A stretch of 7,571 bases of DNA from a virus (lineage: Duplodnaviria > Heunggongvirae > Uroviricota > Caudoviricetes), in IMG/VR virus record IMGVR_UViG_2529293138_000004, positions 1 through 7,571 of that record; one strand, written 5' to 3'. Of the stretch, positions 1 through 7,571 are shown one piece after another. Every line of letters starts with the position of its first letter. Positions within the stretch are counted from its first letter, which is position 1. The notes beneath the pieces are model-generated. The model was not told the origin of the DNA, made no database searches, and saw nothing but the letters and a program-made list of their open reading frames with translations. Both the position numbers and the translations under genes were made by a program.

Positions 1-1230
1 ATGAGCAGAGCACTTAACAAACTGAGTGATACACAGCTAAGGAAAATCAACGGCACACCCGCCCAAAAAACAGCCTTTCTTAATGACGGTGGAAACCTGA
101 GCGTCAGGCATTCAACCAGCGGCCTTTTAACCTGGTATTTCACTTACAGGGCCGGAACGGGAAGGGGGGCACCACCGGAACGCATTAAGCTGGGAAATTA
201 TCCTGATCTGAGCCTGAAATCAGCCAGGGAAAAAGCCGCCCAGTGTCGCGCATGGCTGGCTGAGGGGAAAAATCCACGTCATGAGATGAATTACACCGTA
301 CAGGAAGCGTTAAAGCCGGTAACGGTTGGCGATGCGCTCACCTACTGGCTTGAGTCGTACGCAAAGGAAAACCGCGTGGATTATGCCGCCCTGAAAAAGC
401 GCCTTAATAATCACGTAATACAGCACATTGGTGCTATGCCGCTGGATAAATGCGAGCTACGGCACTGGCTGGCCTGTTTTGACCAGGTGGCAAAGCGAAC
501 GCCTGTTACTGCCGGATTCTTGCTACAGACGTGCAAACAGGCGCTTAAGTTCTGCCGGAGGCGGCGCTATGCAATCAGCAACGTTCTTGATGATATGAGT
601 GTGGCGGACGTTGGGAAAAAACCGGATATAAGCGAGCGTGTCTTAAGCACCAAAGAACTGGGCGAATTATTGCAGGCTCTGGACAAAAAAATATTCTCCC
701 CCTACTACATCGCGTTAATCCGCCTCCTGATTGTTTTCGGATGCCGGACGGTAGAACTGAGGTTATCGGAGATCAGCGAGTGGGATTTTACCGAAATGCT
801 CTGGACCGTGCCGAAAGAACACAGCAAAACGAAGGTGGCAATATTCCGGCCCATACCGGAAGCAATACTGCCGTTCGTCACGCAGCTGGTGGAGCAGAAC
901 AGGCACACGGGCTTATTGCTGGGGGAAGTGAAACAGGAAACAAGCGTGTCGCAGTACGGCAGATTAGCGCACAGGAGGCTAAAACACCCTCACTGGTCAC
1001 TGCATGACATCCGGCGCACCTTTACAACGATGCTGAACGATTTAGGCGTGGATCCTCACGTCGTGGAGCAGCTTACAGGTCATCAGATGCCAGGGATGCA
1101 ACGAGTCTATAACCATTCCCGTTATCTGGATGCGAAACGTGACGCGCTGGATATGTGGACGGAGCGGTTAGGGATACTGGCGGGAACACATGAAAACGTA
1201 ACTACCTTGCCAATAGCCAGAGAAATATAA
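1..1230 (+). CDS. int: Tyrosine recombinase / phage integrase, P4-like family (409 aa)
   Basis: ORF 1-1230. N-terminal arm-type DNA-binding region (LSDTQLR..DGGNL..WYFTYR..KLGNYPDLSLKSAREKA), catalytic box I Arg (FGCRTVEL), HDIRRTF (H-x-x-R) and C-terminal Tyr (RVYNHSRYLD). The window starts exactly at the ATG, so the true 5' end and the attachment site upstream cannot be verified. Confidence 0.9.
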   Translation: MSRALNKLSDTQLRKINGTPAQKTAFLNDGGNLSVRHSTSGLLTWYFTYRAGTGRGAPPERIKLGNYPDLSLKSAREKAAQCRAWLAEGKNPRHEMNYTVQEALKPVTVGDALTYWLESYAKENRVDYAALKKRLNNHVIQHIGAMPLDKCELRHWLACFDQVAKRTPVTAGFLLQTCKQALKFCRRRRYAISNVLDDMSVADVGKKPDISERVLSTKELGELLQALDKKIFSPYYIALIRLLIVFGCRTVELRLSEISEWDFTEMLWTVPKEHSKTKVAIFRPIPEAILPFVTQLVEQNRHTGLLLGEVKQETSVSQYGRLAHRRLKHPHWSLHDIRRTFTTMLNDLGVDPHVVEQLTGHQMPGMQRVYNHSRYLDAKRDALDMWTERLGILAGTHENVTTLPIAREI

Positions 1231-1590
1231 TTTTTTTTGCGATTTTTCAGGATGCGGACAACGTGAAACAACTAGACACAACGACGAACAACAAGGAACA
1301 AAATGGAACAACGGGTTAAAAATTAGCCATCGTGATAACCATTTGATTTTTATAGGTGTACTGTTTTTTTATACACTGGCGAATCACTCTTAAAAATATG
1401 TAAAAAAGGCGTAAAAGTAAAATTTTATGCCTTTGCATCATAATGAATTAAAAGAGTTTTTATTCTCATTCCCCCTGCTTCTGTAAAACGACCTCCGCCA
1501 GTGTTTGCCATTCCACAAACACCCTGACACAATCAGACACAACCCAATAATCCACCCAATGACTCTTTAATAAACAACAAAGGGGGAATT
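1231..1590 (+). promoter_or_regulatory. AT-rich int-alpA intergenic region with phased A/C-rich direct repeats; presumed alpA promoter/operator region
   Basis: GGAACAA at 1295-1301 and 1305-1311; GACACAA at 1275-1281, 1526-1532 and 1536-1542 (two pairs phased at 10 bp); AT-rich stretch 1380-1460 with -10-like hexamers. No promoter position could be fixed confidently. Confidence 0.3.
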
Positions 1591-1779
1591 GTGTTAAGCA
1601 CAGATCGCTTTATACGTGAAAAAGAATGTCAGCAACTTACAGGCCTGAGCCGCTCATGTCGGTACCGCCTGGAAAAAGCCGGACAATTTCCATCACGGCG
1701 TAAGCTCGGCGGTCGTTCCGTTGGCTGGTCTTTATCCGAAGTTCTGGCATGGAAGGACAGCTGCGAGGCAGTTCACTAA
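1591..1779 (+). CDS. alpA: AlpA/Vis-family prophage transcriptional regulator (62 aa, GTG start)
   Basis: GTG at 1591 preceded by AGGGGGAA Shine-Dalgarno (1581-1588). Helix-turn-helix signature LTGLSRSCRYRLEKAGQFP..KLGGRSVGWSLSEVLAW is typical of AlpA-type regulators found next to P4-like integrases. Confidence 0.85.
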   Translation: MLSTDRFIREKECQQLTGLSRSCRYRLEKAGQFPSRRKLGGRSVGWSLSEVLAWKDSCEAVH

Positions 1780-1785
1780 TCAGGC

Positions 1786-1804
1786 TGGCGGCACACAGCC
1801 GCCA
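1786..1804 (+). other. GC-rich hairpin (7-bp stem TGGCGGC/GCCGCCA, 5-nt loop) just after alpA; no U-tract
   Basis: Perfect inverted repeat 1786-1792 / 1798-1804; the following sequence is not T-rich, so it is not a canonical intrinsic terminator. Confidence 0.3.
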
Positions 1805-1831
1805 CCCATCCACTAATACAGAGATCTAACC

Positions 1832-2131
1832 ATGAATACTGGATATTCTCCCGAACAAGGGCGGGGCTTCGTTCGTCCTGAAAAACAGAATCTGCAAAAT
1901 TTTGCCGAAATTATTCCGGTTATTTCCGGCCTTACTGGCGGGAGTGAAACCAATATTGTTAACGACAGAGCGTTGCAGATGTTTGATGATAAAAAGGGAG
2001 TAAATTTAACTTACACCCCTGACGGCAATCAGAATATGAGCATTATCTCTGAGTCAGGTTTCTACAAACTAATAAAAACAAAAAGCGCCCCGTTGCCGGA
2101 GCGCCTTTGTGAACAATTAACCTGCTGCACA
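1832..2131 (+). pseudogene. BRO-N domain-like ORF (antirepressor-associated N-terminal domain); no in-frame stop until 3232, likely frameshifted or degraded
   Basis: Residues ~20-95 (NIVNDRALQMFDDKKGVNL..GNQNMSIISESGFYKLIKTKSAPLPERL) match the BRO-N pattern (..LDDDEKG....MTVINESGLYSLILRSRKPEAKKF..). Downstream the same frame becomes Cys/Ser-rich low-quality sequence antisense to a better small gene. An A8 tract at 2201-2208 lies inside the ORF; removing one A would terminate at TGA 2232-2234. Confidence 0.4.
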
Positions 2132-2319
2132 AAAAATAAATATGAGCAGTGGGATTATATCATCCAGGTGACGAAGCGCCACAATTGCCGGATAACAGGC
2201 AAAAAAAAGGCGACCGCAAAATGGTCGCCAGTGAGAACAAAGGAAATCAAACGCGTCACCAACAATGCCACATTTGCGGCTGGTGGGCAATGTGATCAGT
2301 GTGCTGGCTTGCTGGTGGG

Positions 2320-2499
2320 CTATTCCTGTTCTTTGGCCTTGCGACGCTGGCGGCGTTTGATCTCGCCTTTTGCGGCAGTAACTAAAAAACCAGCGGTACT
2401 TTCGCCAGGTTCTTTAAGTTGCTCAATATCATCCATTACTTCATGTGGGATTCTGACAGTTGTCATTTGTGATTTTGCGTTCTTTGCACCAGTTGCCAT
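2320..2499 (-). CDS. Small ribbon-helix-helix (Arc/CopG-like) putative DNA-binding protein, 59 aa
   Basis: Minus-strand ATG (complement of 2497-2499) preceded by AGGAG at 8-nt spacing; product MATGAKNAKSQMTTVRIPHEVMDDIEQLKEPGESTAGFLVTAAKGEIKRRQRRKAKEQE has an RHH-like beta-strand (TVRIP) followed by two helices. The longer track ORF (to 2667) adds a non-protein-like extension. Confidence 0.5.
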   Translation of the reverse strand: MATGAKNAKSQMTTVRIPHEVMDDIEQLKEPGESTAGFLVTAAKGEIKRRQRRKAKEQE

Positions 2500-2566
2500 T
2501 TCTGGATCTCCTAAAAATTGGTGTATGCCAGTATACGCAAAAAAAATGATAAAAAAAGGCTTGAAG

Positions 2567-2611
2567 TGTATTTCACCAGTGAGTAAATTAAAAAGCAAAG
2601 GTGAAATACAC
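2567..2611. promoter_or_regulatory. Perfect 12-bp inverted repeat GTGTATTTCACC / GGTGAAATACAC with 21-bp spacer; candidate operator upstream of the RHH gene
   Basis: Arms at 2567-2578 and 2600-2611; a third GTGTAT half-site at 2521-2526; a -10-like TATACT on the minus strand (complement of 2527-2532) between the repeat and the RHH start. Confidence 0.4.
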
Positions 2612-2764
2612 CTAAAAGAGCAACGCCCCGCAGTGCTCGCAACACATGCAGGGCGTCTAACCACCAACGATAGAAAGAGTATCGAGGTAGCTATGAGAAA
2701 TCATACCACACACCCGCAAGGGCGGGACTCGCACAACCTGAATAAAGCGGGTATGAAAAACCTG

Positions 2765-2794
2765 TTGATCGCCACTGCCAGCCAGGGCTATGAT
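2765..2794 (+). promoter_or_regulatory. Candidate sigma70 promoter (TTGATC-N18-TATGAT) facing the icd-like region
   Basis: -35-like TTGATC 2765-2770, 18-nt spacer, -10-like TATGAT 2789-2794. Sequence match only. Confidence 0.3.
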
Positions 2795-2856
2795 TCATGT
2801 GCACCTCATAAAACGGGTGCCGGGATTACCACCCCGCTGATGTCCAGGGCGATACA

Positions 2857-2878
2857 GACGCCGCACGCGTCTTTTTTT
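2857..2878 (+). terminator. Intrinsic terminator-like hairpin (GACGC-cgcac-GCGTC) followed by T7
   Basis: Stem 2857-2861 / 2867-2871, then TTTTTTT 2872-2878. It sits in the leader between the candidate promoter and the structured RNA/icd region. Confidence 0.5.
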
Positions 2879-2907
2879 GTATCGGCGCACACGCACACCT
2901 TAACAAT

Positions 2908-2987
2908 GGTGGGCTGTACGGGGCCGACTTCGGTCGGGCTGGTCACCTTGGACGCCAGTTGTGGTAACCCTGTACAGTCCACCGCCA
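2908..2987 (+). ncRNA. Candidate tRNA-like structured RNA (P1 c4 / P4 CI antisense-RNA-like) immediately upstream of the first Icd-like ORF
   Basis: 12-bp closing stem 2908-2919 (GGTGGGCTGTAC) with 2972-2983 (GTACAGTCCACC, one G-U) followed by GCCA (2984-2987), enclosing a cUUCGg tetraloop hairpin (2924-2937) and a second hairpin (2941-2969). Structure is by eye, not computed. Confidence 0.3.
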
Positions 2988-3043
2988 GCGAGCTTACCAC
3001 CTCCGGCGGTGGGGATATCCCAACGTCTAAGGAGGCTGCCAAC

Positions 3044-3232
3044 ATGGCTACTACGCCTACCCTTATACATTCTCAAACTGCCTTTATCTGGCGCTTTATC
3101 ATCTTTGGCGCGTCAGAATCCCAAATCATCCACGTCACCGCCTGGACAGAACGCGAAGCGCGTAACCATTGCCCGTCCGGTTGTGTCGCTGTATTCGCCG
3201 CCCGTATTCGTCAGGGGTCACATCATGCTTAA
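3044..3232 (+). CDS. Icd-like small protein (host cell-division-inhibitor Icd / Ash-family-like), copy A, 62 aa
   Basis: ATG 3044 preceded by AAGGAGG (3029-3035). Product MATTPTLIHSQTAFIWRF...TEREARNH...VFAARIRQGSHHA, with the W-R-F ... TERE ... FAARIR pattern recalled for Icd-like proteins of P4-type elements. A longer in-frame annotation (from ATG 2906) is possible, but the strong internal SD favours the short form. Confidence 0.65.
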   Translation: MATTPTLIHSQTAFIWRFIIFGASESQIIHVTAWTEREARNHCPSGCVAVFAARIRQGSHHA

Positions 3233-3518
3233 AAACCGCTTGCAAAAAATTATCACGGGGCTGTATGCTTCCCCCGTCGCCCACATGGCGACCGGGTTTG
3301 ACAGCCTGAATAACATAGCGGACAGCCGCTTATATTCCGATATGCGGTTTTTTTGTGTCCGTAAACCTACCCATACCCGCATTATGGCGGGGCGTAACGG
3401 GGGAGCCTTTGCGCTCGCTGGTTTCTATGTTGCCAGTCTGTCAACCCTGTTACGTCTCGCCACCATGTTTGACAGCGTAGTAGCGAGACTCCTTACATCA
3501 AACATAGGAGCCTTTCAC

Positions 3519-3689
3519 ATGGCTGTATCCGCACGCCCTTACTTTGTCTGGCGCTTTATGCAGTGCCAGGAAAAACAAACCTCACTCTTTACCGTCACGG
3601 CAACAACAGAACGCGAAGCCCGCGCCCAGTTGCCGTACGCCCATCTGATTTTCGCCGCCCGTATTCGTCAGGAGGTGTGCCATGATTAA
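3519..3689 (+). CDS. Icd-like small protein, copy B (paralog of 3044-3232), 56 aa
   Basis: ATG 3519 preceded by AGGAG (3506-3510). Product MAVSARPYFVWRF...TEREARAQ...IFAARIRQEVCHD. Exact 22-bp repeat TTCGCCGCCCGTATTCGTCAGG at 3194-3215 and 3651-3672, and ACAGAACGCGAAGC shared with copy A. An in-frame upstream ATG at 3225 gives an alternative 154-aa form. Confidence 0.65.
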   Translation: MAVSARPYFVWRFMQCQEKQTSLFTVTATTEREARAQLPYAHLIFAARIRQEVCHD

Positions 3690-4038
3690 CCTGTCACTTA
3701 TCGACCTTAACCGCATCCAGTTTCGTGAGAAATTTACCTGGCAGCTACTGGTCAATGTAGAGAATGGACGCGTGGTAAGTAATTATCACCTGCCGGATGG
3801 TGCAATTGCCGGAAGCGTTGAAGCATTGCTGGAGCTGGCAGAACGTGCGCGACTGATTAAGCCGTTAACGTGCCATCACGATGATGATCTGCATTTTACC
3901 GGACGTATGATGAGCAATTATGAAAACGGCGTTGAAGCATCCCGCGAACGTCTGCATGATGATTACTGTTTCGGCACATTGCCGGAATTTATCGAATTGC
4001 TGACCAGTTGCGGTTATCAGGTCATTCAGGGGGGGTAA
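3682..4038 (+). CDS. Hypothetical protein, 118 aa
   Basis: ATG 3682 overlaps the icdB stop (ATGATTAA) and is preceded by AGGAGG (3671-3675), indicating translational coupling. Position after c4/icd matches the ant slot of P1 immI, but no motif was recognised. Confidence 0.75.
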   Translation: MINLSLIDLNRIQFREKFTWQLLVNVENGRVVSNYHLPDGAIAGSVEALLELAERARLIKPLTCHHDDDLHFTGRMMSNYENGVEASRERLHDDYCFGTLPEFIELLTSCGYQVIQGG

Positions 4039-4040
4039 AC

Positions 4041-4292
4041 ATGCGTGATGATCGTTTTAATTCCCTGAAACAGGAATTTTCCGGCGTGTCTTATGATGCG
4101 GGTGATGCGCTTTTATCAATATCTGAAATTATGCGGGTGGCTTTTTTCTTTCTTTGCACTGATGAGCACAGGGATACAGGACTAAATATTCTTGATATCG
4201 CCTCTGATTATGCTGATTACGTGGCTGAATTTAATTTAAGAGAAAAACAGTTATTACGCGAACAGAATAAAACGCCTTCCACCGGAGAATAA
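4041..4292 (+). CDS. Hypothetical protein, 83 aa
   Basis: ATG 4041 two nt after the upstream stop, preceded by a G-rich SD (4028-4035). The track's longer form starts at TTG 4008 inside the upstream gene and is less likely. Confidence 0.6.
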   Translation: MRDDRFNSLKQEFSGVSYDAGDALLSISEIMRVAFFFLCTDEHRDTGLNILDIASDYADYVAEFNLREKQLLREQNKTPSTGE

Positions 4293-4297
4293 AAATA

Positions 4298-4585
4298 ATG
4301 AAACTTAAATATTCTGGCTTAACTGCCAGCGGCACCGCTCGGCCTGAAATCCGTAACGGCGATATTTACCGCGATAAATATGGCGGCATGGTAACGATTA
4401 AAGGCGTGGCAGAACGGCGCATCACCTACCGCCGTGAAGGTTACGAATATGATTGCGTGATGCCTGTTTATCAATTCCGGCGTGATTTCACGCTGGTAGG
4501 CCATCGTAAAGCCGTTAATCAGAAACGTGCAACAGGTTATATCCGCAAAATCCGTGAAATGCTGGTCGCAGGGGGTAAGAAATGA
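4298..4585 (+). CDS. Hypothetical small protein, 95 aa (tentatively DUF4222-like: YRD and GxV motifs)
   Basis: ATG 4298 with GGAGA upstream; contains IYRDKYGGMVTIKGV. The family assignment is from memory and is low-certainty. Confidence 0.7.
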   Translation: MKLKYSGLTASGTARPEIRNGDIYRDKYGGMVTIKGVAERRITYRREGYEYDCVMPVYQFRRDFTLVGHRKAVNQKRATGYIRKIREMLVAGGKK

Positions 4586-5979
4586 AACTGGCACCGAACG
4601 TAAAACGATTACCGAAAGATAAATACACCGATGCGATTATTTTTGCGGGTATTGATGCTCACTCATTCGCAGAGCATTACATCATTGCACAGGCCAAAAA
4701 AGCAGGCGATCCAGTCCCTCCCGTTTATCTGGGGCGTTATCAGTTAAGCGAACTGGATAACCTCCAGATTGTTGATGATGGGCGATACAGGGCGACGGTG
4801 ATACGCGCCGGAAATATTGAAGAGCCGCAGCTGTTAACCATCGCCACGAAACTGGCGATCGCCGGAGTCCAGGAGGCGCGGCTACTTTCTGAAAATTTCG
4901 AATTGCTGGAGGAATGGAGCGACCAGCTTCCACGGCTTAGGGAGACATGGGAACGCGGGGAAAGCCTGAGCAACCAGCGAAAAACCACGCTACCAATGAG
5001 CGTGGGATCTGCCGGATACGACACACAACTTGATTACGTGGTTAAGGGAATTATTCCGGCTGTATCGCTTTGCAGCATATACGGGGCGAGCGGTTCCTAT
5101 AAATCATTCCTTGCCGGATCGTGGGCGTGTCACGTTTCCACTGGCCGCCAGTGGGGATGCCGCAGGGTGGCGCATGGCGCTGTTCTCTATGTGGTTGGTG
5201 AAGGCGGTATCGGCGTTCCTCGTCGTGTAAAAGCCTGGGAGGTTGTGCACGGTGAGCAGGTGAAAAATCTGTATCTGGTAAACCGTCCCATCTTTCCGGC
5301 TGCCCCGCTTGATGTTGATGAAATGGTTATCGCTGCCCGTCAGGTGGAACGGGAAACGGGTAAACCTGTACGCATGATTATTCTGGATACGCTGGCGCGG
5401 TGCTTTGGTGGCAATGATGAAAATGATTCCCGTGATATGGGGGCGTTTATCCGTGGGTGTGACGAACTGAAACGACGCACAGGGGCCACGGTGCTGGTGG
5501 TTCACCATTCCGGCAAGGATGAAACAAAGGGAGCGCGTGGTTCCAGTGCATTTCGTGCTTCGCTGGATGCTGAATACCGGATACGCAGGGAGGACGCAGG
5601 AAGCGAAGCCCTGGTTATCTCATGCACCAAAATGAAGGATGCGGAGGAACTCAAAGAAGCCGCATATGACTTACGCGTGGTGGAGCTTTTTACCGACGCT
5701 GACGGGGAGTTAATCACGTCGCTGGTGGTGGTGGATAAGCCGCGCCCTCCCGTTGAACTGGAGCGCATCGAGGAGGCTGGCAACAAGACGGAAAACCATA
5801 CCGCGCTATGGGGATGCATACGTTCACGCACACAGAACGGCGACAAGTGCACGATCCCGCTGTTACGTGATGACATGAAAAAACTGGGGTACGAAATGAA
5901 AAACTTCCGGCGCTGGCTGTACAAGCTGGAAAAAGACAGGGTTATTCGTATCGATGGGGATGATGTAGCGCCGCTATAA
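4582..5979 (+). CDS. RecA-fold replicative ATPase/helicase-like protein (AAA_25 / RepA-like), 465 aa
   Basis: ATG 4582 overlaps the upstream stop (ATGA). P-loop region IYGASGSYKSFLAG, Walker B/sensor region MIILDTLARCFGGNDENDSRDMGAFIRGCDELKRRTGATVLVVHHSGKD, matching the pattern of AAA_25 family replication helicases. N-terminal ~150 aa unassigned; no primase domain evident. Confidence 0.85.
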   Translation: MKLAPNVKRLPKDKYTDAIIFAGIDAHSFAEHYIIAQAKKAGDPVPPVYLGRYQLSELDNLQIVDDGRYRATVIRAGNIEEPQLLTIATKLAIAGVQEARLLSENFELLEEWSDQLPRLRETWERGESLSNQRKTTLPMSVGSAGYDTQLDYVVKGIIPAVSLCSIYGASGSYKSFLAGSWACHVSTGRQWGCRRVAHGAVLYVVGEGGIGVPRRVKAWEVVHGEQVKNLYLVNRPIFPAAPLDVDEMVIAARQVERETGKPVRMIILDTLARCFGGNDENDSRDMGAFIRGCDELKRRTGATVLVVHHSGKDETKGARGSSAFRASLDAEYRIRREDAGSEALVISCTKMKDAEELKEAAYDLRVVELFTDADGELITSLVVVDKPRPPVELERIEEAGNKTENHTALWGCIRSRTQNGDKCTIPLLRDDMKKLGYEMKNFRRWLYKLEKDRVIRIDGDDVAPL

Positions 5980-6156
5980 AGTGAGGTGCAAAAGCGAGGT
6001 GTATAGAAGGAGGGCCAAAATTAGACCGCTACCCCTCACTTTTCGGCCTGTATACATCCTCAAAAGTGAGGGGCAAAAAAATACTTATGAAACACACACA
6101 TAGAAAAAGCGAAAATCTCAAGCGAGACGGAGCCAGACACTTTAAAAAGTGAGGCG
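5978..6156. repeat. Iteron array AAAG(T/C)GAGG(T/G)G (direct and inverted copies) with an AT-rich stretch; candidate replication origin
   Basis: Copies at 5978-5988, 5991-6001, 6062-6073, 6144-6156, inverted copy 6032-6043 (forming a 12-bp inverted repeat with 6062-6073), and degenerate copies at 6104-6115 and 6119-6130. Lies directly downstream of the replication ATPase gene. Confidence 0.5.
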
Positions 6157-6178
6157 AAAAACTGAGAGTTTGCGAGAA

Positions 6179-6430
6179 ATGAACAAAATGCGTAGAGACA
6201 GAACAGAGCCAAAATATAAAGCGTTAGACATGACAGAGCACGCTTTAAAGGTGGCAATCAGAACGATAGACCGCCACGCGGGGGAAGGATACGCGAAGGA
6301 ACATCCCGACATGATAAGCGCATTCATGACCACAGCAGCGGCAAACTTTGCCACGCTGACAGAACGGGAGATTGCCGAAGCGGAACAGGTAACAACCATC
6401 AACGTTAAAACCGGAGAGCAGACAGCATGA
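6179..6430 (+). CDS. Hypothetical protein (~83 aa; start ambiguous among GTG 6149, ATG 6179, 6188, 6230)
   Basis: ORF ends with a TGA overlapping the ATG of the SSB gene (ATGA at 6427-6430), suggesting coupling; no recognisable motif and weak SD candidates. Confidence 0.5.
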   Translation: MNKMRRDRTEPKYKALDMTEHALKVAIRTIDRHAGEGYAKEHPDMISAFMTTAAANFATLTEREIAEAEQVTTINVKTGEQTA

Positions 6431-6933
6431 CAGCACAGATAGCGGCTTACGGACGGCTGGTGGCTGACCCGCAGTTAAAGACCACCAGCAAGGGTACACA
6501 AATGACGATGGCGAGTATGGCGGTCCCCCTTCCGTGCAGCCAGGCAGATGACGGAGCGGCGACGATGTGGTTATCCGTCATGGCGTTTGGCAGACAGGCC
6601 GACGCACTGGCAAAACACCACAAAGGCGAACTGGTGAGCGTGGCGGGTAACATGCAGGTAAGTCAGTGGACAGGCCAGAACGGCGAAACGCGGCAGGGCT
6701 GGCAGGTTATCGCAGACAGCATAATCAGTGCGAGAACGGCGCGACCTGGCGGCAAAAAAGGCCAGCAGGGGCAGGCTACTGATGCACTGAACAGGGCAAA
6801 ACAACAGGCGGGTAACGATGATCCGTACGGGATAACATACCGTTTTAAGCAACGAGTAACAGAAGCCGGAGAAGTCCGGCTTTTTTATGCCCCAAAAAAA
6901 GCCCGGAGGGTCTTATCGGGCTTTTGCATATGA
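6427..6933 (+). CDS. ssb: Single-stranded DNA-binding protein (SSB-like OB fold), 168 aa with atypical C-terminus
   Basis: GGAGAG SD at 6414-6419. The pattern IAAYGRLVADPQLKTT..MWLSVMAFGRQADALAKHHKGELVSVAGNMQVSQWTGQNGETRQGWQVIADSI parallels E. coli SSB ([66 protein letters not shown]). The C-terminal ~25 codons read through two terminator-like hairpins. Confidence 0.8.
   Translation: MTAQIAAYGRLVADPQLKTTSKGTQMTMASMAVPLPCSQADDGAATMWLSVMAFGRQADALAKHHKGELVSVAGNMQVSQWTGQNGETRQGWQVIADSIISARTARPGGKKGQQGQATDALNRAKQQAGNDDPYGITYRFKQRVTEAGEVRLFYAPKKARRVLSGFCI
6865..6886 (+). terminator. Intrinsic terminator (GCCGGA-gaag-TCCGGC followed by T6)
   Basis: Stem 6865-6870 / 6875-6880, loop 6871-6874, T-tract 6881-6886; located inside the 3' end of the SSB ORF as currently delimited. 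Confidence 0.6.
6898..6924. terminator. Second hairpin (AAAGCCCG...CGGGCTTT) flanked by an A-tract and a T-tract; possible bidirectional terminator
   Basis: Stem 6898-6905 / 6917-6924 with an 11-nt loop; A7 upstream would provide a U-tract for minus-strand transcripts. Confidence 0.35.
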
Positions 6934-7003
6934 GGTTTTTTTGGTGCGCTGACACACATGATCGGGATAATAATTTCATAATTTGCAACATAACTCAATA
7001 TTA

Positions 7004-7052
7004 TTGCACAAAATGCAATCATGATTATAATCATGACTGGATGAACATCCAG
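7004..7052 (+). promoter_or_regulatory. Consensus-like sigma70 promoter (TTGCAC-N16-TATAAT) with overlapping palindromic operators
   Basis: -35 at 7004-7009; perfect -10 TATAAT at 7026-7031 sitting at the centre of a perfect 18-bp palindrome TCATGATTATAATCATGA (7019-7036); a second inverted repeat CTGGATG-aa-CATCCAG at 7037-7052 around the expected transcription start. Confidence 0.5.
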
Positions 7053-7087
7053 TTATGATTTTTTAAGTCGAAGAGGAATTTCTTACT

Positions 7088-7270
7088 ATGGCTGAAGAGA
7101 AAAAAGGCGGTGTTTCGGTGTACATAAGCTCCGACATCGTGGAGGCGCTCAAGGAACGCCACCAGCAGAACGTAAAGCAGGCATTGCGGCAGGACTTGAT
7201 CCACTGGCGATGGTTGAGCCGTCAACAGGCTGGCAGGTGCGCGCCTATTTACGTGCGGCGCTGGGCATGA
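7088..7270 (+). CDS. Small protein upstream of the capsid gene (60 aa as an intact ORF; possible frameshifted ~68-aa product ending at 7293)
   Basis: ATG 7088 with GAGG upstream. The N-terminal half uses preferred codons in this frame; from about 7170 the other forward frame (ending TAA 7291-7293, abutting the capsid ATG) uses preferred codons (AGIAAGLDPLAMVEPSTGWQVRAYLRAALGMNQTHGGE), while the original frame turns Arg/Trp-rich. Confidence 0.4.
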   Translation: MAEEKKGGVSVYISSDIVEALKERHQQNVKQALRQDLIHWRWLSRQQAGRCAPIYVRRWA

Positions 7271-7293
7271 ATCAGACTCATGGGGGTGAATAA

Positions 7294-7571
7294 TGGCAGG
7301 CAAAGCAACGGCACTTACCACTAATCAGCTTTTCACGTACATGAATCGCGGGGATATTGCGGAATTTAAATTCAGTCCGCTGTTTACCACGCTGTTTTTC
7401 CCGAACGTGGCGACATTCAGCACCCAAAACATCATGCTGGATACCCTGGACATTGAAGAAGTCACTATGTCGGCGTTTTGTTCGCCTATGGTTGGCAGCC
7501 AGGTACAGCGCGATAAAGGGTACGAAACCAGCACAATCAAACCTGGCTACATGAAGCCAAAGCACGAAATC
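7294..7571 (+). CDS. Major capsid protein, lambda gpE family (N-terminal 92 codons; truncated by window end)
   Basis: ATG 7294 preceded by GGGGG (7282-7286). Translation MAGKATALTTNQLFTYMNRGDIAEFKFSPLFTTLFFPNVATFSTQNIMLDTLDIEEVTMSAFCSPMVGSQVQRDKGYETSTIKPGYMKPKHEI parallels lambda E (..FKFDPLFLRLFF..VNMALYVSPIVSGEVIRSRGGSTSEFTPGYVKPKHEV). Not in the supplied ORF track because it has no stop within the window. Confidence 0.85.

Follow-up and report, generated by a model that had tools for sequence, protein, structure and literature searches.

Results and discussion

Gene content and layout of the region

The window, by which is meant the whole 7,571-nucleotide stretch that was analysed (positions 1 to 7,571 of IMG/VR record IMGVR_UViG_2529293138_000004), has the gene content of a satellite: int, alpA, and genes for a RepA-like helicase, SSB and a putative capsid protein. 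When the window ORFs were searched, AlpA was matched at 3e-18 and the integrase was also matched. The capsid-E ORF at 7293 is truncated and reached 22.0 bits against a threshold of 22.9; homologous loci bear an annotated major capsid protein. The ends of the island lie beyond the window. PICIs of the capsid-forming type were defined as elements of about 10-15 kb with an integrase, AlpA, a replication module and their own capsid gene in one orientation.

A YlcI/YnfO-like gene on the minus strand (2320-2508) is strongly supported. It is followed by two short Icd-like ORFs, icd1 and icd2, each preceded by a leader RNA and an RNA of the C4 antisense family (C4-1 and C4-2). Downstream of icd2 the operon continues with an ORF at 3682-4038, then DUF4222, a RepA-like AAA_25 helicase (4582-5979) and SSB. 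The ORF at 3682-4038 gave no match to Ant, Bro, KilA or Rha in Pfam, NCBIfam or PHROGs. The module appears to belong to a satellite of the PICI type. It precedes replication genes and has no ant, so that in function it is closer to P4 immunity than to immI of P1.

The features are listed below. Seeds within the C4 RNAs are called a' and b', and their targets a1 and b1 (upstream) and a2 and b2 (downstream).

2561-2616, plus strand: candidate upstream regulated promoter (TTGAAG 2561-2566, 17 nt, TAAATT 2584-2589)
2693-3232, plus strand: long ORF-A, 179 aa, with Shine-Dalgarno GAGG at 2684-2687; ends as icd1
2765-2794, plus strand: predicted unit-1 internal promoter (TTGATC 2765-2770, 18 nt, TATGAT 2789-2794)
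2801-2877, plus strand: unit-1 leader RNA of the isrK / P4-seqA type (Rfam RF01394; 65 bits, gathering score 50)
2826-2832, plus strand: unit-1 a1, TTACCAC, in a hairpin loop of the leader
2841-2849, plus strand: unit-1 b1, TGTCCAGGG, complementary to C4-1
2856-2872 plus T-run, plus strand: predicted unit-1 intrinsic terminator (terminator scan, fold)
2902-2989, plus strand: C4-1 antisense RNA (Rfam RF01695, 75.3 bits, full length 1-87)
2943-2954, plus strand: C4-1 b' loop, UCACCUUGGACG
2961-2967, plus strand: C4-1 a' bulge, GUGGUAA
2994-3000, plus strand: downstream target a2 of C4-1, TTACCAC
3024-3035, plus strand: downstream target b2 of C4-1, CGTCTAAGGAGG, including the icd1 Shine-Dalgarno
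3044-3232, plus strand: icd1, Icd-like ORF, 62 aa (NCBIfam NF033153, E 2e-16, 59.8 bits)
3225-3689, plus strand: long ORF-B, 154 aa, in frame with icd2 and overlapping the icd1 stop
3240-3269, plus strand: candidate unit-2 internal promoter (TTGCAA, 18 nt, TATGCT)
3263-3356, plus strand: P1-type leader of unit 2 (Rfam c4-a1b1 RF03163 at 3263-3312; 46.8 bits, gathering score 46.7)
3298-3304, plus strand: unit-2 a1, TTGACAG
3311-3318, plus strand: unit-2 b1, TAACATAG
3319-3356, plus strand: weak terminator-like hairpin of unit 2 plus T7 run (fold; missed by the terminator scanner)
3380-3467, plus strand: C4-2 antisense RNA (Rfam RF01695, 73.2 bits, full length 1-87)
3422-3432, plus strand: C4-2 b' loop, UUUCUAUGUUG
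3438-3444, plus strand: C4-2 a' bulge, CUGUCAA, identical to a' of P1 and D6
3469-3475, plus strand: downstream target a2 of C4-2, TTGACAG
3501-3510, plus strand: downstream target b2 of C4-2, AACATAGGAG, including the icd2 Shine-Dalgarno
3519-3689, plus strand: icd2, Icd-like ORF, 56 aa (NCBIfam NF033153, E 1.7e-15, 56.8 bits)

The candidate promoter at 2561-2616 is flanked by a 17-nt inverted repeat (2561-2577 / 2600-2616) and is divergent from the YlcI/YnfO-like gene. At the same position the related locus L002 has a TTGACG/TAAATT promoter flanked by GTGTTCAACAC repeats. With a consensus score of 8/12, below the threshold of the scanner, the site in the window is a candidate for an upstream regulated promoter.

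Two antisense RNA units in series

A preliminary description of the window had noticed a promoter-like site, a terminator hairpin, a structured RNA candidate and an Icd-like ORF, with the RNA and ORF recurring about 455 bp downstream. All of these elements were found again. The promoter-like site at 2765-2794 is the sole sigma-70 match in 2300-4100, in a scan that returned fewer promoter-like sites than were found in shuffles, and it aligns with TTGACT...TATATT of Stx2a phage. The hairpin was detected by the terminator scan, and the structured RNAs were identified as Rfam C4, cmsearch placing both units well over the gathering score of 45. The recurrence is real but the distance is not fixed at 455 bp, being 457-478 nt depending on the landmark.

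Scored with a model made for this analysis, C4-1 and C4-2 gave 91.4 and 81.8 bits. Their fold z-scores are -4.08 and -6.61 respectively, and for each RNA 0/200 shuffles folded equally well. In the alignment of C4s 96.7% of cells are paired, against 39-51% in slid controls, and 11 pairs show compensatory changes; the C4 fold score was reached by 0/500 shuffles. An RCCA-like motif follows the stem at the 3' side in both cases (GCCA after the acceptor-like stem of C4-1, ACCA in C4-2), and by analogy the C4s may be RNase P substrates, processed to stable RNAs that repress in trans.

Both Icd-like ORFs match NF033153, the curated cut-off of which is 25 bits, and icd1 could be aligned with Icd of P1, P7 and D6. 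The exact repeats already noticed between the units (22 bp at 3194-3215 and 3651-3672; 14 bp at 3146-3159 and 3606-3619) are real, and both fall where the conserved Icd motifs FAARIRQ and TEREA are encoded. So is the duplicated junction: at ATGCTTAA the icd1 stop (TAA 3230-3232) is overlapped by the ORF-B ATG at 3225, and at ATGATTAA the icd2 stop (TAA 3687-3689) is overlapped by the start codon (ATG 3682) of the ORF that follows.

Identity restricted to the coding repeats, which the preliminary description had named as evidence against its reading, is what the exact repeats show. It does not extend to the homology, as the RNA genes of both units fit one covariance model and one layout of target sites. 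A MAFFT alignment gave a unit-to-unit nucleotide identity of roughly 55-60% with few exact blocks. Such low identity points to an old, diverged duplication or to the assembly of two different cassettes, and not to a recent copy.

The units are in tandem, as proposed, but they are not copies of each other. Unit 1, with its isrK leader, is of the P4/Stx-phage-like type; its scaffold is 83% identical to that of Stx2a Oslovirus phages, in which the C4 precedes a Rha-family gene. Unit 2 is P1-like, being about 80% identical to the c4 regions of P1, D6 and P7, and its match to isrK (3276-3354, 36.5 bits) is below threshold. The candidate unit-2 promoter, which also has a consensus score of 8/12 and is below the scanner threshold, probably corresponds to the mapped P1 promoter P1c4/P51b, to which its position is homologous, as it is to that of the unit-1 promoter; its hexamers are kept across unit-2 copies. 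The idea that unit 2 is a decayed remnant was rejected, since none of its parts is damaged and they vary in concert from locus to locus.

These results make it probable that the region consists of two complete P4/P1-type antisense-RNA immunity modules in series, heading the early (replication) operon of a PICI-type satellite.

Specificity of the two C4 RNAs

Each C4 has its own a' and b' seeds and perfect-match targets for them, a1/b1 upstream and a2/b2 downstream, and units 1 and 2 have no specificity in common. The summed duplex energy of C4-1 is -22.8 kcal/mol with its own targets and -8.1 kcal/mol with those of the other unit; the corresponding values for C4-2 are -18.0 and -11.7 kcal/mol. 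The modules use different seeds, and no cross-reaction between them is predicted. Within the window the a and b sites of each unit occur at the expected positions only, apart from two lone 7-mers.

The preliminary description had seen TTTGACAGC at 3297-3305 and 3468-3476, with an inverted partial copy near 3438-3444, and had likened it to the repeated target sites of P4 immunity. The copies are there and the likeness is correct: the two direct copies are a1 and a2 of unit 2, and the inverted one is a' of C4-2. The further suggestion of dual or altered immunity specificity is supported at sequence level, the two units having differing a' and b' seeds, each with cognate targets. The recognition sites of unit 1 (a1, b1, a', b', a2 and b2) had been overlooked.

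Across about 70 related C4 loci hardly anything changes in the scaffold, whereas seeds and targets change together without exception. In 66/66 full-length C4s (at least 60 loci) a' and b' are matched by a1/b1 upstream and a2/b2 downstream at fixed offsets, and the near-invariant scaffolds carry at least 8 different a' and about 15 different b' sequences. Variation falls precisely on seed and target nucleotides, and their flanks are invariant, synonymous sites included. In the two genomes examined for co-resident units, no seed occurred twice.

The resemblance to phages might suggest that the P1-like unit 2 is aimed at P1-family or other helper or competitor phage and serves helper sensing or interference, not self-immunity: C4-2 would repress the icd-ant operon of the phage, or a phage C4 would repress the satellite. 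The identity of unit 2 with P1, D6 and P7 c4 and the a' shared with P1 and D6 are in keeping with this, as are the 83% identity of the unit-1 scaffold with Stx2a Oslovirus phages and the b' of C4-1, which is the same as that of a second C4 in the P1-like phage vB_EcoM-673R5. However, each unit has just one seed in common with these phages: unit 2 has a b' unlike those of P1, P7 and D6, and unit 1 has an a' unlike those of all phages examined. An exact search of IMG/VR with the combined seeds of C4-1 returned one satellite-sized contig and no phage, and with those of C4-2 no contig; an identical C4 is absent from 5,426 E. coli genomes, in which the best matches are 97.7% (C4-1) and 93.2% (C4-2). 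Each unit, moreover, has its full target set in cis. As no phage with the same C4 specificities was found in these searches, helper cross-talk is given little weight and is considered very improbable.

Long stop-free frames

Both units lie within long open frames. ORF-A is open through the internal promoter, the isrK leader, C4-1 and the target sites, and its frame is open back to 1817/1832, just 3' of alpA. Between 2693 and 3043 there are 0 in-phase stops compared with 6 and 5 in the other frames (P=0.034). ORF-B is open through the unit-2 leader, C4-2 and the targets, with 0 stops compared with 5 and 6 (P=0.016), and the in-phase frame of the intergenic region is also stop-free (P 0.014). 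On the opposite strand this long open frame contains the YlcI/YnfO-like gene, so that any translation start assigned to the long form is tentative. An ordinary protein gene was also considered for the 466-aa ORF (1832-3232), but its N-terminal part has only a fragmentary Bro-N/Ant-like match and the YlcI/YnfO-like gene runs antisense within it. In L002 the ATG of ORF-A begins a short C4-less icd, relative to which 2747-3082, the unit-1 cassette, is an in-frame insertion of 336 nt.

The in-phase frame through the C4 is open in the window and in essentially all PICI loci, whereas it is closed in P1, P7 and D6. Even in PICI loci with an 89-nt C4 it is still open, the +1 nt being offset by -1 nt elsewhere. 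The scaffold of unit 2 diverges very little among loci, and this accounts in part for its open frame.

Searches with Icd and Ash models, which had been suggested as a check, gave a divided result. NF033153 recognised both icd ORFs and, within the long frames, residues 131-174 of ORF-A and 107-149 of ORF-B. Pfam Phage_ASH (PF10554) recognised neither icd ORF and nothing in unit 2: the only match was to the translation of the unit-1 isrK leader and C4 in the icd phase (residues 36-126 of ORF-A), with 35.8 bits against a gathering threshold of 26, and there was none for icd1, icd2 or ORF-B. Pfam as a whole gave no match for ORF-B, icd1, icd2 or the translation of 3225-3521. In P4 the Phage_ASH model covers the CI RNA region, and a literature search found no paper equating the Pfam Ash family with the C4/CI RNA region.

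It could be argued from the stop-free frames, and from the matches of Phage_ASH and NF033153 to their translations, that the region is simply protein-coding, comprising duplicated Ash/Icd-family genes of which the RNA-family matches are a side effect. PGAP does annotate 'Icd-like' proteins of 154 to 546 aa across homologous regions, the 154-aa homologue of ORF-B in L001-L003 included. The compensatory changes in the C4 stems and the co-variation of each seed with two distant target pairs, on the other hand, have no protein-level explanation. Variation is also restricted to seed and target nucleotides, between flanks that do not change even at synonymous sites. The long translations are non-protein-like in composition upstream and contain no domain but Ash/Icd. 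P1 C4, according to its annotation, and P4 CI, according to PMC10111431, are experimentally established RNAs. A purely protein-coding region is thus scarcely credible. Dual use, as RNA and as translated frame, has a precedent in P4 and is included in the two-module explanation.

Recurrence and origin of tandem units

Tandem units are present in 10/80 IMG/VR loci and in at least 22/5,426 E. coli genomes. One locus, L093, has three units in series, all of different specificity. A scan of a collection of genome contigs with the Icd alignment matched only three loci, all from Morganella, and was uninformative on this point.

The tandem arrangement might be a neutral by-product of cassette shuffling, in which satellites and phages exchange immunity cassettes by recombination in conserved icd segments (the FIWRF and FAARIRQ codons) and unequal crossover occasionally leaves two or three units, the extra unit being mere redundancy. 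The distribution is mosaic, one backbone being found with one, two or three units, or with a C4-less icd followed by unit 2, and the closest whole-window relatives (93% identity) differ precisely in the immunity region. The 22-bp repeat at the 3' end of both icds is also the point of divergence of the single-unit relative L022, which has the same unit-1 seeds, and two identical Icd proteins in L093 (WP_096293585.1) suggest a recent duplication. Against neutrality, no unit of any array has lost a part: the scaffold is whole, a1/b1/a2/b2 are cognate, the Shine-Dalgarno and ATG are present and the frame is open. Decayed second units were not seen. Units within an array, those of L093 included, always differ in specificity, which is unexpected from simple duplication. 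Cassette shuffling explains the origin of the arrays and is compatible with their proposed function as serial locks; that the extra units are merely redundant appears unlikely.

Comparison with known systems

The P4 replication operon is controlled by premature transcription termination, which is relieved by translating a long ORF. Gene order in the window agrees with such control, a mechanism established for P4 alone. The immunity region of P4 comprises the PLE promoter, seqA, CI RNA/seqB, seqC and the nested kil/eta genes. P4 itself was analysed and has the same anatomy once, with 60.8 bits for isrK and 74.9 bits for C4; in its ORF137 Phage_ASH covers the RNA and the C-terminus is Icd-like (NF033153, 7.8e-21). 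Unit 1 resembles P4 in its isrK-type leader with a1/b1 at the same hairpin-loop position, its strong terminator, and its C4-family RNA in a stop-free Phage_ASH frame with an Icd-like C-terminal ORF. The position of the module, 3' of an alpA/vis homologue and 5' of satellite replication genes, is also that of P4. P4 has a single unit, whereas the window has two serial units that differ in specificity; its replication protein is a RepA-like AAA_25 helicase and not an alpha primase; and the element has a putative capsid gene, which would make it a capsid-forming PICI and not a P4-like element. Searches of the ORFs 3' of icd2 gave no match to P4 epsilon. The regulation of P4 by nested eta/kil translation is summarised in PMC10111431, and by analogy ORF-A can be read as an Eta-like nested-gene arrangement, with the ORFs chained by ATG/stop overlaps like P4 eta/kil.

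Unit 2 has the layout of P1 immI: promoter, a1, b1, weak terminator, C4, a2, b2/SD and icd. The heteroimmunity pattern of P1 and P7, in which seeds and targets co-vary, is seen across the satellite copies. Unit 2 is distinguished from P1/P7 immI by the absence of an ant gene after icd and from P1, P7 and D6 by its b' seed. The alignment of unit 2 with P1 differs upstream of a1, and the function of a1/b1 in P1 is given as 'putative' in the P1 annotation.

A third relative is the isrK-orf45-anrP region of Gifsy-1 in Salmonella, where an isrK leader with its own terminator is likewise followed by a C4-like stable RNA (STnc1160) and translation of a small ORF is coupled to that of the gene after it (PMC4825925). 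There, short and read-through isoforms arise from one promoter, and the short form of IsrK activates translation in trans and does not repress (PMC4825925). The output of Gifsy-1, in contrast, is an antirepressor/antiterminator cascade, and the unit is single and belongs to a prophage, not a satellite (PMC4825925).

Mageeney et al. (2023), whose scope was Gram-negative and helper-embedded PICIs, reported that the Rfam C4 and isrK profiles match the 'Bro zone' of several PICIs, and suggested that Bro zones provide immunity as in P4 (PMC10111431). Tandem arrays, the specificities of serial units and seed-target co-variation in satellites are not mentioned in the available text (PMC10111431). A literature search found no account of tandem or heterospecific C4 units in satellites. 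Serial heterospecific C4 units in satellites thus appear to be undescribed, although C4/isrK matches in PICIs are already in print.

Proposed mechanism

By extension from P1 and P4, each internal promoter in the quiescent island would constitutively make its own C4, processed from the transcript. The C4 would pair with a2/b2 and a1/b1 on nascent transcripts, and this pairing would block translation of icd and trigger premature termination, either intrinsic or Rho-dependent. The downstream replication genes would then stay off, as a transcript would have to clear two independent locks.

Induction would require transcription from an upstream regulated promoter, either one after alpA or the operator-flanked candidate near 2561-2616. 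Transcription from there would permit translation of ORF-A from the ATG at 2693 or from farther 5'. Ribosomes would cross the leader, terminator, C4-1 and targets, preventing RNA-RNA pairing and termination, end translation at TAA 3230 and begin again at ATG 3225 of ORF-B, which overlaps that stop. Unit 2 would be traversed in the same manner, with a further restart at ATG 3682. A chain of translationally coupled nested genes may in this way override both locks, as Eta translation does in P4. Two heterospecific units are likely to give a tighter off state together with dual immunity toward incoming elements that carry either target set. The two-module model is read from the DNA, and its transcripts, processing, termination and translation are all predicted.

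Conclusions

C4/CI antisense RNAs are textbook phage immunity factors, described as single units. It is put forward tentatively that enterobacterial satellites bear a combinatorial, fast-diversifying RNA 'immunity code' and that orthogonal arrays of two or three units are serial replication locks, opened only by a relay of coupled nested ORFs and giving one island exclusion of several rival satellite immunity types. The code would consist of two short seeds on an invariant C4 scaffold, each mirrored in target sites, four in all. If this is true, it would be an RNA-based analogue of multi-specificity immunity, of a kind not described for P1, P4 or PICIs. If the serial units are independent locks, the replication genes of the satellite would be under layered, RNA-only repression that is released by translation, a compact natural design for orthogonal riboregulators. 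The variants described here also form a ready-made natural library, with at least 8 a' and about 15 b' seeds on two or three fixed scaffolds and targets validated by co-variation.

In PGAP and Pfam the C4 RNA genes appear as proteins, named 'Icd-like' or 'Ash family', with no RNA annotation, so that these regulatory RNAs are invisible in thousands of genomes. The diversity of their seeds could explain how several related satellites share one E. coli genome and do not repress each other.

Results and discussion

The window appears to be the left part (7.6 kb) of a PICI-type phage satellite, in which a single plus-strand gene train begins after a YlcI/YnfO-like gene and has the immunity region at its head. 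Related islands were found in 2,006 of 5,426 complete E. coli genomes, with 93% backbone identity for the best match, and none of the 5,426 covered more than 80% of the window.

Genes of the satellite
1–1230, tyrosine integrase
1591–1779, AlpA (Pfam, 3e-18)
2320–2508, minus strand, YlcI/YnfO-like gene (NCBIfam, 1e-17)
3682–4038 and 4041–4292, plus strand, ORFs downstream of icd2
4298–4585, plus strand, DUF4222
4582–5979, plus strand, AAA_25/RepA-like helicase
6427–6933, plus strand, SSB
From 7293, plus strand, capsid-E-like gene (only its start within the window)

A preliminary description had placed a tandemly duplicated P1 immI/P4-like immunity module at 2765–3689. Rfam, NCBIfam, a promoter/terminator scan and a repeat search recovered every feature that it listed: the structured RNA candidates are C4 antisense RNAs (C4#1 and C4#2), both above the gathering score, both Icd-like ORFs match NF033153, the scanner picked up the promoter-like site and the terminator, and the exact 22-bp and 14-bp repeats and duplicated ATG/TAA overlap junctions (3225 and 3682) are in place. 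From the mapped unit-2 sites, the TTTGACAGC repeats, likened earlier to P4 target sites, are what C4#2 recognises as a1 and a2, and their inverted copy is its a' seed.

Features of units 1 and 2 (P1 nomenclature of the P1 RefSeq annotation; a' and b', C4 seeds; a1/b1 and a2/b2, upstream and downstream targets; GS, Rfam gathering score)
Promoter: 2765–2794 (scanner match); 3240–3269 (candidate, positional homologue of P1 P51b)
Leader: isrK, 2801–2877 (65 bits, GS 50); c4-a1b1, 3263–3312 (46.8, GS 46.7)
a1: TTACCAC, 2826–2832; TTGACAG, 3298–3304
b1: TGTCCAGGG, 2841–2849; TAACATAG, 3311–3318
Terminator: 2856–2879 (scanner match 2856–2872); 3319–3356 (weak hairpin and T7 run)
C4: 2902–2989 (75.3 bits, GS 45); 3380–3467 (73.2 bits, GS 45)
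b' loop: 2943–2954; 3422–3432
a': GUGGUAA, 2961–2967; CUGUCAA, 3438–3444
a2: 2994–3000; 3469–3475
b2, covering the Shine-Dalgarno sequence: 3024–3035; 3501–3510
icd: icd1, 3044–3232 (NF033153, 2e-16); icd2, 3519–3689 (1.7e-15)

Both C4 RNAs fold far better than shuffled sequences (z-scores −4.1 for C4#1 and −6.6 for C4#2); an isrK match in unit 2 (3276–3354) was sub-threshold in Rfam. Predicted duplex energies (a and b summed) were −22.8 kcal/mol for C4#1 on its own downstream targets versus −8.1 on those of unit 2, and −18.0 for C4#2 on its own versus −11.7 on those of unit 1; cognate pairs were likewise favoured at the leader targets. Two complete sets of C4 and targets, predicted not to cross-react, can be read from the sequence, with b2 on the ribosome-binding site of each icd.

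Nucleotide identity between the units is low overall, and to judge from the alignments they are different cassettes. Unit 1, with its isrK-type leader, shares 81–84% identity with the C4 region of Stx2a Oslovirus phages and with that of a second C4 in the P1-like phage vB_EcoM-673R5; for unit 2 and the c4 regions of P1, P7 and D6 the figure is 77–83%. In both phage alignments it is the seed and target nucleotides that differ, in concert, on a conserved scaffold. The short icd of the homologous locus L002 has the same start codon (ATG 2693 in the window); compared with it, the unit-1 cassette is an insertion of 336 nt that keeps the frame, and unit 1 resembles a cassette that entered a C4-less icd gene without shifting its frame. 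A first Icd-like ORF with neither C4 nor isrK upstream, followed by a P1-type unit, was seen in L002 (4067–4270), L048–L057, L061 and L063; as many islands have such a C4-less first icd, Icd-like ORFs exist also without an RNA partner. In the Stx2a phage L004 (2529–3389), and in H127–H134, the 5' part of a Rha-family regulator ORF (Phage_ASH plus Phage_pRha in Stx-converting phages) contains a unit-1-type isrK/C4 element, so that RNA immunity is fused there to a different downstream effector.

Two C4s 477–478 nt apart were found in 10 of 80 IMG/VR loci and in the homologous loci L001 and L003. The C4#1-to-C4#2 span was covered to at least 80% in at least 22 of the 5,426 E. coli genomes, and the unit-2 scaffold was present in 142. 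Loci also occur with one unit, with icd alone, or with unit 2 behind a C4-less icd. E. coli 2012C-4502 (L093, 3206–4641) has a series of three C4-icd units, each with its own seed pair; two of its Icd proteins are identical (WP_096293585.1), which indicates that duplication was recent, with seed replacement as a later or accompanying step. Units within every array differ in both seeds, and in two genomes, with two islands examined in each, all seed pairs were different.

Recombination in conserved icd segments may have produced the array, with the 22-bp repeat marking such a junction; this would explain where the units came from, but not why all of them are intact and differ from one another. 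The exact repeats (3194–3215/3651–3672 and 3146–3159/3606–3619) fall within codons of conserved Icd motifs and have no synonymous differences over 7 and 4–5 codons; the Icd proteins are only 43% identical, and the sites of exact repetition vary in other loci. This suggests gene conversion or a junction left by recombination, and speaks against a fixed constraint on the nucleotides.

C4 RNAs were counted with Rfam and a covariance model built here, over the 80 loci that an Icd alignment recovered from IMG/VR and over other loci, giving 68 matches (66 full-length and two cut by contig ends). Covariation supports the C4 fold, with 96.7% of cells paired (slid controls, 39–51%) and compensatory changes at 11 pairs, and contradicts a purely protein-coding reading of the region. 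Perfect 7-nt a1 and a2 complements of the own a' accompanied all 66 full-length C4s, as did b1 and b2 complements of the own b' (7–12 nt, at fixed offsets), across at least eight a' and about 15 b' variants. Twelve copies of unit 2 were near-invariant outside the six patches that hold seeds and targets. Short of selection for RNA–RNA recognition whose specificity shifts, as it has between P1 and P7, such a pattern is difficult to account for. A more divergent third scaffold (63 bits) with the P4 a' seed UUCUCAC was seen in L094 (2940–3107) and L097 (1940–2107), directly preceded 5' by a weak C4-like match (19 bits) that may be a degenerate head-to-tail copy.

The exact seed pairs of the window were found in no phage in IMG/VR and in none of the 5,426 genomes. 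Helper-phage targeting finds no support, since among the phages examined a match never extends beyond one of the two seeds.

The C4/CI RNA, isrK/seqA leader and Icd/Kil are known parts, and PMC10111431 notes their occurrence in Gram-negative PICIs. In the literature searched, no account turned up of heterospecific units arranged in series, of how diverse seeds and targets are among satellites, or of these RNA genes being covered by Pfam Ash and PGAP "Icd-like" annotations. Phage_ASH matches the translated isrK and C4#1 region (2798–3071) and, in P4 (L095), that of the CI RNA region (1830–2022); PF10554 corresponds to a conceptual translation of the isrK/C4 (P4 CI) RNA locus. PGAP calls such stretches "ash family protein" or "Icd-like protein", in many cases as a pseudogene, with no RNA annotated. 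P4 also scores for isrK (60.8 bits) and C4 (74.9 bits), and its ORF137 (the old "cI product") has an Icd-like C-terminus (7.8e-21). In P4, as described in PMC10111431, transcripts from a constitutive promoter inside eta are terminated by CI/seqA pairing and Kil is the short, nested product; only transcripts of an upstream late promoter give full-length Eta, coupled to the alpA homologue, and its translation prevents termination. By this resemblance, the nested-gene design of P4 is present twice in the window.

Read in the phase of the respective icd, the leader and C4 of both units are free of stop codons.

Stop codons in the icd frame and the other two frames (P from dinucleotide shuffles)
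2693–3043: 0; 6 and 5; P 0.034
3225–3518: 0; 5 and 6; P 0.016
2509–2692: 0; 8 and 4; P 0.014

The unit-1 frame is open back to 1817, directly after alpA (1817–3232, 471 stop-free codons), crossing the antisense YlcI/YnfO-like gene and the intergenic operator region before ending in icd1. The frame through C4 is open in essentially all satellite loci, including those whose C4 has one extra nucleotide, compensated by the loss of 1 nt elsewhere; it is not open in P1, P7 or D6. Open frames in relatives reach 819 codons (L013); their composition is not protein-like and Ash is their only domain, and PGAP sometimes labels long frames as "Icd-like" proteins of 418–546 aa (L096, L098). Possibly, stops are selected against to keep the way from alpA to the replication genes open for ribosomes. 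The two long ORFs (from ATG 2693 and ATG 3225) and the next gene are chained by the overlaps at 3225 and 3682; on sequence grounds the ORFs are nested, coupled and stop-free, and they lie ahead of the replication genes.

Proposed mechanism

By analogy with P1 and P4, the C4 RNAs would be made constitutively and then processed. The a1/b1 sites might serve as decoys, act in termination as in P4, or activate as IsrK does in Gifsy-1 (PMC4825925). A 17-nt inverted repeat (2561–2577/2600–2616) flanks a weak promoter in the divergent intergenic region 2509–2692, and L002 has three GTGTTCAACAC repeats at the equivalent position; from these, the small YlcI/YnfO-like protein is suggested to repress the rightward operon, a protein layer above the RNA locks. 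Its gene, antisense inside the long frame, bears on the candidate translation starts of the long form. Blocked icd translation with polar termination would place two serial locks on the quiescent island, to be overridden by translation of the long ORFs once an upstream, helper-responsive promoter fires.

Follow-up and report, generated by a model that had tools for sequence, protein, structure and literature searches.

The window analysed here is a stretch of 7,571 nucleotides that carries a tyrosine integrase gene at 1-1230, an AlpA gene at 1591-1779 and, on the minus strand, a divergent YlcI/YnfO-family gene at 2320-2499. These are followed on the plus strand by two tandem units, each consisting of a leader, a small RNA and a short Icd-like ORF. 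To the right of the second Icd-like ORF lie ORFs at 3682-4038 and 4041-4292, the latter with no family match, and then, as the Pfam context shows, a DUF4222 gene, an AAA_25 gene and a gene for SSB. The E. coli homologue of the AAA_25 protein is annotated as 'DNA primase family protein'. Several NCBI assemblies have this integrase as well, beside pepT and a JmjC/RoxA-type gene. This gene order is that of Gram-negative PICI/P4-like satellites.

The first unit (unit A) begins at a sigma-70-like promoter at 2765-2794 (TTGATC, 18-nt spacer, TATGAT), which agrees with the consensus at 9 of 12 positions. It is the sole promoter-like site on the plus strand in 2200-3750, in a scan whose matches were no more numerous than in shuffled sequences, and the last base of its -10 hexamer lies 7 nt upstream of an IsrK/seqA-like leader at 2801-2877; presumably it is the promoter of the entire leader/C4/icd transcript. 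The leader holds two putative decoy sites, a1 (TTACCAC, 2826-2832), which is presented in a hairpin loop, and b1 (TGTCCAGGG, 2841-2849), and an intrinsic terminator formed by a stem at 2856-2872 and a T-run at 2873-2878. The small RNA under study, here called copy A, starts 30 nt beyond that terminator and occupies 2908-2986, its two ends being predicted by homology to the c4 RNA of phage P1. Two target sites follow, a2 (TTACCAC, 2994-3000) and b2 (CGTCTAAGG, 3024-3032), the second of which overlaps the Shine-Dalgarno sequence AAGGAGG (3029-3035) of a 62-aa Icd-like ORF at 3044-3232 (NCBIfam NF033153, phage_ICD_like, 59.8 bits against a threshold of 25). This ORF is presumably the gene repressed by copy A. 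An ATG at 3225 overlaps its last codons. Since the terminator and copy A are only 30 nt apart and the sole promoter-like site lies upstream of the leader, the precursor of copy A would have to arise by read-through of the terminator.

An Rfam scan of the whole window gave four relevant matches, all on the plus strand. Copy A matched the C4 antisense RNA family RF01695 at 2902-2989 with 75.3 bits against a gathering score of 45, and the match was full-length, covering model positions 1-87 of 87. A second C4 match, copy B, was found at 3380-3467 (73.2 bits against 45). The leader of unit A matched isrK (RF01394) at 2801-2877 with 65.0 bits against 50, and that of unit B matched c4-a1b1 (RF03163) at 3263-3312 with 46.8 bits against 46.7. 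Another isrK match, at 3276-3354, stayed below threshold (36.5 bits against 50), so that the IsrK/seqA-like class, with both its score and a terminator directly upstream of C4, applies to the leader of unit A, and unit B falls below it. Matches to ncr1175, sau-6072 and sR5 (E 0.46-0.94, far under their thresholds) were taken as chance.

Folding of copy A agreed with this assignment. The 80-mer 2908-2987 has a minimum free energy of -45.9 kcal/mol in ViennaRNA, compared with -31.6 +/- 3.3 kcal/mol for dinucleotide shuffles (z = -4.31), and none of 200 shuffles was as stable. An RNA from the minus strand was considered and rejected: the opposite strand folds more weakly (-32.6 kcal/mol, z = -2.1), and the G-U pairs of the plus strand would turn into A-C mismatches in it. 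A previous reading of the letters alone (hereafter the sequence-only reading) had described a 12-bp stem of 2908-2919 with 2972-2983; that stem is real at those positions, but it is just the outer part of a continuous helix of 16 bp (2908-2923/2968-2983, with two G-U pairs), to which U2907-G2984 could add a 17th pair. The closing helix, or P1 stem, was recovered also when 2890-3000 was folded. Inside it stands the hairpin P2 at 2924-2937 (CCGAC-UUCG-GUCGG), whose cUUCGg cap had been noticed before, and a second hairpin, P3, with a 5-bp stem (2938-2942/2955-2959). The latter had been proposed with a 15-nt loop; it is present, with a loop of 12 nt at 2943-2954 in the covariance-model structure. 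The single-sequence minimum-free-energy structure has a different fold in place of P3, for which the support comes from the family model; among the homologues, four of the five P3 pairs are invariant. Between P3 and the 3′ strand of the P1 stem runs the junction a′ (GUGGUAA, 2961-2967), the loop of P3 carries the element b′ with the core CCUUGGACG, and the helix is followed, as had been seen, by a discriminator-like G2984 and by CCA at 2985-2987. U2907 is position -1 of the RNA.

The 3′ GCCA and the stable helix had been taken as signs of a tRNA-like minihelix, with an acceptor/T-stem stack as the minimal substrate of RNase P. Integrase-bearing islands often lie at tRNA genes, and so the element could be thought of as tRNA-derived or tRNA-like (the remnant of an integration site, for example, or a mimic of a minihelix), or else as a chance GC-rich hairpin or terminator. 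The helix is continuous over 16-17 bp, though, and is not divided into 7+5 bp as the stack would be. We rejected the tRNA-like reading after ARAGORN detected 0 tRNA or tmRNA genes, nor any tRNA-like gene at this place, and Rfam gave no tRNA or tmRNA match at E <= 1 in the window. Copy A also lies 1.7 kb inside the island and not at its edge, it has no T-run on its 3′ side, and the covariation of its pairs together with the co-variation of its targets, both described below, rule out a chance hairpin. We consider an origin of this sort extremely improbable.

The sequence-only reading had regarded the second unit as the weaker one, with a long-range pairing of TTGACAG with CTGTCAA as its main structure, and had supposed that copy A may be the functional RNA. 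Both suppositions are contradicted by the analysis. Unit B contains a complete C4 RNA, copy B, with a predicted mature form of 79 nt at 3386-3464. Its minimum free energy is -45.2 kcal/mol with z = -5.9, which betters the fold of copy A, its closing helix extends over 17-18 bp, and its parts follow the same order: P1 stem 3386-3402/3445-3461, P2 3403-3416, P3 stem 3417-3421/3433-3437, loop b′ 3422-3432 and junction a′ (CUGUCAA) 3438-3444. U3385 is at position -1, and the stem is followed by A3462 and by CCA at 3463-3465. The supposed pairing partners are instead a target site and an antisense element of this RNA, namely a1 (TTGACAG, 3298-3304), which lies in a hairpin loop, and a′ itself. The leader of unit B spans 3263-3354 and has the c4-a1b1 motif, a b1 site (TAACATAG, 3311-3318) complementary to b′ of copy B, and a terminator-like hairpin at 3326-3347 followed by seven T at 3348-3354. 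Downstream of copy B come a2 (TTGACAG, 3469-3475), which is complementary to a′, and b2 (AACATAGGAG, 3501-3510), which overlaps the Shine-Dalgarno sequence AGGAG (3506-3510) of a 56-aa Icd-like ORF at 3519-3689 (NF033153, 56.8 bits against 25); the end of this ORF overlaps the ATG (3682) of the ORF at 3682-4038. Thus, copy B is as good a C4 RNA as copy A and has its own cognate targets. Tandem copies of A and B type, about 478 nt apart, occur in seven further loci (L001, L003, L011, L013, L023, L024 and L025).

The sequence-only reading had also suggested that the loops of copy A could carry antisense sequence, and this proved right when the downstream mRNA was searched. The junction a′ at 2961-2967 is the exact 7-nt complement of a2, and the loop segment 2946-2954 is a 9-nt complement of b2, with one G-U pair. 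In the leader, a1 and b1 are likewise complementary to a′ and b′ of copy A. The loop of copy A is calculated to form a duplex of -13.9 kcal/mol with its own b2 and of -3.3 kcal/mol with the b2 of unit B. Altogether, cognate duplexes in the window have energies of -13.9 and -16.3 kcal/mol (A loop) and -9.6 kcal/mol (B loop), compared with -2.9 to -5.8 kcal/mol for cross-unit duplexes.

To see how the RNA and its targets vary, we collected loci via their Icd-like proteins, 80 from viral contigs and 2 from genomes, and added E. coli and P1-like records. As MAFFT had misaligned the 3′ half of copies A and B, we started the covariance model from the Rfam structure and seven A-type sequences without gaps, and then rebuilt it from 40 matches. 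This model detected 40 copies of C4, among them 18 distinct ones. Among the viral-contig loci, C4 copies are confined to L006-L026, L065, L073-L075, L077 and L078, and no C4 was found within 1.2 kb of the remoter Icd-like genes (47-54% identity). Standard pairs fill 97.7% of the cells of the structure, compared with 36-50% when the 3′ partners were slid by 1-3 columns, and double-sided (compensatory) changes are seen in 12 of the 27 pairs. None of 500 shuffles reached the observed covariation score, a control that overstates the significance because the homologues are all enterobacterial and make a shallow set (effective sequence number 1.66). The alignment was, moreover, fitted to the model. 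With this covariation and the full-length Rfam match, the assignment to the C4 family is borne out.

The body of the RNA is almost invariant among the homologues, and the variation is concentrated in a′ and b′, which are hypervariable, with 8 distinct junctions a′ and 13 distinct loops b′. Each copy has its own complements, at fixed offsets, downstream (at about +2 to +5 and +33 to +36) and upstream (at about -73 to -83), and in most copies a second upstream complement is found at -56 to -70. The cognate runs are 9-12 nt between loop and Shine-Dalgarno site and 7-8 nt between junction and proximal site, and the non-cognate means are 5.5 and 4.2 nt, respectively. The cognate minimum was reached by 3.4% of non-cognate pairs of loop and Shine-Dalgarno site and by 0.4% of those of junction and proximal site; over the four comparisons the share was 0.4-7%. 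In this way, 18 specificity combinations are represented, in which the targets co-vary with a′ and b′. That the targets follow the antisense elements is the strongest evidence here for an antisense mechanism with element-specific immunity, as judged from sequence comparison.

The same variation bears on the question of whether the region is rather part of a protein gene of the 'Ash family' or Icd-like type, in which the hairpin would be an incidental structure of the mRNA. The plus-strand frames 1832-3232 (466 codons) and 2961-3689 (242 codons) are open through it. The translation of about 2801-3070 is matched by Pfam Phage_ASH with E = 5.7e-9, and RefSeq has 'ash family protein' or long 'Icd-like' CDSs over the homologous RNAs. 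An AUG at 2906-2908 shares the frame of icd, which stays open between the two in 28 of 32 copies, and orf45, the counterpart in Gifsy-1, was shown to be translated (PMC4825925). On the other hand, compensatory changes in base pairs speak against a coding constraint, and the variation lies in the two target-matching elements and lacks a codon-periodic pattern. In the remaining 4 of the 32 copies the frame is broken and the RNA is intact. The Phage_ASH match begins at the predicted transcription start and crosses the intrinsic terminator. Nor do the annotations agree with each other: gene callers in other assemblies place 'Phage_ASH' products of 466, 179 or 159 aa on the same element, or there is only the 62-aa Icd-like ORF, and several such CDSs are flagged as partial pseudogenes in RefSeq. 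We therefore regard a purely protein-coding origin of the structure as very unlikely. A short leader ORF overlapping the RNA would be an addition to the RNA reading and not an alternative to it.

Taken together, copy A combines a full-model score, a three-helix fold with covarying pairs, downstream targets a2 and b2 of which b2 lies over the ribosome-binding site, upstream sites a1 and b1, and an icd-type gene downstream. Every defining feature of a C4 RNA that a sequence allows to be tested is present in unit A, and repression in trans is predicted from the complementarity. We conclude that 2908-2987 very probably encodes a C4/CI-type antisense immunity RNA, the first of a tandem pair situated where a PICI/P4-like satellite island has its early control region. 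The RNA is real, but it is of a kind already known, a curated family in its usual genetic setting.

The proximity to icd and the likeness to P1 c4 and P4 CI had already been pointed out in the sequence-only reading, together with maturation by RNase P, and the first two of these are now supported by the Rfam match and by the Icd-like nature of the next ORF. As for maturation, C4 is cut by RNase P at the 5′ end of its P1 stem, and its b′ occludes the ribosome-binding site (PMC5320573, citing Hartmann et al. 1995 for the processing). In the covariance-model alignment, the annotated 5′ end of phage P1 c4, the first G after the capital U of uuaUGGUGGGG, aligns exactly with the step from U2907 to G2908, and its annotated 3′ end reads ...GCC-A-CC. 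All 18 distinct copies have U at -1, G at +1 and, following the stem, N-CC. By the analogy with P1, cuts directly after U2907 and U3385 are predicted, which would make G2908 and G3386 the 5′ ends of mature RNAs of about 79 nt, ending after G-CC in copy A and A-CC in copy B.

How C4 could act in this island is suggested by the work on P1, P4 and Gifsy-1. Transcription would start near 2765-2794, and most transcripts would stop at the IsrK-like terminator (2856-2878), with read-through transcripts running on into C4 and the icd-like gene. The host RNase P, recognising the long helix and the G-CC(A) end, would then cut between U2907 and G2908 and set free a stable product of about 79 nt. Its a′ could pair with a2 (2994-3000), and its b′ with b2 (3024-3032), on other transcripts of the same operon; the pairing at b2 would hide the Shine-Dalgarno sequence of the Icd-like ORF, so that its translation would stop. 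Downstream transcription may then end prematurely, as in P1 and P4, and the replication genes of the island would be kept off. The sites a1 and b1 in the short IsrK-like RNA might serve as competitors or decoys able to titrate C4. Copy B would repeat the scheme at a second checkpoint with non-overlapping specificity, and the hypervariable a′ and b′ would give each element an immunity specificity of its own.

It is conceivable that C4 works here chiefly in the manner of P4 CI or as proposed for STnc1160, in that pairing with the upstream, seqA-like a1/b1 and with the downstream sites would control termination at or beyond the IsrK-like terminator, and not by blocking ribosomes. The island is satellite-like in its int, alpA, DUF4222, AAA_25 and SSB genes, and in both units an intrinsic terminator is placed between a1/b1 and C4. 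The mechanism of P4 CI and its analogy to IsrK are described in PMC4825925 and PMC10111431. However, the target of the loop overlaps a GGAG-type Shine-Dalgarno sequence 8-12 nt before an ATG in 27 of the 27 copies listed, which is the geometry of P1. We hold a mainly termination-based mode to be possible but the less favoured of the two. The two modes do not exclude each other. Translational repression in P1 was reportedly found by Biere, Citron and Schuster in 1992 to cause premature termination. Termination of the P4 style is thus a variant of the best explanation, that of a C4 antisense RNA, rather than an alternative to it.

The closest known system is found in phages P1 and P7, in their immI operon (c4-icd-ant). 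The record for P1 lists the promoters P1c4 and P2c4, putative a1 and b1, a 77-nt c4, an a2 that starts 4 nt after c4, b2 and icd. In the nomenclature of P1, b′ is the loop of the second hairpin and a′ the single-stranded junction on its 3′ side. The b2 of P1 lies directly upstream of icd, spans a Shine-Dalgarno-like GUGAGG and is annotated as the target for repressing translation of icd/ant. The units in our window share with P1 the three-helix fold, the length, the strand logic, the order a1-b1-C4-a2-b2-icd, the 5′ end in which U is followed by GG, and the N-CC; the offset of a2 after C4 in unit A is that of the annotated a2 of P1. Copy B has, moreover, the same a′ and a2 as P1 (CUGUCAA/TTGACAG), and the leader of unit B is highly similar to that of P1. 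Unlike P1, which is a plasmid prophage with one module, the present element is a chromosomal satellite-like island with two tandem modules, its b′ loops differ from that of P1, and icd is followed by small ORFs, DUF4222, AAA_25 and SSB instead of an ant1/ant2 antirepressor.

The satellite P4 offers a second comparison. Its CI RNA, with seqA, seqB and seqC, is also a small RNA from the leader of a satellite replication operon that pairs both upstream and downstream, a relation taken from PMC4825925 and PMC10111431, and IsrK has been called a structural homologue of SeqA (PMC4825925). CI differs in acting via transcription termination of an untranslated leader (PMC4825925), whereas the target here overlaps the Shine-Dalgarno sequence of an Icd-like ORF, as in P1. 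In the Salmonella prophage Gifsy-1, read-through transcripts of the IsrK terminator are processed to STnc1160, which is about 80 nt long, has complementarity to IsrK and was likened to P4 CI/seqA (PMC4825925). Our Rfam scan of Gifsy-1 gave isrK at 79.3 bits, c4-a1b1 at 48.1 bits and, at the position of orf45 between isrK and the antirepressor gene, C4 at 69 bits. The arrangement of promoter, terminated IsrK and an RNA of about 80 nt processed from read-through, in the order IsrK-orf45/STnc1160-anrP, resembles that predicted for unit A; counted from the predicted start, the window has an AUG at about 106-107 nt, and the first AUG of orf45 is at A107. The difference is that Gifsy-1 leads to the antirepressor anrP via a 45-codon ORF with its own stop, and here the frame continues into the Icd-like ORF. 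Co-expression of orf45/STnc1160 strengthened the toxicity of IsrK (PMC4825925), a result that does not fit a simple decoy model.

Among satellites, the Rfam C4 and isrK profiles match several Gram-negative PICIs and detect relatives of P4 CI/seqA, according to parts of PMC10111431. The Gram-negative and helper-embedded PICIs, as far as those parts of the same account describe them, are like our island in int, alpA, a primase/SSB zone and the same Rfam families in the regulatory zone; targets, specificity and tandem copies, which were analysed for this window, do not figure in them. The window adds detail to the picture of C4 and isrK in PICIs and not a new kind of RNA.

What novelty is left is speculative, and concerns a coupling of RNase P to the start of a leader frame and the presence of two orthogonal tandem modules. 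The conserved AUGs at 2906-2908 and 3384-3386 are placed so that the predicted cleavage would fall between their U and G. The cut by RNase P might therefore act as a switch: the unprocessed transcript would allow a leader frame of 45-46 codons to be translated into the Icd-like ORF, bypassing the Shine-Dalgarno sequence under C4 control, and processing would destroy the start codon and make the repressor at once. Joined with this, the tandem modules would form an immunity with two locks. Each lock has one element in common with P1-type phages, for the a′ of copy B is that of P1, and the core of b′ of copy A is that of phage vB_EcoM-673R5; if the two-lock reading were true, a P1-like phage or a co-resident satellite might open or close one of the locks. 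We consider this joint reading unlikely, and put it forward as a suggestion.

We would like to point out that these C4 RNAs are left unmarked by RefSeq and by gene callers, and that 'Ash family' or over-long 'Icd-like' proteins are called across them instead. As Phage_ASH matches the translation of an RNA locus, the family may rest in part on translated RNA. The practical value of finding C4 in this island lies in annotation, and the co-varying a′ and b′, together with their targets, could help in predicting shared immunity among satellites and phages.

The second C4 antisense RNA of the window, C4-B (3380-3467), belongs to a complete module, with a leader carrying the upstream complements a1/b1 (3263-3354), C4-B itself, and the downstream complements a2/b2 followed by the Icd-like ORF B (3469-3689). 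Copy A, the first C4 RNA, is found 478 nt upstream, and the specificities of the two copies do not overlap. The same tandem layout was found in L001, L003, L011, L013, L023, L024 and L025 of the comparison loci.

The inferred RNase P site falls inside a conserved AUG, between its U and G, in both copies (2906-2908 and 3384-3386). In 28 of 32 copies, that of a P1-like phage included, this AUG shares its reading frame with the Icd-like start codon 45-46 codons downstream and no stop intervenes, and in Gifsy-1 the first AUG of orf45 is at the equivalent position. Processing at the inferred site would remove this start codon.

Two unusually long + frames, open over 466 codons (1832-3232) and 242 codons (2961-3689), span the isrK and C4 RNAs, and one of them lies antisense to the YlcI/YnfO gene (loci covered: the window, L086-L089, L001 and L003). 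Upstream of C4, the open frame reaches 700-1040 nt in several distinct elements (L001, L003, L073, L077), which is not easily put down to chance. Translation of ∼2801-3070, exactly the isrK-plus-C4 stretch, gives the match to Pfam Phage_ASH. Public annotations over this stretch are of 'Ash family' or over-long 'Icd-like' proteins, with no ncRNA among them.

At the end of both Icd-like ORFs, the start codon of the next frame overlaps (ATGCTTAA at 3225-3232 and ATGATTAA at 3682-3689), which suggests that the two frames are translationally coupled, as in icd-ant of P1; the frame presumed to be coupled to ORF A spans all of unit B. C4 was not detected within 1.2 kb upstream of the more distant Icd-like genes in viral contigs (L027-L064, L066-L072, L076 and L079-L085; 47-54% identity to ORF B), and C4 control of Icd-like genes is therefore not universal.

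In Gifsy-1 (L092, NC_010392; Rfam matches at 34131-34329, minus strand), C4 matched with 69 bits at the published position of 'orf45'/STnc1160, immediately 3' of isrK, which is itself overlapped by a c4-a1b1 match. Since c4-a1b1 (3263-3312) also overlaps isrK (3276-3354) in unit B, the two Rfam families cover overlapping sequence; despite this, isrK is not a member of clan CL00128.

The window represents the left arm of a PICI/P4-like satellite, with genes for an integrase, AlpA, YlcI/YnfO, DUF4222, an AAA_25 protein and SSB, and with two C4-icd modules between YlcI/YnfO and DUF4222. The incomplete ORF at 7293-7571, which extends past the window end, had no NCBIfam match; we take it to resemble the N-terminus of a lambda-type major capsid protein. 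The island, examined in the window (1-7571) and in L086-L089, adjoins pepT and a JmjC/RoxA-like gene. As the top E. coli match to 2700-3700 is merely 89.5% identical, the host is probably a different enterobacterium or a rare E. coli lineage.

The C4 specificities look mosaic in make-up when compared with L090 (23394-23430) and L002 (2101-2260). The junction a' and its target a2 of copy B (CUGUCAA at 3438-3444, TTGACAG at 3469-3475) are identical in phage P1, and the P3-loop b' core and b2 of copy A (CCUUGGACG at 2946-2954, CGUCUAAGG at 3024-3032) are identical in the P1-like phage vB_EcoM-673R5; in each comparison the other element differs. The island and P1-like phages might conceivably show some degree of partial cross-talk.

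Follow-up and report, generated by a model that had tools for sequence, protein, structure and literature searches.

What do three small genes do for a phage satellite when they lie wedged between its immunity module and its replication gene? The question is raised by the segment at 3682-4585 of the window, that is, of the whole 7,571-nt stretch of DNA analysed here (positions 1 to 7,571 of the IMG/VR record IMGVR_UViG_2529293138_000004). All coordinates below refer to the window, and the genes and RNAs given with coordinates are on the + strand. An earlier note, made from the letters of the window, had described the three genes (ORF1, ORF2 and ORF3, of 118, 83 and 95 aa) and proposed them as candidates for helper-phage manipulation or anti-defence functions. 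On balance, the account of the whole that appears probable to us is that the segment represents the central part of an early operon that belongs to a Gram-negative phage-inducible chromosomal island (PICI) and is gated by a C4 RNA and an icd-like leader, with the roles of ORF1-3 that are set out below.

Identity and layout of the island

The window is derived from an Escherichia coli PICI of the roxA/phoQ site. The genes of the island are arranged in the order int, alpA, two isrK/C4-RNA plus icd-like units, ORF1, ORF2, ORF3, a RepA-type helicase gene (Rep), iterons, SSB and a capsid module. Loci with ORFs 100% identical to those of the window carry int, AlpA, Phage_ASH/icd, ORF1-3, AAA_25, SSB, Phage_cap_E, HDPD and Nu1 between roxA and phoQ, and the whole ~10-kb island is found between these two chromosomal genes in loci L003-L006, with capsid, decoration and Nu1-like genes as its only virion genes. 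The structural features by which Gram-negative PICIs are defined are all present, namely a unidirectional int, alpA, a replication gene followed by an iteron origin, a dedicated chromosomal site and the lack of tail and lysis genes (defining size, ~10-15 kb).

Described islands of this group, such as EcCICFT073 and the capsid-forming EcCIEDL933, share with the window the succession of int, alpA, early small ORFs, rgdR, pri/rep, ori, ssb and perC or capsid genes (PMC6092414), as well as the ~10-kb size and the dedicated attachment site. The island of the window differs in having a lambda-E-type capsid, decoration and Nu1-like set instead of the HK97 set. The characterised island used for comparison, which was Sp7 (CP-933C) of E. 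coli O157 Sakai rather than EcCICFT073, occupies the roxA/phoQ site too and encodes a 99% identical integrase, but does not carry the ORF1-ORF2 cassette of the window. The ORF1-3 locus is an ordinary but well-organised satellite early operon.

A proposed RNA gate ahead of the three genes

The first of the two immunity units is headed by an isrK-like RNA (2801-2877; Rfam RF01394, 65 bits against a gathering score of 50) with a terminator-like hairpin, located at 2856-2872 by the terminator scan. It is followed by copy 1 of a C4 antisense RNA (2902-2989; RF01695, 75.3 bits, gathering score 45) and by icd-like ORF 1 of 62 aa (3044-3232; NCBIfam NF033153, phage_ICD_like, E=2e-16). The second unit includes a c4-a1b1 target element for C4 copy 2 (3263-3312; RF03163, 46.8 bits), C4 copy 2 itself (3380-3467; RF01695, 73.2 bits, gathering score 45), which is the putative gate of the operon with ORF1-3, and a leader of 56 aa, icd-like ORF 2 (icd2, 3519-3689; NF033153, E=1.7e-15). 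The loops of C4 copy 2, CTATGTT (3425-3431) and CTGTCAA (3438-3444), are complementary to upstream targets (TTGACAG, 3298-3304, and AACATAG, 3312-3318) and, exactly, to the b2 (TTGACAG, 3469-3475) and a2 (AACATAG, 3501-3507) sites on the other side (target region 3469-3510), and a2 overlaps the Shine-Dalgarno sequence (SD) of icd2, AGGAG at 3506-3510. An a2 site lying over the icd SD is the arrangement of P1 immI.

The earlier note had equated the slot behind icd with that of ant in P1 immI and with the epsilon region of P4, and both comparisons hold at the level of layout. With immI (c4 RNA - icd - ant1/2), the window has in common the C4 RNA, the a/b target repeats on both of its sides, one of them on the icd SD, and a short icd-like leader, the stop of which overlaps the start of the next gene, ORF1 being in the place of ant. 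It differs from immI in that the genes behind icd are not antirepressor homologues (none of the antirepressor families in Pfam and PHROG matches ORF1-3), the gated unit runs on into replication genes, and the RNA/icd unit is tandemly duplicated and preceded by the isrK-like RNA.

The P4 left operon (vis - CI RNA - epsilon - orf151 - orf106 - alpha) is likewise composed of an AlpA/Vis-type regulator, an immunity RNA of the C4/isrK clan, three small ORFs and a replication protein, and 8-nt overlaps occur among its small ORFs, epsilon included, as between icd and ORF1 of the window. The proteins differ: epsilon belongs to PF25738 and orf106 to DUF5375, neither of which is matched by ORF1-3, and alpha is a primase-helicase of another family than the Rep of the window. 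With PF25738, which recovers epsilon itself at E=4e-50, ORF1-3 gave no match at E<=0.1, and hhalign against epsilon yielded probabilities of 0.1-0.2%. The best cross-match, between the N-terminus of P4 orf151 and DUF4222 (hhalign E=0.003, probability 10%), had no Pfam support and is not convincing, being a lead at most.

The isrK - orf45 - anrP locus of Gifsy-1 also starts with an isrK RNA, followed by a short leader, the translation of which is needed, via coupling, for the downstream effector, as has been demonstrated by experiment (PMC4825925). There, however, IsrK activates in trans rather than represses, and the effector is an antirepressor-like protein unrelated to ORF1. By analogy with P1 immI and Gifsy-1, C4 RNA in the quiescent island would pair with a2/b2 and cover the SD of icd2. 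With icd translation off, no ribosomes would be delivered to ORF1 and the untranslated message would be subject to polarity, so that ORF1, ORF2, ORF3 and Rep would presumably be off together. They would be released jointly when helper-induced AlpA drives transcription or, alternatively, upon entry of the island into a cell that contains no C4 RNA. AlpA-driven expression of the PICI operon has been shown experimentally for EcCICFT073 (PMC6092414).

Junctions, probable coupling and conservation

ORF1-3 are conserved protein-coding genes with overlapping or abutting stop and start codons. The end of icd2 (...TGC CAT GAT TAA, with TAA at 3687-3689) overlaps the start of ORF1 (ATG at 3682-3684) by 8 nt (ATGATTAA), and the SD of ORF1 is GGAGG at 3671-3675. 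The ORF1 stop TAA (4036-4038) and the dinucleotide AC directly precede the ORF2 ATG at 4041, while the gap between ORF2 and ORF3 is 5 nt, with the SD GGAGAA of ORF3 at 4283-4288. At the last junction, the TGA of ORF3 (4583-4585) and the ATG of the replication gene (4582-4584) share the sequence ATGA, with GGGGG upstream at 4571-4575. The earlier note had described the three frames as chained in this manner and provided with good SDs, which these junctions, read from the sequence, bear out. The 8-nt overlap of icd with ORF1 is kept in a Hafnia-related satellite (locus L083).

When the + strand was scanned from the isrK terminator to the end of ssb (2873-7028), no intrinsic terminator with more than 5 stem pairs was found, the one weak terminator-like candidate being a 5-pair hairpin at 4753-4767, and a scan of 3000-6900 gave no promoter-like site on this strand. 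It is very probable that ORF1-3 share a transcript with icd and the gene of the replication ATPase, in agreement with the co-expression proposed at the outset, operon structure and coupling being inferred from the sequence. The RNA folds obtained for the four junctions do not exceed those of shuffled sequence in stability (z -0.09 to +1.1) and therefore provide no structural evidence for masking of ribosome-binding sites.

Conservation was counted over 54 related IMG/VR loci. The comparison of genomic neighbourhoods, which the earlier note had recommended, recovered ORF1 in all 54 loci, ORF2 in 47 and ORF3 in 53, with most homologues of the latter two at full length. The pairwise dN/dS values of the three genes against their relatives (0.18-0.69) show purifying selection on each of them.

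ORF1 and ORF2, a cassette in the place of ant

ORF1 (3682-4038; acidic, pI 5.1; matches to phrog_340 and phrog_2512) is a tandem duplication of a ~53-aa beta-beta-beta-alpha module, the halves of which align with each other (hhalign probability 97.6%, E=3.5e-12). A relationship to HicB/UPF0150, suspected from the repeat pattern, was dropped at an hhalign probability of 0.5%, and a protein of 1558 aa that the ORF1 profile matched ten times turned out to be a repetitive Cys-rich surface protein and was discarded as a compositional match. ORF1 is intact in each of the related loci (dN/dS 0.24-0.44), and its homologues were found only in Enterobacterales satellites, from Escherichia, Salmonella, Cedecea, Hafnia and Serratia.

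ORF2 (4041-4292; acidic, pI 4.5; matches to phrog_24341 and phrog_2512) is taken to start at the ATG at 4041 because every homologue begins MRDDRF, though the automatic ORF call extends to a TTG at 4008. Its N-terminus, MRDDRFNSLKQEF, is conserved and the remainder is variable. The protein is predicted to be all-helical; apart from these helices, which appear in a low-confidence AF2 model, the structure prediction suggested in the earlier note gave nothing usable. Among the loci with an ORF2 match, the frame has at least 73 aa in 45 and only 50 aa in one, and its dN/dS is 0.18-0.69. Within the same elements ORF2 is far more divergent than ORF1, as illustrated by the comparison with locus L009 (dS 2.1 for ORF2, 0.15 for ORF1).

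Both proteins are small and acidic, with no enzymatic or DNA-binding signature. Neither has a homologue in 50,697 phage genomes searched with tblastn, and only 50 cluster representatives were found among 1.84 billion proteins. Structure prediction and profile searches revealed no fold or family that would give a biochemical handle for ORF1 or ORF2, a search of solved structures by sequence gave no match, NCBIfam has none for ORF1-3, and the PADLOC defence models matched neither the three proteins nor the fused ORF1-ORF2 form described below at E<=0.1. NCBI annotates ORF1 and ORF2 as hypothetical proteins only.

Many islands with the same Rep types lack both genes, including Sakai Sp7 with its same integrase and same site, and in other islands the place from icd to DUF4222 is taken by other small ORFs, most of them acidic. 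In 8 surveyed loci, and again in the Hafnia-related one, ORF1 is present but ORF2 is not, so that joint action of the two is not obligatory. We infer that ORF1 and ORF2 constitute a dispensable, exchangeable, satellite-specific cassette. Most likely they act via a protein partner, which would be each other together with a helper or host target, ORF2 being the variable part. From their position, acidity and restriction to satellites and from the allelic variability of ORF2, we hypothesize a role in helper manipulation or anti-defence.

It is also possible, if doubtful, that ORF1, with ORF2, is the satellite counterpart of P1 Ant, Gifsy AnrP or P4 epsilon, that is, a C4/icd-gated inactivator of a helper repressor or of a host defence protein, which would result in manipulation of the helper or protection on entry. 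ORF1 is exactly in the place of ant, anrP and epsilon, as the first gene after an RNA-gated leader, the stop of which it overlaps (PMC4825925), and the E. coli window agrees in this position with the Hafnia-related satellite, which was found with a Hafnia protein and has a post-icd ORF1 homologue with 36% identity. The small size and acidity of the two proteins and their presence in satellites but not in phages fit this explanation, and many ORF2 alleles behind a conserved N-terminus are what is expected of a specificity determinant in a conflict. However, the proteins lack similarity to PF25738, to the AntA/AntB, Bro and KilA families and to any phage protein, many islands, such as Sp7, have neither ORF1 nor ORF2, and helpers are described as inducing Gram-negative PICIs via alpA, reciprocal derepression not being described (PMC6092414).

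ORF3 and the replication gene

ORF3 (4298-4585; basic, pI 10.2; Pfam PF13973, phrog_285) matches PF13973 (DUF4222) with E=3.1e-25 and 87.9 bits, against a cut-off of 27, over profile positions 1-52 of 53, and by this match is classified as a basic DUF4222 protein of the RgdR family. The earlier statement that none of the three ORFs carries an assignable motif is thus wrong for ORF3, whose family has published phenotypes (PMC3378721, PMC6092414). A homologue at >=90% coverage was found in 53 of the 54 related loci; the extended ORF has 80 aa in nine and 38 aa in one. According to PMC6092414, RgdR is encoded by all E. coli PICIs analysed there. The locus annotated as ymfM (sfiC) in prophage e14 conceals a DUF4222 gene.

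The founding member of DUF4222, RgdR (ECs1581) of Sp7 / CP-933C (O-island 51), is 62% identical to ORF3. Both are small basic proteins encoded directly upstream of a replication gene, with a 4-nt overlap, in islands with the same site and integrase. RgdR differs in having 99 aa, where ORF3 has 95 aa and a short C-terminal tail, and in being followed by a DUF927 primase-helicase, where the window has a RepA/AAA_25 helicase. The RGD tripeptide that gave RgdR its name, at residues 20-22, is absent from ORF3, which has N20-G21-D22 there. Because the motif is not conserved across DUF4222, RGD marks the EHEC regulator rather than the family as a whole. DNA binding by RgdR is non-specific, and the protein alters LEE, motility and Congo-red phenotypes, LEE1 being activated and motility repressed, and the engineered R20N variant shows lower activation of type III secretion (PMC3378721). 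The basic pI of ORF3 is consistent with these properties. To judge from established hns phenotypes, higher LEE1 expression, lower motility and higher Congo-red binding are reminiscent of a loss of H-NS silencing.

The replication protein (4582-5979; phrog_2850 over its full length) is composed of an N-terminal domain of ~130 aa and an AAA_25 RepA-like helicase (PF13481, E=3e-42). A putative origin of AAAGTGAGG iterons, three direct copies ~84 bp apart and one inverted, was detected at 5975-6166 by a repeat search (families D1, I1, I2), and PICI origins are located downstream of rep (PMC6092414). In 53 of 53 related loci, the last 4 nt of the DUF4222 gene are also the first 4 nt of the replication gene, and the same overlap is seen with AAA_25, DUF927 and primase-type Rep proteins. 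The Rep N-terminal domain shows 42-51% identity with the N-termini of Rep proteins of the primase and DUF927 types, and one such domain is common to all satellite Rep types downstream of DUF4222. A link between the length of the DUF4222 C-terminal tail (95 or 99 aa) and the Rep type was considered and rejected, since the 95-aa form is found ahead of DUF927 as well as AAA_25, and the 99-aa form ahead of AAA_25 as well as primase. In some other PICIs, a short DUF4222 gene is located away from Rep, behind an AntA/AntB gene and ahead of icd, so DUF4222 is not an obligatory partner of Rep.

ORF3 is most likely a nucleic-acid-binding accessory or regulator of the early/replication programme. As a small basic protein predicted to bind DNA in the manner of the RgdR family, it would be synthesised at a constant ratio to Rep owing to the ATGA overlap, and effects on host promoters (e.g., LEE1) and motility would be a by-product.

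That not only ORF3 but all of ORF1-3 are accessory proteins of the replicon, involved for instance in origin recognition, helicase loading or copy-number control, seems unlikely to us. This would explain why the three genes precede Rep and are coupled to it, and it agrees with the DUF4222-Rep coupling in 53 of 53 loci, with the N-terminal domain common to the downstream Rep types, with the SSB and iterons that come next in the same operon, and with lambdoid phages, where the start of the replication gene O is also overlapped by a DUF4222 ORF. On the other hand, a cloned rep plus ori segment of EcCICFT073 suffices for plasmid maintenance (PMC6092414), ORF1 and ORF2 are missing from many islands of the same Rep types, DUF4222 is found away from Rep in other PICIs, and no homology of ORF1-3 to any known replication accessory protein was found.

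The poly-G junction between ORF1 and ORF2

The end of ORF1 is set by a G homopolymer (G7 in the window, 4029-4035), which also serves as the SD of ORF2 and, as comparison among relatives shows, is variable in length. In the same sequence context, G6 was found in 35 loci, G7 in 8, G8 in 3, G9 in 1 and G10 in 2. The G8 variants fuse ORF1 to ORF2, and fused ORF1-ORF2 proteins of 192-203 aa are present in several clusters. Some of these fusions may be homopolymer sequencing errors or chimeric assemblies.

ORF1 and ORF2 might be one gene, split by a poly-G frameshift or partly joined when the ribosome or the polymerase slips on G GGG GGG. The fusions, the joining of the frames by G8 at the very same junction and the form of G7, which is an in-frame X XXY YYZ heptamer from which a -1 slip enters the ORF2 frame, would all be accounted for, but we consider this very improbable. 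The separate form dominates (G6, G7, G9 and G10 against the 3 loci with G8), none of the forms deprives ORF2 of an ATG and SD of its own, ORF1 is found without ORF2, and ORF2-like domains also occur behind other N-terminal domains. A programmed -1 frameshift on G7 was rejected: the run varies from 6 to 10, and in the commonest form, G6, a -1 slip hits an immediate stop and cannot fuse the frames, and therefore there is no conserved frameshift signal. Finally, that ORF1-3 are spurious or decaying frames of a defective prophage, with which the merely hypothetical status of ORF1 and ORF2 in NCBI would agree, is already contradicted by dN/dS below 1 for all three, intact copies in dozens of loci of several genera, strong SDs with precise overlaps and the experimental phenotypes in the ORF3 family (PMC3378721), and retains next to no probability.

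Implications for Gram-negative PICIs

The sensing and manipulation of helpers by Gram-negative PICIs are only partly understood, and the majority of PICI early genes are unannotated. The analysis gives three such genes a definite regulatory setting, namely a C4-RNA/icd gate by which replication would be controlled as well, and assigns one of them, ORF3, to the RgdR family, which influences how virulence genes are expressed in EHEC. As an account of the locus, this is an orderly description rather than a surprise.

A bolder extension, to which we would give only a small chance, is that the conserved core ORF1 and the hypervariable specificity subunit ORF2 form a previously unrecognised satellite-specific effector in the C4/icd-gated 'ant slot', binding a helper repressor or a host immunity protein, and that DUF4222 proteins generally act as partners of replication initiators, in phages and satellites alike, and modulate the host. 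If the effector part were true, Gram-negative PICIs would not just wait for a helper, but would act on the helper or on host defences at entry and induction. ORF1 and ORF2 represent a compact, satellite-only cassette that is easily deleted or expressed, and the stretch between icd and rgdR is where small, mostly acidic genes are swapped between islands. If any of these genes act on helpers or host defences, this stretch would be a place to seek new inhibitors.

Organization of the island and its small genes

The island in the window is a member of the Gram-negative phage-inducible chromosomal islands (PICIs), the organization of which matches its own (PMC6092414). Proteins identical to ORF1 are encoded on Escherichia coli contigs with an island of ~10 kb between roxA and phoQ that comprises an integrase, AlpA, an opposite-strand YlcI/YnfO gene, Phage_ASH/icd-like ORFs, ORF1, ORF2, DUF4222 and AAA_25, followed by a small ORF, SSB, a lambda-E-type capsid, a decoration protein and a Nu1-like protein. 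Two of these loci, L005 and L006, show 99.9% identity to the window across its entire length. The O157 Sakai island Sp7 (CP-933C, O-island 51) occupies the same site and has an integrase 99% identical to that of the window. Directly 3' of the replication gene (Rep), a probable replication origin (5975-6166) contains AAAGTGAGG iterons in three direct copies ~84 bp apart and one inverted copy, a placement that fits the published description of PICI origins. Compared with L005 and L006, the window is one G short in a G run at 6828, shifting the frame at the end of ssb, so that the ORF has 168 aa and the ...DDPYGDNIPF tail is gone; in L003-L006, close relatives, ssb encodes 140 aa, presumably with this tail, judging by the L005 sequence that surrounds the indel. 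The window is also one A short in an A run at 7173, within a small ORF (7088-7270) of 60 aa versus 68 aa in L003-L006. These deletions may be mutations or sequencing errors.

The ORF listing agrees with the positions and sizes that the earlier note gave for three small plus-strand ORFs: ORF1 (3682-4038, 118 aa), ORF2 (4041-4292, 83 aa) and ORF3 (4298-4585, 95 aa), upstream of the replication gene (4582-5979, 465 aa). As read from the sequence, the TAA of icd-like ORF 2 (3687-3689) lies within ATGATTAA and overlaps the start of ORF1 (ATG at 3682) by 8 nt, with the SD GGAGG at 3671-3675; the ORF1 TAA (4036-4038) is followed by AC and the ORF2 ATG at 4041, with the G7 run at 4029-4035 as SD; the ORF2 TAA (4290-4292) precedes the ORF3 ATG at 4298 (SD GGAGAA, 4283-4288); and the ORF3 TGA (4583-4585) overlaps the Rep ATG (4582-4584) in ATGA (SD GGGGG, 4571-4575). 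The dN/dS values against relatives are 0.24-0.44 for ORF1, 0.18-0.69 for ORF2 and 0.29-0.43 for ORF3. Among 54 related IMG/VR loci, ORF1 is intact in all 54, ORF2 is matched in 47 and ORF3 in 54, the latter two mostly by full-length ORFs. A plus-strand scan of the interval from the isrK terminator (2856-2872) to the hairpin 3' of ssb (7029-7060) detected a single weak 5-pair terminator-like site and no promoter-like site. Given the dN/dS values, the intact copies and the lack of a strong internal terminator or promoter-like site, the three ORFs are genes, not chance frames. The segment as a whole is real, conserved and neatly organized within an element of a known kind.

A probable C4/icd gate

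Rfam searches identified an isrK-like RNA (2801-2877), two copies of the C4 antisense RNA (2902-2989 and 3380-3467) and a c4-a1b1 target element (3263-3312); earlier work had already recorded matches to C4 and isrK in islands of this type (PMC10111431). Downstream of each C4 copy lies an icd-like ORF (3044-3232 and 3519-3689). The region 2801-3689 is a tandem of RNA and icd-like units, isrK-C4-icd1 and a1b1-C4-icd2; close islands have one or two such units (L003 and L004 versus L005 and L006). A 466-aa frame (1832-3232) crosses these RNAs and the oppositely oriented YlcI/YnfO gene and hence most likely does not represent a single gene; its first ~35 residues match the beginning of AntA-type proteins. 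The loops of C4 copy 2, CTATGTT and CTGTCAA, are exactly complementary to sites on both sides of the RNA, upstream at 3298-3318 and downstream at TTGACAG (3469-3475) and AACATAG (3501-3507), the last overlapping the SD AGGAG of icd-like ORF 2. This is the same design as in P1 immI, where the c4 RNA blocks translation of icd and hence expression of ant. In Gifsy-1, translation of anrP depends, via coupling, on translation of the short orf45 (PMC4825925). The 8-nt icd/ORF1 overlap is also found in the Hafnia-related satellite L083, with an ORF1 homologue from a family 36% identical to ORF1 of the window. From the P1-type pairing of loops and targets, the Gifsy-1 coupling and the conserved overlap, it can be proposed that the C4 RNA would silence icd2, ORF1, ORF2, ORF3 and the replication genes together, with joint release upon rising AlpA-driven transcription (PMC6092414) or upon entry into a cell that lacks C4 RNA. 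RNA folding gave no sign of special structures masking the ribosome-binding sites at the ORF junctions, so that coupling would probably proceed by termination and re-initiation. At the level of sequence, the gene chain and its putative C4/icd gate are well supported.

ORF3 is a DUF4222 protein linked to Rep

The earlier note held that none of the three ORFs carries an assignable motif, which is wrong for ORF3, a member of DUF4222 (Pfam, E=3e-25). It is 62% identical to RgdR (ECs1581), the founding member of the family, and has NGD where RgdR has RGD. RgdR of Sp7/CP-933C is a non-specific DNA binder that activates LEE1 and type III secretion, represses motility and raises Congo-red binding (PMC3378721); all E. 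coli PICIs analysed are said to carry its gene (PMC6092414). ORF3 is strongly basic (pI 10.2). The DUF4222/Rep overlap is 4 nt in 53/53 loci and is kept whether an AAA_25 helicase (RepA-type, as in the window), a DUF927 primase-helicase or a primase family protein lies downstream. These Rep types share an N-terminal domain of ~130-145 aa with 42-51% identity (4582-5001 in the window; Reps of the related loci L002 and L007-L010), which has no match in Pfam and is always the part directly after DUF4222. Both its family and the literature support a role for ORF3 as a basic DNA-binding accessory or regulator whose production would parallel that of Rep. The association with Rep has exceptions: in an island on a Klebsiella plasmid (pVA126-339, L088, 3462-3641) and a 12-kb circular E. 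coli record (L089, 1281-1463), short DUF4222 genes of 59-60 aa lie upstream of icd and overlap an AntA/AntB antirepressor gene at its end, a second conserved position in PICI-like elements. The latter “plasmid” record looks like a circular satellite.

The earlier note also likened the slot of the three ORFs to the ant region of P1 and the epsilon stretch of P4. The likeness stands for the layout: the segment would work like the ant region of immI, and the epsilon-orf151-orf106 stretch of P4 is arranged in the same way, including 8-nt overlaps. It fails for the proteins, as Pfam and PHROG searches and hhalign did not place ORF1-3 in the P1 ant or P4 epsilon-orf151-orf106 families. The N-terminus of orf151 (phage P4, L091, 7440-7895) aligned weakly to the DUF4222 profile (hhalign E=0.003, probability 10%, 47 columns), with no DUF4222 match in Pfam; orf151 may be a remote DUF4222 relative in an equivalent operon position.

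ORF1 and ORF2 as a proposed exchangeable cassette

One of the three genes is already named, and ORF1 and ORF2 are left as hypothetical proteins. ORF1 is acidic (pI 5.1) and built from two ~53-aa modules that match each other (hhalign probability 97.6%, E=3.5e-12); for each, both AF2 models predict, at low confidence, a β-hairpin, a short strand and a helix. There are also proteins of 70-87 aa with a single copy. Its best-conserved segment is the N-terminal M-x-N-L-S-x-x-D-L-N. ORF2 is also acidic (pI 4.5) and helical by a low-confidence AF2 prediction; its start, MRDDRFNSLKQEF, is almost invariant and the rest is variable, with several allelic forms. When 1.84 billion cluster representatives were searched exhaustively with profiles, only 50 proteins came up for ORF1 and ORF2 jointly, the named sources being Escherichia, Salmonella, Cedecea, Hafnia and Serratia, and neither ORF was matched in 50,697 phage genomes. 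For both ORFs, searches against Pfam, NCBIfam, PADLOC and PDB sequences gave nothing, and fold searches with the low-confidence AF2 models no significant match; both families are present in PHROGs with no function given.

Gene order is constant in ~65 loci: int, alpA, icd unit(s), variable small ORFs, DUF4222, the Rep N-domain, the catalytic domain, a small ORF and SSB. The small-ORF families of the slot were labelled a76, b73, ORF1, ORF2, c77, d75 and f61; five of the seven are clearly acidic (net charge -5 to -7), b73 is at about -2 and f61 at about +1. In Sakai Sp7, three other small ORFs (ECs1578-1580) replace ORF1 and ORF2, which are found with differing Rep types and packaging modules. 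We infer that ORF1 and ORF2 form an exchangeable acidic, putatively protein-binding cassette. That this cassette acts on the helper or on defences, as first suggested, is a tentative reading: it accords with the position in the ant slot, the acidity of both proteins, their restriction to satellites and the variability of ORF2, but has no homology in support, and the cassette is missing from many islands. The more specific proposal of a gated effector against the helper or host immunity seems quite unlikely. DUF4222-Rep coupling and the lambdoid parallel would favor all three ORFs being replication accessories; however, ORF1 and ORF2 are dispensable across islands and a plasmid can be maintained by the cloned rep-ori segment of EcCICFT073 alone (PMC6092414), which makes this rather improbable.

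Within the same islands, ORF2 is far more diverged than ORF1: identities to the window are 88% for ORF1 and 82% for ORF2 in L001, 86% and 65% in L002, and 88% and 54% in L009. Against L009, dS is 0.15 for ORF1 and 2.1 for ORF2, and a recombination boundary is therefore placed at their junction. The poly-G run there (4029-4035) comprises 6 to 10 G, depending on the strain (the window and 56 other loci). With G6 (35 loci), G9 (one) and G7 with the next T changed to G (six), ORF1 extends further and overlaps the ORF2 ATG; with G7 (eight, the form of the window) and G10 (two), it stops 2 nt ahead of this ATG; with G8 (three), the two are fused. Genuine hypermutability may explain this variation, or it may stem in part from homopolymer sequencing errors. 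Because run length varies, a programmed frameshift that is conserved is unlikely. Several clusters consist of fused proteins of 192-196 aa, ORF2-like domains can also follow another N-terminal domain, and ORF1 is found without ORF2; thus, the two are linked and tolerate fusion, yet are not obligatory partners, and a single split gene is very improbable. Spurious ORFs are scarcely conceivable given the dN/dS values and intact copies.

A DUF4222 ORF within ymfM

In e14 and SfIV-like phages, a DUF4222 ORF (Pfam E=3e-19) overlaps the start of the O gene, lying in another frame within the 3' half of ymfM, a gene with the annotation “cell division inhibitor YmfM”, and ending 11 nt inside the O/ymfN replication gene. 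It is located at 3502-3681 in e14 of E. coli K-12 (L027), at 2938-3159 in L025 and at equivalent positions in L026 and L092-L094, and lacks annotation in the E. coli K-12 RefSeq. Across six sequences, the variable sites in nt 1-179 (3/3) are all synonymous in the ymfM frame; those in nt 180-339 are non-synonymous in that frame in 8/8 cases and synonymous in the DUF4222 frame in 7/8. It is therefore the DUF4222 protein that the 3' half encodes as its conserved product. A filamentation phenotype has been reported for ymfM (bioRxiv 10.1101/2020.11.19.390815). Because almost the entire hidden ORF would be included in the published pBAD-ymfM clone, the product behind ymfM filamentation may need re-examination.

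Follow-up and report, generated by a model that had tools for sequence, protein, structure and literature searches.

An iteron array directly downstream of a RepA-family helicase gene, the probable replication origin of an E. coli-type phage-inducible chromosomal island

In all likelihood, the short repeats that follow the rep gene described here mark where a phage-inducible chromosomal island (PICI) of the E. coli type begins its replication. The repeats are real and cluster non-randomly; among related islands their positions are conserved, and their core sequence changes in concert, in linkage with the C-terminal winged helix of the helicase encoded next door. That such islands have an iteron origin 3' of rep was known before, and to that extent the finding confirms known biology. 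What is new is that the C-terminal DNA-binding domain of the neighboring helicase changes in step with the repeat sequence. Taken as a whole, the explanation that 5978-6177 is a Gram-negative PICI origin, its iterons read by the Rep protein encoded upstream, has a high probability in our estimate.

The window (the whole stretch analyzed, 7571 bp) carries the following genes and coding features:

1..1230: int.
1591..1779: alpA.
4298..4585, + strand: DUF4222 gene (Pfam PF13973, E=3e-25); its stop overlaps the rep start (ATGA).
4582..5979, + strand: rep, encoding a 465-aa RepA-family protein (Pfam AAA_25, E=3e-42).
5779..5976, + strand: predicted winged-helix domain of Rep, residues ~400-465 (AlphaFold2, Foldseek, covariation).
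5902-5904, + strand: codon AAC for N441, the proposed specificity residue, at the start of the recognition helix (residues 442-451).
6179..6430, + strand: 83-aa gene, PHROG 1231 (PHROG match), directly after the array.
6427..6933, + strand: ssb, single-strand DNA-binding protein gene (Pfam SSB, E=7e-16), a replication-module context.

Two published E. coli PICIs, EcCICFT073 and EcCI11128, have their genes in this same order (int, alpA, Icd-like, DUF4222, rep, array, 83-aa gene, ssb); judged by it, the window probably belongs to a Gram-negative PICI, and the integrative island supposed in a sequence-only reading of the same DNA is borne out by int and alpA. The genes int, alpA, Icd-like, DUF4222, rep and ssb are co-directional, as seen up to the window end at 7571.

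The array fills the whole 199-bp gap between rep and the next gene, from the stop codon of rep (5977-5979) to within two bases of the start codon at 6179. Alignment with relatives gives it a span of 5978-6177 and some 10-11 positional sites in two sets, left (5978-6073) and right (6120-6177), with an AT-rich tract between:

5978..5986, + strand: iteron 1, AAAGTGAGG; overlaps the rep stop codon.
5991..5999, + strand: iteron 2, AAAGCGAGG, one mismatch; 13 bp after iteron 1.
6032..6043, - strand: inverted iteron, CCCCTCACTTTT as the + strand reads; left arm of the 12-bp inverted repeat.
6049..6056, no strand assigned: conserved element TGTATACA, between the inverted iteron and the next direct iteron.
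6062..6073, + strand: iteron AAAAGTGAGGGG; closes the left set and forms the right arm of the inverted repeat.
6074..6119, no strand assigned: AT-rich tract, 46 bp, 28% GC, separating the iteron sets.
6120..6128, + strand: degenerate iteron AAGCGAGAC, opening the right set; position from alignment with relatives.
6130..6138, + strand: degenerate iteron GAGCCAGAC, weak, right set; position from alignment with relatives.
6144..6154, + strand: iteron AAAAAGTGAGG, exact core, right set.
6157..6168, + strand: degenerate iteron AAAAACTGAGAG, right set; position from alignment with relatives.
6170..6177, + strand: degenerate iteron TTGCGAGA, last site of the array; position from alignment with relatives.

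The good copies counted beforehand from the letters, at least five, are recovered as four exact occurrences of AAAGTGAGG (5978-5986, 6063-6071 and 6146-6154 on the + strand, 6034-6042 on the - strand) and the one-mismatch copy AAAGCGAGG at 5991-5999 (+). With at most one mismatch, AAAGTGAGG has seven matches in the whole window where 1.45 are expected, a number equalled in none of 200 shuffles; five of the seven are packed into 177 bp. The longer AAAAGTGAGGNGNAAAA, allowed up to three mismatches, has five matches, all inside 5977-6161, against an expectation of 0.29. One copy had been read as inverted and as forming a 12-bp inverted repeat; on re-reading, CCCCTCACTTTT (6032-6043) and AAAAGTGAGGGG (6062-6073) pair perfectly. 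The array had also been placed directly downstream of the ATPase gene, and its first iteron in fact overlaps the rep stop codon. Two details of that reading give way to the alignment: the array does not end at 6165, as relatives add sites up to 6177; and a degenerate copy probably counted at ~6005-6014 (GAAGGAGGG) is out of register with the third iteron of the relatives, so that site 3 has decayed in the window lineage.

The relatives show what stands in the weaker slots elsewhere. At 6120-6138 they carry good copies (GAAGTGAGAC, AAGTGGGGA), and at 6157-6177 they carry AAAAGTGAGAG or AAAAGTGGGGAG followed by TAGTGGGGA or GAGTGAGGA. A second inverted copy abuts the first in loci L003, L005, L006 and L007 and is decayed in the window (TCGGCC). 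Degeneracy or loss in the window affects site 3, the second inverted copy and 6130-6138; only 4 to 8 of the ~11 sites look competent, which counts against the origin reading.

The AT-rich tract that had been noticed beside the repeats lies at 6074-6119 and splits the array; its GC content is 28%, where the window as a whole has 50%. Unwinding is predicted to occur in this tract. Its duplex instability stands at the 98th percentile among 45-bp windows, although less stable stretches exist in the window, a point against it. Relatives keep the position of the tract but not its sequence. The element TGTATACA may be the first melting point. Its TGTATA lies at +56 to +74 past the rep stop in 33 of the 36 loci that carry TGTATA (of 88), and it is present across all four iteron classes, independent of class; the four TGTATA-less loci inspected have TATATA-like variants. 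No DnaA box (at most one mismatch), IHF site or GATC occurs in 5950-6210.

The candidate reader is the Rep protein itself. Its frame is intact and its closest database protein is 96% identical; relatives are annotated ‘helicase RepA family protein’. After an N-terminal domain (~1-130) comes a helicase core of RecA fold (AAA_25, 147-314), and a winged helix forms the C-terminal part. The core has weak fold matches to RadA, Rad51 and KaiC; the full-length model is of moderate quality (pLDDT 71), and a fold search with it gives weak RecA-family matches alone. The N-terminal 133 aa have no Pfam match, and a PDB sequence search with Rep returned no matches. The C-terminal domain is predicted with high confidence to be a winged helix: residues 389-465 are modeled by AlphaFold2 at pLDDT 88 with the topology H-H-H-beta hairpin, and winged-helix binders (ArsR/CzrA, Fur, LexA, MexR, DtxR, ORC) dominate the Foldseek PDB matches listed, with probabilities up to 0.99 but E values of at least 0.05, which are weak and count against the assignment. 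No primase domain is present in the window Rep and no primase gene is recognized in the window, a further point against the origin reading; longer Rep homologs carry an additional Zn_Ribbon_Prim and Toprim_3 with an EGYATA-type motif.

That this winged helix reads the iterons is a prediction drawn from comparison of about 100 related loci that keep the architecture. The locus set analyzed numbers 88 (Enterobacterales and one Oceanospirillaceae MAG). Most of the 88 have an iteron array within 260 bp past the rep stop, and the architecture is common to the relatives inspected in detail. The core switches as a block between lineages, among GTGAGG, GTGGGG, GTGGGGG and [GA]TGCGGC, and it tracks the C-terminal winged helix of the adjacent ATPase; the covariation of iteron and initiator, proposed earlier as a check in related islands, is thus found. 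Rep residue 441 follows the core most closely: N goes with AGG (25/25), H with GGG/GGH (8/8), K with GGGG (23/25) and S with CGG (8/8). This residue has the highest normalized mutual information with iteron class (0.91; purity 97%) and ranks first of 335 columns, the top three of which all fall in the C-terminal domain. Asn with adenine and Lys or His with guanine are classical side chain-base pairings. Locus L006 has a helicase core 99% identical to that of the window, yet H441 and GTGGGG; L085, with a core just 53% identical, nevertheless keeps N441 and GTGAGG. In K. pneumoniae, the circular record pKp_Goe_795-4 (16,971 bp) is an island of the same kind as the window that encodes a capsid; GTGCGGC iterons and CTGTATACA come after its homologous rep (S441). 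Part of this covariation could reflect co-inheritance of adjacent DNA, the winged-helix coding sequence lying just 75-200 bp from the iterons.

Other parts of the neighborhood were considered as readers and set aside. In the E. coli loci winged-helix type is linked to iteron type in 13/13, whereas the two Rep N-terminal alleles of the same 13 loci assort freely with iteron type, which removes the N-terminal domain as a candidate. The DUF4222 gene neighbors rep regardless of rep type, and is also found upstream of the primase-type rep in L009 and EcCICFT073; the identical protein WP_000770163.1 accompanies GTGAGG origins (L001, L003) and GTGGGG origins (L006, L010), so it is not the determinant of iteron specificity. 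The 83-aa gene is likewise kept next to both rep types, with 93-95% DNA identity in primase-type islands with GGTAGA iterons (H53, H56), and therefore its product is not the iteron reader. In other islands Rep is a P4/D5-type primase-helicase, not homologous to the window Rep; their corresponding slot, flanked by the same genes, holds unrelated GGTAGA(C/T)A or GGTAGAGG iterons. Since the core tracks the winged helix and primase-type islands differ, the iterons appear to be specific to the cognate Rep allele.

The closest experimental parallel is in the same group of islands. According to Fillol-Salom 2018 (PMC6092414), the origin of a PICI follows rep directly on its 3' side and consists of two sets of iterons with an AT-rich region between them; the same work shows that a pri-rep-ori segment of EcCICFT073 replicates, rep and ori each being required for plasmid maintenance. 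EcCICFT073 shares with the window the slot (DUF4222, rep, origin, 83-85-aa gene, ssb) and the two iteron sets around an AT-rich region, and with this slot, together with the tracking of the Rep winged helix by the core, the earlier proposal of an origin beside its initiator agrees. The difference counts against the origin reading: the validated Rep of EcCICFT073 is a non-homologous SF3-type Pri-Rep (domains D5_N, DUF5906 and Pox_D5, an SF3 helicase; iterons GGTAGA(C/T)A), whereas the window has a RecA-fold AAA_25 Rep, GTGAGG iterons and no primase. In EcCI11128, by Table S1 of the same source (PMC6092414), Rep is of the RepA family, as in the window; this Rep is the L006 protein. A literature search on the iteron strings and on PICI with DUF4222 returned nothing relevant; iteron sequences are drawn in Fig. 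2a of PMC6092414.

A functional parallel is offered by the staphylococcal islands SaPI1, SaPI5 and SaPIbov1, in which the initiator is itself a helicase and its C-terminal winged helix reads iterons of 5-6 bp (Qiao et al. 2022, PMC9371898). Their origins have 6-12 iterons directly downstream of rep, some in opposite orientation, around an AT-rich center, and a self-loading model has been put forward (PMC9371898). The motor of these Reps is an AAA+ ATPase of MCM/SF3 type with 3' to 5' movement (PMC9371898). The window Rep likewise has a predicted C-terminal winged helix on a helicase; but its motor, SF4-like with a RecA fold, showed no sequence homology to theirs, and most window iterons run in one direction, the one or two inverted copies being confined to the left set. 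By analogy, the window Rep would work like a SaPI Rep while standing outside that protein family.

Replicons of other kinds resemble the window in part. The alpha protein of satellite phage P4 is an initiator that combines a helicase with C-terminal origin binding and reads short repeated octamers; its helicase core is of the SF3 type, and a second site, crr, is required. P4 also figures in the discussion of PMC6092414. Long homologs of the window Rep carry, like alpha, a primase part (Zn-ribbon and Toprim), which is missing from the window allele. RepA of RSF1010 (IncQ) belongs to the same motor family (AAA_25, ‘helicase RepA family’). In RSF1010, however, the 20-bp iterons are recognized by a separate protein, RepC, while RepA itself lacks a domain for origin binding and priming at ssi sites falls to RepB'; the window helicase carries its own predicted winged helix, its iterons are 6-9 bp, and no RepC-like or RepB-like match was found among the window ORFs. 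Classical iteron plasmids (pPS10 RepA, F RepE, R6K pi, RK2 TrfA) use iterons of 17-22 bp, a non-helicase initiator, DnaA boxes and the host DnaB/DnaC. They share with the window initiator-site repeats beside an AT-rich unwinding region, and readers that are winged helices; they differ in that the window core is 6-9 bp, no DnaA box lies in 5950-6210, and the initiator candidate is a helicase. The description of the array as a usual iteron-type origin thus holds for the PICI, SaPI and P4 type, with 6-9 bp iterons and a helicase initiator, and fails for the plasmid RepA/RepE/pi type.

The proposed mechanism is as follows. The iterons have the core (A)AGTGAGG and are arranged in a left set that includes one inverted copy and TGTATACA, and a right set beyond the 46-bp AT tract. 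The reader would be the RecA-fold (SF4-like, RepA-family) helicase encoded just upstream, acting through its C-terminal winged helix, with Asn441 at the start of the recognition helix reading the A of GTG-A-GG. As in SaPI Rep and P4 alpha, taken as analogs, the winged helices would attach Rep subunits to the iterons; bound Rep would open the AT-rich region; and Rep subunits would load themselves as ring helicases. With such self-loading, the excised island is proposed to replicate without a host initiator.

Could the same repeats do something else? They might be operators for Rep or another island protein, governing the downstream 83-aa gene, ssb and packaging operon or rep autoregulation, with no origin present. 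Iterons double as autoregulatory operators in many plasmids; the array stops two bases short of the next start codon, and the conserved TGTATA(C/T)A could serve as a -10-like element. Nevertheless, a consensus scan found no sigma-70-like promoter or terminator in 5700-6500, the genes form a single co-directional block, the two sets around an AT tract reproduce the layout of experimentally validated PICI and SaPI origins, and the repeat type goes with the winged helix of the helicase itself and is exchanged along with rep. Regulation in place of an origin is very unlikely; a regulatory role could exist alongside origin function. The inverted repeat was considered as an intrinsic terminator or promoter in its own right and rejected: there is no consensus site in 5700-6500, and an A-run, not a T-run, follows the 12-bp stem on the + strand.

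That the array is instead a relic, the decayed origin of a defective, non-replicating island, would fit the degeneracy, in the window, of three to four positional sites of which L003, L005 and L006 have good copies, as well as the IS3 element inside the origin of relative L008. Yet L001, L002, L093, L094 and L098 share the same pattern of strong and weak sites, with intact rep, so the degeneracy is a feature of the lineage and not private decay; moreover, 636 E. coli records cover at least 80% of 5600-6430, and the window rep is, as noted, intact. Decay of this sort is very unlikely. PICIs also need a packaging signal, some pac sites are arrays of short repeats, and terS or capsid genes lie further downstream in relatives; the repeats could then be a packaging (pac/cos) or recombination site for a terminase small subunit or recombinase. 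Against this, iteron type tracks the Rep winged helix and is swapped with rep while downstream genes stay, and the packaging modules downstream differ (terS and capsid in L006, a capsid-protease fusion in L001, lambda-like capsid and decoration genes in EcCICFT073); a packaging or recombination site is extremely improbable. The reading as an origin served by the adjacent Rep accounts for most of the probability.

A further reading takes four propositions jointly: a single N-cap residue sets origin specificity, winged helix and origin form a recombination cassette, different islands have orthogonal origins, and Rep is an SF4-type self-loading counterpart. We hold it tentatively, as somewhat short of an even chance. 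If it is true, the code would be Asn for GTG-A-GG, His for GTG-G-GG, Lys for GTGGGGG and Ser for TGCGGC; winged helix and origin would move independently of the motor and the N-terminal domain; co-resident islands would acquire mutually orthogonal origins; and Rep would be the SF4-type counterpart of the SF3/MCM-type self-loading Reps, with opposite translocation polarity and hence a different loading geometry.

PICIs and related satellites carry virulence and defense genes from one enterobacterium to another, and to spread they must replicate once induced. The RepA-helicase allele is matched in ~1,600 of 5,426 complete E. coli genomes; its origin and reader would define a minimal replicon. 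The pairing of origin and reader predicts which islands may share or compete for an initiator, and the pairing of residue 441 with the core offers what may be a simple specificity switch of one residue and one base.

The 199-bp gap between the rep stop and the next start (ATG at 6179) is dense with copies of one short motif.

Iterons after rep (window sequence)
5978, 6063 and 6146, + strand: AAAGTGAGG, exact
6034-6042, - strand: AAAGTGAGG, exact
5991, + strand: AAAGCGAGG, one mismatch

Such a cluster had been proposed from the sequence-only reading, and it stands out clearly: at up to one mismatch, seven matches are found in the whole 7571-bp window against 1.45 expected from dinucleotide-preserving shuffles, none of the 200 shuffles reached seven, and five of the seven lie inside 177 bp. 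The longer consensus AAAAGTGAGGNGNAAAA, with up to three mismatches, gives five matches against 0.29 expected, all in 5977-6161. The 12-bp inverted repeat that was also claimed (arms 6032-6043 / 6062-6073) is perfect, and the AT-rich tract said to lie beside the repeats is found at 6074-6119, with 28% GC against 50% overall; its duplex instability is at the 98th percentile (45-bp windows), another stretch of the window being less stable still. The three best 16-nt copies (AAAGTGAGGNGNAAAA; 5978, 6063, 6146) are spaced by 85 and 83 bp, about eight helical turns, and therefore would share one helix face. DnaA boxes, IHF sites and GATC were looked for in the array region (5950-6210), and none was found.

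The surrounding gene order is that of EcCICFT073 and EcCI11128, both in Table S1 as Gram-negative phage-inducible chromosomal islands (PICIs) (Fillol-Salom et al. 2018, PMC6092414).

Gene order in the window
1-1230: tyrosine integrase
1591-1779: AlpA regulator
between alpA and DUF4222: block with Ash and Icd-like matches
4298-4585: DUF4222 gene
4582-5979: rep, AAA_25 'RepA-family helicase', 465 aa
6179-6430: 83-aa gene, after the repeats
6427-6933: SSB gene

In relatives this block is a 9-12 kb island between chromosomal genes, ending in capsid or terS genes; the rep-to-ssb segment occurs, at up to 94% identity, in 1,608 of 5,426 complete E. coli genomes (Megablast). DUF4222 and rep overlap by ATGA (4582-4585), as do the 83-aa gene and ssb (6427-6430), an arrangement suggestive of translational coupling in the replication module. 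Upstream, 1832-3232 (+) is a single 466-aa open frame with anti-repressor-like (45-84), Ash (324-413) and Icd-like (418-461) parts; the region is annotated as several small genes in relatives, and the frame may be a fusion or an overextended mechanical ORF call. One related locus (L092) is CP018459.1, K. pneumoniae pKp_Goe_795-4, a 16,971-bp circle deposited as a plasmid; it carries genes for an integrase, a DNA-binding protein, a rep homologue, capsid, head-tail adaptor, terminase and tape-measure, and is apparently a capsid-forming satellite, or a small prophage, caught as an extrachromosomal circle.

Alignment of the intergenic region of seven E. coli relatives resolves about eleven positional sites. 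The left set opens at the rep stop with two or three direct copies, continues with one or two inverted copies and a conserved TGTATA(C/T)A, and closes with one direct copy; the AT-rich tract forms the centre; the right set comprises five direct copies up to the next ATG. The array thus begins at 5978, as first proposed, and ends at 6177, slightly past the 6165 of that proposal. Four window sites are perfect, four have one or two core changes (GCGAGG, GCGAGA twice, CTGAGA) and three are decayed; this pattern recurs in five related loci (L001, L002, L093, L094, L098), so it marks the lineage and is not decay peculiar to the window. A wider scan, one genome per species, added 80 loci, all from Enterobacterales apart from one Oceanospirillaceae MAG: most have an iteron array within 260 bp after rep, and those inspected in detail share the same architecture.

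TGTATA(C/T)A lies at 6049-6056, in the interval from the inverted iteron to the direct one after it. TGTATA is present in 36 of 88 loci, spanning all four iteron classes, and in 33 of the 36 (among the window, L001-L007 and L036-L090) it sits in the +56 to +74 interval counted from the rep stop; four inspected loci without it have TATATA-like variants. The element is independent of the winged helix and iteron code, and may be a melting point, a -10-like element or some other contact. Two E. coli loci have atypical origins. At 2480-3730 of L008 (O145 RM8988-C1) an IS3-family element directly after CTGTATACAT splits the left iterons from the rest; an identical Rep accompanies an intact origin in L098. 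At 1879-2085 of L004 (KSC1031) an Asn441 Rep and a GTGAGG left set are joined to an AT tract and part of a right set of GTGGGG type, a hybrid that suggests recombination inside the origin.

From one lineage to another the iteron core switches as a block, and it does so together with Rep.

Iteron cores, their holders and Rep residue 441 (window numbering)
GTGAGG: window, Xenorhabdus, Rosenbergiella, Oceanospirillaceae MAG; Asn441 in 25/25
GTGGGG: other E. coli islands, Pantoea, Kosakonia, Trabulsiella; His441 in 8/8 (GTGGGG / GTGGGH)
GTGGGGG: Serratia, Pectobacterium, Morganella and others; Lys441 in 23/25, the remaining two being His, with GTGGGGGC
[GA]TGCGGC: Citrobacter, Kosakonia, Enterobacter, Phytobacter; Ser441 in 8/8 (TGCGGC)

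In an alignment of 66 Reps with a clear iteron class, covering their last 335 residues, residue 441 was the top column for mutual information with iteron class (normalised MI 0.91), followed by columns 407 and 437, both also in the C-terminal domain. The covariation of iterons with initiator to which the sequence-only reading had looked is thus present. Simple shared ancestry does not account for it: L006, whose Rep is exactly that of EcCI11128 (WP_000833625.1), has a helicase core 99% identical to the window's, yet carries His441 and GTGGGG, whereas L085, only 53% identical there, carries Asn441 and GTGAGG. On a tree from the helicase core, residue and iteron class change together about ten times. 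Winged-helix type is linked to iteron type in 13/13 E. coli loci, among which the N-terminal alleles MKLAPNV... and MKSAPNL... each occur with either type. pKp_Goe_795-4 supplies an independent case, with Ser at the equivalent position and GTGCGGC iterons.

In the AlphaFold2 model, residues 389-465 (pLDDT 88) form three helices and a beta hairpin. Winged-helix DNA-binding domains (ArsR/CzrA, Fur, LexA, MexR, DtxR, BlaI, ORC) make up most of the Foldseek PDB matches listed, with probability up to 0.99, TM-score up to 0.73 and weak E-values, as expected for a query of only 77 residues. In the model, residue 441 occupies the N-cap position of the recognition helix, which is the third (442-451). 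Asn-adenine and Lys/His-guanine are classical side chain-base contacts, which fits our inference that residue 441 reads the fourth base of GTG-N-GG directly. The motor is a RecA fold (AAA_25) with weak similarity to RadA, Rad51 and KaiC. Homologues of about 680-730 aa in Xenorhabdus, Serratia, Pectobacterium and Morganella (L012-L030, L049-L075) carry this motor and winged helix too, with Zn_Ribbon_Prim and Toprim_3 fused ahead of them; these are genuine primase-helicase-initiator fusions, and their origins share the architecture described above. The N-terminal domain of the window's Rep (about 130 aa, 4582-4980) matched no Pfam family; in E. coli it comes in two alleles that differ greatly (window 4582-4980; L003 483-890), and residues 1-129 share 59% identity with the beginning of DUF927 proteins from Klebsiella plasmids (H86-H88).

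The same flanks can also hold another replication gene altogether. L009 and EcCICFT073 have DUF4222 upstream and an 83-85-aa gene plus ssb downstream of a different, non-homologous Rep (D5_N, DUF5906 and Pox_D5 domains; P4 family of primases). After that rep comes a gap of 290-350 bp, crowded with GGTAGAGG or GGTAGA(C/T)A repeats that point both ways. Homology to the window restarts at about 6172-6185, the array end (database matches H52-H60); therefore rep is swapped together with the repeats, as a unit. The DUF4222 protein and the 83-aa gene product were rejected as specificity determinants, because an identical DUF4222 protein adjoins different iteron classes and the 83-aa gene is common to both rep types.

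The PICI origin is known to lie immediately 3' of the initiator gene, with an AT-rich region between two sets of iterons, and four Pri-Rep alleles have been described among E. coli PICIs (Fillol-Salom et al. 2018, PMC6092414); the layout first proposed here is thus the published layout of the family. An EcCICFT073 rep-ori plasmid was kept at restrictive temperature only with both rep and ori intact (PMC6092414). The SaPI Rep combines the roles of initiator and helicase, its C-terminal winged helix reads 5-6-bp iterons, and the origin directly follows rep, with an AT-rich centre (PMC9371898). The motors differ: SaPI Rep and P4 alpha are AAA+, the window's Rep is RecA-fold. One might instead take the repeats for operator sites, and a regulatory role may exist as an additional function; as sole function it sits poorly with a layout that matches validated origins, and no promoter or terminator consensus was found in 5700-6500. 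A relic origin is unlikely, with rep intact and the exact site pattern widely conserved; so is a packaging site, since the repeats go where rep goes, independently of the packaging modules, which vary. The experimental record belongs to other alleles; for this one, sequence comparison supports interpretation as an origin of known kind.

In such an origin, Rep winged helices would bind both iteron sets, melting would occur in the AT-rich tract or at TGTATACA between inverted and direct iterons, Rep would assemble as a ring helicase on each side, and the island-encoded SSB would coat the single strands. One hexamer per iteron set, a speculation modelled on the SaPI proposal (PMC9371898), would suit about six left and five right sites. 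What the comparison appears to add to the known origin layout is that the iterons change block-wise, in near-perfect association with one residue of the Rep winged helix.

Follow-up and report, generated by a model that had tools for sequence, protein, structure and literature searches.

The small gene in front of the capsid homologue gene of the analyzed stretch of DNA (7,571 nucleotides, called the window throughout) was found to be split between two reading frames by the lack of a single A. Judging from the alignments, the true gene is the 68-aa form and the window copy lost one base, because the relatives carry the gene in a single frame, this frame is under selection, and the tail frame of the 60-aa ORF left in the window contains stops in homologues. 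We infer from the sequence comparisons that the missing A is quite probably due to 454 sequencing, as a homopolymer under-called at a contig end that a repeat induced. The organism itself most probably does not have the frameshift.

Two Reading Frames in the Small Gene

In the window the small gene covers 206 nt (7088-7293). The frame opened by ATG 7088 is coding to about 7176 and runs on in translation to TGA 7268-7270, giving an ORF of 60 aa which matches RefSeq entry WP_024210833.1 at 100% in sequence. From 7177 onward the -1 frame is the coding one. Starting at 7090, this frame is free of stops from 7096 up to TAA 7291-7293; its translation up to the stop reads ...AGIAAGLDPLAMVEPSTGWQVRAYLRAALGMNQTHGGE, the same product being also written as ...KAGIAAGLDPLAMVEPSTGWQVRAYLRAALGMNQTHGGE. 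The following features of the region were used:

7071..7077, plus strand: Shine-Dalgarno-like AAGAGGA, 10 nt 5' of ATG 7088, read directly from the sequence
7088..7293, plus strand: small gene, disrupted by a 1-base deletion; 206 nt versus 207 nt (68 aa) in relatives
7088..7270, plus strand: 60-aa ORF as it stands, corresponding to WP_024210833.1
7174..7176, plus strand: AAA run, AAAA in relatives; site of the missing base from the alignment with relatives
7177..7293, plus strand: conserved segment coding for the C-terminus (38 codons and TAA), read in the -1 frame with respect to ATG 7088
7282..7289, plus strand: Shine-Dalgarno site GGGGGTGA of the capsid gene, inside the last codons (G-G-E) of the small gene
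7293..7571, plus strand: 5' part (93 codons) of a lambda-E-like major capsid homologue, assigned by Pfam Phage_cap_E and cut by the contig end

The original prediction, made from the sequence alone, had proposed an apparent frameshift in the small gene before the capsid gene, with a 60-aa ORF coding only in its first half and a change of frame at about 7170. The translations and the alignment with the 68-aa relatives bear this out. Residues 1-30 of the 60-aa ORF are native, residues 31-60 (QALRQDLIHWRWLSRQQAGRCAPIYVRRWA) are out of frame and not conserved, and the base is missing from the A run at 7174-7176, with AAC GTA AAG CAG as the sequence of the frame junction. A single uninterrupted ORF of about 68 codons is absent from the window as it stands; one added A restores it. 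With this A the halves join to MAEEKKGGVSVYISSDIVEALKERHQQNVKAGIAAGLDPLAMVEPSTGWQVRAYLRAALGMNQTHGGE, which agrees residue for residue with a 68-aa family protein found in many genomes and is 99% identical to family member P0001. The second frame does end at TAA 7291-7293 as predicted, and its stop shares a base with the capsid ATG (7293-7295) in TAATG (7291-7295).

Both ribosome-binding sites are shared with relatives. AAGAGGA upstream of the small gene is kept in CFT073, ST130, and CH10508. The capsid-gene site is retained as GG(G/A)GGTGAATAA in 7 of 8 sequences, Salmonella and Pluralibacter included, with GGAGCGGAATAA in L008; part of the conservation of the small-gene C-terminus is therefore explained by its last codons forming this site. 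A 96-aa ORF with GTG start on the minus strand (7031-7321), antisense to the small gene, was rejected as a gene. It is not open in any relative and is specific for the window, since the deletion fuses two frames there.

An EcCICFT073-Type Satellite as Genomic Context

The element is an EcCICFT073-type Gram-negative phage-inducible chromosomal island (PICI), a phage satellite of E. coli. The window encodes, in this order, a tyrosine integrase (1-1230), an alpA-type gene, DUF4222, an AAA_25/RepA helicase (4582-5979), a single-stranded DNA-binding protein (SSB, from 6427), the small gene, and the capsid homologue, with Pfam matches for integrase, DUF4222, AAA_25 helicase, SSB, and Phage_cap_E. 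This corresponds to the EcCICFT073-type layout of int, alpA, replication module, and capsid-homologue operon, all in one direction and adjoining roxA. Window positions 6900-7571 match 598 of 5426 complete E. coli genomes at 80-96% identity, CFT073 among them at 94.2%. The matching CFT073 locus is EcCICFT073, inserted next to roxA, where the RefSeq annotation lists a 207-nt gene for a hypothetical protein (WP_000796960.1, C_RS07005) ending exactly at the capsid start, and a head decoration gene after the capsid gene. Capsid and decoration homologues of this island are c1499 and c1500, and neither transfer nor interference was affected by the deletion of one or the other (PMC6092414); rppA, the gene for interference, is c1503 (PMC6739421).

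Several further observations were made on gene content. Comparing window 6934-7087 with L001 7680-7928, a PerC-family regulator gene was found absent from the window subtype; in the CFT073 and O157 islands it is located between SSB and small gene. The 466-aa ORF at 1832-3232 matches Phage_ASH only at residues 324-413 and is probably over-extended. For the 100% identical DNA of L020 and L021, two other assemblies with the same island, gene calling yields an Ash-family protein of 179 aa (window 2693-3232); a gene for 59 aa on the other strand is also present in L021 and in L019, which is slightly diverged. Among the Pluralibacter gergoviae records the capsid homologue (L005/L006, 6207-7260) is split into 179 + 170 aa in L006, uncalled in L005, and intact with 350 aa in L007. 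The split and uncalled forms would be due to a pseudogene or to misassembly of these records.

Relatives Keep a Single 68-Codon Frame

Homologous loci were aligned in order to see which frame is conserved, as had been proposed, and a single 68-aa frame was found throughout. The alignment with CFT073 and ST130 contains a single gap, GT-AAAA-GC in the relatives versus GT-AAA-GC in the window (7174-7176), and both of these loci translate to an uninterrupted 68-aa ORF. The intact ORF of 207 nt and 68 aa was present in every relative examined (EcCICFT073-type E. coli satellites, Salmonella, Pluralibacter, and 58 viral or metagenome contigs), and the RefSeq annotation of each complete genome inspected has a gene of 207 nt bordering on the capsid gene. 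Distant copies with 57-68% identity, from Salmonella, P. gergoviae, and two unassigned contigs, have a length of 68 or 69 aa, run in a single frame, and lie directly 5' of the Phage_cap_E gene, which is followed by the HDPD decoration gene. The layout with the small gene directly before Phage_cap_E, stop and start abutting or overlapping, is common to CFT073, ST130, O157, Salmonella, Pluralibacter, L008, and L010.

Using Nei-Gojobori estimates for the disputed half (codons 31-68 of the 68-aa frame), dN/dS values of 0.07-0.34 were obtained. Variable columns are distributed 24/22/37 over the three codon positions, third positions varying most, and synonymous sites are saturated between genera. 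These substitution patterns show purifying selection on the 68-aa frame over the half in question. Homologues that keep the 60-aa ORF under selection had been named as evidence against a frameshift; the opposite was found, the tail frame of this ORF carrying stops in the diverged homologues L008, L010, and L012. The repaired 68-aa form shares 94% protein identity with CFT073-type forms (P0009) and is matched by the PHROG 3255 profile over residues 1-68 (E = 1.3e-37), as are 13 of 13 aligned members by match to this family, while the unrepaired 60-aa ORF (P0028) matches the family only over residues 1-34.

The Form With Three A Residues Is Confined to the Source Contig

The 60-aa product WP_024210833.1 forms a singleton cluster, and intact 68-aa forms are recorded on >1000 contigs each. 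With a 91-nt query across the site, no gap-free match was seen among the 287 complete E. coli genomes matched; the best identity was 97.8% and every row listed spans one base more than the query. A pattern allowing A3 or A4 was found in 41 viral and 17 metagenome contigs carrying the allele of the window. All 58 have A4 with an intact ORF and none of the 58 has A3. Among the loci compared, A4 is present in 11 and A3 in the source contig only. Neither pattern was matched in a contig set with one genome per species, an uninformative result, presumably because the E. coli representative genome is without the allele. Sporadic frameshifted variants of the small-protein family do occur in databases (P0016, P0023, P0027, P0055, P0059).

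A separate observation concerns the O157:H7 allele (L012 1683-1889), which contains an A8 run (CACAAAAAAAACTAT) a few codons 5' of the site affected in the window. Two of the frameshifted database variants, P0055 and P0059, belong to the O157-type allele, so that the part of the small gene with A8 is a recurrent place for slippage or sequencing errors.

Differences Cluster at a Repeat-Induced Contig End

The window represents the last 7571 nt of contig AFDZ01000009.1 (assembly GCA_000225205.2); its end is the contig end, and the site of the missing A lies 398 nt from it. This contig was identified through the frameshifted 168-aa SSB product, after exact matching of the 60-aa product to the contig index had given no hit. 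The AFDZ assembly belongs to the bovine E. coli STEC isolate MHI813 of serotype O8:H19, for which 454 Titanium FLX was the only sequencing platform (3-kb paired-end libraries) and Celera v6.0 the assembler (PMC3491183).

The island in L020 and L021 is identical to the window over positions 1-6720. Over 7573 alignment columns 5 substitutions and 2 one-base gaps were counted, all near the contig end:

6721..7559, no strand: stretch with all 7 differences from L020/L021, within the last 851 nt before the contig end
6829..6831, plus strand: second homopolymer contraction, GGG where relatives have GGGG, in the SSB gene (6427-6933) close to its 3' end

Assuming that differences are spread evenly along the window, the probability of finding 7 of 7 in the last 851 nt is P = 2.3e-7. 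Both gaps are one-base contractions of four-base homopolymers, A4 to A3 in the small gene and G4 to G3 in the SSB gene. The two frame-breaking losses are 345 nt apart, with none in the other 6.7 kb, and no further frameshift was found elsewhere in the window by comparison with the near-identical L020 and L021. Other one-base indels, observed versus CH10508, CFT073, L016, and L017, are intergenic or located at mosaic junctions of diverged segments.

The G4 to G3 contraction shifts the SSB frame 6 codons before the normal stop. SSB relatives end with ...DDPYGDNIPF*, and the SSB of the window reads ...DDPYGITYRFKQ... instead, the ORF being extended from 140 aa in relatives to 168 aa and running through terminators. 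Bacterial SSBs interact with other proteins through this acidic ...IPF tip. As the DNIPF tip is removed, this frameshift would also be disabling.

The stretch with all differences lies inside a segment that is repeated in the same genome. MHI813 carries a second related island on contig AFDZ01000018.1 (L024), the right half of which is 99.2% identical to window 4280-7571. L024 has A4 and G4 at the two contraction sites and both genes are intact. Its position 10999, the end of AFDZ01000018.1, is the capsid position homologous to window 7571. That the two contigs stop at one and the same point of the capsid gene points to an assembly break caused by the repeat. Of the five substitutions in the window, three (7023, 7538, 7559) agree with the base of this second copy, which suggests mixed reads and not point mutation. 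The A at 6721 is a unique substitution, changing V to I in SSB.

Sequencing Error Versus Genuine Mutation

A one-base homopolymer under-call is the characteristic error of 454 sequencing, and such errors are most frequent in runs longer than four bases. The loss of two homopolymer bases 345 nt apart, against no such loss over the remaining 6.7 kb, fits this known error mode. We propose that the repeat broke both MHI813 contigs at the same capsid point, that the last few hundred bases would thus be a mixed, thinly supported consensus, and that under-calls of A4 and likewise of G4 most likely survived in this low-quality, repeat-bounded end of a Celera contig. Strain MHI813 would then carry an intact 68-aa gene, and neither recoding nor a pseudogene would be involved. 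Counting against an error, four-base runs are short for a consensus-level 454 error at normal coverage. The substitution at 6721 is atypical of 454, and some real divergence in the stretch is possible. Real mutations that inactivate one copy could be tolerated where a genome carries two similar islands.

The main alternative is a genuine recent mutation of MHI813, by which one of two co-resident islands would be starting to decay, with the small gene as a young pseudogene. The 68-aa protein and the C-terminal tip of SSB would both have been lost by replication slippage in short homopolymers. As L024 has both genes intact, selection on the window copy could be relaxed, and the unique substitution at 6721 is found in the same stretch as the deletions. 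Frameshifted family members do occur in the databases, and the capsid and decoration genes of EcCICFT073 show no deletion phenotype (PMC6092414), so the operon may be dispensable. Nevertheless, we consider such a mutation unlikely. All 7 differences fall within 851 nt of a contig end that a repeat induced, each of the indels shortens a homopolymer by one base in an assembly made from 454 reads alone, A3 was seen nowhere else in the genomes, clusters, and contigs searched, and 3 of 5 substitutions match the other copy, suggesting mixed reads. That both deletions are real and the satellite stands at the onset of decay, with the 68-aa protein perhaps made at low level by incidental slippage on A_AAG, appears quite unlikely.

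Programmed Recoding and the 60-aa ORF

As a further explanation, functional recoding was considered. A -1 shift at GUA-AAG, with tRNA-Lys slipping from AAG to AAA and GCA as the next codon, would yield the 68-aa protein. In E. coli the tetranucleotide A_AAG is known to be weakly slippery for -1 shifts, and a -1 slip on it at 7174-7177 would restore ...NVKAGIAAG... exactly. However, a programmed site would be conserved, and this split is unique to one contig: the two-frame arrangement was found in no homologue, all loci inspected being single-frame and 58 of 58 contigs with the allele having A4. There is no X XXY YYZ heptamer at the junction, only the tetranucleotide A_AAG; the absence of a classic slippery heptamer had been noted from the beginning. 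The RNA of 7165-7265 folds with -34.8 kcal/mol versus a shuffle mean of -36.1 (z = +0.41), and 120 of 200 shuffles fold at least as well. Functional recoding is thus extremely improbable and, as a programmed event, effectively excluded. If the deletion were real, slippage on A_AAG would be an incidental low-level leak and not a designed site. An indel, a sequencing error, or recoding had originally been offered side by side; single-frame homologues and the 454-only draft uphold the indel or error, while recoding falls with the unconserved arrangement, the missing heptamer, and the fold at z = +0.41.

The reading of the 60-aa ORF at 7088-7270 as the true gene, with a downstream frame seemingly coding by chance, can point to an intact ATG-to-stop frame with ribosome-binding site and to its annotation as WP_024210833.1 in RefSeq, but is of practically negligible probability and, as far as alignments can tell, already refuted, since residues 31-60 are not conserved, diverged homologues have stops in that frame, the alternative frame retains 57-68% identity between genera whose synonymous sites are saturated, and the 60-aa product is a singleton.

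With a sequencing error as the preferred explanation, the 60-aa WP_024210833.1 and the SSB of 168 aa on this contig are probably artefacts, for which annotation as 68-aa and 140-aa proteins is appropriate. Catalogues of frameshift sites should not list the apparent "recoding" at this locus.

The 68-aa Protein and Its Upstream DNA

The 68-aa protein is the tightly conserved, translationally linked first gene product of the EcCICFT073-type capsid-homologue operon. Searching PHROG with the repaired protein yielded only PHROG 3255, annotated as unknown function. A Pfam match to RHH_1 at residues 9-23 remained sub-threshold (E = 0.12, 12.8 bits versus a cut-off of 20.5), and four diverged homologues gave no RHH_1 match. 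A sequence profile search of the PDB with the 68-aa protein returned no match. A profile search of 1.84 billion representatives gave 17 matches, consisting of family members or fragments and a few long proteins with multiple stretches; none of the nine retrieved was linked to a family of known function. In the literature on the EcCICFT073 capsid region, no statement on the small gene was found.

A scaffold- or decoration-type partner of the capsid protein had been suggested from the gene position. This role found no support, as neither a decoration (lambda gpD/HDPD) nor a scaffold protein was matched by the small protein in Pfam or PHROG, and a separate HDPD gene is located downstream of the capsid gene in all relatives.

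An AlphaFold2 model built from 13 sequences (pLDDT 73) predicts a strand at 9-13 and helices at 15-34 and 47-58. Upstream of the gene the following element was found:

7029..7060, plus strand: hairpin (AATCATGACTGGATG / CATCCAGTTATGATT) followed by a T run, conserved in relatives

The hairpin has a stem of 15 bp followed by TTTTT and is located just 5' of the ribosome-binding site of the small gene. Palindromes overlapping one another are located at 7013-7042 (ATGCAATCATGATTA / TAATCATGACTGGAT), and hairpin and palindromes (window 7000-7060) are kept in CH10508 and ST130. The region 7000-7060 may be a candidate terminator, antitermination site, or operator for the capsid operon. The 68-aa protein could tentatively be seen as a putative small dimeric beta-alpha-alpha, ribbon-helix-helix (RHH)-like DNA-binding regulator whose targets would be the palindromes in front of the gene, although we regard this assignment as doubtful. 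The small protein and the conserved hairpin and palindromes are reasonable targets for studying how satellites switch the operon on, because the capsid operon is without known phenotype (PMC6092414). As a separate observation, a 9-nt indel polymorphism was noted in the terminator stem region at about 6906.

Comparison With Known Systems

Programmed -1 frameshifting, as in dnaX, the IS1/IS3 transposases, and the phage tail assembly chaperones G/GT, resembles the window in having two overlapping frames, which in the window one -1 slip on a lysine codon (A_AAG) would join. In contrast to these systems, the window has neither a heptamer nor a stimulatory structure, and its split occurs in one contig only; in true programmed cases the two-frame layout is conserved in homologues.

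Compared to the ribbon-helix-helix proteins (CopG/Arc/MetJ), the predicted order of strand, helix, and helix is similar, the N-terminal "GGVSVYISPDIVEALK" resembles the RHH strand and the start of the first helix, and palindromes lie upstream. The overall resemblance is weak.

False frameshifts made by 454 under-calls in draft genomes differ in that the runs of the window comprise only four bases and are shorter than the most error-prone runs. They are otherwise alike in the one-base contraction, the 454-only Celera assembly, the contig end, and the second event 345 nt away.

For EcCICFT073 the 68-aa protein (WP_000796960.1) is encoded, like that of the window, between the SSB/PerC region and the lambda-E-like capsid gene c1499, with which it shares the TAATG overlap. 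The window differs from the CFT073 island by a RepA-type helicase in place of the primase and by the missing PerC gene, and its copy of the small gene lacks one A, which leaves 60 aa with a nonsense tail.

Follow-up and report, generated by a model that had tools for sequence, protein, structure and literature searches.

The closest described system to the DNA reported here is EcCICFT073 of Escherichia coli strain CFT073, the prototype Gram-negative phage-inducible chromosomal island (PICI), which by experiment is a helper-dependent, high-frequency transducing island (PMC6092414, PMC6739421). Two of its genes, c1499 (capsid) and c1500 (decoration), were described by Fillol-Salom et al. in 2018 (PMC6092414). 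Deletion of either gene failed to relieve interference with lambda, transfer persisted in these mutants and even after insertion of cat into c1499, and neither gene is required for interference or for transfer by lambda or phi80 (PMC6092414). As these knockout tests covered lambda, phi80 and one CFT073 prophage only (PMC6092414), a role of the two proteins in forming a shell of the island’s own with other helpers stays compatible with the negative results. Lambda packages EcCICFT073 in phage-sized capsids, and the island has two functional cos sites (PMC6092414). The same paper mentions PICIs that bear their own TerS, such as those in strains IHE3034 and 18098, whose helpers were not identified there (PMC6092414). 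The c1499/c1500 results were restated in the 2019 review of Dokland (PMC6893505), and a 2019 Mol Cell paper described the redirection of packaging by Rpp (c1503), which binds the TerS of the helper (PMC6739421). A literature search on the function of c1499 and c1500 yielded only the 2018 results and reviews that restate them.

Capsid genes are by now an expected part of such islands. In the SatelliteFinder paper, capsid morphogenesis is one of five core PICI components, and 97% of the ‘Type A’ PICIs, which have all five, were found in E. coli. Here we compare with these systems the window, by which we mean the whole 7,571-nt stretch of DNA analysed. The window corresponds base for base to positions 5420-12990 of locus L007 (contig AFDZ01000009.1, assembly GCA_000225205.2); it makes up the last 7571 nt of this 1.0-Mb contig of an E. 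coli draft assembly, and its 3' edge is the contig end. The pepT-roxA flank upstream of it shares 99.3% identity with E. coli chromosomes, and its RepA-like helicase protein is also encoded on many E. coli contigs. Downstream content was read from E. coli relatives with the same chromosomal flanks, chiefly the loci L003 and L004, which match the whole window with five substitutions and two 1-nt indels (99.9% identity). The window almost certainly covers the left 70% of a classical Gram-negative PICI that belongs to the EcCICFT073 family and lies between roxA and phoQ in E. coli. Its features are the following.

1..1230, plus strand: tyrosine integrase of 409 aa, arm-binding domain of the P4 type, forming the left end of the island (Pfam Arm-DNA-bind_3 5e-18, Phage_integrase 7e-17)
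1591..1779, plus strand: AlpA-family regulator, 62 aa, a PICI activator/excision regulator if its role is as in EcCICFT073, PMC6092414 (Pfam Phage_AlpA 3e-18)
2320..2499, minus strand: divergent small protein, 59 aa, YlcI/YnfO family in relatives (gene call in L002/L004, RefSeq annotation in L001/L008)
2693..3232, plus strand: Ash-family/Icd-like regulator, 179 aa (Pfam Phage_ASH 1.2e-8; PHROG transcriptional repressor/regulator families; gene calls)
3225-3689, plus strand: gene for a 154-aa protein (gene calls, PHROG hits)
3682-4038, plus strand: gene for a 118-aa protein (gene calls, PHROG hits)
4041-4292, plus strand: gene for an 83-aa protein (gene calls, PHROG hits)
4298..4585, plus strand: DUF4222 protein, 95 aa (Pfam DUF4222 3e-25)
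4582..5979, plus strand: RepA-like replicative helicase, 465 aa, predicted replication initiator/helicase (Pfam AAA_25 3e-42; RefSeq ‘helicase RepA family protein’)
5975..6166, no strand: putative replication origin with iterons AAAGTGAGG (repeat search)
6179..6430, plus strand: 83-aa protein, phrog_1231 (gene calls; PHROG 1.3e-51)
6427..6933, plus strand: single-stranded DNA-binding protein (SSB), 168 aa (Pfam SSB 7e-16)
6865..6886, plus strand: terminator-like hairpin GCCGGAGAAGTCCGGCTTTTTT 3' of the usual SSB stop (direct repeat in L003)
6900..7087, plus strand: leader of the late/packaging operon (alignment, RNA fold)
7088..7270, plus strand: small ORF, phrog_3255, 60 aa in the window (gene calls, PHROG)
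7293..7571, plus strand: PICI major-capsid-protein homologue of the lambda gpE family, first 93 codons (BLASTP, Pfam, CFT073 comparison)

The window itself thus contains an integrase at its left end with an AlpA regulator beside it, a replicase with a putative ori, and a capsid gene, all of them features of PICI membership, and the satellite context given in the preliminary description holds, as the integrase with its P4-type arm domain, AlpA, the helicase, the iterons and SSB were each found. The open reading frame of 466 aa that a mechanical call places at 1832-3232 is spurious, being an over-extension of the 179-aa Ash-family gene. The 154-aa protein encoded next repeats the C-terminal ~50 aa of this Ash-like regulator (direct repeats with a spacing of ~460 nt). 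In E. coli PICIs the DUF4222 gene is kept just 5' of the replicase gene, and it occupies the same place in CFT073 and in strain 2017C-4173W12. The iterons AAAGTGAGG start at 5978, 6063 and 6146, with a spacing of ~84 nt, and an inverted copy lies at 6034-6043; the region 5975-6166 is a probable origin. It is found directly 3' of the helicase gene and overlaps the start of the next ORF. The published PICI ori is also immediately 3' of rep (PMC6092414).

A P4-type arm-binding integrase followed by AlpA, together with the Icd-like annotation in relatives, would also fit a P4-like satellite, that is, an element whose helper capsid is remodelled by external scaffolds. However, Pfam and PHROG scans and gene calls for the window and its relatives recovered neither a Sid-, Psu- or Delta-like protein nor a P4-type alpha primase or a P2-type cos. 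Packaging signals of the lambda type are present instead, and only the integrase type and AlpA are common to P4 and this island. Such an origin has next to no probability in our estimate, and the classical PICI reading is followed below.

The ORF at the right end of the window starts with an ATG at 7293-7295, and its 93 codons run without a stop up to the final base; the preliminary description had placed the start one base off, at 7294, in a frame that is full of stops. Residues 24-93 of the encoded fragment align to residues 16-84 of lambda gpE with 43% identity (pairwise BLASTP, E=4e-17), and 87 of its 93 residues (94%) are identical in the N-terminus of the capsid protein of the CFT073 PICI. 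With Pfam Phage_cap_E the fragment scores 22.0 bits (E=9.9e-5), just below the gathering score of 22.9 bits because the truncation leaves no more than about a quarter of the domain, and the full-length protein of 351 aa in a 99.9% relative reaches 176.5 bits (E=1e-51). The full-length capsid protein of L003 also matches PDB 3BQW (‘putative capsid protein of prophage’) with E=3.6e-232, an entry whose sequence begins like the CFT073 capsid protein, and the lambda gpE structure 7VI9 with E=3.5e-83. Judged by these sequence comparisons, ORF 7293-7571 is the 5' end of a conserved capsid morphogenesis gene, a diverged gpE homologue and the orthologue of CFT073 c1499. The earlier call of a gpE-type capsid gene at the window end, right after the replication module, is therefore borne out by the gpE alignment (43%), the c1499 match (94%) and the Phage_cap_E profile alike.

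What follows the capsid gene is seen in L003 and L004, where the genes after SSB are, in order, a 68-aa ORF, capsid, decoration, a Nu1-like TerS and a 94-aa ORF, followed by phoQ. The decoration protein (111 aa) is gpD-like (Pfam HDPD 8.7e-18), and the small terminase (180 aa) belongs to the Nu1 family (Pfam 4e-23; phrog_57 2.8e-51). The identities to the lambda proteins are 43% for the capsid protein with gpE, 37% for the decoration protein with gpD and, over its full length, 34% for TerS with Nu1. A 31-bp att core, GTGCAACGATCGGTGTAGTTAATGGTGTAGT, is present as identical copies just 5' of int and just before phoQ, 10,847 nt apart; the attL core lies at 5363-5393 of L007, 27-57 nt upstream of the window itself, and the same core is found at attR in CFT073 and in strain 2017C-4173W12. 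In the relatives, the element between roxA and phoQ accordingly measures 10.9 kb, within the range of about 10-15 kb expected of classical PICIs, and ends 3.2 kb beyond the window end. No portal, protease, TerL, HNH, head-tail adaptor, tail or lysis gene was found between attL and attR in L002-L005 by gene calls, Pfam or PHROG. A small terminase or Rpp and a helper-type cos, which are further features of PICI membership, are seen in the 99.9% relatives as the Nu1-like TerS and two exact copies of lambda cosN; the window ends before this region. With integrase, AlpA, replicase, capsid and small terminase, the relatives have all five components of the TerS-encoding ‘Type A’ PICIs of SatelliteFinder, to which they are likened by gene content.

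The E, D and Nu1 homologues and the exact lambda cosN are lambdoid parts, and an explanation to be weighed is that the locus is a compact or degraded lambdoid prophage, in which the capsid gene is a remnant of a head operon beside an unrelated integrase island. Against this, the unit of 10.9 kb is enclosed as a whole by identical att cores, phoQ follows directly, and complete head, tail and lysis modules were not encountered. An intact small ORF-capsid-decoration cassette was counted in 598 of 5426 complete E. coli genomes (~11%), with 82-96% identity and up to five copies per genome, and a dN/dS of ~0.1 speaks against decay. In addition, the order of the two head genes, E then D, is opposite to the D then E of lambda, and the portal, protease/scaffold, TerL, FI/FII and tail parts of lambda are absent in the relatives. 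Among ~50,000 phage records, no capsid protein is more than 47% identical to that of the island (the best, of Gifsy-1, reaches 46.5%), which argues that the PICI capsid gene is a satellite-specific lineage and was not recently picked up from a phage, and EcCICFT073 itself is a proven helper-dependent transducing island (PMC6092414). The prophage explanation consequently has a vanishingly small probability. The preliminary description had preferred a satellite to a prophage, and the att-bounded element of 10.9 kb agrees with it; the prophage of 35-50 kb that it had set as the alternative does not extend downstream, where the 99.9% relatives reach phoQ 3.2 kb after the window.

The presence of major capsid, decoration and small terminase genes in the relatives also raises the possibility of a capsid-forming PICI (cf-PICI) like EcCIEDL933, which makes its own complete heads and steals only tails; the type of int/alpA/rep module, the capsid gene and the small terminase are common to both, and cf-PICIs share int/alpA/rep modules with classical PICIs in general (bioRxiv 10.1101/2022.09.08.507074). 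However, EcCIEDL933 adds portal, protease, TerL, HNH and head-tail adaptor genes and has small heads of its own, and none of these genes occurs between attL and attR in the relatives. Elements of this kind measure ~15 kb, in contrast to 10.9 kb in the relatives, and in the trees of the SatelliteFinder paper the capsid genes of PICIs and cf-PICIs separate almost perfectly. A cf-PICI is thus very improbable, and the element does not qualify as a capsid-forming satellite of this kind, as portal, protease, TerL and head-tail adaptors are lacking in the relatives.

As a classical PICI, the island has an architecture that is already known, the canonical layout of E. coli PICIs, and the claim that it is unusual is contradicted by EcCICFT073, which was published in 2018 and has, at the same attB, the same order of small ORF, c1499 and c1500. 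In Enterobacteria, a capsid gene of the lambda E type that comes after int, alpA, rep and SSB is the signature of classical PICIs and not an anomaly. The finding carries little weight as a discovery: the architecture has been in print since 2018, satellite-finding software already incorporates it, a crystal structure (3BQW) exists, and ~11% of complete E. coli genomes have it.

The two islands share the attB between roxA and phoQ, the 31-bp att core, and int with alpA at the left end; the layout of DUF4222, replicase, ori, small ORF and SSB; the leader, the 68-aa ORF, the E-like capsid protein (94% aa identity on the fragment) and the D-like decoration protein; and finally, as seen in the relatives of the window, the inverted pair of lambda-type cosN sites and a terminal ORF of ~94 aa (72% identity). 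In CFT073, the genes after the 68-aa ORF are annotated as ‘major capsid protein’ and ‘head decoration protein’, and another two genes separate them from the terminal ORF, there of ~93 aa. They differ in replication, where EcCICFT073 has a D5-type primase (D5_N/Pox_D5) and the window a RepA-like AAA_25 helicase, which is thus an analogue and not a homologue of the CFT073 pri-rep. The PerC gene of EcCICFT073 is absent from the window, and its 137-aa c1501/2-like gene is absent from the relatives of the window. The third difference lies between the cos sites, which hold RppA in EcCICFT073 and a full-length Nu1-like TerS in the relatives.

L003 has two exact copies of lambda cosN, which flank terS and point in opposite directions (14245-14256, plus strand; 15112-15123, minus strand), and an inverted pair of equally exact cosN sites flanks rppA in CFT073 (locus L008, 7559-7570, plus strand; 8298-8309, minus strand). 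In the window, no cosN was found with two mismatches allowed, and the relatives place the cos sites past the end of the contig. Over its 12 nt, cosN does not differ from that of phage lambda; at the first L003 copy, the neighbouring sequence on the cosQ side and at the beginning of the I1 side is lambda-like as well, and the sequence diverges where cosB would be expected. RppA is here equated with the 144-aa gene of matching length between the CFT073 cos sites. Since the same cosN pair encloses terS in the relatives and the unrelated rppA in CFT073, the region between the sites behaves like a swappable cassette, and the segment looks like an exchangeable determinant of packaging specificity. 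The 180-aa protein was also considered as a variant of Rpp and rejected, because it has no detectable similarity to RppA and no sequence match in PDB and is a full-length Nu1/TerS homologue. The small ORF 7088-7270 was likewise rejected as Rpp: it has no PDB match, and RppA is c1503 (PMC6739421).

Between SSB and the small ORF lies a leader of ~190 nt (6900-7087), which by alignment is nearly invariant among otherwise mosaic islands. It contains a perfect TATAAT (7026-7031), and overlapping this is a perfect hairpin of 14 bp with a U run behind it (7029-7066), which lies 28 nt before the start codon of the late operon and is invariant in all islands compared. The RNA fold gives -21.4 kcal/mol (z=-3.4), and the structure is called as terminator-like. 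This hairpin could be a terminator that needs antitermination, for example by the Q protein of a helper, or a palindromic operator. The strong promoter claimed for this region was not supported by a consensus scan, in which one 9/12 match was obtained against 1.4 expected by chance. The idea that the leader was copied from a lambdoid late-control region was rejected, as a distant blastn search of ~50,000 phage records gave no match.

A second type of hairpin brackets the late genes. Near-identical copies of a terminator hairpin, GCCGGAGAA[G/A]TCCGGCTTTTTT, are found at 6865-6886 of the window (12285-12306 of L003) and at 14191-14212 of L003, the second copy being 3' of the decoration gene in the relatives, and the pair encloses the leader, the 68-aa ORF, capsid and decoration. 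Similarity to CFT073 resumes from window position 6864, approximately at the first hairpin copy, which suggests that the block of leader, ORF, capsid and decoration moves as a module.

Two single-nucleotide deletions distinguish the window from its relatives. One, at 6828 in a G run when compared with L003, carries SSB past its usual stop (6846-6848) and extends it to 168 aa, versus 140 aa in relatives. The other, at 7173 in an A run, shifts the frame of the small ORF and shortens it to 60 aa, versus 68 aa in relatives, in which the TAA stop of this ORF overlaps the ATG of the capsid gene (TAATG); the overlap is lost in the window through this deletion. Frameshifts in the SSB tail and in the small ORF, the latter breaking the TAATG overlap, would be expected if this copy were an inactivated PICI with a decaying late operon. 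However, both deletions fall in homopolymer runs, as sequencing errors typically do, and the draft assembly is fragmented; the remaining genes are intact, and only five substitutions in 7.6 kb separate the window from L003. Decay is thus improbable, although less so than the other rivals considered above, and the two deletions are probably errors of the draft assembly in a PICI that is otherwise like its relatives.

The late genes are maintained by selection. Across four islands, dN/dS ranges over 0.05-0.14 for the capsid gene, 0.06-0.20 for the decoration gene and 0.29-0.44 for the small ORF, values that indicate that all three are kept. A matched capsid/decoration pair is therefore retained under purifying selection (dN/dS ~0.1), though no phenotype was seen in knockouts with the helpers that were tried. 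Trimers of the gpD type bind sites built by three capsid subunits. A matched D homologue would need three-fold sites made by the island’s own E protein, which suggests that this protein forms whole capsomers or shells and not occasional insertions, although we hold this only tentatively and think it somewhat doubtful. A further step, to which we give still less credence, is that the cassette of 68-aa ORF, E and D lets classical PICIs build shells from their own proteins, maybe of another size, with helpers beyond lambda and phi80; the purifying selection, a lineage distinct from all phages and the invariant leader with its terminator-like hairpin are in its support. If this is true, such islands would stand, in function, between PICIs that steal capsids and cf-PICIs.

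The best functional analogy for such a protein is Ccm of SaPIbov5, a cos-packaged island, which is a satellite homologue of the HK97-fold major capsid protein of the helper. Ccm redirects the size and shape of the capsid and interferes with the helper, whereas neither role was found for c1499/c1500 with lambda (PMC6092414), and set against SaPIbov5 Ccm, the island family of the window carries a decoration protein of its own as well.

A life cycle can be proposed for the island along the lines of its family. Induction of alpA by a lambdoid cos helper, as in the published work on EcCICFT073, would be followed by excision of the island and its replication through its own helicase and iteron origin, after which the late operon would be expressed. 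The TerS homologue, or Rpp in other variants, would then steer the large terminase of the helper to the cosB/cosN of the island; in this variant, the Nu1-like TerS is predicted to pair with a gpA-type TerL of the helper and to recognise the island’s own cosB. Concatemers would finally be packaged into helper-encoded heads and fitted with helper-encoded tails. The E-like and D-like proteins would be made together, and may assemble into or as the shell on the portal, scaffold and protease of the helper.

A second, related PICI is present in the same assembly, at a different site (locus L006, contig AFDZ01000018.1), and its contig also stops at capsid codon 93. From window position 4280 onward, which takes in the stretch from the DUF4222 gene to the capsid gene, it shares 99.2% identity with the window, and its left arm differs. 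As L006 shares the same stretch and the same end point, the cut of the window inside the capsid gene is an assembly break at a repeat and does not reflect biology. Because PICIs are mosaic and recombining and the contig ends within the capsid gene, this copy could differ downstream from L003 and L004; it could carry rpp instead of terS, or be truncated. The two islands of this strain illustrate the exchange of modules between co-resident islands. The L006 island adjoins a sulfatase-domain gene, and its integrase has 413 aa.
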